Assembly: GCA_044226015.1 (NCBI GenBank)
Contig: JBGAHS010000005.1
Span: 288,001 to 352,000 of the forward strand
Source: Candidatus Obscuribacteraceae bacterium
Lineage (GTDB): Bacteria; Cyanobacteriota; Vampirovibrionia; Obscuribacterales; Obscuribacteraceae
Direction of reading: 5' to 3'
DNA: 64,000 nt
A program made the translations under genes and the position numbers. This document shows, piece by piece, positions 1 to 64,000 of the stretch (its first letter is position 1; each line of letters begins with the position of its first letter). The notes beneath the pieces were generated by a model. The model did no database searches, was not told the DNA's origin, and worked only from the letters and a program-made list of their open reading frames with translations.

Positions 1-1
1 G

Positions 2-157
2 CCCTTCATGATTGCTTTCTTGTATGCATGCACGGATGAATGGCATCAATCTTTTGTGCCTGGGCGAAGCGCCGCATTCTCAGATGTAGTTGTCGACAGC
101 ACAGGTATTTTGTTTGCAGCATGTGTTGTTGCTTTTCTTGCTATTTCTCGGAAATAA
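2..157 (+). CDS. VanZ family membrane protein, C-terminal part (truncated by window start)
   Basis: Frame 2 reads ...FLYACTDEWHQSFVPGRSAAFSDVVVDSTG..., the VanZ DExHQxFxPGR...D..D..G motif; stop TAA at 155-157. Not in the ORF track. Confidence 0.85.
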   Translation, partial: PFMIAFLYACTDEWHQSFVPGRSAAFSDVVVDSTGILFAACVVAFLAISRK

Positions 158-281
158 ATCAGTTTCGGAACTGGTGGAGAATATTGTCGGTTCAGTCCAA
201 AGTTTGGATCACCTTGAAGTTTCACATTAAATTTACCATCCCTGCTTACTATCAACTAAGTGGGGCTGGCGGGGTTGGGTT

Positions 282-1736
282 ATGAGTATTTCATCAGAGA
301 GTAGGTCCAGAGATTCTGCCAATACACGAGGTGATGATTCTATTGCTAGTGGAGGACTTTCACAAGCCAGCGAGCGGTTTCGTCTCGACATTCCTGACCT
401 ATTCGCTGGAAGTGGAACTGGTAAGGGCAGGACAGAATCACAGAGCCGTGAGCCTGTTCAGTTAGCGCATGCTGGACATGCAAATAATGATTACGGGGCT
501 ACTTTGCTCCGTTCTGCTGGAGATAAAAACGGTTCCGAAAATGCAGCTTCAGGCGCTAAGCCAGAGCAGGCTCAAATTGGGAGAACTAATTCTAGCGAAA
601 GGGGAGACCGAGTAAATGAGCGTCTTGCTGAAAAACAGTTTTCTGAGTTTGCTAAAAACAACGGACTTGATCTCAAAGTAGGTCCTGATAAGAAAATTGA
701 ATTTAGCCTGGTGAGGAGCGGAGAAAAAGTTGTTATTGGAAATGTCGAACCCACAAAGGCGGGCTTGCAGGAGATCAGCAAGACTGTTAAAGAGATGACG
801 GAACTGAAGAAATGGGATTTGGAACAGCGCTTAGGAACTCAATTTGCTAAGCCCGGAGGCGACCTCTCTGTTCATCAGCAAGTTCCGCAGAAAGATGGTT
901 CTACCAAATCTGGTCAAAAATTAGAATTAAGAGAGCCTCGCTTATCCGAATTGATGGGAATTGAAGCCGCACTTGAAAAAGCGAATCCGTCACATAAGGC
1001 CGAAGATGGCGCCCGACCTCTGACATTTTACTTCTTGAAAGACAAGACCTTTTATCAGGGAGCCGGTGGAGTTGCCACTTTCGAGCCGAATATAAATGGT
1101 GGTCCAGCCGTGGTTGTCGAACCCAAATCGCTTGTGAATTCTCCAATAACCGAGCAAGAACGGAAGAATAATGATTTTACAGCACACCGAAGCATTGCAA
1201 GCGTCATAACCCATGAACTCGCTCATCATACTGAAGAGCGTATAAATCCTACGCTGAAGGATAAAACTGAGACTTACCGGCAGATTGGGTGGACTCCAAT
1301 TCCTGGTAAACCTGCTTCTGCTGGTGGTGAGCAACATTGGATGTTAAAAGGACCCAATGGTGAAGGATACGCTCCTGCTGGACTTGCAAAAGGAGATTGG
1401 ATTCGTTTCGATGCAAACGGAAAACGACTCGGCAAGATTAGCCCTGAGCAAGCAGCGAATTTAGCGCTAGTTAAACCGTCTACAAAGTACTTTGAAGGTC
1501 CCCATGAAATGTTAGCCGAAGGTCTTACGATGCTTAGAATTGGCGATAGCCATCGCTCTCATTTAATGAACCGCGATCAATCGCTTTACCAGACCATTAA
1601 GGCAGCTGACCAGAAAGACATCGATAAGAGCTACGGAGCGGGACAGTTTATGCGTTCCTATTCTGGTCATGTTGTTCCAAGAAATGCCGAGAATCTTAGA
1701 GCGCTTCAGCAAAGAGAAATGCAAGAGCGCAGATAG
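282..1736 (+). CDS. Putative zincin metallopeptidase, effector-like, with disordered N-terminus
   Basis: 484 aa; THELAHH (HExxH) followed ~95 aa later by Y-x5-EMLAE, resembling anthrax-LF/Pro-Pro-endopeptidase-type zincins; no signal peptide. Confidence 0.65.
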   Translation: MSISSESRSRDSANTRGDDSIASGGLSQASERFRLDIPDLFAGSGTGKGRTESQSREPVQLAHAGHANNDYGATLLRSAGDKNGSENAASGAKPEQAQIGRTNSSERGDRVNERLAEKQFSEFAKNNGLDLKVGPDKKIEFSLVRSGEKVVIGNVEPTKAGLQEISKTVKEMTELKKWDLEQRLGTQFAKPGGDLSVHQQVPQKDGSTKSGQKLELREPRLSELMGIEAALEKANPSHKAEDGARPLTFYFLKDKTFYQGAGGVATFEPNINGGPAVVVEPKSLVNSPITEQERKNNDFTAHRSIASVITHELAHHTEERINPTLKDKTETYRQIGWTPIPGKPASAGGEQHWMLKGPNGEGYAPAGLAKGDWIRFDANGKRLGKISPEQAANLALVKPSTKYFEGPHEMLAEGLTMLRIGDSHRSHLMNRDQSLYQTIKAADQKDIDKSYGAGQFMRSYSGHVVPRNAENLRALQQREMQERR

Positions 1737-1808
1737 AATAGTTCTCTGCTAAAAGAACATGTTGCTTCCTCCACAAGCATGTAAAATGCCTTTTGAGAGG
1801 AGAAAAAT

Positions 1809-2264
1809 ATGCCAAATCATATTTTGATTGAGCGAAGCTTCAAGTTGCCTTCCTGGAATGAATTTGTTATAGATAAAATTCATAGATATTGGAAAACGCA
1901 AAAGTTCAGCCTGAGGGAGAAGTCTCGCTATTCGATTCGTGGATGGAGAGGCAGCCTTTTTGGCAATTGTTTTTCTTTTGATATGAAAAACTTGATGGCT
2001 GAAATCCAGATTGATTGGAACAGTGAAAGATGCGAGCTTGCTGTAAAGCTGCGAGTCAATACCATGATGCAGGTAATGACTGAGTGGAATGAGGAATTTT
2101 TGAAGTTGGAACTTGATACTTTCGAGAGTTACTTGCTTAATAGCGATATGAAGGAAGCAATGTGGCAGCGATTTATTGAAGCTTATAACAAGGCTGGTGG
2201 TTCCTGGATTATGACCCAGGGTAAGGAAGGAACAAAAATTCGTCCAGAAGATCGAACCTGGTAA
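1809..2264 (+). CDS. Hypothetical protein (candidate immunity/partner of upstream peptidase)
   Basis: 151 aa; strong SD GAGGAG before ATG; Trp/aromatic-rich; no family recognised. Confidence 0.7.
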   Translation: MPNHILIERSFKLPSWNEFVIDKIHRYWKTQKFSLREKSRYSIRGWRGSLFGNCFSFDMKNLMAEIQIDWNSERCELAVKLRVNTMMQVMTEWNEEFLKLELDTFESYLLNSDMKEAMWQRFIEAYNKAGGSWIMTQGKEGTKIRPEDRTW

Positions 2265-2485
2265 TAGATGAGATCCGCGGGAATCTGATGCTTTCATAAG
2301 GAATGCTCTCGTGAAGAGCCTTTGAAGTTTTGATGTCTAGAGCAGGTCGTCTGTTTAGAATCCAATTTGCTGGTGGTATAGTCTAGTCCCGATTTTGGAG
2401 ACTTCCATGAACTCTGCATCAAAACAACGAGATCATTCGTTCATTCGAAGGTGCCGGTTCTAAGGTAAACGATAAATCAAATGTA

Positions 2486-2728
2486 TTGGGTCCCAATTGG
2501 ACTCCTGGTAAAGATGGTGGGCAGAACCCTACAACGCTGCTAAAAGAGATGAAGCAAGAAAATAAGCGCGAGCAAAGGCAGTACAGGCAGACAATGGAGC
2601 AGAACATTGAACAGCAGCAGCTTGATTACGAGAAAAAGACTATTGAAAAACTAAAAGATCAGCGTAAAGGTATTTTAGGTGACGAGACTGAACTGAAGCA
2701 AGAGCGCAAGGAATCGGGGTCTGATTAG
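2486..2728 (+). CDS. Small charged coiled-coil hypothetical protein (start uncertain)
   Basis: E/Q/K-rich helical ORF; frame is open back to 2411; the SD-linked ATG at 2407 is in another frame. Confidence 0.5.
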   Translation: MGPNWTPGKDGGQNPTTLLKEMKQENKREQRQYRQTMEQNIEQQQLDYEKKTIEKLKDQRKGILGDETELKQERKESGSD

Positions 2729-2895
2729 GACCATTTGATATTTGTCGCCATCGCCCCCGAATGTCGTGAATTCTTCAACTTGGATTATGTAGGCTTCGAT
2801 GTACGGATGCCTCGTTGATTCAAACATAATAGAGTGGGTATAGTAAGTTTAGCCCCCCACTCTGTTAATTACTCGTTGAAACAAACGGGGGCTTA

Positions 2896-4740
2896 ATGTC
2901 GTATTCACAAGAAAATGTTCCGCCTGTTATACAGGAAATTGCAGCGCAACTTCCTTCAGAGTACAGCGTTGTAGAGTTCCTTGGCGAAGGTGCACACGGC
3001 ATTGTTCTTAAGGCTCGCCATAAAACCCTTCAGCATTTTGTTGCATTGAAAATCATCAAAACTGATGGTTCTTCGGACATGCAAAAGCAGATTTTGCGCA
3101 TGCAAAATGAGGCAAAGGTTTTGGCTAGATTGTCACACCAGAACATAGTGCAGATCTACCAGATGGGTGCTTGCTCAGACGGCACACCTTTTCTTGTTTG
3201 TGAGTATATCGAGGGCGTGACGCTGGCGCAAATTTTAGCCACTGAGGAAACGCTCAGCCCTCGAAAAGTATTGGAGATATTCACCCAGATTCTTGATGCC
3301 TTAGACTGCGCGCACCTTAATGGGCTACTTCATCGAGACCTCAAGCCAGGCAATGTAATGATAATTGTCGATCAAGAAACGGGAAGTCTGCATGTTAAGT
3401 TGTTAGATTTTGGCATTGCTCGCGAACTTAGCAGCGGTGAGGCAAAGTTGAATCTGACGAGAACAATTCAATTGTCTGGTAGCGCCCCATACATGAGCCC
3501 TGAACAGTGCCGAGGTGGAAAGCTCGACGCACGGTCTGATTTGTATTCAGTAGCTTGTATGCTATACGAGTGTCTTTGCGGTACGCCACCATTCGTTGGT
3601 GAAACTCCGATGCATACCCGATATTTGCAGATTCACCAGCAAGCGACGCTGCCGTCTGCAGGGAAATTTGAAAATACAGGCAGCCGTGCAGCTGTTTTTG
3701 CTTTGACATTGCAGGCTTTAGCTAAAGACATGGACTCCAGACCCGAGTCAGCACGCCTGTTTAAATCCAGTTTGATTGAATCGCTTCCGGGCGCCGCGAA
3801 ACGAAATGCGTGGACAAGCAAAACTCATAAGAGAGGGACTTTCTTAGCGACTACCCTGTTCTTGTGTATTGTTGCTGCTGGAGCCTATTTCGTTCATTCG
3901 AAGGATGTTTCAATGAAAATCTCTGTTGCTTCAGTGAAAACAAAGCCTTCACTCCGCCACCAATCTCCTAAGCAGCAACTCGCTCAACTGATACTGCAGA
4001 AAGAAAAATTTGTCTACACAGGTTATGCTGACTGTAATGAGAAGGCGCTTCGACTGAGGCACGACATTTTGGAGACACTCAAGAAAATATCGCCAAAAGA
4101 GCGTGGCATTCTGTATATGGGATATCGGACTGTTGCCTCAATTGAAACTCGTCTTGGTCTTCAGGACAACGAGGCAACCTGGAAAAAAGCACTCTCATTT
4201 TGCAAATTGTCAAATGGTGAGTACACAGTTGAGGCCTCGGACTGTTACGACAATCTGTCTGAAATTTATTTGGGTAGAAGAGAATACGATAAAGCTCAGA
4301 GCATGATTGGAACGGGAATAAAGCATGTACGCTTGCGAGAAAAGAAAATTGTAAATTTTGATTTGCCCACACTCTTAGACTTTAGAACAGGTCTTCATTA
4401 TCTCCCGATGCTGCGCCGTCGGGCAGAATTAGAATCAATACGCGGTGAAACTTCAAAGGTACTTGCTGATTTGTGCGAACTGGAAGAGTGCGAATTCAGA
4501 GATGGTAATCTCGACCTGGCTATTATGGATGAAGGAGCCATCATTAGCCTGTGGACTCAGTTTGGCCAGACAAGCAAAATTAAACCGTTTCTTCAACGAC
4601 GTATTGAGGGAATTGACTTAACCAACCGCGCAGACGCTAATAACAAGGCGAAAGCCTTTTTGCTGATCCAGCGGCACCTTGTGGATTTTCCTGATTTGAA
4701 AAAGAATGCGCAGGAACTTCATCGCCACTATAAGCTGTGA
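2896..4740 (+). CDS. Hanks-type Ser/Thr protein kinase with TM segment and TPR-like C-terminus
   Basis: GEGAHG, VALK, HRDLKPGN, DFG, YMSPEQ and DLYS motifs; hydrophobic FLATTLFLCIVAAGAYF. Confidence 0.92.
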   Translation: MSYSQENVPPVIQEIAAQLPSEYSVVEFLGEGAHGIVLKARHKTLQHFVALKIIKTDGSSDMQKQILRMQNEAKVLARLSHQNIVQIYQMGACSDGTPFLVCEYIEGVTLAQILATEETLSPRKVLEIFTQILDALDCAHLNGLLHRDLKPGNVMIIVDQETGSLHVKLLDFGIARELSSGEAKLNLTRTIQLSGSAPYMSPEQCRGGKLDARSDLYSVACMLYECLCGTPPFVGETPMHTRYLQIHQQATLPSAGKFENTGSRAAVFALTLQALAKDMDSRPESARLFKSSLIESLPGAAKRNAWTSKTHKRGTFLATTLFLCIVAAGAYFVHSKDVSMKISVASVKTKPSLRHQSPKQQLAQLILQKEKFVYTGYADCNEKALRLRHDILETLKKISPKERGILYMGYRTVASIETRLGLQDNEATWKKALSFCKLSNGEYTVEASDCYDNLSEIYLGRREYDKAQSMIGTGIKHVRLREKKIVNFDLPTLLDFRTGLHYLPMLRRRAELESIRGETSKVLADLCELEECEFRDGNLDLAIMDEGAIISLWTQFGQTSKIKPFLQRRIEGIDLTNRADANNKAKAFLLIQRHLVDFPDLKKNAQELHRHYKL

Positions 4741-4849
4741 GCTGCACGCTCGCGCTGTGAAAAATTTCGCTAGCTCCTTGAACAAAATATTGCAATTCGT
4801 TCATGGGTATATTTTGCAGGAGTTCCTTCTTCAAAGACGAAAATTATCA

Positions 4850-7469
<2,620 letters not shown>

Positions 7470-7693
7470 GGCTTTGTCCTTCCGATACAGTCGAAGTTCC
7501 ATCTATATCCGCTGCTCGCTAAATTTTACGAGCTTGGCATTGTTTGGCGGCATGATTTTTGTCTTGAATAATTTCATCATCAAGCGTATGCGTCTAATGT
7601 CTAGAGAGAGCATTTGAGTCCGATAAGCAGCCAGCTGCTTGAATCTACAACACTACGGGTATACTTAGCCTGTCGGCTCAGAGGATTTGCAGA

Positions 7694-8263
7694 ATGTCTC
7701 ATGAAGAACTCATCAATCGGCTGATCGAAAAGGTTCAGAAAGAGGGTTTGGCAGAAGACTACCCGCCATTAGATGAAGAAACCGTGGCTGAATGTGAGAA
7801 GGCAATTAACGTAAAGCTTCCTGATCTGGTGCGGCAATTTTATTCTCGTGTTGCGAATGGCTGCGTTATCAACGATTTCATGGTTATGTTGCCGCTTTAT
7901 GATGAGAGCGATACAGAAGAAGATGTGGTGAGTACTTATGTAAGTATGCTCGAAGCTTCGGAAGAGATTATTGAAGACTTTGATGAAGAAGAAGGCGATG
8001 TCCAGCTTGAGTGGATTCCGGGAATGCTCATCATTTGTGACCAGGGGTGCGGAATGCGAACCGTATTAGACTGCAATGACCCTGCCGGAAGAATGGTAGA
8101 AGTCGATTTTGATATGGGTCCTGTGAATTACAAGGAAGAATGGGAGTCTGATACAGGTTACTTCAATCGCCCTGGTGTTTCCTTCGAAGATTGGCTGAAA
8201 GCGTGGCTTGAGGACAAAGCCCTCTCGTCAGGCTCGAACGGCTCGTCCGAGTCGGAAAATTGA
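7694..8263 (+). CDS. SMI1/KNR4 (SUKH) family protein, very acidic
   Basis: PPLDEETVAECEKAINVKLPDLVRQFY...NG and I.DQGCG...LDC motifs; SD GAGG. Confidence 0.85.
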   Translation: MSHEELINRLIEKVQKEGLAEDYPPLDEETVAECEKAINVKLPDLVRQFYSRVANGCVINDFMVMLPLYDESDTEEDVVSTYVSMLEASEEIIEDFDEEEGDVQLEWIPGMLIICDQGCGMRTVLDCNDPAGRMVEVDFDMGPVNYKEEWESDTGYFNRPGVSFEDWLKAWLEDKALSSGSNGSSESEN

Positions 8264-8279
8264 ATAGATACACATGGAG

Positions 8280-8316
8280 AAAAGGTCGAACCGAATTGAA
8301 ACAGGTTCGACCTTTT
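8280..8316. terminator. Bidirectional intrinsic terminator
   Basis: AAAAGGTCGAACC-11 nt-GGTTCGACCTTTT between convergent genes. Confidence 0.75.
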
Positions 8317-8345
8317 AATTCTAGCGTTCTTAGCGAATCGCTTTT

Positions 8346-9320
8346 CTATTTCGTTTCGCTCGTCAAATCCTGCTGATCACTCACGAAGATTTGTCCATTC
8401 GCGTCGAGGCTCAACTTCAATCGAATGTTGACCGGGGTGGCGAGTTTTGGATCATTAGCATTGGTCATTTGTGCATGGACATCTACCTGCACGTTGCTCT
8501 CATCAAGACGTTCTTGCTTCATTTCGGTAATCAAAATGTTTGCGCCTTGTGGTGCTTTTGCCAGCTGGCGTCTCGACAATGGGAAGTTTGTTTGTGTCCA
8601 ATAACGCTCCATCAGATCAGGAGACATCGCTGCCATCGCTTGAACTTGTGAGATGCGATATGTCTTTGAAGTGAAGTCGAGCATCTTAGCCACAAAGTCT
8701 CTGACGAATCCATCGACTTTCACTCTTTCAAATGGGTCAACTACAGGAGCCACCACCTGTGGTTTTTCAACCAGCTTCATAGCCCCGATACCAGCACCAA
8801 TACCAAGCACAAACACGCTGAGCGCTACGCCTACAATTGGAACCATGAAAGTACGGAGTACAGAAGCGAGCATTAGCTTCATCGGCATCTTGGTCTTGCC
8901 TGAAGCTGGGGATTCTGCAAGGTCCTCTTCTGTGGAAGCTTTCTTGCTTTCGTCCGATTCAAACAGTTTTGATGCTCCGCGTCTTCTACGTGAACTGCGG
9001 GATCGGAATTCTTCAATTAAGGAATCTGATTCAGTCTCTTCGGAGCTCAAACTCGTAGATAATATTCTTGACAATTTGAGCGACTCATCAGGAGTCAGTG
9101 AGACCGAACTGCTCGGCGGTGTGCCAATGTTTCTCTTGATTGAAAGTGCTAATCTATCGCCGATCTTCTTGATAACTACCAGAAATCCTGATTGCGTATC
9201 TACAACACGCTCTGTAGTCGTCGGTGATGTTGCCACCATATCAGGCATATCGAAAATATGTCCGCTGCTGTCTCCTGAGAAAGGAGCTGCCGGTGATGTC
9301 TGGTCTTCAGAGTAACTCAT
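8346..9320 (-). CDS. Single-pass membrane protein with putative VirB8/NTF2-like C-terminal domain
   Basis: ATG 9320 with SD GAGGG (ORF open to 9401); TM IVGVALSVFVLGIGAGIGAM; C-terminal V..FVRDFV..M.DF...Y helix followed by a beta-meander. Domain call is by pattern only. Confidence 0.55.
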   Translation of the reverse strand: MSYSEDQTSPAAPFSGDSSGHIFDMPDMVATSPTTTERVVDTQSGFLVVIKKIGDRLALSIKRNIGTPPSSSVSLTPDESLKLSRILSTSLSSEETESDSLIEEFRSRSSRRRRGASKLFESDESKKASTEEDLAESPASGKTKMPMKLMLASVLRTFMVPIVGVALSVFVLGIGAGIGAMKLVEKPQVVAPVVDPFERVKVDGFVRDFVAKMLDFTSKTYRISQVQAMAAMSPDLMERYWTQTNFPLSRRQLAKAPQGANILITEMKQERLDESNVQVDVHAQMTNANDPKLATPVNIRLKLSLDANGQIFVSDQQDLTSETK

Positions 9321-9463
9321 AAACCCTCGATTGCCCGTGTGCCGGTGCTTACCCAACCTAACTATACTTTCGTATATCTGGATATTATAAGGGCGATGCA
9401 TCGCATCGCCCCCACAATTTTTATATATTCTCTTGGAATGAGATTAGATCTCACTGCTCGAAT

Positions 9464-10486
9464 TTAGAGATATTCTCTCAGGCGTGAAGATCTGCCTGGC
9501 TGTCTCAGCTTTCTGAGTGCCTTGAATTCGATCTGGCGCACACGTTCGCGAGTAACAGCAAATAGCTGCCCTACTTCTTCAAGTGTACGTTGACGTCCAT
9601 CATCGAGACCGAAGCGCAGGCGAAGCACATCGCGCTCACGTGGTGTGAGTTCGTTGAGCATGCGAGCAAGGTCTTGTCTCAACAGTTCATGAGTAACTGT
9701 TGTTTCTGGACGCTCTGCTTCAGAGTCTTCAATGAAATCACCAAGTCTGGAATCTTCTTCCTTACCGATTGGTGTTTCCAACGAAATTGGTTCTTTTGCA
9801 GCTTTGATGATTTCGTGCAATTTGACGAGTGAAACACCCATCGATTTTGCGAGTTCTTGTTCAGTTGGTTTGCGGTTCAATTCTTGAGCCAACTGACGTG
9901 TAACTTTCTTGAGCTTGTTGATAGTTTCAACCATATGCACCGGAACACGGATGGTGCGCGATTTATCAGCAAGTGCTCTGGTGATTGCTTGACGAATCCA
10001 CCAGGTTGCATATGTGGAGAACTTGTATCCACGCTCATGGTCAAACTTTTCTGCAGCTCTAATCAATCCGAGGTTTCCTTCTTGAATAAGATCGAGGAAG
10101 GACAAACCGCGTCCGATGTATTTTTTAGCGATTGAAACAACGAGTCTCAAGTTGGCTTGTACCAACTTTCTCTTTGCCATCATGTCGCCCTGAAGTATCT
10201 TACGAGCGAGTTCGATTTCTTCATCTGGCTTCAACAGTTGAATACGTCCGATTTCTCGTAGATAGAGTCTGACGGAATCTTCGGTAGCGATTTCACGGCT
10301 GGAAGGCAGCTCTACCGGCTCGTCATCATCGTCTAAATCGTTTTCTTCATCATCAATGATGGTGAAGTTATCGCTTTCATCGAGAAGATCGAGCTCTTCC
10401 AATTCGTTTCTTTTCGCGATGTTCTCGTCTTCGACGAGCATCTGGGTCATACCCTTTTCCGCATCAGTAGCTCTAGATTTTGCCAT
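9464..10486 (-). CDS. rpoD: RNA polymerase primary sigma-70 factor (SigA/RpoD)
   Basis: [11 protein letters not shown] (region 1.2), [51 protein letters not shown]...[10 protein letters not shown]. Confidence 0.93.
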
Positions 10487-11190
10487 TGTGTTCCCTCTTA
10501 TAAAATCTGGCCAATGCCAATTTGGCTTCGTAGGTGGTGCGTCGCATCGTGCAACATTTGATATTCAGTTCTCAGATTCGTTTCGGAAGCGCTTTTCTTA
10601 TTTATGGGATCTTCTTGAGATGCTACGAAGCGGGTTTCTCGAGGGAATTTGAATCTGTGTTTTTTGAATTTCAACCTATAGCTCGATAATATGTGCGAGA
10701 AGTGAAAGGGAAGGGTTTCTAAATAGTTCCGTAATGTTTTACTTTGCAACCCTTACACTTATTGCATTTTGGCTTTCCTTGGCAACGCCCGTAATTGAGA
10801 GTATAAGTGCGGGTTTCGGACTGTGCGCGTGCTGTTAAGCTAGATTAATTGAGCGATGAGAGGCGTTTAATAACCCTATCTGATCCGCATGAATACTGCA
10901 TCTTCTTAGATGTAACAAGCTGCTGTTTATCTCATTCTGTGTTATTTTTAAGGACGCTTCAGTCACGAAAAGCAGGATTCTAAGCGGCACTTCAGCTATC
11001 AAACAGATTTGATTCACTGCTTTGTTACCATGATCACATAGCATACATATATAGATGTATGATTTTGCTAGCGCCAGAGAATCCCTAATATAAAGGAATT
11101 GCGGAGGCAAAGCTCACAATTGAGGACTATGCTGAGCGAATAAGTTGTCATGGGGATATAGTTCTTATGTTCATTTTCAGAGGGAGTAAC

Positions 11191-11580
11191 ATGACCAGGA
11201 AACTAGCACCGGTAATTGCAGCATGTCTTTCGTTAGTTACATTGATACCAGCAGCGAAGGCTGAGGATTCAGCCAAAGGTGCCGCGATGATCCCCGTAAG
11301 ACTCGTAGCGTTTGCAGCTGGAGCCGTAGTTGGGACACCGATAGCCGTAGTCCGCTATACCTGCTCCAACACTAAAACAATGAGCGGTCAAATTAGTGGT
11401 GACAACAGCAAGAATCCTTTGCTAAGAGGCACTTGTGCTCTAGCTACGCTTCCTTTTGCTGTGTTCAAAGGTGGTCTTGAAGGAATGTACTATGGCACCG
11501 CAAATAGCTGGTCAAACAGCAGCGAACACCCATTCTCAACTGACTCGTTCAGCCTTGGAGAAATGAAAGACGCTGATTAA
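11191..11580 (+). CDS. Secreted small hypothetical protein
   Basis: ATG 11191 after GGGGAG; signal peptide ending AKA; Gly/Ala-rich helices. Confidence 0.75.
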   Translation: MTRKLAPVIAACLSLVTLIPAAKAEDSAKGAAMIPVRLVAFAAGAVVGTPIAVVRYTCSNTKTMSGQISGDNSKNPLLRGTCALATLPFAVFKGGLEGMYYGTANSWSNSSEHPFSTDSFSLGEMKDAD

Positions 11581-11642
11581 TTGGTTTGTTTAGAGTCAGC
11601 TAATAAACTCAGCTGATGATCATCCATATAAAGATCGATAAT

Positions 11643-11679
11643 AGAAAAAGACTCTGCCGTGGTGGCAGAGTCTTTTTCT
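11643..11679. terminator. Bidirectional intrinsic terminator
   Basis: AGAAAAAGACTCTGCC-GTGGT-GGCAGAGTCTTTTTCT, a perfect 16-bp stem between convergent genes. Confidence 0.9.
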
Positions 11680-13143
11680 TTATTTCTTTGCGTTCGCTTT
11701 AGTTGCAGCGGTCTGCTTTTCGTTTTTTGCGTCCTGATTATCAGGGTCTAGTGCAATTACTTTGTCAAAACATGCCACAGCGTCTTTGTGTTTATTCATA
11801 GCGACGAAGCATCTTGCTTTACCCATCCACGCCTTTGGAGCTTGCTTGTTATGAATGAGAGCTTTATCAAATGCGATCAGTGCCTGGTCATTCTTTTTAC
11901 CAATTAGCAGGCATTCGCCTTTTTCTGTCCACGCTTCAGAACTTTTCTCATTGATTCTCAGAGCGTAGTTGAAGCAGTAGAGAGCATCGTCATGCTTGCC
12001 TTTCTTTCGTGTCGCAAGCCCTTTCTTGTACCATGCGTCGAAGTGTTTCAAATCAAGCTTAGTGACTCCATCGTATAGCTTGATTGCCTCATCAATGTTG
12101 CCTGCTGATTCAGCTCTTTCAGCCTGGCTCATTGCGTCCTCAATCGATTTGATTTCAGCTGCAGTCTTGACCGGTTCAGCTTTTTTGTTTTGCCCCGTCG
12201 ATTTTACTGCTTTGTTTGATTGCGAGCCTGTTATTGCTTTATTTGATTGTGACGAAGTTGACTTCTTTGTATTGTCTTTAATCTGTGTCTTCGGTTCTGA
12301 TTCCAGTTTTGCAGCCATTGGTTCAGCTTTAGCTAGCTCGTTCTCAAGTTTTTTCGCTACGGCTTCTGCTTTTGCAACTTCAGCTTCAAGACGTGCCACT
12401 ACTTGTTGAGCTTTCTCAACCTTGTCGTCTCCAACATCTGTTGCGGGTGCTGTTTTGTGCTCCGAAAGTATTTTTGCAGCCATCTCTTCTTCGCTGATTT
12501 TGCGCTTTGACTCTGGTGTCGCGTCGAAGGACTGAAACATATCAGACACGCCAGAGGAATCACTTGCGATTACCAGTTTTTCTGAGGTTGGGGCGAGAAA
12601 CTCACGTGCAAGCGCAATCTCTTCAGCCTCTTGCTCGCTCATCGCTTTGTTTTCGGTTGCTTTGTTTTCTGCTGGCTTACTTGCGTCAGCAACGGCTCCG
12701 GCAGTCACTGGAACTGCTTCTGGTGCATCTGTTTTTACAACAACTCCATCGTTAGCGGCGCTCTCTGCAGCAGCTTGGCCAGCTTCGTTGTTTTCTTCCA
12801 TGAATACAGGATTTGTATTTTCCCACCACGCCTCTTGTTGAACTACGCCACCCGTCCAGTTTTCGGCTGGTGTGCCTTTGGGTGGCGGTGGTTCCATGCC
12901 TGGCAACAAATCATTGTCCATCACGATGGGCAAGTCGCTTTCGCGCATCTGTCCATCTGCACTTGTACTGGTATTGATGATAAGGCTGCCGAAAAACACG
13001 CCAACTATGAGGCATACCAGCGCGTAAATCAGAAAGCGAATTTCAGATTGATGTTGATACCACTCATAACCCAACATTGCCATCGCGGCAAATGATGGCA
13101 ACATACATAGCCACCAGAGAATGTGGAGTTTTGCCCTGCTCAT
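11680..13143 (-). CDS. Membrane-anchored TPR protein
   Basis: Two N-terminal TM helices, low-complexity/coiled-coil linker, ~4 TPRs (AWYKKG, AWTEKG, AWMGKA...DPDN). Confidence 0.85.
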   Translation of the reverse strand: MSRAKLHILWWLCMLPSFAAMAMLGYEWYQHQSEIRFLIYALVCLIVGVFFGSLIINTSTSADGQMRESDLPIVMDNDLLPGMEPPPPKGTPAENWTGGVVQQEAWWENTNPVFMEENNEAGQAAAESAANDGVVVKTDAPEAVPVTAGAVADASKPAENKATENKAMSEQEAEEIALAREFLAPTSEKLVIASDSSGVSDMFQSFDATPESKRKISEEEMAAKILSEHKTAPATDVGDDKVEKAQQVVARLEAEVAKAEAVAKKLENELAKAEPMAAKLESEPKTQIKDNTKKSTSSQSNKAITGSQSNKAVKSTGQNKKAEPVKTAAEIKSIEDAMSQAERAESAGNIDEAIKLYDGVTKLDLKHFDAWYKKGLATRKKGKHDDALYCFNYALRINEKSSEAWTEKGECLLIGKKNDQALIAFDKALIHNKQAPKAWMGKARCFVAMNKHKDAVACFDKVIALDPDNQDAKNEKQTAATKANAKK

Positions 13144-13329
13144 AACCTGAATCCCTTCTGCTGGCTTCAGCTAGCACTATAACAATTGCTAGAGTTTATA
13201 TTCCAATAAGTGCAGGGGAATCAACACTTTTACTGCTGCTTGACATTGCGGAACTGTATTAAATTAATACGCTAGTGAACATGACCCATACTGGCGTGCA
13301 TGGGCCACACTAAATTCGAGTTCGAAATC

Positions 13330-13683
13330 CTAGAGCCTGATGGCATCTTGAGCGATTGCTCGGTCGCTGCTGAAATTGACAAGAATTATTATCAGATATG
13401 GCGGTCGACCCTCCTGGGTTTCAAGCCCGCAACCCTCTCGGAAGCCAAGTTCTGCCCCTTCATTCTTGAGAGCTTCATTCAAGGATTCAATCAGCTCATC
13501 GACGGCAAGCAGACCCCCGTGTTCGAAAGCCGATCTGAAAGCTGGAGCGGCCAGGTCACATCGTTCGCTGTAGCGCGTCAGCTGATTAGGAGAAATCTGT
13601 TTGATCCTGGCGTCCACCAGGTAATTAACGTAATCGAGTGTCTGTTTTATCAGCTTCTGATCAATCATGGTTTTAACTTGCAT
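13330..13683 (-). CDS. Small hypothetical protein downstream of large effector-like gene
   Basis: ATG 13683 with SD GGAG 6 nt upstream; co-oriented, ~50 nt after the 1218-aa gene. Confidence 0.65.
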   Translation of the reverse strand: MQVKTMIDQKLIKQTLDYVNYLVDARIKQISPNQLTRYSERCDLAAPAFRSAFEHGGLLAVDELIESLNEALKNEGAELGFREGCGLETQEGRPPYLIIILVNFSSDRAIAQDAIRL

Positions 13684-13734
13684 GTTCAACTCCGCAATTA
13701 TAGAACCTCATTTTGTGAACGTCTTCCACTTTCA

Positions 13735-16700
13735 TCACCTGTAGCTCCATTGTGGTCGGGGCATTGATTTGTATGTTGGAACCGATGATGAGCTGCGTTC
13801 GCGCACGGCGTTGTATGTTTGTGTTGTGTTAGTCGTGCGTGCAGACTGATTAACCGCGCGTGGTACCACTGTGCCGAGGGCGTCGTTATTGCCGCTTCCC
13901 ACGTATGAGGTTTTGTGCATCAATGCGATTTTGTTGCTGTTCACATTCGTATTGAGGGCATTCTTGTCGCCACGTGCCCAAGCTTCAATATCGGTAATGT
14001 GACCCATGATTTTATCTGAGTCTTCACTGTGTTGGTCGTCTTGAATCAGATACCACTTTCCGTCAACCCTGCGCACTGTTTGAGAGCGCAGGTGTCCAGG
14101 GGTGTAGCTGAGGACGGTGCCTTTTTCAAGCATGCTTTGTGTGTAGTTGTTGTTCAAGAGATGCCCGCTGCTGTGGTCCTGGAACGACCTGTCAACCGGG
14201 AAGTCTCCAGTCACCATGTACATGATGTCTCTGGTTCCACGAGTCCAACCTTGTCCGACTAGATTTGCAGTTTCATACAGTCCGCCATCCACGTCAAACT
14301 CACGGCGAGAGCCTGAGAGTATTGGAAGTGTGTAGTCAAATATCTTGCTGACAGGGCTGCGGTCGCCCCATATTTGTGTTTTGAAATTGCCTTCGTCTCT
14401 CCATTCAGTTGTGGCAGTTTCTATCGTCCACTTGCTCTCTTGTTTGTTACCTGTGAAGGAGAGCAACTTTGGTGAAAACGTGTATGTGAGTGGTTTGGCG
14501 TCCTTCTCGCCGCTATTCTTTGTGGTGTAGGAACCATTCAATGTGACTTGTTTGAGATAATCAGCCATTGCACCGGGGTGCTGGGTCATCCCCCAGATTT
14601 GTCCGGATTCTATCCAACATGTGCCGTGTCCATTCGGGTCTTTGTCAGATGCAGGACCCTGGTCGATGCAGGTGGGCTCCATCGCGTTGAACATGAAGTT
14701 TTCCGCGAGTTTGACACGTGTCTTCTGGTCGAAGAAAGTGTTCTCGTTGCCTGTGGCTACCATTTGCCTGATGCTGTCGTAGGTGCCCTGAACTTCTTTA
14801 GTAGTTTCGTCATCGATGAATTCTGACGACTTCACTTTCGCCAGCTTTCGCATGTAGGCGCGGTCGGCCATGCGATTTTCAAAGTTCTTCATCATGGTTT
14901 CCATTCGCTTGAAGTTAGCTTCAGGAAGTTTGTCTTTCAATTCCTCAAGTAGACCTTCGCGAGCCTCTTCAACACTTTCTGACAGTGCACCGTCGCCACC
15001 ATCACCGCCACCAAGTCTTGCAACGCGATCTTTTCCGCCATCTTTGTTTTTGTATGTGTATTCACCGCTTCCATCCGGCGAAAGTTTTACGTTTTCTCTG
15101 ACTTTGGGTTTGCCATCTGAGCCCAGTGTGATGAAGTCATTGCTGGTGCCGCTCTTGCGAGACCAGCTTTCTGTCTTGTCTCCCTTGCTGCCTTTTTTGA
15201 CATCGATTATTTCAACCGGGGCCTTATTTGGACCTTCACTATCATAGCGGAATGTTCTTACGTCGCCACGAGGGTTGATCACTTTAAGCGGCGATCCATC
15301 TTTATCTCTAGTCACGCTATTGAAGTTAGCTTGCTCAAGTGTACTTGAGCCGTCCTTGCGCTTGATACTGATGTCACCATCTTTGCTGATATCAACTGAG
15401 CTAATGTCGTCACCGGGTTTGCGGTCAAGCACTGCTCTTTTGGAATCTTTGTTTTCATCAGTGATGCGATTTATGCTGCCGTCAGCATTGCGCTCGATGT
15501 TTCTTACAGAATTGCCCTTAGTAATGCGGTCAATTTGTTGCCGGTCATTCAGTTCTAACTGCACTCCATCTTTTCGAGTGATAGATTCTTTTCCATCAGG
15601 GCGAATCGAATGGCGACTTCCATCTTCAGCTGTGAAGGAGACCTCACATTTTTCATTTATAGAAACGTCCTTTTTCACGCCGGGGAAACGTGCTGAGTCA
15701 GACTTCCAGCTTTCGCCTTCTTTTGTCCAGGAGGTGCGTTCACCCGTGCGCGGATTGTTGACCGAAATTTTGCTGTCGGAAATTTCGGCTGAAGTACCGT
15801 CTTTCGAAAGTGCCTTCACCAATTTTCCATCCGAATAGGACAGTCTCGAGCCGTCATTTCCAATCTGGTCGCGCGTGACTTTTCCATCTGGCCACATCGT
15901 GTACCAGCGGCCATCTTTGTCAGCCTCTTGAACCGAGTTGCCCTCTGGCTTGTAGGAGTAAATTCCTCCTGCACCAAGTTTGATGTCTCCGTTCCAGATT
16001 TGTCCGTTGTCAGTTCTCCAGGAGTTAGAGCCTTCTTTGTCTCTGGTAAATGAGCTGCTTGTATTTTTGTCCAGATCTTTTACTGTGGCTTTCTTGATTT
16101 CATTACTGTTATCGAAGTACTCGAATTCACGTACTTTTTTACCGTAATCGATTGATTTGATCCTGTTCTTATCATCCAGCTGAATTTTGGCTGACCCTTC
16201 TCCCTGAACGTTGAGGCTGCCATCTCCGTTGAGTACAAACTTGAGTTTGTCTGGACCATCCCAGCTTGTCACTCCATTGGTATCAACCTTGAAATTGCTT
16301 CGCTTTTGAGCAGGCTGACCATCGCTGACCCAGTTACTATCATCGGTTTTTTTCCAAGTGATGCTGCGATTGCTGTTAGGAAGCGTTTCTATCATCTGCT
16401 TTCCATCTTCAGAAACTTGGATGCTAGAGCCATCTTTTCTGGTGAGCTTTTCTACCTGATTGTTGTTGTAGAAAGCCATTCTCGAACCATCTGGCAGATT
16501 CTTCTCTTGAACTGAACTGCCGTCTGGTTTCTCACGTCGAAACACACCGTTTTGCATCTCGAAGCTTACTTCACCGCGGTCATTTGCTTCAATTTTGCCG
16601 GGCATTTGTAGTTCCATGCCCTGAACTCTGGCATACCATTGATCGCCTTTGCGGACCATGTGCATGGTGCCACTCTGGTCTTTAGTAATGATTTCCTGCG

Positions 16701-17385
16701 CACGCCCGTCGGAACCCATGATCAGATCACGAGTTTTTGTGCTGTTCGGATATTCAATGTGTATCTTGTTTCCATCTCTTGTGATGGGAGCTTTGGCTTG
16801 CTCTGCTGATGATTGTTCTTTTTCAGCCTTGTCCTGCGTGCGCGGAGTTTCAGCTGCTGGTTCTTCTAACTCTGAATGAAATTCTGCATTGTCTTCGGCT
16901 TCAGGCTTGACCTTCTTCTCTTCAGGTTTTTCGTTAGGAGACTTGTCGAACTTGCCTATTTTGAGATCTGGCAGCTGTGCGAAGTTGCTGAAGTTATAAC
17001 TGGTCAAGTAATCATATGGTTTGTCCTTTGGCTTGCTTGCATCGGTGGTCGAAGGTTCTGTCTTTGCAGCATCGGCTCTCGTTTCTACCTTCTTGCCATT
17101 GTCTGCGGTGGCATCAGACTTTGGAAAGCTGCCTGGAGGGCGCAACCACGCAGGAGTTGAGCTCAGGTCAGTAATTTGCGCCTGCAATCTTGGTCCGAAT
17201 ATCTCCGAATGCATTTTCAAATATGACCCTTTGAACGGGTCACTTGCAGCAGCATCAGATTTGGTGTCGCTGCTACGCTCGACGTCGCGAGCCGCTGCAG
17301 AAAGCGCATCAGAGCTATCTACCTGCTTTTCCTTGTCTTTATCTTTTTCTTGTGAATCGTCCTGAAATTCACGATTTTGCGGCAT
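13735..17385 (-). CDS. Large repeat-rich protein with putative C-terminal papain-fold cysteine peptidase domain
   Basis: ATG 17385 with SD GAGGGA (TTG 17391 alternative); disordered N-terminus, ~600 aa of DG-turn beta repeats, C-terminal IDQG...GTCW, PGH and QDDQH motifs; no signal peptide. Confidence 0.65.
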   Translation of the reverse strand: MPQNREFQDDSQEKDKDKEKQVDSSDALSAAARDVERSSDTKSDAAASDPFKGSYLKMHSEIFGPRLQAQITDLSSTPAWLRPPGSFPKSDATADNGKKVETRADAAKTEPSTTDASKPKDKPYDYLTSYNFSNFAQLPDLKIGKFDKSPNEKPEEKKVKPEAEDNAEFHSELEEPAAETPRTQDKAEKEQSSAEQAKAPITRDGNKIHIEYPNSTKTRDLIMGSDGRAQEIITKDQSGTMHMVRKGDQWYARVQGMELQMPGKIEANDRGEVSFEMQNGVFRREKPDGSSVQEKNLPDGSRMAFYNNNQVEKLTRKDGSSIQVSEDGKQMIETLPNSNRSITWKKTDDSNWVSDGQPAQKRSNFKVDTNGVTSWDGPDKLKFVLNGDGSLNVQGEGSAKIQLDDKNRIKSIDYGKKVREFEYFDNSNEIKKATVKDLDKNTSSSFTRDKEGSNSWRTDNGQIWNGDIKLGAGGIYSYKPEGNSVQEADKDGRWYTMWPDGKVTRDQIGNDGSRLSYSDGKLVKALSKDGTSAEISDSKISVNNPRTGERTSWTKEGESWKSDSARFPGVKKDVSINEKCEVSFTAEDGSRHSIRPDGKESITRKDGVQLELNDRQQIDRITKGNSVRNIERNADGSINRITDENKDSKRAVLDRKPGDDISSVDISKDGDISIKRKDGSSTLEQANFNSVTRDKDGSPLKVINPRGDVRTFRYDSEGPNKAPVEIIDVKKGSKGDKTESWSRKSGTSNDFITLGSDGKPKVRENVKLSPDGSGEYTYKNKDGGKDRVARLGGGDGGDGALSESVEEAREGLLEELKDKLPEANFKRMETMMKNFENRMADRAYMRKLAKVKSSEFIDDETTKEVQGTYDSIRQMVATGNENTFFDQKTRVKLAENFMFNAMEPTCIDQGPASDKDPNGHGTCWIESGQIWGMTQHPGAMADYLKQVTLNGSYTTKNSGEKDAKPLTYTFSPKLLSFTGNKQESKWTIETATTEWRDEGNFKTQIWGDRSPVSKIFDYTLPILSGSRREFDVDGGLYETANLVGQGWTRGTRDIMYMVTGDFPVDRSFQDHSSGHLLNNNYTQSMLEKGTVLSYTPGHLRSQTVRRVDGKWYLIQDDQHSEDSDKIMGHITDIEAWARGDKNALNTNVNSNKIALMHKTSYVGSGNNDALGTVVPRAVNQSARTTNTTQTYNAVRERSSSSVPTYKSMPRPQWSYR

Positions 17386-17887
17386 GAACAAATCCCTCGT
17401 AAAGTGACTGGATTTTGTTCAATAGCTGAATTAGAGCAGGGGACTGCTCTTGTTGCGCGACAGTCTTTTTCAAGACTAGTAATTAGAACGCCAGTAAAAT
17501 GTCGCGATGAATTTAATTGAGCTATTAAACAAATCGACATGCGCCGATGCGACGTCGAGTCTCAGCCCATCACGTGTGCCTTTGCCATCGATGTGCCTCC
17601 TGAGTCATCGAAGTCAATAAGCTATAACTCCTATTTTCGACTCACCCGTAAGAGCGTCAAATAGGAAACCTCACTTGAGGTTATATGTCAGCAATTTTCG
17701 AACCTTTTCCTGATTGCCTTTTTCTTGCCCTGCAACCTTGATGGAATTAATATCACATCGATTTGTTGCAAACTTGTGAAATGCTTCTTTGCTTAGCTTC
17801 GTATTTTCCGCATAAAATAAGTTTTTAACTTACTGAGGAACTGAAATTCCACAGAAGTGTTTCAACGAAATCGTTAATAAGCAGGAG

Positions 17888-18943
17888 ATGCGAATGATAA
17901 AGATGTCAGTTGGGAAAAGTGCTAGAGCTATTTTGCTTGCCTATACATTGATAGCTTCAATAGCTTTGGATTGCACCAATGCATTCGCGGCTCCACCGTC
18001 AGCACCTGCTTCTCCAGCAAAACTGACTAGCGCAAAAACAAAATCAAACTCAAAAGAAGCTGCCAAAGAACTTTCGGCAAAGTCTTATGCAAAGCCAGGC
18101 AGCAAGATATTTTTGTGGAAAGCCAGTTCGGAATCAGGACCAACGCTATATCTTTTGGGCACCATTCACGTTTTCAAAAACGTTTACTATCCACTTCCTG
18201 ATGATATGGAGAATGCTTTCAAAAGGGCTCGCGCACTACTGGTTGAAATTGATATCAGCAAATCCGATCCTGAAGTGACGAAGCAACTCGTTAATCAGAA
18301 AGGAGTTTATGGTGCTGGAGACAATATCACAAACCACATAAGTCCAGAGACTGCCAAACTTTTGCAAGACTACTGCGTCAAGTCCGGAATGCCGTTTGCA
18401 AATATAGCAAGACTAAAACCATGGGTAGTTGCTTTGACTATAACCCAGCAGGAACTGCAGCGTTTGGGCTATAGCATTAATGCGGGAATTGACAGGCACT
18501 TCATTGATGAGGCAAATGGCATTGGTAAGAAAGTCATCGGAATCGAGACCGAAGAATTTCAACTGGGTGTGTTTACTTCACTGTCAGAAGAGCTACAAGA
18601 CAAAATGCTCAAATTGACGCTGGTTGATATGAATCTGCTGCCACAAGATGCTGGCGATATGATGAAAGCCTGGTTTCAGGGAAATGAATCGGCACTAGAC
18701 CAGTTAATGACGAAGGACGTAAGAGAGCATCCTGATCTTGCGCCATTAGACGAGAAGCTTCTTTATGAGCGAAATGTCTCAATGGAAAAGACTTTGGAAT
18801 CTTACTTGAAGGGTTCGCCTTCCGATGTGTTCTTAGTTGCAATTGGCTCGGGACATCTTGCTGGAGCTAGAAGCGTTATCGATATTCTGAAACAGAAAGG
18901 CTATAAGGTAGAGCAGCTAAGTGCAGGTTCGCTGAAAGAATAG
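17888..18943 (+). CDS. TraB/GumN (Tiki-like) family protein, secreted
   Basis: LYLLGTIH, GID, GIET.E.Q, LL.ERN..M, AIGSGHL motifs; signal peptide. Confidence 0.92.
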   Translation: MRMIKMSVGKSARAILLAYTLIASIALDCTNAFAAPPSAPASPAKLTSAKTKSNSKEAAKELSAKSYAKPGSKIFLWKASSESGPTLYLLGTIHVFKNVYYPLPDDMENAFKRARALLVEIDISKSDPEVTKQLVNQKGVYGAGDNITNHISPETAKLLQDYCVKSGMPFANIARLKPWVVALTITQQELQRLGYSINAGIDRHFIDEANGIGKKVIGIETEEFQLGVFTSLSEELQDKMLKLTLVDMNLLPQDAGDMMKAWFQGNESALDQLMTKDVREHPDLAPLDEKLLYERNVSMEKTLESYLKGSPSDVFLVAIGSGHLAGARSVIDILKQKGYKVEQLSAGSLKE

Positions 18944-21037
18944 TTAGTCTTTTCCATCATCTGCATCAAGTTTTTCAGTTACCGCTTTTGCTTCCTCAGC
19001 CAGTGCCTTAGATTTCTGTGCCCATTCGGCTTCCGGCATTTTTCTATAGAGATCAGCTAGTGCCAGGAGGCAATCTCTATAGGTTTCGCCCTTACCGAGA
19101 TGCTCAGCACTCCATCTGGTGGCATCTTCCAATTCCTGTTTTGCTTTAGCGAGATTGTTGTTGCTTGCGTTCAGAACGCCAAAAAGGAAGTTAGCTTCTA
19201 TTTTTAGGCTCCACCCTTCTCTCGTAGCCGGATTTTTCGGAGCATGTTCGACAGCTTCAGCAAGAATGGCTTTTTGCTCATCCGTGCGCAATTGTTGGCG
19301 GTAAACATCCGCCAGTTGAATTCTAAATCGAGAGCGGAACGTGCCTTCACGTAAATTTAGCAGGTCGAAGACTCTGATCGCGCGTTTTAGAAGATTCTCT
19401 TGTTTCGTTCGCGCCCTGATAGCTAATTTGTCAGCACAGTGTGAAATTCGCTCACCGAAAGCCACAGCTAATCTTGCTCTTTGTTCACGTTGTACATTGG
19501 TAGATACCGGCTGCTCCCATTCTTTTAAGAGCTTCATCAGTGCTTCATATTCGGTGTTCACTTTCTGATTTGCAAGTGTTACGAGGTCGTTGTTGACCTC
19601 TTCAAGCTTTGCTGCGTCGTGGTTGCGTCCGTAGGCTTCAACTTCCTTTTGCAGAGTGGTCTCTAGTTTGCGACCATCATCACCAAACTTTCTGGCGATG
19701 TCTTCGCATTTCTCAAGCATGTCGGCAGCCTTTGCATACTCTTCCTTTCGCATCAGCTCATCCGCGTAAGCGATTCCCCATTGCCAGCGCAGTTTGTCAT
19801 AGAGAGCGCCCGTGTCTCCTGGAGGTCCCTGAAAAAAGAAGAGAAGCCAGAAAGCCGCAATCAAAGCCGAGCAGATGGAAGCAGTTCCCAGATAGATTGT
19901 AGTCTTACTGACCTTCTTTTTTGCATCTTTGTCTTGAAATCTGTAATTCTCTCCACTGTCATCGCTTAGCTCGGGAACTCGTGGTACTGGTATCGCTCCG
20001 ACTTTGAGTCCTTTCAATCCCGCTGCGTAGGAAGCATCAAACAGCGCCTGTCTGAGTTCGCCGGCTGACTGAAAGCGCTTAGCTGGTGATTTTTCCAGGC
20101 ACTTCAATATTACGGCGTCTAGCTCTGCTGGCACTTCTACGGCTGCTGTAAGTGTCAGCGGTTTTGGTTTTTCGTTGACGTGTTTAACGGCTGTGTTGAC
20201 GAAAGTTGGTCCTACTAGTGGTGGCATGCCGGCGAGGCATTCATACATCAGGCAGCCAAATGAGTATATGTCACTGCGTGCGTCAAGCTGCCTGCCCTGA
20301 CATTGTTCGGGGCTCATGTAAGCAGGGGTGCCGAATATTTCACCTGTTTGTGTCAGTTGTTGTTGTTTTCGGATTTCCTCATCAGATGCCTTTTTAACAA
20401 GTTTTGCTATACCAAAGTCAACCAGTTTTACTGACTTACTTCCATCATCCTGTTTGATAAGCACCAGATTTGATGGCTTCACATCTCTGTGAACGATTCC
20501 TTTCTTATGAGCATGGTCGAGTCCTTCACAGACCTGAGTAAAGATATCCACTGCCTCTTGCAGTTGCAGATGACCTTTCTTTTGCAGAACGTCATCGAGA
20601 CTTTCACCTTCAAGGCAGTCCATAATAAAGAATGCCCGACCGTCTGCTGTCACTCCATAATCATGAACTGTAACCACATTTGGGTGTGACAGAGCACTAG
20701 CGGCTTGTGCCTCCAGTTGAAATCGTGCAGCGGCGACAGGGTCTTCGGCACCGAGGTAATGCAGCAGTTTAATTGCTACAACCCGTTTCATGAAAATGTG
20801 CCTGGCCTTGTACACACGGCTCATGCCGCCTTCTCCAAGCACAGATAGAATTTCATATTTGTCGGCGAAAATACTTCCGATTGTGATGTCGCCACTCTGG
20901 GATGCTGCCGTTGGCAAGAGCGCGCCATTATCGGCCGGACACATTGTCGTTCCAGCTGGATATTCTTTGCTGCAGATGGCACATTTAAGTGCCATTGGAT
21001 GCTCCGCCAAAGCTGAGTCCCCTAATCCCATTCTCAT
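18944..21037 (-). CDS. Ser/Thr protein kinase with N-terminal Zn-ribbon-like motif, TM and TPR-like C-terminus
   Basis: CAIC...CPAD; GEGGMS, VAIK, HRDVKPSN, DFG, GTPAYMSPEQ; TM segment. True start may be a later Met. Confidence 0.93.
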   Translation of the reverse strand: MRMGLGDSALAEHPMALKCAICSKEYPAGTTMCPADNGALLPTAASQSGDITIGSIFADKYEILSVLGEGGMSRVYKARHIFMKRVVAIKLLHYLGAEDPVAAARFQLEAQAASALSHPNVVTVHDYGVTADGRAFFIMDCLEGESLDDVLQKKGHLQLQEAVDIFTQVCEGLDHAHKKGIVHRDVKPSNLVLIKQDDGSKSVKLVDFGIAKLVKKASDEEIRKQQQLTQTGEIFGTPAYMSPEQCQGRQLDARSDIYSFGCLMYECLAGMPPLVGPTFVNTAVKHVNEKPKPLTLTAAVEVPAELDAVILKCLEKSPAKRFQSAGELRQALFDASYAAGLKGLKVGAIPVPRVPELSDDSGENYRFQDKDAKKKVSKTTIYLGTASICSALIAAFWLLFFFQGPPGDTGALYDKLRWQWGIAYADELMRKEEYAKAADMLEKCEDIARKFGDDGRKLETTLQKEVEAYGRNHDAAKLEEVNNDLVTLANQKVNTEYEALMKLLKEWEQPVSTNVQREQRARLAVAFGERISHCADKLAIRARTKQENLLKRAIRVFDLLNLREGTFRSRFRIQLADVYRQQLRTDEQKAILAEAVEHAPKNPATREGWSLKIEANFLFGVLNASNNNLAKAKQELEDATRWSAEHLGKGETYRDCLLALADLYRKMPEAEWAQKSKALAEEAKAVTEKLDADDGKD

Positions 21038-21104
21038 TGTACCTGACGTGACTGAAACTGAGTGATCTCAGTCTAGCAAACAAAACTTTCAGGGCGGTTT
21101 CAGA

Positions 21105-23144
21105 TTATTTTTTAGACTTTTGTCTTCGCTTTACTAACTGATCTTGCACTGCCATTAGCTGGTCACGCAATTCTGCCGCACGCTCAAATTCCATGGCGCG
21201 AGCAGCTGTTTTCATCTCTTTCTCCAACTTGGCGACTAGTTTTGGTAAATCGAGTTCTGGTGATGCTTCAAGTTGCTCAGCTAGTTTTTCGGCGCTAATT
21301 CTCTCGACTTTATTAGCTTGAGATTCCTTGCCTCTCAACTGGTCTAACAGAGCATTGCTTGTATCTTTTACGATGGTTTGCGGAATTATGTTGTGCTCTT
21401 TGTTGTAGGCCAGCTGAATATCACGCCTTCTCTGTGTTTCAGAAATGGCTTTAGCCATTGAGTCTGTGACGCGGTCACCATAAAGAATAACTCTACCAGC
21501 TGCATTTCGAGCCGCTCTTCCGATGGTTTGAATCAGTGATTTTTCTGCGCGTAGGAAGCCTTCTTTGTCGGCTTCCATAATTGCCACAAGAGAAACTTCG
21601 GGCAAATCTAACCCTTCTCTCAAGAGATTTACTCCCACAAGCACATCGTAGTGACCCAAGCGAAGGTCGCGCAGCAACTCAACCCGGTCAAGTGCGTGTA
21701 CTTCTGAGTGAAGCCAGCGCACGCGAATCTGTAATTGCTGCAGATATTCGGTTAAGTCTTCTGCCATTCGCTTGGTCAAAGTTGTGATCAAAACACGCTC
21801 TTTGTTTTCGGCTCGTGTCCTTATCTCTTTGATCAAATCATCAATTTGCCCTTGAATGGGTCTGACTTCGACTTCTGGATCTACCAATCCGGTAGGGCGA
21901 ATAATTTGCTCAACAATTTGCTTGCTGATTGATAATTCGCGATCAGCCGGTGTTGCAGAAACGAAAATCACCTTTCCTACTTTGTCAAAAAACTCATCAT
22001 GAGTTAGCGGACGATTGTCTCTTGCACAGGGCAATCTAAAGCCAAAGTCGATCAACGTGTCTTTTCTAGAACGGTCGCCAGCATACATGCCTTGAAGCTG
22101 TGGCACGGAGACGTGAGATTCATCAATGAAAGTGAGAAAACCATCTCTGCCGAAACGTCGGACGAAATAATCAACGAGTGTCTGTGGCGGTTCACCAGAA
22201 ATTCTTTGCTCCATTATGCGCGAATAATTTTCGATGCCGTTGCAATAGCCAACCTCTTTCAGCATCTCAATGTCGAACTGAGTGCGCTGTTTCAGTCTCT
22301 GTGCCTCGACTAATTTCTGGTCGCGAATCAGCACTTCGAGCCGCTCTTCTAGCTCGATCTGAATCTGCGCAATCGCTTGCTCAATGGTATCTTCGTCTGC
22401 TACATAGTGTTTTGCTGGGTAGATCTTGATCTGATCTACCAGCTCTTCTATTTCGCCTGTTACCGGGTTTACTACTGAAATGCGCTCAATTTCATCGCCG
22501 AACATTTCAATGCGGACGATGCGTTCTTCGTAAGCGGGGTAAATTTCAACAATATCTCCGCGGGCTCTAAAACGAGCACGTTCTGCCACCATGTCGTTGC
22601 GTTCATAGTGGATATCTACGAACGCGCGCAGAAGCGCGTTTCGCTCAACAACGTCTCCAACTTTTATTTCAATTGCTGCTGAAAGATAGCGTTCGGGAAC
22701 TCCAAGACCGTAAATACAGCTTACAGATGCCACAACAACAACATCCTCTCTCTCCCAGAGAGAGCGTGTTGTAGAGTGTCGAAGCCGGTCAATTTCATCG
22801 TTGATGCTCGCTTCTTTTTCAATAAAAGTGTCTGTGCTCGGAATGTAAGATTCCGGCTGGTAGTAATCGTAATAGCTGATGAAGTACTCGACAGCGTTCT
22901 GCGGAAAAAATTCACGAAACTCGTTGCAGAGCTGTGCGGCAAGGGTTTTATTGTGCGCAAGCACGAGGGCTGGCATGCCAGTCTCTTGAATGACTTGTGC
23001 CATAGTCATTGTTTTGCCGGACCCCGTCACACCTAAAAGCGTCTGGTAGGGGTACTCTTTTCTAACGCCTTCAGAAAGTTTCTTTATGGCTTGCGGTTGG
23101 TCACCGGCAGGGCTGAATTTTGAGACGACCTTAAACTGCGACAT
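21105..23144 (-). CDS. uvrB: Excinuclease ABC subunit B
   Basis: GDQP.AI, GVTGSGKT, YYDYYQPE, DESH, NLLREGLD and C-terminal UVR motif FERAAELRD. Confidence 0.98.
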   Translation of the reverse strand: MSQFKVVSKFSPAGDQPQAIKKLSEGVRKEYPYQTLLGVTGSGKTMTMAQVIQETGMPALVLAHNKTLAAQLCNEFREFFPQNAVEYFISYYDYYQPESYIPSTDTFIEKEASINDEIDRLRHSTTRSLWEREDVVVVASVSCIYGLGVPERYLSAAIEIKVGDVVERNALLRAFVDIHYERNDMVAERARFRARGDIVEIYPAYEERIVRIEMFGDEIERISVVNPVTGEIEELVDQIKIYPAKHYVADEDTIEQAIAQIQIELEERLEVLIRDQKLVEAQRLKQRTQFDIEMLKEVGYCNGIENYSRIMEQRISGEPPQTLVDYFVRRFGRDGFLTFIDESHVSVPQLQGMYAGDRSRKDTLIDFGFRLPCARDNRPLTHDEFFDKVGKVIFVSATPADRELSISKQIVEQIIRPTGLVDPEVEVRPIQGQIDDLIKEIRTRAENKERVLITTLTKRMAEDLTEYLQQLQIRVRWLHSEVHALDRVELLRDLRLGHYDVLVGVNLLREGLDLPEVSLVAIMEADKEGFLRAEKSLIQTIGRAARNAAGRVILYGDRVTDSMAKAISETQRRRDIQLAYNKEHNIIPQTIVKDTSNALLDQLRGKESQANKVERISAEKLAEQLEASPELDLPKLVAKLEKEMKTAARAMEFERAAELRDQLMAVQDQLVKRRQKSKK

Positions 23145-23221
23145 CCCAGACTCCTATCGTAATCTGAGATCCTATCACTAAACTTATCTAAGCTGCCACA
23201 GGGGCTTAATGCTGCTTAGAA

Positions 23222-23428
23222 TTAACTCTTTGACTTCTCTTCTTCGGTCTGTTTTTCGCTCTCTTTGAGCGCCACGGACATTTCGTGTTGAGCATCAGTC
23301 AGCGAACGCTTGAAGTTCCCAATGCCTTGTCCCAGTGCTTTTCCAAGCTCAGGCAATTTCTTAGGACCGAATATGAGGAGAGCTACGCCAAAAACGATAG
23401 CTATTTCACCGGGACCGACGTTAAACAT
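23222..23428 (-). CDS. tatA: Twin-arginine translocase subunit TatA
   Basis: [24 protein letters not shown] signature. Confidence 0.95.
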
Positions 23429-23475
23429 GCTTTTGACCTCAAAACTCCTCTATCATCCTAACACACGTTGACTGA

Positions 23476-25131
23476 TTATTTCTTGAATGGCCAATCTTTC
23501 GGGTTCGAACTGTCTGTGCTGACTGGCTTGTCTTTGCCGGAAGAAGCAGAGGGCTTGCCTGCGTCTTTCCTGGTAGAGCCTGTGCTGGCACCTGATTTTG
23601 AACCTGTCTTGCTTTCGCCAGCACCGCCCTTTTCGTCACCTTTCTTAGGCGCCGCCTTCTCTTCTGGTGGTTTTGCACCGTTTGAGAAGGTCACCAGCGG
23701 CTCCTCAATGTTCTTGGTCCATTTTGTCAGGTGAATTCTGTCGGCAAGCTCAGCCACAGCAGCTTCCATGAATGCGTAGTCTGGAATCAGTCCCTCAGGT
23801 TCGAGATGTTGGTCAAGCGCGTCGGCATTGATACTTGAATTTGGTCGATTCTCAACAAAAGTGGACGGCTTCATGAAAGTTACTGCACCCACATAAATCG
23901 AAGATGGGTTGAGGCGCAAGAACTTTGGCTTGTTTTCGAGAAATTGATTGTAGAGAGCCGCAATGTGTGGATGGTCCGGCTGCCTCTGCAAGTGATCAAG
24001 GTGGCTGCCGAAAATACAGACGGCGAGTTCTGGCTTCAGTTGAACGAGTTCTTTTACATATTGAGAGCCATCTCTTTCACGAAAGTATGCTATCGACTCG
24101 TCATAACTTGCTACAGGAGGCAATTGCTTTTGGGGATCTATAGCAACCTTTTCCTTTTCTTTTTCGCTTTTTGTTTTCTTCGGTAACTGAAAGACTGGTA
24201 AAGCCCAGAGCGCTTTTGTTACTGAAGGAGGATAGATTTGCTTGTCCATGCCGATGTCAGTTGCGTAAGGAATGGCAAATTCGGTTGTCTCATCCCAGAC
24301 GCCGTTGTTATTTTCGTCGAAAAAAGCAACACCCATGATTTCTGGTTCGTCTGCTTTCTTGTGAGCACCAGGAGCCTTTGAAGCATCTTTTTGATATCTG
24401 AGCTTTTTGTAGTCGACGACAGCTTGACCTATAGCACCTGTTCCTTGCTTGTAGTGTTTGTTGACCATCATGTCGTGTGCACCACCGAGAGTGGCAGGAA
24501 AATAAAGATTGCCAATTGGACTCTCGTAAAATGCCAACCATCCTACAAAAGGTAAGTCCTCTGCATACTTGCCCATAGTGACCAACAGTGTATTGCCACC
24601 GTTCGACCAGCCGACTGCTCCTACGCATTTCGGGTCCGCTTTGTAAGGCAATAATTCCGATATCGTCTTATTCTGGTAGTCCGGTATTTGGCCGGCTGCG
24701 AACCTCAGTACATCACGCAGCGCTTCTTGCGATTTCACACCTCTGTTGTCATAGATGCCCGAGGACATGAAACCTGGTTTTCCACCTCCAGGAAATGCAA
24801 ACCTGACTTCAACAAGTCCCTGCTGTGCTGCATGCATCGAAAAGTCGAGACCCTGGCTGCCGCTGCCGCCTGGTACGACCACCACCACTGGTGCAGCATC
24901 TTTGTACCGCGCCTTCTTCGAGAAAATGAGATTGACGGCAATTCCGTCTCCAGGTGCAGCTTCCGAAGGCACGTATGTGCTTATCGAATCCTCTTTAACC
25001 ATTGGAGGAATTTTGAGTGAACCTGTGGGAAGGTCAGCTGCACTCGCTAACAGCGGGGCTGGTTGGCTAAATGCGATCGCGCAGACAGCGAGAAACTGTG
25101 CTACGTTCTTTCGGTGTTTTGACAGGGACAT
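23476..25131 (-). CDS. Secreted alpha/beta-hydrolase-fold protein
   Basis: Signal peptide; VVVVPGG and GWSNGG (G-x-S-x-G nucleophile elbow); low-complexity C-terminal tail. Confidence 0.65.
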   Translation of the reverse strand: MSLSKHRKNVAQFLAVCAIAFSQPAPLLASAADLPTGSLKIPPMVKEDSISTYVPSEAAPGDGIAVNLIFSKKARYKDAAPVVVVVPGGSGSQGLDFSMHAAQQGLVEVRFAFPGGGKPGFMSSGIYDNRGVKSQEALRDVLRFAAGQIPDYQNKTISELLPYKADPKCVGAVGWSNGGNTLLVTMGKYAEDLPFVGWLAFYESPIGNLYFPATLGGAHDMMVNKHYKQGTGAIGQAVVDYKKLRYQKDASKAPGAHKKADEPEIMGVAFFDENNNGVWDETTEFAIPYATDIGMDKQIYPPSVTKALWALPVFQLPKKTKSEKEKEKVAIDPQKQLPPVASYDESIAYFRERDGSQYVKELVQLKPELAVCIFGSHLDHLQRQPDHPHIAALYNQFLENKPKFLRLNPSSIYVGAVTFMKPSTFVENRPNSSINADALDQHLEPEGLIPDYAFMEAAVAELADRIHLTKWTKNIEEPLVTFSNGAKPPEEKAAPKKGDEKGGAGESKTGSKSGASTGSTRKDAGKPSASSGKDKPVSTDSSNPKDWPFKK

Positions 25132-25143
25132 AAACTTTCCTGA

Positions 25144-27282
25144 TCAGGGCAACAATGGTTTCAGGTTTCTGAAATCGCCGATGGCTGCGAAGTATCTGTA
25201 GATGCTTCCGAGGAGTGCGCGACGATTGTCTCTCTTCTTTTGATCGGGATCTTCCACCAGAACGTTGTCGAAGAATTTCTCTACAGGAGAAGAAAGACAG
25301 CTCAGTGAGCAAAGAAGTTCCTTGTAATCTTCAAGTTTCAATTCTTGTTTTAATTTGTTTTCTGGCCAGGCTGATACCACTTTACTCATGAAGGTGGAGT
25401 AAAGTTCTTTCTCTGCCTCATTTTCGAAAAGCGATTCGTTTGGAGCGCCAACGGCTTCTTCATTCAATATCTTTCCAATTCGAACGCCTGCTCTGACGAT
25501 TGCTAACTCGTTTTGGTTTTCTACTAGCGCTTGCAGGCTCTGGCAGCGTGCCACCGCATCTGGTATGTCGCTGAGAACGCGTCCGCTTGAACATACTGCT
25601 TCGATTACTTCTCGGCTGATGCCGCGATCTAGAAGCTTGCTTCTAACTCTTTGCACCAGGAACTCACTCAAGTCAGTGAGTGCTTTCGCTGCATCAAAGC
25701 CTTTTTTGTTTGCTGCTGCTGGTTTGATTTGTTCCATCAAGAGAGCCATTAGCTCTGACACATTGACTCTATAATCAGTGAGCCCATCCATCAGGGTGTC
25801 GATAAGACCTTGAGACTGTCGGCGCAACGCGTAAGGGTCGCTCGAACCGCTAGGACGGCGTCCTAGCGCGAAGAGTCCGACAAGATTGTCTAGTTTGTCG
25901 ATGATGGATACGAACTGTCCTGTGACATCAGGAGCGATACCATCGTAGTGTGAGCGTGGAGCGTAATGACTTGCGATGGCTTCTACAACTTCAGGAAATT
26001 CACTTTCACGTGCTGCGTACCATGAACCAACGTAGCCTTGCAACTCTGGTAACTCTTTGACGAGGTCAGTTACCAGGTCTAGCTTACACAACGTCACTGC
26101 TCTCTCAATGCAGAGGCAATATTTAGGTTCAAGCATTAGTGCAGAGGTCAAATGTTTTGCTGCAAGGCAGAGTCTGTCAGTTTTCTTGAGGTAGCTACCC
26201 AGGTATTCCTGGAAAGTCAAATTGTCTAGTTTTGGCTTGCGCTCTTCCAATTTTTCTTTCTGGTCTTCAAAGAAGAAGAACTTTCCGTCCGCCAATCTGG
26301 CTTTGATGACTCTCTCATTACCCAGCTTTATTTGAGCTTCCGCTTCGCGGCGGTCATTGTTAGCCACGGTAATGAAATTTGGCATCAATGCATGCGAACC
26401 GCTATCGTCTTTTCGTTCGACAGGGAAGTATCGCTGGTGGTGCACCATGATGGTTTCGATCAAGCGATCTGGCAACTGCAAGTAATCATCGCTGAATTCT
26501 CCAACGATAGCGTGCGGCCATTCCAGAATATTCGTAACTTCATCAAGCAATGAGTCGTCGAGGCGGCGAGCTTTTCCTGCTAACTTTTCTGCCGCGTCCG
26601 AAACCTGTTTTTCAATTAAGGCTCTTCGTTCGCTCGGGTCTACCAGCACTTTTGCTTTGCGAAGTCTTTCAATGTAATTGTCTGGGTGATCGATGCTGAA
26701 CTTTTCCGGCGCCAGTACTCGGTTTCCAAATGTCTCGCGTCCCGACTCGATCGTCTCAAGACTGACCTTTAGTTCCTCAGCGTCTAGCAGAGAGACTATC
26801 CATCTGATTGGTCGCGAAAATTTTAGTTCAGAGTCGCCCCAGCGCATTGGGCGTTCACCTGATAATTGCGTGATGATGTCTGGTGCTACTTCTTGCAAGA
26901 CTTCGGCAGATGGCTTACCTTCGATGGTCAAGTCTGCCATCAGGTACTCAACCCCATTTGTCTCTTCGCGAGAGAGTTGCTCAACAGTGAGTCCTTGTTT
27001 CTGTGCGAATCTCAAAGCAGGGGGCAGAGCCTTTCCCGTGGCATCGAAACTCGATTTGACAGGCGGTCCCTTGACTTTCTTCTTTACAGTTGACTGCTTG
27101 ACCGCTAATCCCCTGACAAGGCAAGAGGTACGTCTGGGTGTACCCAGTACCTGAACTGACTCAAATGACACGTTTGCTTTTTCAAGAGCCTCAGTCATCG
27201 AAGTTTTAAGCTTCTCTTGTGCGTCAGCGACGTGGCTTGCTGGTAACTCTTCTGTACCAATTTCAAGAAGATATGTTGGCAT
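25144..27282 (-). CDS. glyS: Glycine--tRNA ligase beta subunit
   Basis: LLEIGTEELPA, TPRR, MRWG..F.RPIRW, GNERVI.ARLAD, ELQG, GSSDPYALRR. Confidence 0.97.
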   Translation of the reverse strand: MPTYLLEIGTEELPASHVADAQEKLKTSMTEALEKANVSFESVQVLGTPRRTSCLVRGLAVKQSTVKKKVKGPPVKSSFDATGKALPPALRFAQKQGLTVEQLSREETNGVEYLMADLTIEGKPSAEVLQEVAPDIITQLSGERPMRWGDSELKFSRPIRWIVSLLDAEELKVSLETIESGRETFGNRVLAPEKFSIDHPDNYIERLRKAKVLVDPSERRALIEKQVSDAAEKLAGKARRLDDSLLDEVTNILEWPHAIVGEFSDDYLQLPDRLIETIMVHHQRYFPVERKDDSGSHALMPNFITVANNDRREAEAQIKLGNERVIKARLADGKFFFFEDQKEKLEERKPKLDNLTFQEYLGSYLKKTDRLCLAAKHLTSALMLEPKYCLCIERAVTLCKLDLVTDLVKELPELQGYVGSWYAARESEFPEVVEAIASHYAPRSHYDGIAPDVTGQFVSIIDKLDNLVGLFALGRRPSGSSDPYALRRQSQGLIDTLMDGLTDYRVNVSELMALLMEQIKPAAANKKGFDAAKALTDLSEFLVQRVRSKLLDRGISREVIEAVCSSGRVLSDIPDAVARCQSLQALVENQNELAIVRAGVRIGKILNEEAVGAPNESLFENEAEKELYSTFMSKVVSAWPENKLKQELKLEDYKELLCSLSCLSSPVEKFFDNVLVEDPDQKKRDNRRALLGSIYRYFAAIGDFRNLKPLLP

Positions 27283-27407
27283 TCTTTAGAACCTATCTGC
27301 GAATTCGAAGCGCTAATTATAGATGAATTGTCAACTCCAGGAATTAAAGCGGCTCCATTCACAAAGCAAGAGAAACATTTCGCGGAAGTCAAGCGAGGAG
27401 CGTCTGA

Positions 27408-27575
27408 TTGTTCCTCATTGTCGTGCTAACCTTTCGTTCATTAGAGGAGGTCGCAAGAAATGAAATTGGTTTTGTGCGCATGCATGACGATGAATGGACT
27501 ATTTGTAGATACGTAGTTGTTATGGCGGACCTTCCAAGTGAATTTCTTAAAGCTATTGAGCAGATGAAGGTCTAG
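27408..27575 (+). CDS. Possible 55-aa small protein
   Basis: SD GAGGAG 7 nt before TTG 27408; reads MFLIVVLTFRSLEEVARNEIGFVRMHDDEWTICRY...EQMKV; below the ORF-track cutoff. Confidence 0.3.
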   Translation: MFLIVVLTFRSLEEVARNEIGFVRMHDDEWTICRYVVVMADLPSEFLKAIEQMKV

Positions 27576-27638
27576 TTCTGGCAACAATTCGACAATCAAT
27601 TCAATCTGTAAACTGCTTGTGCTCGGTTCAGATTCTGC

Positions 27639-28535
27639 CTAGTCTGGAATTAGTTCGGGATGCCCTTGTGTGTTCAGAAACTCAACAAATAGTTTCTTGA
27701 GGTCTTCACCATCTTTCTCATTGACCGCTTCAAATGGCTTTGCTCTGGTGCCCAGCATATTCGAAATCTTCAGAAGTTTGGCATTACCCCTGGTATCAAA
27801 TATTTTTGTGGAACCATCTACGCGAACGGCATTCTCATCCATTGGTGTGTATCGACTGATGCACTCTTTTTGCAGGGTCTTCAAAATTACCTGTGACTGG
27901 GGCTCTACGATTGCGTCAGCGCCACTTACTTTGCGTATGTATTCTTCTTTTGAGTCTGATACCACAGAGACGGTTTCGCAGCGATTGTAAGCGATGCAGT
28001 CATTGTCAACCTTGCAAGTATAACTGTATGGCGCTTTGACATAGTCCCAGACCTGACCAGTCTTGTCTTTCTGGCAACCAATTGTCTTTTGGAACTCATT
28101 TCTTAGAACAAATGGCAGCTCTGGATAGCGAGTCTTATCATTGATGATGTTCATGTGTGTTACTGTTTCAGACTTGAACTGCCAGGTGCCGGCGAGCCAT
28201 TTTGGAATTGGAACCCAATTGTTTTTCGGCGACAATTTAGGAATCGTTGCTTCGTCAAACTTTCCGCCCTGCATCATTCCGTCTGGAACCGGGCTCAGGC
28301 GCACGCTATGTTCGGCTCGGGCCTGAAGCGGTGCAGAGTTGCTGCTCTTCTTAGGGTCCTGTTCATGCTGAATTGAACTTACAGTTAATTGTGCGTTGCT
28401 TGACTGCGATTGTGATGTTAGCTTCCGCGTGCTCGCTGTTGCTGTTTTTAGCGGAATCTCGTCAGCTAAAGCGGCGCTTGCTGATAGAAGCAGCGCAAAA
28501 GTGGCTGCCTCAATTCGTGCAGTGAGTCTGCTCAT
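27639..28535 (-). CDS. Secreted hypothetical protein (beta-rich)
   Basis: Signal peptide ending ALA; IPKWLAGTW motif; no family recognised. Confidence 0.75.
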   Translation of the reverse strand: MSRLTARIEAATFALLLSASAALADEIPLKTATASTRKLTSQSQSSNAQLTVSSIQHEQDPKKSSNSAPLQARAEHSVRLSPVPDGMMQGGKFDEATIPKLSPKNNWVPIPKWLAGTWQFKSETVTHMNIINDKTRYPELPFVLRNEFQKTIGCQKDKTGQVWDYVKAPYSYTCKVDNDCIAYNRCETVSVVSDSKEEYIRKVSGADAIVEPQSQVILKTLQKECISRYTPMDENAVRVDGSTKIFDTRGNAKLLKISNMLGTRAKPFEAVNEKDGEDLKKLFVEFLNTQGHPELIPD

Positions 28536-28631
28536 ACTAGTTTGCCCATTTCCTTTCGAAGAAGCCGCTTTTCCTGATTGTTTTAGGACTTCTACGACGA
28601 AGTAAGAGAAATTAGGAGGAACTCGATTTTA

Positions 28632-29999
28632 CTATCTTTCGGTTGAGGCGGTCTTCTGCATTTGTTTGCTCATTTGCACTTCCCATGAGTCAGGAGCGTA
28701 CTTTAAGTCTTCTGCGATTTTGAATTCTTCTGATGCTCGCTTGTTTTCGCCGCATTGCAAGTACATCATCGCAAGATGATAATGGCTGGCTCCTTCTTTC
28801 GGTTTCAGCTGAATGCTCTTTTCGTAATCAAGCATTGCTTTGTGATAGTCTTGCAAACAAAAGAATACCAGACCTCTGGTGTCGAGTGCTTCAGGAACAT
28901 TAGGAGCCAGTTCTAGTGATTTATTTATGTCGCGAAGAGCATTGTCATATTGGCCGAGTGGAATCTCGCTCCATGCACGAGCATTGTAGTGCATGGCTTC
29001 TCTGGGCTCGTTTTTGATCACAAATGAGTAGTCGTTGACAGCGTCTTGAAATTCGCCGAGTTCGTGAAACACTCGAGCCCGTGATAGAAACGCTTTCATG
29101 TCGTGACGGTCAGCCGCAATACCTTTGTTGCAATCATCGAGTGCTTGCTTGAATCGTTTGAGTCCGATGAGTGCTGCCGCACGACCGATGAAGAACTTGG
29201 AGTTAATCTCTGTTTTCAGCAACCTGTCGAAAACGAAGTAAGCCTCAGCGTACTTTTTTGCGTGAAGGTCGGCCATACCTTCTGCGTCGATTCTGTAGAC
29301 GTCTCCTCTTTTGTCAGCCTTAGCAGTTTGGTCTGAAAACGAGAAAAACATGAATGAGATGACAGCAAGCACAGCAAATTTGCAGAATTTGAAGATGCGA
29401 GCTTCATCGGAAAACGGCATGACTAGCAAACCTGCTACGAAGCCAGCAAAGAACCCTCCAACGTGTGCAGCATTGTCTATTTCGGGGTAGAAGAATCCGC
29501 CGAGCAGTGAAGCGCAAATGACACCGAGAAAAATAACAGGTTGAACGTGTGAATATTCGCTTTTTTTTCCGCAAAGTAATGAGGACAGCATCGCACCTGC
29601 TAAGCCAATAATGGCACCAGATGCGCCCGAGCTGGTCTGTGTAGGGTTCCACATGATGCTACAAAGTGCGCCGCAGAGTCCCGACAGAAAGTAAACAGAA
29701 AGAAACCGTTTTGTTCCTAGAATCGATAGAACATCGGGTCCAAACATGTGCAAAGCCCACATGTTCAGACCTAAGTGAATAATCGATGCATGAATGAACA
29801 TGCTTGTGAACAGTCGCCAGTATTGACCTTGTATTGTGAAAGCGCCTATGTTCGCGCCCCAGCGAAATAATGCTTCTGAGTCGGGGACAATCAAAGCTCG
29901 CGCACCGGTCATTGATACCATAGCAATGAACACCAGAACATTGCTAAGAATCAGCACATTGACGCAATCGAGTTTGAGTTCTGTGAATTTTGACTTCAA
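28632..29999 (-). CDS. Rhomboid intramembrane serine protease fused to C-terminal TPRs
   Basis: QYWRLFTSMFIH..IIHL..NM, GASG (catalytic Ser), AHVGG (catalytic His), followed by ~5 TPRs. Confidence 0.93.
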   Translation of the reverse strand: MKSKFTELKLDCVNVLILSNVLVFIAMVSMTGARALIVPDSEALFRWGANIGAFTIQGQYWRLFTSMFIHASIIHLGLNMWALHMFGPDVLSILGTKRFLSVYFLSGLCGALCSIMWNPTQTSSGASGAIIGLAGAMLSSLLCGKKSEYSHVQPVIFLGVICASLLGGFFYPEIDNAAHVGGFFAGFVAGLLVMPFSDEARIFKFCKFAVLAVISFMFFSFSDQTAKADKRGDVYRIDAEGMADLHAKKYAEAYFVFDRLLKTEINSKFFIGRAAALIGLKRFKQALDDCNKGIAADRHDMKAFLSRARVFHELGEFQDAVNDYSFVIKNEPREAMHYNARAWSEIPLGQYDNALRDINKSLELAPNVPEALDTRGLVFFCLQDYHKAMLDYEKSIQLKPKEGASHYHLAMMYLQCGENKRASEEFKIAEDLKYAPDSWEVQMSKQMQKTASTER

Positions 30000-30273
30000 A
30001 GCTTGGGCCTTATGAATTGAGAAACTTCACGTTGTCGCGACAAGATAGTCGATATCTTTCGATCTGCTCTGTCGGAAATAACAAAGTGAGCCGTATCCTA
30101 CGGTATTGGTGTCATATTAACTTAAATTTGGCTTACTGCAAGCCATCGGAATTCCGCTAATTAGGGTTCTCACGTATTGGAATGCTCATCCGTGGAGTTC
30201 TGACCCGAACCATGGGAATTCCACCAGTGCCTCTGCACGCATCTACCGGCATAATAGCAATGGGCTGGAATGA

Positions 30274-31845
30274 TTGACCGTGTGGAACGAGGGAGTGAAA
30301 ACCTTGGACGATTCGAGCCCCAAAATAACGAAATCTGAGCTCTTACAGCATGAAGATTCCTCCGGTGTTTTTCGGAGAGAACTAGAGGTCCTCGCCTTAG
30401 GAGGTTTGCAGGGCATACAGCGCGGAGTGAGCCAGTCTGCGGGCGACCTTGCCGGTTTCGGAAAAGGGCTTGTGCACGACCCCGTCAATACTGTCACGAG
30501 TTTTGTGAAAGACCACTGGTCTGAAGCGGCTGTCGCCGGTGGACTCGCGGTGCTAGCCCCTCGCAAGTATTTGAACACACTACTTCTGGTCTCCTCCAGT
30601 CGCGGGGTCGCATCGGCAACGATTGAAGGCGCCGTTGGTGCATTTGACACCAGTCAGGATCTCGGCACAGTTAGAGAACGATTTGCCAATCATCTTGCAG
30701 GAGAGACTCGACAACTAGTAAATGCATTGCCAATGACGATAGCTGGAAGTGCTGCAGGGCGAAGTCTTGGTAACGCCGTGTTCGGCAAGAATATGGGTGC
30801 ACTCGATCTCGCTGCGGGTCGGGTCACCATGGCTGAAGTAAAGACGAATGTCTGGAAAATGCATGATCAGGTGTTTCCGCCAAAAGCCAAAATGGCAGTT
30901 GTTGATCTCGATGGAACTCTGGTATCAACAGGTCGCCATCTGGCACCCGGCATTGAACAAGGTAAGAAACTTCTAGCGAATTCTACTGGGTTAGGAGAGC
31001 AGGTCGTTTCGGACTTGCTGAATGAACAGTTCAAGAAACTGAACTCGTTCGTGAATCCTTGGACTGTCGAACTTGCCTTCGCCGAAAGGCTGAATGTTGG
31101 AAAGCCTGGTGGCATGAGCGCCGCTGAATTCAAAACGAAAATCAGCGACCCATATTGGCAGATTTTCAAAGATAACATAAAATCCGAACTCACTGTGTAT
31201 GAAGGGGCACGCGAGACTTTGAGTGCCCTCGGAAAAAATGATGTTGCAGTAAGCATTTTTACAAACTCTCCTGCTGTAGGAGCCCTGCCCCGCTTAGAGG
31301 CGACGGGCTTGCATAAGGTAGTGAAGAATTCAATTATGCTAGAAAATCCCGTGCCACCAACCAGTCTCTCTGCAGAGCTCGTCAAGATTGGTGAGGAGCG
31401 TATGGCAGCACAGATGTTCTCCGACCCCAGCTTTGCGCAAGTGGCTCGCACGCTTAAAAAACCTGACCCGCAGGTTGTGCAAGCAAGAATGCAAGAGCAG
31501 GGTGTGCGACCAAACGAAGTTATTGTTATCGGTGACAGTCTCGAAGCTGATATGGCGCTGGCACAGAAAACTGGTGCTCGCGGGCTCTGGGCACGTTGGA
31601 ATGAAGCTGATACCGCATATGATGCTATGCTCAATCGTGTAACTGGTGGCAACTTTCCGCCTGCAAAAAAGAGCGGAGTGCCTTTTGAAGTTGAACTGAA
31701 GACGGTGCCGGAAATACTAAATCACTTGCGACCGCCGCGTAACATTGGCGGGCTGATCAAGAACAATGCTTCCTTTGGAAATTGGTATGTGCCGATTCAG
31801 TCTTATGGTTTGAGTTTGACTCCACCGGCAGGCGAGAAAAAGTAG
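30274..31845 (+). CDS. HAD-superfamily hydrolase with ~200-aa Gly/Ala-rich N-terminal extension
   Basis: DLDGTL (motif I), FTNS (II), KKPDP (III), IGDSLEAD (IV); TTG at 30304 after GAGGGAG is a likely start. Confidence 0.8.
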   Translation: MTVWNEGVKTLDDSSPKITKSELLQHEDSSGVFRRELEVLALGGLQGIQRGVSQSAGDLAGFGKGLVHDPVNTVTSFVKDHWSEAAVAGGLAVLAPRKYLNTLLLVSSSRGVASATIEGAVGAFDTSQDLGTVRERFANHLAGETRQLVNALPMTIAGSAAGRSLGNAVFGKNMGALDLAAGRVTMAEVKTNVWKMHDQVFPPKAKMAVVDLDGTLVSTGRHLAPGIEQGKKLLANSTGLGEQVVSDLLNEQFKKLNSFVNPWTVELAFAERLNVGKPGGMSAAEFKTKISDPYWQIFKDNIKSELTVYEGARETLSALGKNDVAVSIFTNSPAVGALPRLEATGLHKVVKNSIMLENPVPPTSLSAELVKIGEERMAAQMFSDPSFAQVARTLKKPDPQVVQARMQEQGVRPNEVIVIGDSLEADMALAQKTGARGLWARWNEADTAYDAMLNRVTGGNFPPAKKSGVPFEVELKTVPEILNHLRPPRNIGGLIKNNASFGNWYVPIQSYGLSLTPPAGEKK

Positions 31846-31893
31846 GAATTGGAATTTGCGTTGCAATTATATTAGAATCTGATTTGCTCGGGT

Positions 31894-32952
31894 TTGATGG
31901 AATTTGCGATGTCAAAAGCTTACTGGAACTCACTTTCTTGGTCAATGCCGCTTAAGCCGCAGCTTTTGATTGCACTATTGTTAGTGGGCGTTTCTCTGTT
32001 CTGTGCCGGGTCCGTTGCAAAAGAAAGAGAAGCCGGCTTTGCCGGTTTAGAGTTCTTTGGTTCATCTCAAACATCGAGACCAGAAATCGATAAGGTCTTA
32101 CATCTGAAGCCTGGTGCTACAATTGAAACTACAGAGAAGGCGGTGGAACGTCTTCAGCTTGACTTTGACAAGAGAAATGTGAAGGGTACGGTAGAGCTGG
32201 TTCCAGATTCTGGAGAGTACTTTATTGTTGTCGACGTTGCAGAGACCGGGTACAGCAACAAGACGGTAAACCGAAGGCTCATTGATTCGCATCATATTTA
32301 TATGCAAAATGAAAAGCCGATGGATTTGCTCTTGCAGTTAAAGGCAAGAATGCAAAAGTTGGTTGATGAAGGACGTGCGACAAGCGAACGATATCAGGAT
32401 GGCATCAGGCTCTTTGGTGATGCACCATGTCTCAACCTTGCAGAGAGTTTGATGAAATCACTCCAAGGTCAAAGACCATATATTTTCAAAATTCTTGCTA
32501 GCGATCCCAATGGAGAGCGAAGAGCCATGGCTGCTGATTTGCTCAACTGGTGTGAGGATCCTGTCGGTAATTGTGCAGAGCTTATTCCAGCTCTGGACGA
32601 TAGTGATGTACGGGTGCGTATGGCAGCTTCAAAGTATATTTGGGCCAGAATAGACATGTTGCCTTCTGAATTTCCTTATCAGGATCTCGTTGATGGTTTG
32701 AGTCGGCAGCTTGCAAGACCTTCTCATCATGATCGTGTGAGAGCGCTTGCATCGTTAATCGCTCTAGCAAAGCACGATGGTGATAGTGTTATTTTGATCA
32801 AAGCTGCCGATGAAGCAAAACTGAAAGAGATCGTTTCGACATCCGTTATACCAAGTGTACAAAACTCTGCCAGGCAGCTGATGTCGTTTTGTACTAATCC
32901 TCCGGCACCAAAACGGCATCAGAGTATTCAATCGCCTGATTCTGACTATTAA
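31894..32952 (+). CDS. Exported protein with POTRA-like N-terminus and HEAT-like repeats
   Basis: Hydrophobic N-terminus; GLEFFGS...I...LKPG (POTRA-like); ALDDSDVRVRMAA (HEAT). Confidence 0.6.
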   Translation: MMEFAMSKAYWNSLSWSMPLKPQLLIALLLVGVSLFCAGSVAKEREAGFAGLEFFGSSQTSRPEIDKVLHLKPGATIETTEKAVERLQLDFDKRNVKGTVELVPDSGEYFIVVDVAETGYSNKTVNRRLIDSHHIYMQNEKPMDLLLQLKARMQKLVDEGRATSERYQDGIRLFGDAPCLNLAESLMKSLQGQRPYIFKILASDPNGERRAMAADLLNWCEDPVGNCAELIPALDDSDVRVRMAASKYIWARIDMLPSEFPYQDLVDGLSRQLARPSHHDRVRALASLIALAKHDGDSVILIKAADEAKLKEIVSTSVIPSVQNSARQLMSFCTNPPAPKRHQSIQSPDSDY

Positions 32953-34174
32953 TCAATTTGCTTTGATTTGCAAGGTCAATTTGATTTATTTGTTGTTCCG
33001 TTTCTTTCGTGTTTCGTCCATTTATTGTCTGAAAGCACCAGAGTTCTTCTAAAGCTTCAAGTTGTTCCTTTTCCTTGGTTTGAGCAATCTTTGCTTTCAA
33101 TATGAATTCGCGAGCTAAGGCTTCATTGTACAAATACTGCAATCCACCTATTAGATCGCTGCTGTAATTTCTGCGCTTTTTCTGAGGTGGTATTGTTTTT
33201 GAGCCCATCCATGTTTTGTGGAAATGCGAATCTAAAAATGGTTTGAATGGTATTGATTTACTTGTGCCGAAGTTATAAATGCTTTTTTTCAAATTACCGT
33301 AGTACCATTCATCGACTTTATGGAGTAATGAGATTTGCTTGTCTACTTCGCTTTTCTCTCCTCTCCACTGGAGAAATTGGGTGTATTCAGAACGTCTTAA
33401 GTACTCGCACTCGATCCAGTCATCCTTCGGATGCGAATTTTGATTTAGTTTTACTGCTTCTGCAATCGCTTTCTCATAGCAAGATTTTGCCGCGTCGAAA
33501 TCGTGCAGAGCTGCATAGCACCAGGCGAGTATACGAAGGTCTGGTGCCTTGCACTTCAGAAGCCATTCCTTCGCAAGCTCAGGCTGATCATCGTTGATCT
33601 CTACTTCTGCAATGTCTGTATAGACACTTTCCATAGGGTTCCATTTGTCTTCGTCGGTAAAGCGCAGATTCAATGCTTGTAAGTCTTTTAGTCTTTCAAG
33701 CAGTAGCTGCTTTTCCTCGTTGCTTTTGTGCATTCTAAGGTACAACTCAAGGAGTTCAGTGTAGAAAGTTGACCTTTCAATATCGTGATCGTTTTTTTTC
33801 TTGTCGCGTGCCATCATAACTCGATAGAGAGCTTCAGCTTTCGCATCTTGCGTTCCGGCTTCATATTGCCTTGCCAGTTCGAGTACCAGATCGCTTAAAC
33901 GCGGGTTCTTTAATGAGGAATTTTCGACACTTTTAAAATAAAGCTGGTTCTGAGATGGGCTCTCTGTATTGTTGGCGGCAGAACAAAGAAGAAGGTTTGC
34001 AATGTCTGTATTCGGGCAGCGAATCGCCAGATAGGTTCGGTCAAAACAGCTGAGTTGCTGAAGAAGAAAGGCTACAATTAACAAGCCTGCTACTGCAAGC
34101 ATGCTGGCAGATGAGCAAATAATCTTGCTTGAGCAAGTTAGGTCTTTGGGATTTGAAGGGAAATTGAATGTCAC
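32894..34174 (-). CDS. Membrane-anchored TPR-like hypothetical protein
   Basis: N-terminal TM; LAWCYAALHDFDAAKSCYEKAI TPR-like helices. Confidence 0.65.
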   Translation of the reverse strand: MTFNFPSNPKDLTCSSKIICSSASMLAVAGLLIVAFLLQQLSCFDRTYLAIRCPNTDIANLLLCSAANNTESPSQNQLYFKSVENSSLKNPRLSDLVLELARQYEAGTQDAKAEALYRVMMARDKKKNDHDIERSTFYTELLELYLRMHKSNEEKQLLLERLKDLQALNLRFTDEDKWNPMESVYTDIAEVEINDDQPELAKEWLLKCKAPDLRILAWCYAALHDFDAAKSCYEKAIAEAVKLNQNSHPKDDWIECEYLRRSEYTQFLQWRGEKSEVDKQISLLHKVDEWYYGNLKKSIYNFGTSKSIPFKPFLDSHFHKTWMGSKTIPPQKKRRNYSSDLIGGLQYLYNEALAREFILKAKIAQTKEKEQLEALEELWCFQTINGRNTKETEQQINQIDLANQSKLINSQNQAIEYSDAVLVPED

Positions 34175-34234
34175 TTCGAATTCTCCCGGAGGATAATTCC
34201 ATCCTATTCCTATTCGCTCAGAAACGCTAATTAC

Positions 34235-34573
34235 CTATTTCTTTTCCGGCTTTCTTGTTTCTTCAAGACGCCCTCTTCCATCATAGAGGCAACGCTCTAC
34301 AGGATTCCCGCCAAGCAGATGTTCCTCGACAATCTGTGTGGCATCTTCTCGCGTCAGATGCGCGTACCACACTCCTTCAGGATAAACGACAGCCATAGGA
34401 CCGTTCCCGCATTGATCCATACAGCCCGCCTTGTTGATGCGAATTTCCTGCTTCAGTCCTCGTTTTGCAATTTCTGCACGCATTGCATCCATAACTTCAT
34501 CAGCGTGTTGCTCAGAACAGGTTTTACCTGTGGTGCAGACAAATACATGTTTCTTGTAGATTTCTTGTTTCAT
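34235..34573 (-). CDS. Thioredoxin-like (2Fe-2S) ferredoxin
   Basis: HVFVC...C and GCMDQCGNGP..VVYPEGVWY motifs. Confidence 0.92.
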   Translation of the reverse strand: MKQEIYKKHVFVCTTGKTCSEQHADEVMDAMRAEIAKRGLKQEIRINKAGCMDQCGNGPMAVVYPEGVWYAHLTREDATQIVEEHLLGGNPVERCLYDGRGRLEETRKPEKK

Positions 34574-34888
34574 TGATTACGCTCTTTGTCGCTTATTTGA
34601 TTTGCGAATTGCTAATTTGAGGTGTGCTTAGGCTTGGGTCATGTGAGTCTCGAGTGAAGCTGTTTGCTATCGAGTTTTGATCGCGCTGAAGTTGTCGAAC
34701 AATAACGAATCTCAACAGGCTTCCCTTCCTTTTGCTTTTGCCTTCATGCGTCCATGCTTCCATATAAAGGATAACAATCCGGAATCAAGTTCAGCCAGCC
34801 TCTGGATTAGCCGCTGCTCACATAAGAGCCATTGTTGCTGTCAAGGTGCGGCGTCAGCAAAGCTTCGTTACGCAAAAATCGCGAAAAC

Positions 34889-34918
34889 TTGACGATTGCA
34901 CCGCAGACTTGTGAAAAT
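34889..34918 (+). promoter_or_regulatory. Putative sigma70 promoter of rplJ-rplL
   Basis: TTGACG-18 nt-GAAAAT with extended-10 TG, just upstream of the L10 leader. Confidence 0.45.
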
Positions 34919-34939
34919 GACCTTTGCTTCTGTGAGGAA

Positions 34940-35095
34940 GCGACCGTAGACAGTCTGGTGCGAACTTCGGTTCACTGAAAGGTTCGTCAGAGCCGCCAGC
35001 TAGAGGTCACAAACGACAATTCAAAAGTCGACCGGGAGATTTATCCCGATTTGTGTACCCCTGCGGATTTATATCCCAGGGATTTCGCTTTTTGG
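34940..35095 (+). ncRNA. L10 leader (ribosomal protein L10 autoregulatory element) with downstream hairpins
   Basis: GACCGTAGACAG.CTGG...CCAGCTAGAGGTC matches the ACCGUAGACAG...GAGGU core; directly upstream of rplJ. Confidence 0.82.
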
Positions 35096-35147
35096 ACTCT
35101 CTTAAGTCAACGGCAATCAATACGACTCTCTGTAAAAAGAGGCATTA

Positions 35148-35675
35148 ATGGCTACCAAAACAAGAAAAGAAGAAATTGTGGCGGAGCTTGAGGCGCTTTT
35201 GGAAAAGAGCAGTGTTGTCATTGCGGCTGACCTCTCCGGATTTACCGTTGAGGAAATCACAAAGTTTCGCAGGAAACTAGACAAAGACAATGCTCAGTGC
35301 AAAATCGCCAAGAACACCCTTATAAGCATTGCTAGTTCGAAGGGCGTTTTCGCCCCAATCAAGGACGTAGCAAAAGGACCGATAGCCCTGATTCTAGGGT
35401 TTGAAGACCCAGCCGCTCCAGCTAAAACCACTCTAGCTTTCCTCAAGGAAAAAAAGAAGGGCGAAGTTAAGGGCGCTGTGCTTGAAGGAAAGCTACTGAC
35501 ACCCAAACAAGTTAAAGATGTTGCAGACCTACCATCGAGAGAAGTTCTCCTTTCTGGTATCTGTGGCGGCTTGAACTCCGGAGCTCAAGGCATTGCAGGC
35601 ATTCTCAACAATGTCATTGCCGACATTGCTGTACTCGTCGAAAAAGTCGCCGAGAAGCAGAATGGCGCAGCCTAG
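35148..35675 (+). CDS. rplJ: 50S ribosomal protein L10
   Basis: GFTVEEI..FRRKL, KNTL, LPSREVLL; upstream of rplL. Confidence 0.96.
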   Translation: MATKTRKEEIVAELEALLEKSSVVIAADLSGFTVEEITKFRRKLDKDNAQCKIAKNTLISIASSKGVFAPIKDVAKGPIALILGFEDPAAPAKTTLAFLKEKKKGEVKGAVLEGKLLTPKQVKDVADLPSREVLLSGICGGLNSGAQGIAGILNNVIADIAVLVEKVAEKQNGAA

Positions 35676-35730
35676 TCGCTTGCTAAACGTTATTCATTGA
35701 TTTATTGAACTCAAAAGGAGATTTCAAAAA

Positions 35731-36117
35731 ATGGCTACTAAACTATCAGTAGAAGATTTGCTCGAACAAATCGGCAATCTGACCCTTATCGAAGCAGCTG
35801 AACTCAAGAAACTCATGGAAGACAAGTTCGGCGTAACAGCTGCTGCTCCTATGGCTATGGCTATGATGCCAGGCGCCGCTGCTCCAGCTGCAGCTGCTGA
35901 AGAAAAGACCGAATTCGACGTAATCCTAACTTCAGTTGGCGACAAGAAGATCGAAGTTCTCAAGGTCGTTCGCGAAGTTACCGGTCTCGGTTTGAAAGAA
36001 GCCAAAGATCTCGTAGATTCAGCTCCAAAGCCGCTGAAGGAAAAGATCAAGAAGGAAGATGCAGAAGCAATGAAAGCCAAGCTCGAAGCAACAGGCGCAA
36101 AGGTCGAAATCAAGTAA
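35731..36117 (+). CDS. rplL: 50S ribosomal protein L7/L12
   Basis: [40 protein letters not shown]. Confidence 0.98.
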
Positions 36118-36139
36118 ACCTTTCTTCCAAGAAACTATT

Positions 36140-36168
36140 AAGAGGGCTGATTTTTCAGCCCTCTTTTT
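36140..36168 (+). terminator. Intrinsic terminator after rplL
   Basis: AAGAGGGCTGA-TTTT-TCAGCCCTCTT followed by T-run. Confidence 0.9.
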
Positions 36169-36423
36169 GTTTGCTGTGTGTCGGATAAGATTTTTCTTGT
36201 TGGAACTCTTTGCAGCAAAGAACTGACAGAACTCTGTTCAGAACTGCGTTTACAGGAATCAAGCTGAAAACGCGGCAGAAATGCTGCGGCGGCTCTGCTA
36301 GACTGAATCAGGGGGCATTTAATCTTACTAGAGCGTTAAACTAGACTGAAGTACCTTCAGCCTAAAGTTGCTAAACTGATAGTGCTCAACAAAAGACGGA
36401 GGGCGGGTTCCGCCAAAAGAAGT

Positions 36424-37995
36424 ATGCAGTGTCCTGGTTGCGGTCTTTATCATCCGGCTAGATATGAACAATGCGTTTCCTGCGGGCGTCAGTTGAATGG
36501 TGGCGAAGGTGGTGCTGCCCCTTCCAGCGCTGCGGAAGAATCGCCGCAGTTTGAGCAGGAAGAACATGATGATGAGGTAGATGCTGGGCGTCGTCGCCCG
36601 GCAAAAGCAAAGCCAGCTGGCAAAAAGAGCTTGCCGCTGGCGATGATTGTTATCGGAGTTGGCATTTTGCTTGCTTCGGCTGGTGGCACATTTTTCTTTT
36701 TGTCACGACCACCTGAAAGCGACAGATTGCTATCTGAAGGTCAGAAGCAATTAGCAAATGGACAGTTCGCCTTTGCTGAGAAAACACTTGAACAGGCTCG
36801 CGCGATCAAGCCTGATGATCCCAAAATTTTGTTGAGCCTTGCTCGAGCTTATGTAGGAACTGATCAGGTAGAACGCGCATGGAGCTGCGTTACTCAAGCA
36901 AAAGAGACAGGGTCTGGGGTGCTAAGTGACCCGCAGCTCGCATCTGATCTCGCGAAGTATTACATTCAGCGCAATCAATACTCTCGCGCGTCGGATTTGT
37001 TGCGTCCTCTGGCAGAACAAAACGTTCCGCACAAGAAGACTGAGCTGGCAGACCTTGATGCATTGTGGGGCGATGATTGTTTTAACCGTGGAGAAACTCC
37101 GCAGGCTTTGAAGTGTTGGGAAGAAATAAAACAACTCGGTGAAGGTTCGCGTTTCTCAGAATGTGATACCAGACTCGCCACCATTTATCAAAAGCTATCG
37201 AATGAGGCTTTTGGCAAAGACGATATCGATGGCGCCATAAATGCGCTCAATAATTTAAATCATCTGGCGCCGAGCCCGCAGACTTACGAGAAGTGCGGTG
37301 ACTTGTATGCCAAGAAGGGCCAGTTGGATCTAGCCATCGAGCAAATTCGCAGCGCGATTAAAGCCGGAACGGGCTCGAAGGAACTCAATCACAAGTTAGC
37401 TGCATTGATGTCGAAGCATGGCAAAGAGTTATTGGCAAAAGGAAATACCGAAGACGGCTATGCTTTCTTGCAACAAGCGCAGAGCTACGATAGTTCGCTG
37501 AAGCTTCCGACAGTGGGGTTGCAGGACGTCAACATTAGTGTTGACGCACAGGGCGGGCTGGTTCGTGCAACTGGACGAGCTTGGAACCCGGGTCCTAATC
37601 AAGTTTCCTATTTGACAGTGAAAGCAGAACTGTTTGATACCATCAATTCCCAGCTTGTCTGGTCAAAAGACCAGCGAGTGGTAGACGAATTTGTAGCGCC
37701 ATTGCAGAAAAGTGATTCTCGACCTTTCGAAATTTCTGGTCCTTTGACAGTTGGACAAACCGGTCTTGAGTTGAGAGTGTATCTTGATGGAAGACTTTAT
37801 AAGAGCTTCGAGTTGGGCAAAGAGGGTGGAACATCTCAGCCTTCTGCTCAGGCACCGGCGCAGGAAGCTCCACAACTGAGACCAGCACCGAATATGCCTC
37901 AAGTCGCTCCGCCAATTCAGCAGAATCCAAACACTGCCGCACCTCCACCTGGGGGAGTTTCGCCGGAAGAGCGAACCCTGCGCGATCTGGAATAG
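36424..37995 (+). CDS. Zn-ribbon + TM + TPR protein with C-terminal beta (FxLYD-like) domain
   Basis: ATG 36424 gives MQCPGC...CVSC; TM segment; multiple TPRs; AELFD-containing beta domain; Pro-rich tail. Confidence 0.75.
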   Translation: MQCPGCGLYHPARYEQCVSCGRQLNGGEGGAAPSSAAEESPQFEQEEHDDEVDAGRRRPAKAKPAGKKSLPLAMIVIGVGILLASAGGTFFFLSRPPESDRLLSEGQKQLANGQFAFAEKTLEQARAIKPDDPKILLSLARAYVGTDQVERAWSCVTQAKETGSGVLSDPQLASDLAKYYIQRNQYSRASDLLRPLAEQNVPHKKTELADLDALWGDDCFNRGETPQALKCWEEIKQLGEGSRFSECDTRLATIYQKLSNEAFGKDDIDGAINALNNLNHLAPSPQTYEKCGDLYAKKGQLDLAIEQIRSAIKAGTGSKELNHKLAALMSKHGKELLAKGNTEDGYAFLQQAQSYDSSLKLPTVGLQDVNISVDAQGGLVRATGRAWNPGPNQVSYLTVKAELFDTINSQLVWSKDQRVVDEFVAPLQKSDSRPFEISGPLTVGQTGLELRVYLDGRLYKSFELGKEGGTSQPSAQAPAQEAPQLRPAPNMPQVAPPIQQNPNTAAPPPGGVSPEERTLRDLE

Positions 37996-38169
37996 ACGAT
38001 TAGCTCAAGGCAGGCTCCTACTTTTAGTAAGCTTTGCCTTGTTGCTGAAATCGTTTGGATTAGCTCAGCTTTTGTAAACAGCACGAACGACGATGCTTGC
38101 ACTTTTTGTGGACTGACTAAGCTCTGTGAGTTTGGGGCATATTCTGAATGACCGGGAAAGGCTATTTCA

Positions 38170-41115
38170 TTGGACTTGCCGAATCTAACTATTCTAAGAG
38201 AACTTGGCAGTGGCGCAAGCGGCAACGTTTATTTGGCTGAGCATCATCTATTGCAAAAGCAAGTAGTCGTTAAAGTTATGAAAACCGACGGCGACTCTTC
38301 TCAGTGGATTGCGCGCTTCAAAAGAGAAGCACAGACTATGAGTAAGATCACTAATCCTCATATTCCGAAGGTCTACTCATTCTTTATCGAAGAACCTGAT
38401 CGCGCTGTTCTTGTAATGGAGTATATCGAGGGCACTTCGATACAAGAATTGATTGAGAAAAATGGAGCCTTTCCACCAGAACAAGCATGTCAAATTATGC
38501 TTGAACTTTGTGAGTCAATGCAGGTTGCGCATGAGCTTGGTATTGTCCATCGTGATATAAAACCGAGCAATATTCTGCTGTCCGACAGTGGAATTCCGCA
38601 CATTATTGATTTCGGAGTTGCGAAGAATTTGTCGGCTCAAGAGCTGCAGAAGTTGACGGCAACTGGTGCTTTTGTAGGAACTCCGTCTTACATGAGTCCA
38701 GAACAGTGTAGTGGCAATGTTGCTAGCGCCGGCGCAGATGTTTATTCTCTGGCTTGTGTTTTGTTCTTCATGCTTACTGGTCGTGAGCTTTTTACAGGAA
38801 ATACTCCTGCAGAAGTGATGATGAAGCACCTCAACACTGAGCCTGATCTATCGGCTGTTCCAATTATGGATTTAAGAGTACTGCTTGCTTTGGCTCTCGA
38901 AAAGCAAAGTGCAAGTAGGCTAGGGTCGTGTGCAGATTTTGCAAAGCAGCTCAAAACGGCAGATTTGACGGGCTCCAGAGCCCTTTCAGCAAGACTAAAA
39001 CCTTTACTGGTTAGTGCTGCTGTAGTGTGCTTAGCGCTCTCTTGTTTCATCGAATGGAAATATCTTTCAGGCTCTAATAAAAAGGCGTCGGGCAATCTTG
39101 CTGCTGTTTCATTTAAGCCTCGGGAATTTGCCTTGTATTTTGAAACAGCCGAGCAAGAGTCGCAGAAGAGCAATTATAAGAAGTCAATTGAAGAGTTGAA
39201 AAAAGCTGCGACGCTTTTTTCGATTGCTAGTGAGTCTGAAGAAGGCACGAAGAAACTAGCACGCGACTATGAGGAATTTTACCTCCGTAGGAACAGCTCA
39301 CCCGCCAAGATGACTCGTGTTTATTTTGTATTGATTTCGGCGTGCATAGCGGGTCATTTTGACAATAACCTAAAGCTAGCTCATAGTTATTTTACCAAGC
39401 AAATGCAAATTATTGTCGAGCATCCTGAAATTGCGTTCGTTCGTTCAGAAGCACATCGTGAGCTTCCCTTAGAGCAGTTATTGAGTGAACAGTGCAAGCT
39501 TCTTGATGCTAAAGGAAAATACTCAGCTTCCTTGCAATGGCTATGCGAACTCTACGACCGAATGAAGCAAAATAATCTTCTAACAGATATTTCCGAGGCT
39601 AGGTTTTCATTGCGTTCATTGATCGCTTATGAATATGTTAGGGTGCAGCGTCCAGTGGTATCGGATGCGGTATCGGATGATATGAAGCATTATGCTTTAG
39701 GACGGCTCTCTAAAGCAGTGAGAGAGTTTTCATTTGCGAATGGTTCGACCATTGGAGAATTCAGCAAAGCTCTGTTTGAAAGTTCTGTTTTCTATACATC
39801 TTTTGTTGGTTCAAAAGACTATGCCCTAGCAATCGAATTTCTAAAGGATAGCAGGCACCTTCTTGATAGATTCAACCTGGTTTATCCTGACGTGATTGCT
39901 GCCTTCAGTTCGAGGCTGTCCTGCAGCGATTTCTATGTTCCAAGCGAGGACATTGAGTTTCTTGATGGATGTATGATTCAAGCATTTAGGAATGCAGCGC
40001 TAGAGGGGAAACCTACAAACGTGCTTCACTTTCATAAAGGATTCGAGTGTGTTGTTGATCACTACAGATCATTCAAGAACCTCAAACTAACCCACCATGA
40101 AACCAGGATGAGAGAGTTTGAATTCGTTTTTCGTACTCGTGAGTTCTTCACGGAAGGTACAAAATATTCGTTTGAAGAGAAATTATTGTGCTATGCAACT
40201 ATGGGGCAATATTTCCTGGAGGAAAGCGATTGCAGAAACTTCAAATATTTGAGAGCGCGTGACGGTTTGATTCAAATCATAGAAGATGCTTCACCCTGGA
40301 AATTGAATGAGAAAGCGTGCACTCAGCTAGAAATCGCTATACGAGGTGCTTCCGTCGCCGGATTAACAAAAGAGCCAGCGCAAGACTTGTCTCGTTTCGC
40401 AAATCGACTACTTGAAACCTTGCGCAAGCAGCAGTTTTTTCATTCTGACAAGATTCACGCAATTGCTTTATCTCAGTGGTTTCACGTTGCGGTATTAACG
40501 AGACAAACCGATGCGCGTGATTTCGATAAGCATTTCTCTGAGTTCAAGAAACTAGAAGACAAACTATTGAAGTCCAATTCTGTTTGCCTGAGCATGCTGA
40601 GTTCGGTTTGCTACATCGGAGACATTTTGACTTCGCTTGGGCGCAAAGATGAGGCCTTCGTTTTTCAAATGGATTTTGTTAATCGTTGGAATGCCTGCGA
40701 GTCTAAGCCGCATCATTATGATGCGCCAATTTTGGCTGCAGCACTCAAGAATTTCAAACCAGGTGAGCATCGCTTAGAAGACCTGGTAAAAGACTTTCAG
40801 TGCTCGTTGACAAATGCAGATGACGACAATTTTTCTTCCCAGGCGGAGAAAGTCTGGGTGACGATGGTAAACAGATTGCCAGAGCTTATTGTCGAGGAAA
40901 AGAAAGATTACAGTGCAGCTATAAAACTGCCTCGAGACACATTGCAAGCTTTCAAGGCGAAGAAGTGTTTGATGCCGCGACTGGAGAGCATTTGCTTGAA
41001 AAAGATTTTGAGCCTGTCTGAACGTAGTCAGCAGCATTTGGCTACAGAAGATGAAACAAAGAGGTTTAAGGAACTTCTTTCATCGAATAAACTTGGAGAT
41101 GATGAAAGGAACTAG
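38170..41115 (+). CDS. Ser/Thr protein kinase with TM and long helical C-terminal region
   Basis: GSGASG, VVVK, HRDIKPSN, DFG, GTPSYMSPEQ; TM at about aa 280-297. Confidence 0.9.
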   Translation: MDLPNLTILRELGSGASGNVYLAEHHLLQKQVVVKVMKTDGDSSQWIARFKREAQTMSKITNPHIPKVYSFFIEEPDRAVLVMEYIEGTSIQELIEKNGAFPPEQACQIMLELCESMQVAHELGIVHRDIKPSNILLSDSGIPHIIDFGVAKNLSAQELQKLTATGAFVGTPSYMSPEQCSGNVASAGADVYSLACVLFFMLTGRELFTGNTPAEVMMKHLNTEPDLSAVPIMDLRVLLALALEKQSASRLGSCADFAKQLKTADLTGSRALSARLKPLLVSAAVVCLALSCFIEWKYLSGSNKKASGNLAAVSFKPREFALYFETAEQESQKSNYKKSIEELKKAATLFSIASESEEGTKKLARDYEEFYLRRNSSPAKMTRVYFVLISACIAGHFDNNLKLAHSYFTKQMQIIVEHPEIAFVRSEAHRELPLEQLLSEQCKLLDAKGKYSASLQWLCELYDRMKQNNLLTDISEARFSLRSLIAYEYVRVQRPVVSDAVSDDMKHYALGRLSKAVREFSFANGSTIGEFSKALFESSVFYTSFVGSKDYALAIEFLKDSRHLLDRFNLVYPDVIAAFSSRLSCSDFYVPSEDIEFLDGCMIQAFRNAALEGKPTNVLHFHKGFECVVDHYRSFKNLKLTHHETRMREFEFVFRTREFFTEGTKYSFEEKLLCYATMGQYFLEESDCRNFKYLRARDGLIQIIEDASPWKLNEKACTQLEIAIRGASVAGLTKEPAQDLSRFANRLLETLRKQQFFHSDKIHAIALSQWFHVAVLTRQTDARDFDKHFSEFKKLEDKLLKSNSVCLSMLSSVCYIGDILTSLGRKDEAFVFQMDFVNRWNACESKPHHYDAPILAAALKNFKPGEHRLEDLVKDFQCSLTNADDDNFSSQAEKVWVTMVNRLPELIVEEKKDYSAAIKLPRDTLQAFKAKKCLMPRLESICLKKILSLSERSQQHLATEDETKRFKELLSSNKLGDDERN

Positions 41116-41116
41116 T

Positions 41117-41902
41117 ATGTCGAGAACAATCGTTGATAGCCATGCGCATCTTGGCTGGGACTCATTCAAGGAGGATCGCTCTGAAGTGATCGAGCGTGCC
41201 TTCGGCAGTGGCATATCGCAAATTGTGCAGGCTGGCGTTGATTTTGTCACCTTGCAAGAGCAACTTGAAATTGCAGACCGTTACGCCAATATTTGGAACG
41301 GTGTGGGTTTGCATCCGCATGAAGCTAAGTCGTGGAATGCTGACTCTGCTGACGTGGTTCGCGATGCATTTAAGCATCGTTCAATGGTGGCTATTGGCGA
41401 ATGCGGACTGGACTATTTCTACAATCACAGCGAACCCGATACGCAAAAGGAAATCTTCCGTCAGCAAGTTCGTCTTGCTAGAGAAATGAAAAAGCCTCTG
41501 ATAATTCATACTCGCGATGCATGGGACGAAACCTTCGATATTCTTCGTTCGGAGGGAAAAGGCGAAGTAACAGGTGTATTCCATTGCTTCACTGGTGGAC
41601 CAGCCCAGATGCCTGAGATTGAGAAGCTCGATTTTTACGTTTCATTTTCAGGTATTTTGACATTTAAGAAAGCAACCGATATCCAAGCTGCTGCACCTAT
41701 GGTTGCCTCTGAGAGGCTTATGGTTGAGACTGATTCGCCTTATCTTGCTCCGGAAGGCAAACGAGGCAAGCGAAACGAGCCTTCCTATGTTTGGATTACG
41801 GCTGAAAAGCTGGCGGCATTGAGGCAAACCGATGTCGATAACATCGCAGCTCAAACTTCGGAAAATGCTCGTCGCTTATTTAATTTGCCAGAGCCAGTTT
41901 AG
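41117..41902 (+). CDS. tatD: TatD family deoxyribonuclease
   Basis: DSHAH, GLHPH, IGECGLDY, IHTRDA, HCF, ETDSPYLAP, RGKRNEP; ATG 41117 after AAGGA. Confidence 0.95.
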   Translation: MSRTIVDSHAHLGWDSFKEDRSEVIERAFGSGISQIVQAGVDFVTLQEQLEIADRYANIWNGVGLHPHEAKSWNADSADVVRDAFKHRSMVAIGECGLDYFYNHSEPDTQKEIFRQQVRLAREMKKPLIIHTRDAWDETFDILRSEGKGEVTGVFHCFTGGPAQMPEIEKLDFYVSFSGILTFKKATDIQAAAPMVASERLMVETDSPYLAPEGKRGKRNEPSYVWITAEKLAALRQTDVDNIAAQTSENARRLFNLPEPV

Positions 41903-41977
41903 GATCTGATAACTGGTAATTCAGCCGTGGGAATATCCTCATTTACTTTTTACTCATACTTGGTTTAGATTAGATGT

Positions 41978-42766
41978 ATGTACATTGGAACAGCTATGAT
42001 CTCGCTTTTTAGTAAGAAAACGGTGAAAACGCTTTTTAGCATTCAAGCAATGCTGGTGCTCTGTTGTCTTCCTGTCACCGCTGACGTGTTGAAGGGAAAT
42101 GTCTCTGAGTCGGGACAAAAAGACCCAGGTAACGGGCTTAGCCGCAATGACATTAGCGACCCTAATTCGGATCCGTTCGACAGCACTGAAAAAGACAACG
42201 GCATCATGGCGCCCAGTAATATGTTCAAGATGGACAGTCCCACCAAACCACCGCCGATGAAAGGCAATGTGCAAGACTCAGGGCAGCGTCCCATGCAAAA
42301 CATGCAACCTCGAGGTAATCCGTTCGAGGGTGAAGATGAGCCAATGCCTGTAATGAAGCAGCCGATGCCGACACATGCGCAGGGGCAAGACCCTGATATG
42401 TCGCCCGACATGCAGCTAGCTTGGGATATGTGGCACAAGCGCGTGGCTGGCGCAATTTATACCAGGTTCAATTTTCTGGCTAAGCTCGCATTCCGACATA
42501 GCCCGCCCCTCCTCTGTCAGGTGGGCTACGAGGTTACAAGGGACGGTCACATCCAAAATATTCAAGTGCAACAGAAGAGCCCCAATGTTCTCTTCAACGT
42601 CGTGGTGTTTCAGACGGTTAAGTCTCTCGATGGAGATGTCGCTCTTCTCCAGTTTCCACCAGGTTCTAGAAGAACTTTTGTTCCCAAAGTTGGAACCTTC
42701 ACCCAGAACTATGGTGGTGACGGATTCAAGTATACGGTCGGTGATACTGAACGCTTGCAGCACTAA
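41978..42766 (+). CDS. Secreted protein with C-terminal TonB-C-like domain
   Basis: Signal peptide; Pro/Met/Gln linker; W..W..RV...I, VTRDGHI.NI.V...S...LFN...V pattern. Confidence 0.65.
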   Translation: MYIGTAMISLFSKKTVKTLFSIQAMLVLCCLPVTADVLKGNVSESGQKDPGNGLSRNDISDPNSDPFDSTEKDNGIMAPSNMFKMDSPTKPPPMKGNVQDSGQRPMQNMQPRGNPFEGEDEPMPVMKQPMPTHAQGQDPDMSPDMQLAWDMWHKRVAGAIYTRFNFLAKLAFRHSPPLLCQVGYEVTRDGHIQNIQVQQKSPNVLFNVVVFQTVKSLDGDVALLQFPPGSRRTFVPKVGTFTQNYGGDGFKYTVGDTERLQH

Positions 42767-42780
42767 TTGCAGCACTAATT
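42755..42780 (+). repeat. 12-bp tandem duplication spanning the stop codon
   Basis: TTGCAGCACTAA TTGCAGCACTAA TT. Confidence 0.8.
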
Positions 42781-42834
42781 TCATGCTGGACAGTTGGTAG
42801 TCGAGTCCATTAATTCTGTAGAGAATTTTGGACA

Positions 42835-45282
42835 ATGTCGCCGCATCGTGGCATACATTCTCTAGTTACTAATAGAAGATGCAGTGTGCTCAAATTACTA
42901 AACTCGTTTTACGTCAAGTCGGCCGTTTTGCTTATGATTGGGCTGCCCGTCGCCGCAGGGCTATGGGAAGGGGTTGCACCGGTAATTCTCAAGCCTGTTT
43001 ACCAGCGAGATGCTGAGAACCTGACCAGCAGCATTTCTAGAGGCAATGCTGTTGCATCTGAAGCAAGTGATGCCCTGTCAGTTTCTGGGGCAATCTGGTG
43101 GGTATTGGTTGGCGCTAACGGTGAGCGTATCAGGACGGTGGGTTCGTATCCGGCAAAGCTCGCATCCACCAAGCTAGAGGGATATGTAACTCTCGATGGA
43201 CGCCGCTACTATCAAAGTGTTGTTATGCTGCCTCACGATAGGAAAGCAATCATAGGATTTCCGTTTGGCAGCGTACTTTCATTCAATGAAGACATGCACT
43301 CAGGTGTCCCCCTGATCGAGGTTTGGTATTTCGTAGCATCCACTGCCTTGATTATTTATGCAGCAACTAAGGTTTCGTTGACCGACCCTCTTGTCCATTT
43401 ACTGCTTGAGCTAAAATCAACACCAGAGGGAGCCTTTCCTAGAGTTTCTGCACTGCCAAAATGGACGGGGCTTGAACTTTCCAATCTAGTTGATGAGCTG
43501 TCTACCCAACTTGGAAAACTCTCTTCAAAACACGACAAGGACATAACTCATGCTAGAGCTGACGTGAAAGACTTGTTTCACAGAGAGCAGGAAGATCGCT
43601 TTGTTGATAAATTGTCCCGATTGGTACCTGAGCTCACCACTACTTCTGCCGCCTGCGATAGAATTCTCGTGGCATTGCAGAATGAATTCCCGCAATCAAT
43701 TGCATTTGCGATTGCTGCAAATATAAAATCGTCGCTCGTTTTGTCTTTACTGGCTACAGAAAATCTTGCGGAGGACAATTGCAGAGCCCTTTCTAATCAG
43801 TCAAAGACACCACTGGCGGTGAAGCTCTGGAACACAGTGTCTATGACTTTGCTTGATGCTAGCGATTTTAATCCTCTTTGTGAGGGTTGGAAAGCTCCAG
43901 ACCATGAAAAAGTAATACTTGTTCGTCTTGGTAATTGCCGCGATACCTCTCTTATTCTGGTTTGTGGTGTTCGAAAAGATGGTGAGACTCGCATCACCAT
44001 TGAACGATATATGAAAAAATTGAGCGAGCATCTATCGCCAATTTTTCACCTGTTCTTACGTTTTGAAAGCGAGTTTCTGGCGGTTCGTACTGATGCTATT
44101 ACTGGAATACCTAATAGAAAACAATTCGGAGACTTCGTAGAAGAACTCGAAGCTATCGAGATGCAACGAGGCGAGCGTAATCATGGGCACATGATTTTGA
44201 TGGAAGGTGATAACTTCGCTGAAATAAATCGCACTTTCGGCAGAGAGCAGACAGATTTGCTACTGAAAGACCTGGTGCAAACAATTCAGAAAGCTATTCA
44301 GATGCGTCCTCGAAAATTTGCTTTGCACAGCAGTGATTGTCTTTTTCGGACGGGCGCCTGTCAGTTCTTACTCTACCGTGGGGAGTGCACTTACGAACAG
44401 GCTGTGGAGTCTGCTGAGCTGATCAGGAAAGCAGTTCAAGAAAAAACAGAATGGAGCAACGGCTTATCTTCCTGGTCTTTAGGCATTGGTATTGGATCAG
44501 TTGGAGATGAGCAAAGGCAAGCCTATATGGAGGCATTTAAGGATGCAGAAATTGCTGTCGAGTATTTGAAGACTCAGCCTGCATCAGGACAGATTTGCGG
44601 CATCAATAGCGTTCCTGCTAAATTCAAAAAGAATAGAAAATCTAGCCAAATTACCGGCGATATAGAAGCTTTGAAGATAACAAATGTCCTTCAGTCGATT
44701 TCAACCAATCAATCAAATGGCGTTTTGACCTACACCGCAGATAGTGGCAAAAGATTCTGGATGTTGGTACAAGATGGTGTGCCCAAAAAAGCCATTTTTG
44801 GGAATCTCATGGGGAACGATGCTGTGCTTGAGTTTCTTTCAACGGTTGAAGATGGTGCCTTTCAATTTGATCAGGTTACCTCAATCGATCAGGTAGAAAC
44901 TGGCGACCTGGCACAGGTTGCGTGTAATGTCACTGATAGCATTGAAAAACTTCTTCTGGCTGGAACTGTCATGCAGGGACAATTTGATGGTGCCCGCATA
45001 GTCATTAACTCCCCAGCTTTGTATTTCCTTCCTTTGCCTATTACTACCAGTCAAATCATCTGGCATCAACTTGCGGAGCTACCAGAGCCTCCTTCTGTCC
45101 GCGAATTTGAGGTGATGCGGCTTATTCTTTCTAAAGCTGCCCACGGCAATTTGAATTTCAACGAAATCGCGGCGAAACTAGACAGTTATCCCACATCTCT
45201 TGTCTGGAGAGCCGGAGCGCTTCTAGTTCAGCATAAAATGGTGAAATTGTCGCGATTGAAGGTAACCGGGACTACCCTTTAG
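42835..45282 (+). CDS. Membrane protein with degenerate GGDEF domain and DUF4388 (PatA-N-like) domain
   Basis: Two TMs; TDAITGIPNR, DNFAEINRTFG, FRTGACQF (GGDEF replaced by GACQF); GDI....ITNVLQSI......GVL (DUF4388). Confidence 0.78.
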   Translation: MSPHRGIHSLVTNRRCSVLKLLNSFYVKSAVLLMIGLPVAAGLWEGVAPVILKPVYQRDAENLTSSISRGNAVASEASDALSVSGAIWWVLVGANGERIRTVGSYPAKLASTKLEGYVTLDGRRYYQSVVMLPHDRKAIIGFPFGSVLSFNEDMHSGVPLIEVWYFVASTALIIYAATKVSLTDPLVHLLLELKSTPEGAFPRVSALPKWTGLELSNLVDELSTQLGKLSSKHDKDITHARADVKDLFHREQEDRFVDKLSRLVPELTTTSAACDRILVALQNEFPQSIAFAIAANIKSSLVLSLLATENLAEDNCRALSNQSKTPLAVKLWNTVSMTLLDASDFNPLCEGWKAPDHEKVILVRLGNCRDTSLILVCGVRKDGETRITIERYMKKLSEHLSPIFHLFLRFESEFLAVRTDAITGIPNRKQFGDFVEELEAIEMQRGERNHGHMILMEGDNFAEINRTFGREQTDLLLKDLVQTIQKAIQMRPRKFALHSSDCLFRTGACQFLLYRGECTYEQAVESAELIRKAVQEKTEWSNGLSSWSLGIGIGSVGDEQRQAYMEAFKDAEIAVEYLKTQPASGQICGINSVPAKFKKNRKSSQITGDIEALKITNVLQSISTNQSNGVLTYTADSGKRFWMLVQDGVPKKAIFGNLMGNDAVLEFLSTVEDGAFQFDQVTSIDQVETGDLAQVACNVTDSIEKLLLAGTVMQGQFDGARIVINSPALYFLPLPITTSQIIWHQLAELPEPPSVREFEVMRLILSKAAHGNLNFNEIAAKLDSYPTSLVWRAGALLVQHKMVKLSRLKVTGTTL

Positions 45283-45334
45283 AGTAGGGTGGTCGTCAAG
45301 CTGGTAAGCTAATACCGTTTTCGGCGGGTTATAT

Positions 45335-46777
45335 ATGGGCGATATAAAAGAGCTTGAGGCTGAGCTGAAGAAGATTGTGGGCGATTACTACGTCATGTCT
45401 TCTGCAGTTGACCTGGCGCTGTATGAGAGCGACGCGGAGACTCTCGATAATGCAAGACCTGACCTGGTGGTTATTCCTGGAAATGCAGAAGAAGTTAGTG
45501 CGGTTCTGAAACTAGCTAATAGATATCAGGTTCCTTTTACACCTAGAGGGGCAGGAACTGGATTGTCCGGCGGGGCTACCACTGTATATGGTGGCATCAG
45601 TCTGTTGCTCACACGCTTAAATAAAATCATTAGTATAAACCCTGACGAGCAAGTCGCCCACGTTGAAGTCGGTGTGACCAATCTTGCAGTATCCAAAGCT
45701 GCTGCAAAATATGGCTTGTATTTCGCACCAGATCCATCGAGTCAGGTGGCGTCGACCATTGGTGGAAATCTTGCTGAGAATGCTGGTGGTGCGCACTGTC
45801 TCAAGTATGGAATGACTACTAGTCACGTGCTTGGAGCCAAATTCATTTTACCTAACGGCGATGTCACTACATTTGGTGGTGGTTTTCGTGAGAGTCTGGG
45901 GCTAGATCTTATTGGTTTGGCTGTGGGATCCGAAGGGACTCTCGGCGTTGCTGTTGAGGCTTATCTGAAGCTTACGCCTAAGGCTGCTGGCGTTCAGACC
46001 ATGCTTGCTTATTTTGATTCGCTTGAGCAGGGTGGAGATGCTGTTTCTTCTATCATTGCTGCTGGTATCATTCCTGCTGCGATGGAAATGATTGATCGAC
46101 TTTCATATGGTTGCGTTGAGGACTCCCTTCACTTAGGACTAAACCTGAATGCTGGGGCTCTGCTCATTGTAGAGCTTGATGGACCTCTTCCTGTAATTGC
46201 TATGGAACGGGCGGTTGTTGAAGAAATCATTCGCGCAAATGGCTCCATTGAAACGAAATGGGCAAGCGATGACCATGAGCGCGCATTGATTTGGAAAGCA
46301 CGTAAAAGTGCGTTCGCGGCATTGGGTAGATTAGCCCCTCATGCGTATGTTCTTGATGGAGTAATTCCTCGTTCTAAATTGAAAGAAGCGATAATCGAAA
46401 TCGAGAAAATTGGAAAGAACCATAATGTTGTGATTTCCAATATTTATCATGCGGGTGACGGAAATTTGCACCCTGCCTTGCTTTATGACAGAGCGAAGAA
46501 AGAAGAGGTAGAGCGAGTTTTGCGTGCAGCAAAAGAAATTCTTGAGTTGTGTGTGCATCTGGGTGGCACTCTTTCTGGCGAACATGGCATAGGTATTGAA
46601 AAGTTGATGGAGATGACTGTAGCCTTTGGCGAACAAGATATTGAGGCTATGAATCGCTTAAAAAGATGTTTTAATCCGACAGAATTGTGCAATCCTGGCA
46701 AGCTTATTCCAAGTCCAAGAACCTGTGGAGAATCGGGTCGTAGACCCCTTCTTCGCTATCAGTTGAGCATTTGTTAG
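45335..46777 (+). CDS. glcD: FAD-linked oxidase, glycolate oxidase subunit GlcD-like
   Basis: RGAGTGLSGG, PDPSSQ..STIGGN.AENAGG.HCLKYG, GSEGTLG, HAGDGNLHP, GEHGIG. Confidence 0.9.
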   Translation: MGDIKELEAELKKIVGDYYVMSSAVDLALYESDAETLDNARPDLVVIPGNAEEVSAVLKLANRYQVPFTPRGAGTGLSGGATTVYGGISLLLTRLNKIISINPDEQVAHVEVGVTNLAVSKAAAKYGLYFAPDPSSQVASTIGGNLAENAGGAHCLKYGMTTSHVLGAKFILPNGDVTTFGGGFRESLGLDLIGLAVGSEGTLGVAVEAYLKLTPKAAGVQTMLAYFDSLEQGGDAVSSIIAAGIIPAAMEMIDRLSYGCVEDSLHLGLNLNAGALLIVELDGPLPVIAMERAVVEEIIRANGSIETKWASDDHERALIWKARKSAFAALGRLAPHAYVLDGVIPRSKLKEAIIEIEKIGKNHNVVISNIYHAGDGNLHPALLYDRAKKEEVERVLRAAKEILELCVHLGGTLSGEHGIGIEKLMEMTVAFGEQDIEAMNRLKRCFNPTELCNPGKLIPSPRTCGESGRRPLLRYQLSIC

Positions 46778-46861
46778 AGTCTCCACAAGATTAAATTCTG
46801 TCTGATAATGGCTGTTTGCGGGTATGATCGCAGAACAGAAGGTAGCAATAGGAGTAAACGC

Positions 46862-48574
46862 TTGCACGGAAAGTTAGATCTATCAAGAGCTAAGGGACTT
46901 AAGAAATCCGAGCTGAAGAAATTGCAGCGGCTTTTGCAAGAGAGAATTCCCGAGGGTAGCGTTCTAACACTAGACCTTGCTGAAAGTATGGCGGAATTTA
47001 CCCATGAGACTGGTGAGCTGCTGAGCACCACAATAAATCGACGCGGACAGGTCGTTAATATAACGGTCGGCAAACCAAACGATGTAGAAACTCCTGAGTT
47101 GCGTGGTTTGCGTTCAGGCCCCGGTCGCTTGTGCGGTCAGCGCATAATATACACGAGCCTCAGTAATGGGCACGATGGTCCAAGCAAAGAGAGCTTGCAG
47201 TGTCTGGCAAAGCATCGGCTTGATGCTCTGGCTCAAATAAAAGTTGATGCTCAGGGTGAGTTCAGCCGGAAAAAAGGCGAACATGGTCTCTATGCTGACC
47301 AGGTCTATATTGCACACTTGTTGCCGAGTCGCGATGGAGATGGAAAGCTCTGGAAAGTTCTTGAGCCTCAAACTGTTCGTAAGGCTCAGGAACTCGAATT
47401 CGACAAGATGATTCTAGCGCTTGAAGATGAGTTTCGTCGCATAGCGCCAGGGTTGCCTATTGCAGAAGGCGAAGAGCGAGCCATATTAGTTGGATTGATA
47501 ATGGATGGACAAGATTCCTGGCAGGTTGAGGACGACCTGGATGAGTTGGCGCAACTTGCGAAGACTGCTGGGGCTACCGTGTGTGCTCGATTGACTCAGG
47601 CACGCTTACAGCCTGACCCTCGTGTGTTTATGGGCTCAGGTAAAGTGCAAGAGTTGGCCTTAATGGTGCAAGAGTATGGTGCCAATCTTGTAATAATTGA
47701 CCATGAGCTCAATCATAACCAACAGCGTAATCTCGAGGATGCGGTTGCTGTGAAGGTGATCGACCGAACTGAACTTATTCTTGATATTTTCGCTCAACGA
47801 GCCAATACCAGAGAAGGAAAATTACAGGTTGAACTTGCCCAGTTGAAGTACCTTTATCCGCGACTGATGGGAAAGGGACTGACGCTAAGCCGACTCGGTG
47901 GCGGTATTGCAACGAGGGGTCCAGGGGAAACCAAACTTGAAATAGATCGCCGTCGCATTCGAGATAGAATCAATCTGCTCGAACGCGAAACTGCACGCAT
48001 CAGAAGCTACCGAGATACCCAGCGCCGAAAGAGAATTACAGAGAAGCTTCCAGTTGTGGCCTTAACTGGTTATACCAACTCAGGAAAATCGACTCTGTTG
48101 AACTCACTCACCAAATCTGGTGCTATAGTCGAGGACAAACTTTTTGCTACTTTGGACCCAGCAACAAGACGAACCGTATTGCCGGACAATAGTCCTGTTC
48201 TGATAACTGACACCGTCGGGTTCATTCAGAAACTGCCGACATCCTTAATTGCAGCTTTCGGAGCCACTCTTGAAGAAGTGGTGGTAGCAGATGTGTTACT
48301 TCACGTTGTTGATGCAAGTCATCCTAATGTGATGGAGCAGATTAGCAGTGTGCATGATGTGTTGCATGAACTCAATGCAGTCGACAAGCCTATGATAACG
48401 GTTTTGAATAAGGCTGATAAGGCAAGAGTTGAAGACCTTGCCTGGTTGGCAAGCCAATTGCCTAATGCTGTGGTAGTTTCAGCTCGAGATCGTACCGGAC
48501 TCGGCAGATTGATGGAGAAAATTCAAGACTTGCTTTCTGAAGTCTTGCCGGAACGGCGAAAATCCACGGCTTAA
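46862..48574 (+). CDS. hflX: GTPase HflX, long form with N-terminal extension
   Basis: IDRTELILDIFAQRA, GPGETKLE.DRR, GYTNSGKSTL, LFATLD, DTVGFI, NKAD; TTG 46862 after AGGAG. Confidence 0.96.
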   Translation: MHGKLDLSRAKGLKKSELKKLQRLLQERIPEGSVLTLDLAESMAEFTHETGELLSTTINRRGQVVNITVGKPNDVETPELRGLRSGPGRLCGQRIIYTSLSNGHDGPSKESLQCLAKHRLDALAQIKVDAQGEFSRKKGEHGLYADQVYIAHLLPSRDGDGKLWKVLEPQTVRKAQELEFDKMILALEDEFRRIAPGLPIAEGEERAILVGLIMDGQDSWQVEDDLDELAQLAKTAGATVCARLTQARLQPDPRVFMGSGKVQELALMVQEYGANLVIIDHELNHNQQRNLEDAVAVKVIDRTELILDIFAQRANTREGKLQVELAQLKYLYPRLMGKGLTLSRLGGGIATRGPGETKLEIDRRRIRDRINLLERETARIRSYRDTQRRKRITEKLPVVALTGYTNSGKSTLLNSLTKSGAIVEDKLFATLDPATRRTVLPDNSPVLITDTVGFIQKLPTSLIAAFGATLEEVVVADVLLHVVDASHPNVMEQISSVHDVLHELNAVDKPMITVLNKADKARVEDLAWLASQLPNAVVVSARDRTGLGRLMEKIQDLLSEVLPERRKSTA

Positions 48575-48619
48575 TCGATTAATGCATCCATGGCTTGATC
48601 GATTAATGCGACTTGCTTT

Positions 48620-49747
48620 TTAAAGTGCGTAAGTGTAATTCGGTGGCAATGTGTCGGCTTTGATACCTAGCGATTTTGCTGCGTGATATGGCCAGTGAGC
48701 GTCCCTCATCATTTCGCGCGCAAGAAGCACCAGATCGGCTTTGCCGCTTTTGATAATTTCATTTGCTTGCTGCGCTTCGGTGATCATTCCGACAGCGGCA
48801 GTTGCTATGCCAGCTTGATGTCTGACGGCTTCTGCCAGGGGCACTTGCCAGCCTGGCTGCATATTGTAGCGATCGCCTGCACGAATATTTCCACTGCTGC
48901 AGTCAACAATGTCTACACCCAATGTTTTCAACTCTTGAGCTAATTTAACCGAGTCATCAACAGTCCAACCGCCTTCTACCCAATCACTTGCTGAGATTCG
49001 CACTGACAGAGGCAGGTTCTGCGGCCAGACTTGGCGCACCTTTTCTGTTACTTCGCGAAGAAATCTGGTTCTGTTTTCGAAACTGCCACCATATTCGTCA
49101 TTGCGGTCATTTGCAAGTGGAGAATAGAAGCTATGCAATAAATACCCGTGTGCCCCGTGAATTTCGAGGAATTTGAAACCTGCTTTCTCGGCACGTTTTG
49201 CAGCCTCAACAAATTTTTCTTGAATCTCTTTGATCTCATCAATGCTCAATGCATGTGGAACGCGAGAGTGCTCAGAAAATGGTTTGTTAGTCGGGCCTAC
49301 AACTTCCCATCCACCTTCTTCATCTGATAGTGCTTGTTTGTTATGACGGTCTCCAATTCTCCAGGGGTTCTTTGTCGAAGCTTTTCTGCCAGCGTGCGCA
49401 ATTTGAATTCCAGCGACTGAACCATAATCGCCAATGAATTTTGTAATCTCTCTTAGTTTGCTGATGTGCTCATCCTTGTAGATGCCGAGGTCATCAGGGG
49501 TGATGCGACCACGGGCTTCGACACCCGAAGCTTCGAAGATTATTAGTCCAGCACCACCAACTGCTCTTGCTCCTAGATGCACCAGGTGCCAATCAGACGC
49601 AAATCCATCAGTTGAATTGTACTGACACATAGGAGACACACCAATTCGATTCTTAAAAGTAATCGACCGCAGAGTTAGCGGAGAAAACAGATTGTTTTCT
49701 GTGTCAGTCGATTCAAGATTGCTTTCAGTGACGGAATCAGTCTTCAT
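48620..49747 (-). CDS. namA: NADH:flavin oxidoreductase (old yellow enzyme, YqjM/NamA-like)
   Basis: SPMCQY, QIAHAGRKAS, HGAHGYLLH.F.SP..N.R.DEYGGSFENR. Confidence 0.92.
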   Translation of the reverse strand: MKTDSVTESNLESTDTENNLFSPLTLRSITFKNRIGVSPMCQYNSTDGFASDWHLVHLGARAVGGAGLIIFEASGVEARGRITPDDLGIYKDEHISKLREITKFIGDYGSVAGIQIAHAGRKASTKNPWRIGDRHNKQALSDEEGGWEVVGPTNKPFSEHSRVPHALSIDEIKEIQEKFVEAAKRAEKAGFKFLEIHGAHGYLLHSFYSPLANDRNDEYGGSFENRTRFLREVTEKVRQVWPQNLPLSVRISASDWVEGGWTVDDSVKLAQELKTLGVDIVDCSSGNIRAGDRYNMQPGWQVPLAEAVRHQAGIATAAVGMITEAQQANEIIKSGKADLVLLAREMMRDAHWPYHAAKSLGIKADTLPPNYTYAL

Positions 49748-49801
49748 AAATTAGGCTCCGGAAAATTGAGTTCAGTATATCAATTGGAAGATTAAAAATA
49801 G

Positions 49802-49817
49802 TACCGACCGGTCGGTA
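49802..49817. promoter_or_regulatory. TetR operator candidate 1
   Basis: Perfect 16-bp palindrome TACCGACCGGTCGGTA upstream of the OYE gene. Confidence 0.8.
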
Positions 49818-49880
49818 TGAAATTGGACTGTTTGCCGAAAACACATAACAGGCAGAGTTTTTCAGTGTTTATAGGGTGTC

Positions 49881-49927
49881 TTGACACTTCTCCTTTTCAT
49901 TGATAAATTGGAAACAAACCGATCGGT
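49881..49927 (+). promoter_or_regulatory. Sigma70 promoter of tetR with downstream operator 2
   Basis: TTGACA-17 nt-TAAATT with extended TG, followed by palindrome ACCGATCGGT at 49918-49927. Confidence 0.78.
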
Positions 49928-49938
49928 CTTAAATTCAG

Positions 49939-50535
49939 ATGGCTAAAAAGGGTCAACTTACGAAGGAAAAGATAGTGGAACGAGCAGCCGGCTTGTTTAA
50001 CAGTCTGGGTTATTTCCGAGCATCACTAAGTGATGTTATGCAAGCAACAGGACTGGAAAAAGGCGGTATCTACAACCATTTTCAGAGTAAAGATGATCTG
50101 GCAATAGCTGCATTTGACTACTCGATTGGTTTGGCGGGAGGACGTATTCAAACCATGATTGAAGCAGCGAATACTCCACTGGAACGCCTGTTTGCATTGA
50201 TTGACGGCTTCAATTCATTGGTACAAAACCCGATTTTGCCTGGGGGCTGTCCGCTACTGAACTGTGCCGTCGAAAATGACGATGGCAACCCTATGCTCGG
50301 CGAGCGAGTACGGCAGGCTCTTGAGCGCTTACTCAAGTTGACGGAATCTCTTGCTCAAAGTGCTATCGACGCAGGCGAACTAAATGGCACTCAGACCGCG
50401 AAGCAGATTGCAATATTTCTTGTCTCCTCACTTGAGGGCGGAATAATGGTCAGTAGGCTTCACAACGAGCCAGAGCGGATGAGTTTATTGTGTTCATCAC
50501 TGAAGGAATTCTTGGTTCCTGTCTCGGCAAAATAA
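49939..50535 (+). CDS. TetR/AcrR family regulator (LmrA/YxaF/NemR-like)
   Basis: HTH GLEKGGIYNHF.SKDDL; GGCPLLN motif. Confidence 0.93.
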   Translation: MAKKGQLTKEKIVERAAGLFNSLGYFRASLSDVMQATGLEKGGIYNHFQSKDDLAIAAFDYSIGLAGGRIQTMIEAANTPLERLFALIDGFNSLVQNPILPGGCPLLNCAVENDDGNPMLGERVRQALERLLKLTESLAQSAIDAGELNGTQTAKQIAIFLVSSLEGGIMVSRLHNEPERMSLLCSSLKEFLVPVSAK

Positions 50536-50612
50536 TTAGTTCAAAAAAAGAGCAAATCTTTGCGCCACTACGTGTGGTGCTGACACTTCATTCTAAATTA
50601 AGGAGAATTATC

Positions 50613-51086
50613 ATGAGTCTTGCAGAAGTTGCAGCTAAACAGTCCATTCCGAAAAAAAACGGAAGCAATTACGACCTGATTCACGCAGGAAAGTTTAACG
50701 ACTTGATCCAGTACAGTCTGCCCCATCCCTTACGCCCTGATCCAGTTTTGGGTAAGTTGTTTTTGAAAGATCATCTAAATCTCACTGGAATGCAGGTTTC
50801 GCTGAACAAACTTCCAGCCCACATATCAGTGCCTTTCTATCACAAGCACAAAGCTAATGAAGAGCTGTACATCTTCATCAAAGGCAAGGGGCAAATTCAA
50901 ATAGATGGCGATTCCATCGACGTTGAAGAAGGTACTTGCGTCAGAGTAAGTCCTGCAGGAGAAAGAACCTGGCGTAATAACTCTGATGAGGACCTCTTCT
51001 ACATAGTAATCCAGGCAAAAGTTGCTTCTCTTGATGCGGACACCTTTGAGGATGGCGTAGCTGGTGAAAGACCGGTTTCCTGGTAA
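50613..51086 (+). CDS. Cupin domain protein
   Basis: PFYHKHKANEELYIFIKGKG cupin motif; ATG 50613 after AGGAGA. Confidence 0.9.
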   Translation: MSLAEVAAKQSIPKKNGSNYDLIHAGKFNDLIQYSLPHPLRPDPVLGKLFLKDHLNLTGMQVSLNKLPAHISVPFYHKHKANEELYIFIKGKGQIQIDGDSIDVEEGTCVRVSPAGERTWRNNSDEDLFYIVIQAKVASLDADTFEDGVAGERPVSW

Positions 51087-51298
51087 CCCAGCTCAGGAAA
51101 CTCAGAAGCGATAAAACTTCATCTCCTGTGGATTGAGTCTTCCTGCGGCTCAATCCATGTTCGGGGATGTTTAGAGAAGCCCATGGCAAAAGAGCTGCAT
51201 TGACGCGCTGCTTCCATATTGATTAGATTCGCAACTTGTAGCCAGGCTCTGAGGACAATTAATGCTATTCTAATTGCGCTGGATTGCTGGAGTCGCTT

Positions 51299-52153
51299 AT
51301 GTCGCTTAAGGGCAAAACTTTATTTGTAACTGGTGCATCGCGTGGAATCGGTTATGCTATTGCCCTCCGTGCAGCCGCTGATGGCGCCAACATCATTATT
51401 GCCGCGAAAACAGAAACAGCGCATCCAAAATTGCCAGGCACCATTTATAGTGCCGCTGAGGACTTCGAAAATGCCGGTGCTAAGTCGCTAGCTTTGCCAT
51501 GTGACATAAGGTCAGAAGAGCAGGTTTCGCTGGCGATTTCGCAAGGTGCAGAAAAGTTTGGCGGCATCGATATTCTAATCAATAATGCCAGCGCTATTAA
51601 CTTAACCAACACCGCAGACCTTGATATGAAACGCTACGACCTGATGCAAGATGTGAATGCTCGGGGCACTTACCTCTGCTCAAAGCTGGCCTTACCTTAT
51701 TTGCAGAAGGCTGAGAATCCACATATATTGAACCTTTCGCCGCCTCTGAATCTTGCTGCACACTGGTTCAAGGGTCATGTCGCCTACACCATGGCGAAAT
51801 ATGGTATGAGCATGTGTACTTTAGGAATGTCCGACGAATTTAAAGCCTACGGCATAGCAGTGAATTCGCTGTGGCCAGAAACCGCGATCGCTACAGCTGC
51901 CGTGAAGAATTTATTGGGCGGTGACGAGGCTATTAAAGGCAGTCGCACACCAGAAATAGTCGCCGATGCTGCGTACATCATACTCACTCGAGAGTCGAAG
52001 ACTTGTACTGGTAATTTCTTCTTGGACGTTCAGGTTCTTGACGAAGAAGGCATCACTGATTTTTCCAGATATGCAGTCGAAAAAGGCGCCGCTTTGATAA
52101 GGGACTTCTTCATTGACGATTGGTATATTTTGAAATCAAATCAAAATCAATGA
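51299..52153 (+). CDS. Short-chain dehydrogenase (HSDL2-like)
   Basis: TGASRGIG, AAKT...HPKLPGTI, NNASAI, YTMAKYGMS. Confidence 0.93.
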   Translation: MSLKGKTLFVTGASRGIGYAIALRAAADGANIIIAAKTETAHPKLPGTIYSAAEDFENAGAKSLALPCDIRSEEQVSLAISQGAEKFGGIDILINNASAINLTNTADLDMKRYDLMQDVNARGTYLCSKLALPYLQKAENPHILNLSPPLNLAAHWFKGHVAYTMAKYGMSMCTLGMSDEFKAYGIAVNSLWPETAIATAAVKNLLGGDEAIKGSRTPEIVADAAYIILTRESKTCTGNFFLDVQVLDEEGITDFSRYAVEKGAALIRDFFIDDWYILKSNQNQ

Positions 52154-52214
52154 TTCGCCCGCGTGCGTGAATCAAAGTCAAACTAAAGAATACGCGCAAG
52201 ATCCCTGAGAATCT

Positions 52215-55200
52215 CTAGTGCATCGGTAGCACTGGTATTTGCAAATCTTTCAGTGGGTTGTCTTTTGAATTGCTGTTTGTTGTTGGGAATGGCGGAATCA
52301 AGCGCATATCAGTCTTTGTTTTCTCGCCTTTCTGTTGCTTCGATGAATTAGCAACTGGTATTTCGAGATCATCGGACTTCGTTGCTGCCGACGCTGCGCC
52401 TTCCATGTTGATTAGGGGATCATCCAGTACTGGTGATTTCCAGGAATCATAAACCGCCATAGCAATCTTCGGACTGCAGATATCATTTTCAAGTCCTGAG
52501 ATAGCATTAGCATTCTCTTCCATTCTCAATTGCTCTGGGCTTGGAAGAACTGGCTTGCTGAGTTCAATTCTTGGAGCCTTGCTAGCGACAGTAACGGGGC
52601 TTGCGCTCTGAACCTGAGTCGCCGTCTTCGGCGTAGACTTCACAACTTTGTTGAAATCACTGCTTGGCTGTTGAATCGTTGATTGAATTACTGATGCACT
52701 AGCCAATAAATCGCGGTTCGATGGAACTGCAGGTTTATTGATGTTCGCTTGCGGTTTTGGCGAGCTGTTTGCTGGAACTGAGGCGATACTGCTTGTCTTG
52801 TCTGTGGATGGCTTTACAGCTGCCAGCTCATTCTTCGCAGTTAACTCGGCTGCTGGCTTGCTTGATAACTCTGCTGCTTTCTTAGTTTCAACTTGAGCAA
52901 GCTTAGCTACAACAGCTGTCTCCGATTTCTTAGTTTCAGTCTGTGCAAGCTTAGCTAAAACAGCTGTCTCCGATTTCTTGGTTTCAGCTTGTGCAAGCTT
53001 AGCTACAGCAGCTGCCTCTGGTTTCTTGGTTTCAGCTTGTGCAAGCTTAGCTACAGCAGCTGCCTCTGATTTTATAGTTTCAGTTTGTGCAAGCTTGGAT
53101 GCGGGTGTTTCTGCTTTTGCAGCAACTTTCACTGGCACCTGGTCCATCTTCGCTTCGGAAACTGGAATTGAACCATCCTTATTAGCAATATGCTGAACAG
53201 GTGTAGTCTTTTCTACTGAAGGAGAATCTTCAAGCAGCCTCGATTTCTCAGTCTTCAAAGGAGGAATAATCGATGCCAGGCTTGGTGCTTTTGTAACTGG
53301 TGTTGGAACCGCATTTGGAGTTAAATTGGCTCGGCTAGCCAGAGGTACAGGCTGAGCAAGCTTGTTTGAACCTTTTAGCTGTAGCGCAGGAGCTGACAAC
53401 ACTAAAGACGGTGCCGAGCTATTGCGCTCGATTGGCTGAATCAGTTTACCTGTTGATGCAAGTTCGGGAGCCAGCACTGCTGGAGTCTGCACTCCCGTAG
53501 CATAAGCCAAAGCGGGATGAGAACTTGGTTGTACAGGAGTCGATGCGTGAGACAGCGTGGATGGAACCGCGGCTGGAACAGTTGCCGTAGCTTGAGGAAG
53601 CTTAGCTGCTACTCGGCTTGTTTCCAGGACTTGCGGCAGCCCCCTGACTGTGCTTGTGGTCGGTTTTGGCAACTCAGCCACTGGTGTTGCGGAAGCTACT
53701 GGCTTGGGTGCTGGCGCAGCAATGATTGCATTTGTTGGCGCCTTGAATGCCACCGGAGGCGGTGCAAAGGAAAGTTTGTATTCTTGTTCGTGCTTTTCAG
53801 CAAGCTTTTGGATTTGTTCTGTCTTGGCTTGTGCACCAGCAGAGCTGCTGCTTTCTACAGCTGACTGCACCATATCGTGCAGATCACTGCTGGCGCTGAG
53901 AGTGGGTACTTCAGTTATGTCATTCCAATCAAGTTGGCTCTTACTCAGCTCTGCAATCTTTTCGGCTTGATTAGCTTCATTAACTGCAGTTTTGTTTTGC
54001 TCAGAATTTTTGCTTGATGTCTCCTGAGCTATAACGTCGATAGTTCTGCTGTTGTCGCTAGCAATTGATTGGGTGTCTTGCTTATCTGCAGATTGATACT
54101 TGTTTGCAGCAACGCTTGTGCTAACAGACTTTGCTTCTTCGACTGTCGGAGCTTTAGCCACTACATTTGGTGTCGACTGATCTGAGTCAAGAGACGGTTC
54201 TTCAGCAATGACTGGCATTTCGCCTTCGGGCAATTGACAGGTCTCGGCAAGGGTCGAAGATTCGAGGAAGCCGTGAATAGGTTGAGGATTTTGTGCAATT
54301 GGATGCTCAGGTTCAATTTCAGCAGAGGGCTTAGTCTGTCCGCCAGGATTTTCTTCTCCCTCTTGCTTCAATTGCTCACGAATTTGCTGCAGCGTTGAAG
54401 TCAGCGGCGGCTTTGCCATTGCAAATCTCATACCGAAGAACAAACGGAAGTCCATACCTGCAAGGCTAGGTATGTTGGAAGCATGGAAGTTCCAGATTGG
54501 TTCTGCGCGCACAAATGCTTGAAGACCTGGGTATTGCTTTAGAACTCTTCTTGCAATTTCAAAATCTGAAATGAAGACGTAGCTGTTCTTCGGAGTTGTG
54601 GCGTTGTGGTGGAACGGCTCTCTGAAGTTCTGTACGAACGTCGTTGATGCAGAGAATGTCCAACCGTTTTTCTGGTAAAGTCCACCCCATGTATAAAATG
54701 GATCGATTTCCTTCGTAGGTGCCTGAAACGGAGCTTTACCTCTGGCCTGAATAAGCGCGTTCACGAAAAGGACTGTGCGAGGCGTTGCAATGTACGAGAA
54801 AGTTACACCTGGCAGGAAGTCGAATACTGATTGTTGGTGCAATTGCCAGAGTTCTCTTCCCTGGAACTCGAATTGCAAGCTGCCTTTTGCTCCAACAGGC
54901 ATGTCATGTTGTAAGCCAATCGCATAAGAATGGATGACAGTGTTCAGCCGCATACTGTGTGCGAGCTGGTCGCGAATCATGAAGTAGTTTGTGAACAAGC
55001 GCGTGTGCGGGGTGAATGCCCAGCCACCTGACACGTTGGGCAGGGCACGGAAGACCATGTTGTTGCGTGCTACCTGACCGATGATGTCGTACAAGCTAGC
55101 TTGTTGAGTTTCACTTAGTAAGCGCCACTGTGCTGGTCGTGGCAAATCTGCCATAAGTCTGCGCTTGGTTGGAAACTGAAATGGGTTTGTCTCGTTACGA

Positions 55201-55508
55201 CCCGTGATTTCAACGCTGGACGAAAAATAAAGGTTGGCCGGGAGTCGTTGCATTACTTTCAGCTGCAGAAGCTCTCCGATTGGAGTCTTGTCTGCATCTC
55301 TGTCAGTCAGAGGAACCACGTCTGTCGGCAAAATGGTGGTATTGCCGGCGGTGAGAGGCGTTGCTGCTGCACCGGCACTTGCAGGCGTGGTTTGTGCCAT
55401 CGCCGACAGTGGCAGCAGCGGTGAGATGCCTAAAGCAATTGCCTGGCAGAGCATAATGCTCCGCCAGGGCTGAGTTTTTGAAATCGCTTTTGTGATTCTC
55501 TTTGCCAA
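52215..55508 (-). CDS. Exported protein: putative outer-membrane beta-barrel plus ~730-aa low-complexity tail
   Basis: Signal peptide (AMA-Q); amphipathic beta strands ending FRLFFGMRF; Ser/Ala/Pro/Lys-rich remainder. Confidence 0.65.
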   Translation of the reverse strand: MAKRITKAISKTQPWRSIMLCQAIALGISPLLPLSAMAQTTPASAGAAATPLTAGNTTILPTDVVPLTDRDADKTPIGELLQLKVMQRLPANLYFSSSVEITGRNETNPFQFPTKRRLMADLPRPAQWRLLSETQQASLYDIIGQVARNNMVFRALPNVSGGWAFTPHTRLFTNYFMIRDQLAHSMRLNTVIHSYAIGLQHDMPVGAKGSLQFEFQGRELWQLHQQSVFDFLPGVTFSYIATPRTVLFVNALIQARGKAPFQAPTKEIDPFYTWGGLYQKNGWTFSASTTFVQNFREPFHHNATTPKNSYVFISDFEIARRVLKQYPGLQAFVRAEPIWNFHASNIPSLAGMDFRLFFGMRFAMAKPPLTSTLQQIREQLKQEGEENPGGQTKPSAEIEPEHPIAQNPQPIHGFLESSTLAETCQLPEGEMPVIAEEPSLDSDQSTPNVVAKAPTVEEAKSVSTSVAANKYQSADKQDTQSIASDNSRTIDVIAQETSSKNSEQNKTAVNEANQAEKIAELSKSQLDWNDITEVPTLSASSDLHDMVQSAVESSSSAGAQAKTEQIQKLAEKHEQEYKLSFAPPPVAFKAPTNAIIAAPAPKPVASATPVAELPKPTTSTVRGLPQVLETSRVAAKLPQATATVPAAVPSTLSHASTPVQPSSHPALAYATGVQTPAVLAPELASTGKLIQPIERNSSAPSLVLSAPALQLKGSNKLAQPVPLASRANLTPNAVPTPVTKAPSLASIIPPLKTEKSRLLEDSPSVEKTTPVQHIANKDGSIPVSEAKMDQVPVKVAAKAETPASKLAQTETIKSEAAAVAKLAQAETKKPEAAAVAKLAQAETKKSETAVLAKLAQTETKKSETAVVAKLAQVETKKAAELSSKPAAELTAKNELAAVKPSTDKTSSIASVPANSSPKPQANINKPAVPSNRDLLASASVIQSTIQQPSSDFNKVVKSTPKTATQVQSASPVTVASKAPRIELSKPVLPSPEQLRMEENANAISGLENDICSPKIAMAVYDSWKSPVLDDPLINMEGAASAATKSDDLEIPVANSSKQQKGEKTKTDMRLIPPFPTTNSNSKDNPLKDLQIPVLPMH
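52878..53099 (-). repeat. Intragenic 48-bp tandem repeat (~4.5 copies)
   Basis: Encodes a 16-aa unit of the form AKLAQ(A/T/V)ETKK(S/P)E(A/T)A(A/V)(V/L). Confidence 0.9.
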
Positions 55509-55561
55509 TTGCTCCCCTTTAGCTGAAACAGTGCTGCGGTTAGCAGCCGTAGCGTTTCAGA

Positions 55562-56125
55562 CTATTTAGCGGGAGCCTTTTCTGCTGGCTTTTCAACCGG
55601 AGCGCTAGTTTTCAGTCCAGCTGCTGGAGAGAGTTTCTTCACGAGAGCATCAGTGATGTCTTCGCCGCTAGCGATAATCTTGTCGCCACCGGAATAAACA
55701 CCGGCGCCATCAACAACCAGGTCGAGTCCCTTTTCTTTAGCGACTTGGGCTACTGCACTGGCGATTTGCTGATTAGCAATTTGTTGCTGTGTTTGCACGA
55801 GTTCAATCAATGCTCTTTGCTTTGCGTTGATTTCTGTTTGCAGCTGTTGAGCCATTTTCTCAACTTCTGCTTTTTCTTTCTTTTCTTCTTGAGCTTTTTG
55901 AAGACGCTTGTTGCCTTCTTCGACATCTCTACGCAATTGATTCTCTGCTTGTACTCTCAGTGCCTCAGAGCCAGCAGATTCCGGGTAGGAAGCTTTGACG
56001 AGAGCTAGATTGAAATATCCAACTTTAGCGTTGATTGTGGTTGCAGAACCCGCTGCCATGGCTGCTGGAGCAGCTAGTGAAAGTATTGCTGAAAGAACTG
56101 CAAACTTAGTAAGAGTAGACCTCAT
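55562..56125 (-). CDS. skp: OmpH/Skp periplasmic chaperone
   Basis: Signal peptide; KVGYFN; coiled coil; VAKEKGLDLVVD...DITD..VK; ATG 56125 likely. Confidence 0.85.
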   Translation of the reverse strand: MRSTLTKFAVLSAILSLAAPAAMAAGSATTINAKVGYFNLALVKASYPESAGSEALRVQAENQLRRDVEEGNKRLQKAQEEKKEKAEVEKMAQQLQTEINAKQRALIELVQTQQQIANQQIASAVAQVAKEKGLDLVVDGAGVYSGGDKIIASGEDITDALVKKLSPAAGLKTSAPVEKPAEKAPAK

Positions 56126-56271
56126 TTTTTTACCTGCCAAAAAATTGCCGATGAACGAACGCGACAATTATACACTGGCAATACAAAATGAGCCAGACCT
56201 GAAAACTATGACGGCAACGGATGTCCGAGAAAATATGAGATTTGAAAATTGTGATGTCAGGTGGTTGCGAT

Positions 56272-56751
56272 TTAGCAATACTCTCTCAGCGTAACGAGAG
56301 CTTTTCGACCGATGTACCCGTCACCGTCGAGATGCCAATGGGTTATATCTCCTTCACCAAACTGCCAGCAGAGGTAATACTTGAAATCACCATTGCGAGC
56401 TGGGAAGTCAACAAGTCCGTCTCTGAGCTTTCTTAAAATCACGCCTTTTCCTGTTATCTCGTCGACCCAAGTTTCAAGGCAACGAATAAACTCAGCGCGT
56501 TCTTTTGACAGGTCATTTATTGCTTTTTCGAAATTTGCACGTTGTTTGCGAAATCTGCCGATACCATCATCGGTGTCATCTTCTGGAGCCCCGCTCTCAT
56601 CAAGTTCTTGCTCTGCCTTGAGGTAAATGTCGTTCAAGACCTGCAGTTTGGATGATTTCTTGTCTAGCTCGGAGTTCGCTTTCCGCATTAACTCCGTCAG
56701 TTCTGGTAACAAATTGTTTGCTTCATCAATAGTAAAAAAACGTTCTTCCAT
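56272..56751 (-). CDS. DUF2203 family protein
   Basis: FT.DEAN.LLP N-terminus and GLVDFP...YLCW..GE..I.HWH....G..GR C-terminus. Confidence 0.88.
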   Translation of the reverse strand: MEERFFTIDEANNLLPELTELMRKANSELDKKSSKLQVLNDIYLKAEQELDESGAPEDDTDDGIGRFRKQRANFEKAINDLSKERAEFIRCLETWVDEITGKGVILRKLRDGLVDFPARNGDFKYYLCWQFGEGDITHWHLDGDGYIGRKALVTLREYC

Positions 56752-56911
56752 CGCCTGATCCGCATTTCTAAGAGATATATCCAGTGACTACCTATTGGTA
56801 TGCACATTGCATACCCGGTGTATGGCAACCTCAAGCGACGGTTTCTGCTGGTACTACTTAATTTACGCAATTCTTACGTTCATTCTGCATTGGTTCAATT
56901 TGCCTTAAAGC

Positions 56912-56941
56912 AAAAAAGTCGAGCTGCACCAGCTACGACTT
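56912..56941 (-). terminator. Intrinsic terminator on minus strand, upstream of DUF2203 gene
   Basis: Minus strand AAGTCGTAGCTG-GTG-CAGCTCGAC followed by TTTTTT. Confidence 0.6.
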
Positions 56942-57123
56942 ACTATGTTTCTCTTTTGATAATTCGGAGCCGCCGGCTGGTTAATCTCTCGCACGGCCCA
57001 TACGAAAAAATCCGGCGGCTTCTAATGACAGAATATAACTTCTTGGAATAATGCAACACAGTATTTACCCTAGTTCCCTCTTCTTGACGAGCGGGTCGCA
57101 AAGGGCTTACCATCCTGGTTTAT

Positions 57124-58797
57124 ATGACAACGTCTGATATCGAAAAAGAAAAATCTGTTTTTGCGTCTAAAAGTTACAGTTATCATCGCAAAACCAAGCA
57201 CACGATACAGAGCCTCTATTCATCGGGGCACAGGCTCGACTGGGCGACACAACCCAATCCATTTCGTGTTTATGACGGGGCCGAAGTTCTTGAGTTGCCA
57301 ACGAAGTTTAGCGAGCGCCCTCTTGAGCTGCACTCACTCATAAAGCAGATGATTCAGTCTCAGTGTGATGGTTTACAAGCAGCGCTGGACAGTGCAAACC
57401 TACAAGATCAAGCGCCTGCAGATTTGCAATCAATCTCAGAGCTTCTCTTCTACAGTATGGCAATAAGCGCATGGAAGCAAATAAAGGGAACCTCGGAATC
57501 ATGGGCACTGCGTGTAAATCCATCATCCGGCAACTTGCATCCAACAGAAACTCATATCCTCTTTGATTCGTGGAGTGGTATCGAAAATGGTGTGTACCAT
57601 TATCGGGTTAGAAATCACTCTCTGGAAAAAAGGTCTTCAGCCTCTATCCTTAAGCCATTATGGGCGGTGCTCAAAAGAGAGAATGATCCGCCACCAAATG
57701 CAATTATCTGCTTGACCAGTATTTTCTGGCGGGAAGCGTGGAAGTACAGAGAGCGAGCCTTTCGATATTGCCAGCTTGACCTGGGTCATGCATCAGCAGC
57801 CATTTGTTTATCAGCGAGCTTGCTTGGCTGGCAAACAGGAGTAATTAATGAGTTTAGCGATGAGGAAGTAAGTCGGCTGCTTGGAATTGAATCTTTCGAT
57901 GAGCGACCTATGCTTTTCATTCCTTTATATGCAAAGGTCGGTGATGAACCTGTATCTCATTTTGATTCCGCTAAGCCATCAGGTTTTATTGGTTCGCCAA
58001 ACCAGCTTTCGTCTTCTCAAATTTCGTATGACATTATTGAGGAAGTTTATCGCGCTGGCTGTTTGCCAAGTTCTGATAACGTTGTTGGTTCCACAATAAT
58101 AAGCAATGCGCGATTCATTCTGCAAAGTGATGATCTTGCAGAGCGTCTTAATCTCAACAACAAATCCGCTTCTTTGCCTGCTGCTAGCAGCGCCCAGCGA
58201 GTTATGCGAACTCGCCGCTCTGCTGTTGAGATGGACCATAGATTTAAGTCGAGTTTGGCCAGGTTTAGTCGCATACTGATCGACTCTACACGTGGTTTCA
58301 AATCCTCTTTTGGGAAGGTGCTTTCCTTTGACCCGACAGAAAGGGAGTTGAGTCATTTTGTCGACATATTATTGTATGTCCATCGAGTTGATGGTATCGC
58401 ACCTGGTGTTTACCATTTCGACCGAAATACTTTTGACTTGACTTGCCTGAACGAATCTAACTGCAGGAATTTTTCGAAATACGCAAGTTGTATGCAAGAC
58501 ATTGCTTCTGATGGCATTTTTGCCGTCTCACTCGTTGCCGACATGCAGTCGGCATTCGATGTTTTTGGAGAACGATTTTACAGATACGTACATCAGGAAG
58601 CAGGGTTTATTGGACAGCTCTTTTATTTGACTGCCAGATCTCTAGACATTGATGCCACCGGCATTGGTTGCTTCCTTGATGATGAAATCAACAGAAGTTT
58701 GCCTGAGGGAATGGAGGTTGTTTACAATTTTACGTTTGGCAGAGCTTTAATTGACGAACGTCTGAGCGAACTGCCGGCTTACCCATTTTTGAGTTAG
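57124..58797 (+). CDS. SagB/ThcOx-family nitroreductase-fold dehydrogenase (two domains)
   Basis: YH..TKH, LDW..QP.PFR.Y, LRVNPSSGNLHPTE, WREAWKY.ERAFRYC..D.GH, RRSA, TGIGCF.DD. Confidence 0.9.
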   Translation: MTTSDIEKEKSVFASKSYSYHRKTKHTIQSLYSSGHRLDWATQPNPFRVYDGAEVLELPTKFSERPLELHSLIKQMIQSQCDGLQAALDSANLQDQAPADLQSISELLFYSMAISAWKQIKGTSESWALRVNPSSGNLHPTETHILFDSWSGIENGVYHYRVRNHSLEKRSSASILKPLWAVLKRENDPPPNAIICLTSIFWREAWKYRERAFRYCQLDLGHASAAICLSASLLGWQTGVINEFSDEEVSRLLGIESFDERPMLFIPLYAKVGDEPVSHFDSAKPSGFIGSPNQLSSSQISYDIIEEVYRAGCLPSSDNVVGSTIISNARFILQSDDLAERLNLNNKSASLPAASSAQRVMRTRRSAVEMDHRFKSSLARFSRILIDSTRGFKSSFGKVLSFDPTERELSHFVDILLYVHRVDGIAPGVYHFDRNTFDLTCLNESNCRNFSKYASCMQDIASDGIFAVSLVADMQSAFDVFGERFYRYVHQEAGFIGQLFYLTARSLDIDATGIGCFLDDEINRSLPEGMEVVYNFTFGRALIDERLSELPAYPFLS

Positions 58798-59525
58798 TAG
58801 CCAAAAAGACGATTCACCACATTTGGCATTTTTCGGTAAGCGAATAATCTGACGTTTCCGTATCGAACGAGCTCTGTTTTTTCTGCATATCTTCGCCACG
58901 AAAGACCGTCTCCGGTTTTACCTTTCCGCAAGTCAACGAACATATAGCCTTTCTTTAAAGACTGGGCAAAAAGTCCCAATTCAGAATCGCCAGGCTCCTG
59001 CGTTTTTTCTGGTGGAATTAGGTTTGGGTTTTCTGCCCAAATTCGTGCTGCATATTTGTCGTGAACTTTTTCAATTGGCGAACCCTCTTCGAAGCTTGCA
59101 AATGAAAGTAGTTGACCTACAAATTCGCTGAAAGTTTTTGCTTGCCACACTATGACTTCTGGATTGGTCGAATAGTAAAATACTGGACCCCAATCTGTGC
59201 TTTGTGGTGTCAGGTCAACGATCCAGTAATTTCCCGCACCATCTCCAGCTACAGGTAGACCGTATGGAAAGAGTTCCTTTCTTATCGAAACGTCCGCAAG
59301 TGACAAGCCGGAAAAATCGATTGCATCGAGAGAAGGTTCAATTCCCCGAGTAAGTTGAAGCAGTTCGATAATATGTTCTGGAAGCCTGCACGGGAGCATG
59401 ACCTGCAACGCATCGAGTTCCTTTTTGCTAAGCCCGGGCAACAATTTTCCGATTATTGGATCGCTGTGTTCGTCTTCACCCAGTTGTCTTCCGTCGAATT
59501 CCTGGAGGCGCGCGATTATACTCAT
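58794..59525 (-). CDS. SMI1/KNR4 (SUKH) family protein
   Basis: PGLS..EL......LP..I.ELL..T.G and P.AGDGAGNYW.VDL motifs. Confidence 0.8.
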   Translation of the reverse strand: MSIIARLQEFDGRQLGEDEHSDPIIGKLLPGLSKKELDALQVMLPCRLPEHIIELLQLTRGIEPSLDAIDFSGLSLADVSIRKELFPYGLPVAGDGAGNYWIVDLTPQSTDWGPVFYYSTNPEVIVWQAKTFSEFVGQLLSFASFEEGSPIEKVHDKYAARIWAENPNLIPPEKTQEPGDSELGLFAQSLKKGYMFVDLRKGKTGDGLSWRRYAEKTELVRYGNVRLFAYRKMPNVVNRLFGY

Positions 59526-59530
59526 GACAG

Positions 59531-60988
59531 CTATTCTTCCTTAGCTGTAGAGCTAGTGATTCTTCTGCCTGCGGTTATACATATTGCCAGCAGCATCCAG
59601 AAAACGAACTGCACCTGCGGTCGATAATACACAGTGTCAACCAGTCCATGAATCATCATCGCTGCCAAACCTGCTGCTGCTCCAGCTGCCAGCCAGCGTC
59701 CTGGATTCTCTCTGTTATTCCAGAATGTTTCGTGAGCTCTTGTAAGAACACTGACAACCATGGCAAGAAATACGCAGAGACCAAGAACACCAGTTTCTAC
59801 CGCAACTTCAAGAGGTACGCAATATGTACCTAAAGCATCGAAGCCACTTCTCATATAGAGTCCGTAGACTAACTTGAAAGTTGAGTTGCCCGGACCCACT
59901 CCGAGCCACCAGTTATCGATAAACATCTTTATTGAAGATGCATAAACATTCAGTCTGTAAGCGTTTGAGCTGTGTCCGAAGCCAGAAAAAATTGAAGCAA
60001 TTCTATGCTCGTAACTGGGCGCAGCAAAATGTAGCACCGCCCACAGTGCTACTGGAGCTATCAGGAACAGGCACACGATTGGAATTCTAAGTTTGGGCTT
60101 TTGCCCCCAGATTGTGAGAAGTACGGTGAAAGCCAGTGCTGCGATGCCCACACCGATGCCCATGTAGCCTCCCCTGCTTCCAGTGAACCAGGTGCAGGCA
60201 GTAATGACAGCGGCTATTCCAAGAATTGGAACTCCTGTCCACCATTTCCATCCCTTTTGACAAAACGCCATTATTGCCGAGCCAAGGCTGAGCGGAATTA
60301 GTGGCACCAGATAGCCCGCTAAAAGATTTGGATTCTTCAGTGTCGAATAAACACGCGTCGTTTTGTCGTCGGAGCTGGGATCTTCCCAGGTGGCAAGAGG
60401 TGCTACATGAATTTTGTACTGGTAGCATCCGTAAAGCGACACTAGAGTCGCTGATGCCAACATAGCTCCGATTACCAGGAGTGCTCGTTTGTTAGAGGTC
60501 TGCTGCAGTGTGCTCGTAAATAGGAAATAGGAGCAGAAGTAGACTATCATTTTTGATAGCCCTTTCAAGCTCTGAAGCGGATAAAACGAAGACGCTGTGG
60601 CAATAAAGTTCATACCTGCAAATGCGAGAACAAGGAAATCTGTTGCGCATGGTTTGTAGCTTCCCTTGTTGGAAATCAGCATGCCAAAAATGCGAATCGC
60701 ACTTGCTGCTAGAACCAGAAGCGCGAGCTTCTCTTTGTCGTCAGCGAACATCGGTGCTGGGATAATCAGAAAAAGAAGAAGCACCATTGCAAAAGAGCCT
60801 ATTTCGCAAAGTTTGCCGATGGTGTCAGCAAGTGGAACCTTCGAAACTGCTGCTTGAATGCTAGCTTTCAGGCTAGACCAGATGCGGCAGAACATTGACT
60901 CGGTCAACACCGAAGCCCAGACGATGTCATAGCGGCTCAGCGACAGAACCGGTACCAGTTCTTTTTCAAATTTATCTCTTAAAGACAT
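59531..60988 (-). CDS. ictB: IctB family / O-antigen-ligase-like membrane protein
   Basis: LATWED..S.....RVYSTL.NPNLLAGYL, SRGG..G, SSN.YR.NV, G.GPGN..F...Y.LY, HGLVDTV.YRPQV. Confidence 0.88.
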   Translation of the reverse strand: MSLRDKFEKELVPVLSLSRYDIVWASVLTESMFCRIWSSLKASIQAAVSKVPLADTIGKLCEIGSFAMVLLLFLIIPAPMFADDKEKLALLVLAASAIRIFGMLISNKGSYKPCATDFLVLAFAGMNFIATASSFYPLQSLKGLSKMIVYFCSYFLFTSTLQQTSNKRALLVIGAMLASATLVSLYGCYQYKIHVAPLATWEDPSSDDKTTRVYSTLKNPNLLAGYLVPLIPLSLGSAIMAFCQKGWKWWTGVPILGIAAVITACTWFTGSRGGYMGIGVGIAALAFTVLLTIWGQKPKLRIPIVCLFLIAPVALWAVLHFAAPSYEHRIASIFSGFGHSSNAYRLNVYASSIKMFIDNWWLGVGPGNSTFKLVYGLYMRSGFDALGTYCVPLEVAVETGVLGLCVFLAMVVSVLTRAHETFWNNRENPGRWLAAGAAAGLAAMMIHGLVDTVYYRPQVQFVFWMLLAICITAGRRITSSTAKEE

Positions 60989-61000
60989 TGGTTGACCAGA

Positions 61001-61489
61001 TTAACGAATGTCGACGACTGTACCTTGCACGCGGTACGTTTTTGCTTCCAGTTCTATCGGGTTACCTATTTTGATTTTCTGCCCTTTGACTACGTAACCA
61101 TCTGCGGTGCCTAAAGTGTCTGCGCTGCTGATCGTGATTTCGTAATCATGGGCAAGCGGTTGTGAGGGGTCGTCAAATGACTTTACCGTGCCATCTTGCG
61201 TGAGAAAAGAAATTTGCTTCTTGCATTCCTTCACGTTTTCAATCGTCAAAGTGCCTTCAACGGGCTGGTTTCTGATGGTTAGAGCCGTTTGCTCGCCGAC
61301 TTTGAAGAGGTTGGGGTCTCGCGTTTTTAGCCCTGCAAAATATACGGTAATGCTAACTTTGCCTTTCGACTCGATGACTTTGTCTACACCTGCGTGGCCA
61401 GTTTGCGCCATTGCAAAACCACCTGCAGATATGAGGAGCACCAGCAAAAGGAAAAAATCGAATGGATTATAACGTCCAAGAACCTTCAT
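61001..61489 (-). CDS. DUF4330 family protein
   Basis: LGRYNPFD N-terminal TM, IRNQP, KIKIG.PIELE...Y...GTV.D. Confidence 0.8.
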   Translation of the reverse strand: MKVLGRYNPFDFFLLLVLLISAGGFAMAQTGHAGVDKVIESKGKVSITVYFAGLKTRDPNLFKVGEQTALTIRNQPVEGTLTIENVKECKKQISFLTQDGTVKSFDDPSQPLAHDYEITISSADTLGTADGYVVKGQKIKIGNPIELEAKTYRVQGTVVDIR

Positions 61490-61771
61490 TTTATCTCCAA
61501 CCCCAATTCTGAACTTCGCCAGTCTAGCACCTTTAAGAAAGTGAGCATTATTGCGTGTTCAGCTATTTATGCAGGTTTTGCTGTACTTTGCTATATTGAA
61601 CGTATTAATTCTGCATGTATGGAAGATTGCTGAAATGCCTTATTTTAGGTGCCGCTTCTCGTGTGAAGCTGGCACCTCCGCAAACTTGCGAATTCAGTTT
61701 CAGATCTGCGGAAGTAGATTTGCGGTGCTGATAGGTTTTTGAAACCGCATTTTCTCAGTCTAAGTCTGCGT

Positions 61772-62005
61772 CGCAGGGTGACGCTCCCGCTTCTTGGAGG
61801 AGTGTTCAGGACAGATATTTCAAATCTCGCCGGCCGGGGGGCTGCGCTGCGCTTCTAGCGGACCTAGGAAAAACAGAGGGGGGCCGCCATCCCCGATACA
61901 CCCCACCGTGGTGGGACATACCGGCCTCTGCTCCCAGATCCGCGCAATGGCCTGATCCAGAATGGACTACCGCCAGCAGAGCAATAGCTGGAGGAGTCAC
62001 TGTGT
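61772..62005 (-). ncRNA. Putative structured ncRNA (~235 nt), 6S-like or novel
   Basis: GC-rich nested stems; 7 stem mismatches read as G-U pairs on the minus strand only; 5' and 3' ends pair; promoter directly upstream. Confidence 0.7.
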
Positions 62006-62010
62006 ATGCT

Positions 62011-62039
62011 AATATGCCATACTTGTGTATGTCTGTCAA
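62011..62039 (-). promoter_or_regulatory. Sigma70 promoter for the putative ncRNA
   Basis: Minus strand TTGACA (62039-62034)-17 nt-CATATT (62016-62011) with extended TG. Confidence 0.75.
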
Positions 62040-62164
62040 TGGTATTTTTGCTCTATAAGCATGCAAGTACAGCCAATCTAGTTTTTTCTTGTAGCGCTTG
62101 ATGCGAACAAAGCTCCTTAAATCGCCGCACTTTGATCGAAGCTCTCAGGGAAATCCGCATGGAC

Positions 62165-62244
62165 TTGCGGACTTCCGCAAAGTCAGGGGAAGTCTTAAAA
62201 CGCTGACGTTGTATGAGTTTTGGAGCATGTGCGGACTTCCGCAC
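62165..62244. promoter_or_regulatory. Two palindromic regulator boxes TGCGG-ACTT-CCGCA
   Basis: TTGCGGACTTCCGCAA (62165-62180) and GTGCGGACTTCCGCAC (62229-62244). Confidence 0.7.
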
Positions 62245-62493
62245 TGTTTTGCGCTCCATTGAAATGGCTGTAAAGGTATTCAGAGCAATGCTTTTCAGTA
62301 AAATGAATGCTGCGAAAAGCCTTTCTGAAAAACAGCGAAATTGGCAAAGACATGACACCCGGAAAGCATTGAGCTGCAAATGTTTTAAGAATGTTTTGAT
62401 TTGCATGGGGAAACTACGTATGAGCACTGTCTAAGAAACATTCAATTTCGGTACATCCAATCACAGGGAGCAATCTACACAGGATTCAAAATC

Positions 62494-62820
62494 ATGAGCC
62501 ACGAAATTAACGACAAAGCCATGCCTAACAATAACAAGGCAGAATCTTCAGCTGAAGGACTCAACCTTCTAAGCGTAAATGAAACCGACAGAAAAGTTGG
62601 TCAAACAAGTGAAGTTAACGAAAACCATAGCGCTATGCTCGAAGCTAACGAAAGAGAAATCGCCGCGACAATGGAAAGAATTGCTGAAATTGGTAGGCGT
62701 GCTCTGATGTTTGCGCTTTGCGGCGAGTCAGAACATCTTGATACCATGAAAGAATCTGCTCGTAAGGGCGCAGCATCTAATGAACCAGCATACGTGGCAA
62801 TTGCAAAACAAATTTGCTAA
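62494..62820 (+). CDS. Hypothetical protein
   Basis: ATG 62494 after AGGA (ORF open to 62401); polar N-terminus, helical C-terminus. Confidence 0.55.
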   Translation: MSHEINDKAMPNNNKAESSAEGLNLLSVNETDRKVGQTSEVNENHSAMLEANEREIAATMERIAEIGRRALMFALCGESEHLDTMKESARKGAASNEPAYVAIAKQIC

Positions 62821-62847
62821 TTGAACAAGCGATTCCTGCAGGCAGGA

Positions 62848-63999
62848 CTATTCAGGAATTCGCAAATTCTCTAGTGCGTCAAGCAGTTCGGTGCGACTGG
62901 TAGTCGCAGTGCCAACTTTTCTGACCACCAGACCGGCAGCCAGATTACCCAGAGCCATAGCTTCGGTCATGCTTGCCCCAGTCACCATCGCCAGTGTCAT
63001 GGTCGAAACCACCGTATCGCCAGCGCCAGTCACATCAAAGACCTCACTCTTATTGAAAGCTGGTAGCTCAAACATTGAGTTGCCTTCTTGGAACAGAACC
63101 ATTCCGGCTCCGCCTCTTGTCAGAAGAACATTGTGCGCTCCGCTGATCTCAAGCATTTTTCGACCAGCTTCCTCAACTTCTTCTTTTGAATTTATTTTGA
63201 AACCAATCGCTGCCTCTGTGTCAGGTTGGTTTGGCGTAATCATGGCCGCGCCTTTGAACCGTTCAAATCTGTCCTGTGCATCAACGATTACGTGAAGATT
63301 CTTCTTTTGCGCAATTTCGAGAGTGCCTTCAACAATTCTGTCTGTTATCAGACCGCCTTTGTAATCACTCAAAATAATTGCATCATAAGATCCAGCTACC
63401 GAATCCAACCTGTCGATTACTCGACCTGCTATTTCGTCATTTAATTTCTCGTGAGAAATTCTGTCTAGCCTTAGCAATTGCTGTCTCAGTGCATGAGCAC
63501 TTGAGAGAATTCGAGTTTTTACAGTTGTAGGTCTGCTGGGGTCTTCAACTAAACCATGGGTGATACCAGCTTTTTCGAAGAGTCGAGCCAGCTTCTTCGC
63601 GTATTCGTCTCTGCCGCAGACTCCGATGGCGTGGCACATACCACCTAACGCCGCCAGGTTCGCTGCAGCATTTGAAGCACCACCGAGAATTAGCTCCGTT
63701 CCAACATGCTCTAGTATCAATACTGGTGCTTCTCTGGATATACGTTCTGGTCTGCCTTCCAGAAGTTCATCTATAAGTAGATCGCCAACAACTATCACTC
63801 TGCCACCAGCAAGGGCATTGACTCGCGACCTCAGTCTTCTTCGACTCAGCCCGGTATCTGGCGGAATCGCTACGAGTGTATGTGGTGCCATCGCGATATC
63901 TTGAGGGTGCATCTTTTCCAGTTCCTTCATTAACTGTCTGCCAATCTGGTTTGTTGGATCTAAACCGAGTAGGAGATCTCGGGCTCGCTTCTCTTCTTC
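62848..63999 (-). CDS. D-glycero-D-manno-heptose 7-phosphate kinase (RfaE domain I/HldA, PfkB family), 5' end probably beyond window
   Basis: VVGD..IDE...G...RISREAPV, GGA.N.A.N, RPTT.KTR, SDY.GG, TPN, DVTGAGDTV; frame stays open from ATG 63930 to the window edge. Confidence 0.9.
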   Translation of the reverse strand, partial: EEEKRARDLLLGLDPTNQIGRQLMKELEKMHPQDIAMAPHTLVAIPPDTGLSRRRLRSRVNALAGGRVIVVGDLLIDELLEGRPERISREAPVLILEHVGTELILGGASNAAANLAALGGMCHAIGVCGRDEYAKKLARLFEKAGITHGLVEDPSRPTTVKTRILSSAHALRQQLLRLDRISHEKLNDEIAGRVIDRLDSVAGSYDAIILSDYKGGLITDRIVEGTLEIAQKKNLHVIVDAQDRFERFKGAAMITPNQPDTEAAIGFKINSKEEVEEAGRKMLEISGAHNVLLTRGGAGMVLFQEGNSMFELPAFNKSEVFDVTGAGDTVVSTMTLAMVTGASMTEAMALGNLAAGLVVRKVGTATTSRTELLDALENLRIPE

Positions 64000-64000
64000 G

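Follow-up and report, generated by a model that had tools for sequence, protein, structure and literature searches.

A probably SOS-induced, multicopy structured RNA family in a member of the Obscuribacteraceae

The window analysed here is a stretch of 64,000 nucleotides (positions 288,001 to 352,000 of contig JBGAHS010000005.1, assembly GCA_044226015.1) from Candidatus Obscuribacteraceae bacterium, a non-photosynthetic relative of cyanobacteria. Its minus strand carries, near a DUF4330 gene, a unit of about 210 bp that consists of a promoter and a predicted RNA (Table 1). A palindromic operator sits between the -35 and -10 hexamers of this promoter, and the anatomy of the RNA, which is shared by all copies of the unit, comprises a 5' hairpin (P1), a linker, a stem of 19 pairs (P2) that encloses two further hairpins (P3 and P4) in a three-way junction, a tail, and the word CCGGCCGG.

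Table 1. Features of the window copy and its surroundings (positions are those of the window).
Feature	Position	Strand	Remark
-35 hexamer TTGACA	62034..62039	-	TTGAC kept in 10/10 copies of this genome
Operator CATAC-N4-GTATG (here CATAC-ACAA-GTATG), palindromic, likely LexA (SOS) box	62018..62031	-	
-10 hexamer CATATT with TG extension	62011..62016	-	10/12 matches, 17-nt spacer
Predicted RNA, conserved part of about 175 nt	61830..62004	-	Start inferred from promoter
P1, 5' hairpin; variable sequence, pairing kept	61965..62000	-	Two-sided changes in 10/13 pairs, 10 copies
Linker, semi-conserved, UCUGGA-like motif	61944..61961	-	
P2, long stem closing the three-way junction	61858..61943	-	Outer four G-C/C-G pairs invariant
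P3 hairpin; sequence and length variable	61895..61922	-	Two-sided changes in 12/12 pairs
P4 hairpin GGGG-loop-CCCC, stem nearly invariant	61880..61894	-	3/4 pairs never vary
Conserved tail after P2, UAGAAG-N-GCWG-like	61847..61857	-	
Self-complementary CCGGCCGG	61830..61837	-	Invariant in 10/10 copies of this genome
Second ACUCCUCCA and GGAGCGUCAC	61778..61803	-	Private to window copy, probably outside conserved RNA
Neighbouring DUF4330 gene	61001..61489	-	Outside RNA unit; neighbours of other copies unrelated

A first-pass annotation of this DNA had described a structured RNA of about 235 nt behind its own promoter. It included neither the palindromic operator between the two hexamers nor the nine other copies in this genome. 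That promoter, TTGACA-17-CATATT, is present (62039-62034 and 62016-62011), and taken alone it is not above chance, with one promoter-like site against 2.2 in shuffled sequences. The structure holds for the core between 61950 and 61850, which folds above chance (z -3.21; 0/200 shuffles as good), but not for the whole 239-nt fold (z -0.85; 31/200 shuffles equally good), and the length has to be shortened, as conservation reaches only to the palindrome at 61830, which gives about 175 nt when counted from the inferred start. The word ACTCCTCCA does occur near both ends (61997-61989 and 61803-61795). The anti-SD-like reading of ACUCCUCCA is not borne out, as this motif occurs in 1/21 copies. For the proposed closing stem, GUGACUCC/GGAGCGUCAC, the letters are present, but the stem competes with P1, a local hairpin is preferred by the 5' arm, and 21 copies show no copy-specific pairing between 5' and 3' parts (permutation p 0.44-0.76). 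Similarly, the stem UCUGCUGGCGG/CCGGCCGGCGAGA is the best duplex in the window copy and has no fixed register elsewhere, which makes it no feature of the family, and pairing of CCGGCCGG with the 5' region amounts to a weak trend (mean z -0.69; p<0.05 in 2/21) with no fixed register. Upstream of the promoter, two GCGGAAGTCCGC palindromes lie at 62160-62245; this word occurs six times in the genome and is not over-represented, and GCGGA-NN-TCCGC likewise shows no over-representation as a repeat in the genome.

By blastn and iterated nhmmer, this genome (G000) contains exactly 10 full-length copies, spread over seven contigs, with no fragment or decayed copy at E<1, and a covariance model, R1, recovers the same 10. 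All of them are intergenic and dispersed among unrelated neighbours, and 7/10 face the 3' end of the next gene. Pairwise identity from the -35 hexamer to the palindrome is 62-87% (median 67%) among these ten, and the retention of promoter and helices by every one of them at this level of identity suggests selection on each copy. R1 further finds six copies in G007 and four in G002, both congeners, at sites different from those of this genome, and one copy on a metagenome contig, giving a total of 21. No copy is found by R1 in the other 101 genomes of the family (carriers, 3/104) or, under strict filters, in 150 genomes sampled across the class, in scans that scored 17-25 candidates per genome and may miss diverged relatives. 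With blastn and an exact pattern, relatives gave no match outside this genome, and the covariance model was needed for the others. Scanning by pattern yielded 43 stretches from 185,579 GTDB genomes and 35 from metagenomes; of all these, 10 score with R1 at E<0.001 (nine from two Obscuribacterales genomes and one metagenome contig), the remainder being chance. Viral contigs, phages and plasmids yielded no match, and 76 viral loci with the promoter pattern have no R1 match. Two sequencing runs with a small share contain no reads over the RNA and are uninformative. Tandem repeats lie directly 5' of the promoters of two copies (L039:1790-2020 and L016:4290-4700).

Comparison of the copies supports the proposed helices. 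When 20 copies are aligned to the model, an alignment of related sequences that is fitted to the structure, 31/48 pairs change on both sides (0/500 shuffles), and 90.8% are paired in the true register against 44-50% in slid controls. An independent MAFFT alignment of the 10 copies of this genome gives two-sided changes in 23/48 pairs, which 0/500 shuffles reach, and here the paired share drops from 88% to 44-51% upon sliding. Because the copies are kin, these covariation counts overstate independence. The long stem GCGGAUC.../...GGUCCGC and the CCGGUAUG hairpin of the first-pass annotation are among the elements that covary across paralogs. The outer pairs of P2 are invariant in 20/20 copies (alignment columns 109-112), and the invariance of P4 is no structural proof. 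In the core helices of the 20 copies, 99 G-U cells stand against 11 A-C cells in the structure-fitted alignment, which fixes the strand as minus, in agreement with the earlier assignment. The most conserved letters fall inside helices, and CCGGCCGG or a one-base variant of it comes after P2 in the other 11 copies.

Rfam holds nothing for this RNA family at gathering and E-value thresholds (in the window, the gathering level gives nothing, and what appears at E up to 10 is noise), and ARAGORN reports nothing at the window locus. In these searches the locus matches neither SRP RNA nor tmRNA nor tRNA, and an SRP RNA lies elsewhere in the genome. The homologue and covariation searches that had been proposed as a check gave the 21 copies and covarying pairs described above. 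The suggestion of a new ncRNA class is upheld by covariation, strand bias, a conserved promoter and the lack of an Rfam match; the element is real and uncatalogued, and is probably an SOS-induced multicopy RNA family. What is new is the RNA family and the unit, a newness that a plain decoy function would lessen. A literature search found no paper on the RNA or the box, with subscription journals and supplements (e.g., those of the screens PMC5737381, PMC8632094 and PMC6429828), which could hold the motif, lying outside that search.

The palindrome CATAC-N4-GTATG is located between the -35 and -10 hexamers in every copy of this genome. Over all copies, it has at most one mismatch in 17/21 and at most two in 20/21, with two to three mismatches in 4/21, against a background in random 73-nt stretches of 0.075% (at most one mismatch) and 1.3% (at most two). 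A relaxed promoter pattern occurs at 9, 4 and 6 places in G000, G002 and G007, respectively, and all 19 are copies of the RNA. The same palindrome precedes lexA, imuA-imuB-dnaE2, ssb, ku and a dinG-like helicase gene, as well as sbcC, a radical SAM gene, nrdB and a tyrosine recombinase gene. It is found upstream of lexA in 29/30 family genomes and in 0/30 control stretches, and LexA has both domains. The exact promoter is present in 53/103 other family genomes; among 49 such loci that were read, 39 lead directly to imuA or dnaE2 (42 with three yhcG-imuA operons included; imuA was called mostly by motif, and in three cases by weak RecA matches), three lead to orphan RNAs and four to other genes. 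The imuABC genes are described as almost exclusively LexA-controlled and as a means of tracing SOS boxes (PMC3901139). The position of the palindrome before lexA, imuA/dnaE2, ssb, ku and the dinG-like gene makes it very likely the SOS box of this lineage, and, judged from sequence, it is very likely that LexA binds it. This box differs from the cyanobacterial LexA consensus (PMC13416735). The Obscuribacteraceae thereby gain a candidate SOS box, of which the literature search uncovered no published account. When a matrix is trained solely on five protein-gene boxes, 9 of 10 RNA boxes rank among its top 15 non-coding matches; with 9 of these 15 driving one non-coding RNA family, RNA may be a major SOS output in the lineage. 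No box was found by the patterns used in the 2.5 kb around recA in this genome (L102), which points to an atypical regulon; this and the departure from the cyanobacterial consensus count against LexA control.

The sites occupied by the RNA have turned over between congeners. In a tree of all 21 rows, with none dropped and with 25-nt-scale signal from a 164-column alignment, the 10 copies of this genome form one side of a 100/99 branch, and those of G007 and G002 lie on the other. The flanking genes of 8/11 outside copies map in this genome, with no copy inside 40 kb of any of them, and at four syntenic sites the gap is shorter here by about 335-550 nt (709 vs 158, 547 vs 184, 384 vs 47 and 601 vs 266). 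The window site is without the element in the six of seven congeners that have the DUF4330 gene. The expansion is thus genome-specific and at non-orthologous sites; copies arise lineage by lineage, carry the promoter, and each stays intact. As new copies carry the promoter, a DNA-level event is likely. Among the 21 copies, no target-site duplication (p 0.73), no terminal inverted repeat (p 0.72), no match between the RNA and the DNA that flanks it (p 0.97, by a longest-common-word test that is weak for split guides of 4-9 nt) and no near-identical pair (maximum identity, 87%) were found. A MITE or other short transposon was rejected on the absence of terminal inverted repeats, target duplication and near-identical copies. 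A search that took in TnpB and Y1 gave 0/1 for the TnpB domain in this genome and no Y1 transposase in any of the three carriers (G000, G002 and G007). IS110 occurs in two of the three carriers and was not found in G007, and R1 gives no score to the two IS110 loci here.

A further feature of these genomes is a gene cluster in which ku-ligD is followed by a gene for a retron-type reverse transcriptase (RT) of 292 aa (L214:4319-9464 in G000:C4; L365-L368). The cluster is syntenic in 5/8 genomes of the genus (G000, G002, G003, G005 and G007), and RNAs with an SOS-type promoter occur in four of these five against 0/3 other congeners, a comparison of eight related genomes that are not independent. 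In the three family carriers, i.e., in three of the five cluster genomes, ku lies behind a box with no more than one mismatch. Ku itself, present in 7/8 congeners, shows no parallel with the distribution of the RNA. Retron motifs occur in the RT, its score exceeds the retron St85 cut-off, no effector gene is seen adjoining it, and it has its own conserved upstream ncRNA of about 250 nt, with no Rfam match. No profile match links this ncRNA to the SOS RNA, and the best local match between them is reached by 33/150 shuffles; a 21/25 match fails an all-against-all control and was discarded.

Our tentative reading, to which as a whole we give somewhat less than an even chance, is that of a LexA-repressed, damage-induced, protein-binding multicopy RNA. 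The RNA is very likely transcribed. LexA cleavage would free the near-consensus promoter after DNA damage, and ten loci would then make one RNA shape, with the copy number setting the dose. The invariant outer pairs of P2, the P4 stem, the tail and the palindrome would constitute a protein-binding surface, for which P1 and P3 would need only to be helices, and CCGGCCGG could possibly pair two RNAs. The RNA would act on the bound protein as a decoy or scaffold, and the promoter-plus-RNA cassette would have multiplied separately in each lineage. The most testable candidate partners are proteins of the same regulon, namely Ku/LigD, the adjoining retron RT, SSB and the DinG-like helicase. Were the partner a repair protein or the RT linked to ku-ligD, this would point the way to bacterial end joining assisted by RNA. 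Bacterial Y RNAs, which function with Ro60/Rsr, are damage-linked and tether or scaffold proteins, and in this sense they offer the closest model of how the RNA might work; unlike them, the present RNA has no tRNA-like domain and no Rfam match, and no Ro60/TROVE gene is found in this genome (92% complete).

The main rival, which is compatible with a protein-binding RNA and which we consider rather unlikely, is a selfish, non-autonomous element whose spread is timed through the host SOS box, with the RNA as scaffold, guide or template for an enzyme acting in trans. Narrow spread and site turnover between congeners are commoner for a selfish element than for a host regulator, and the patchy distribution, the single clade of ten copies, the outside flanks that map far from any copy here, the four shorter syntenic sites and the empty window site are all what such an element would leave. 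However, it would have done so with none of the marks sought in the 21 copies (target-site duplication, terminal inverted repeat, flank match, near-identical pair), with no decayed copies in this genome, with no enzyme among TnpB, Y1 and IS110 common to the carriers, and with no match in viral contigs, phages or plasmids; copying through RNA, moreover, would lose the upstream promoter. The omega RNAs of TnpB/IscB and the bridge RNAs of IS110 are structured RNAs of 150-250 nt with several dispersed copies, and HEARO-type models are in Rfam. The present family resembles them in size range, structure and dispersed copies, but has no cognate protein common to carriers, no element ends and no guide-like flank match, and here promoter and operator travel with the RNA. 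A second possibility that involves an enzyme is that the RNA is a trans-acting partner or template of the RT after ku-ligD, for example, as an RT decoy or a cDNA source for end joining. The cluster synteny, the co-occurrence of SOS-promoter RNAs with it, the box before ku in three carriers and a retron-like RT with no adjacent effector seen would fit; that the RT has an ncRNA of its own, with no significant profile or local match to the SOS RNA, that there is no fixed terminal inverted repeat, that the G-U bias indicates a hairpin selected as RNA and not as cDNA, and that the eight genomes are related and not independent leave this reading improbable. Retron msr-msd ncRNAs also consist of short hairpins followed by a long stem (PMC7736814), and in the cluster genomes ku-ligD is followed by a retron RT for which no effector is seen. 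The copies, however, have no contiguous RT and no fixed end-pairing repeats, and their hairpin is favoured on the RNA strand (G-U 99 vs A-C 11), and by these defining features (PMC7736814) a retron ncRNA was rejected.

Base pairing with mRNAs through the unpaired tail or loops, and their consequent repression, is about as improbable as a partnership with the RT. It has a direct precedent in DinR of Klebsiella, an SOS sRNA that is made from a LexA-boxed promoter and acts on ftsZ, and a semi-conserved unpaired tail and linker are available here. DinR likewise depends for its production on a LexA-boxed promoter, and it is cut out of dinI mRNA at its 3' end, needs Hfq and pairs with ftsZ mRNA (PMC10907235), whereas the window family is stand-alone, has 4-10 dispersed copies and shows no seed. 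Conservation inside helices fits protein recognition better than pairing with mRNA; in addition, the anti-SD motif occurs in 1/21 copies, and, leaving the paralogs aside, the genome offers the variable hairpins no match below E 0.03. Less probable still is a type I toxin mRNA or toxin-antitoxin RNA comparable to tisB and dinQ, which are SOS-controlled examples of type I toxins, even though the keeping of every copy would fit addiction. Type I loci share with the family that they are multicopy, intergenic and structured, with some under SOS control (PMC2887945). They differ in that no conserved hydrophobic ORF of 15-60 aa exists here within 480 nt on either strand of 20 copies, frames differing after P4, that no consensus antisense promoter is detected in 21/21 copies (by a scan that also missed 10/21 sense promoters), and that no neighbouring gene is conserved. 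Least credible of all is the divergent 6S RNA proposed in the first-pass annotation. The family resembles 6S RNA (RF00013) in being about 200 nt long and helix-rich, with a long helix, its own sigma-70-type promoter and plausible protein binding (PMC4227106). Yet RF00013 gives no match at the window locus at E up to 10, and the copies form a three-way junction with a free 5' hairpin and a 3' tail instead of the rod with a central bulge that characterizes 6S RNA (PMC4227106). The family is also multicopy, with 10 copies here, and has an SOS box. The second 6S locus that had been suggested as a check does exist as a candidate on another contig, below the cut-off: the probable divergent 6S RNA of the lineage is a single-copy sequence (L001:1501-1706; G000:C6:800550-800755, minus) with 23 bits against a cut-off of 46.4, and it is 78-79% identical in 3/4 congeners tested. 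The gene downstream of this candidate is presumably tsaE-like.

Beyond the protein-binding reading that we tentatively favour, a broader one is conceivable, in which self-propagating, SOS-triggered RNA genes seed copies without transposon ends and feed a machine of Ku, LigD and retron RT; we regard this as unlikely, and more so than the selfish element alone. If it were true, the RNA would be a dedicated part of bacterial break repair or of a damage-timed spread, and a second RNA family in G003 would be its sister class. This second RNA is rod-shaped and occurs in G003 in four copies behind the same SOS-type promoter (L081, L182, L184 and L211); it has an invariant GGCC-loop hairpin and a tail similar to that of the window family, and R1 gives it no score. 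One of its copies lies upstream of DUF4330, in the intergenic region of the window copy, on the opposite strand.

Several further observations concern promoters of this type and their surroundings. At lexA, the operator reads TATAC-TTAC-GTATG with hardly any variation in the family, and a TACTAT -10-like element overlaps it (L024, L244-L272). In three genomes (G125, G126 and G127; L273-L278), an SOS promoter is followed by a structured leader of about 130 nt, a DUF1016/YhcG nuclease gene and imuA, with two copies of the leader per genome. SOS-type promoters also stand, in single genomes, before genes for a Uma2 nuclease, a C5 DNA methylase and a ribonucleotide reductase (L074, L075 and L078), the last of which has a long leader without an Rfam match. 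Two Rpn/PD-(D/E)XK DUF4351 genes adjoin box-like sites beside sbcC and the tyrosine recombinase gene (L095 and L097), and a 496-aa gene without a Pfam match is found together with an ARPP-2 gene just upstream of the imuA-imuB-dnaE2 promoter (L021:812-3428). Finally, blastn-short output shows a 15-nt word that occurs seven times at regular steps of about 82 nt, at G000:C1:1121219-1121726.
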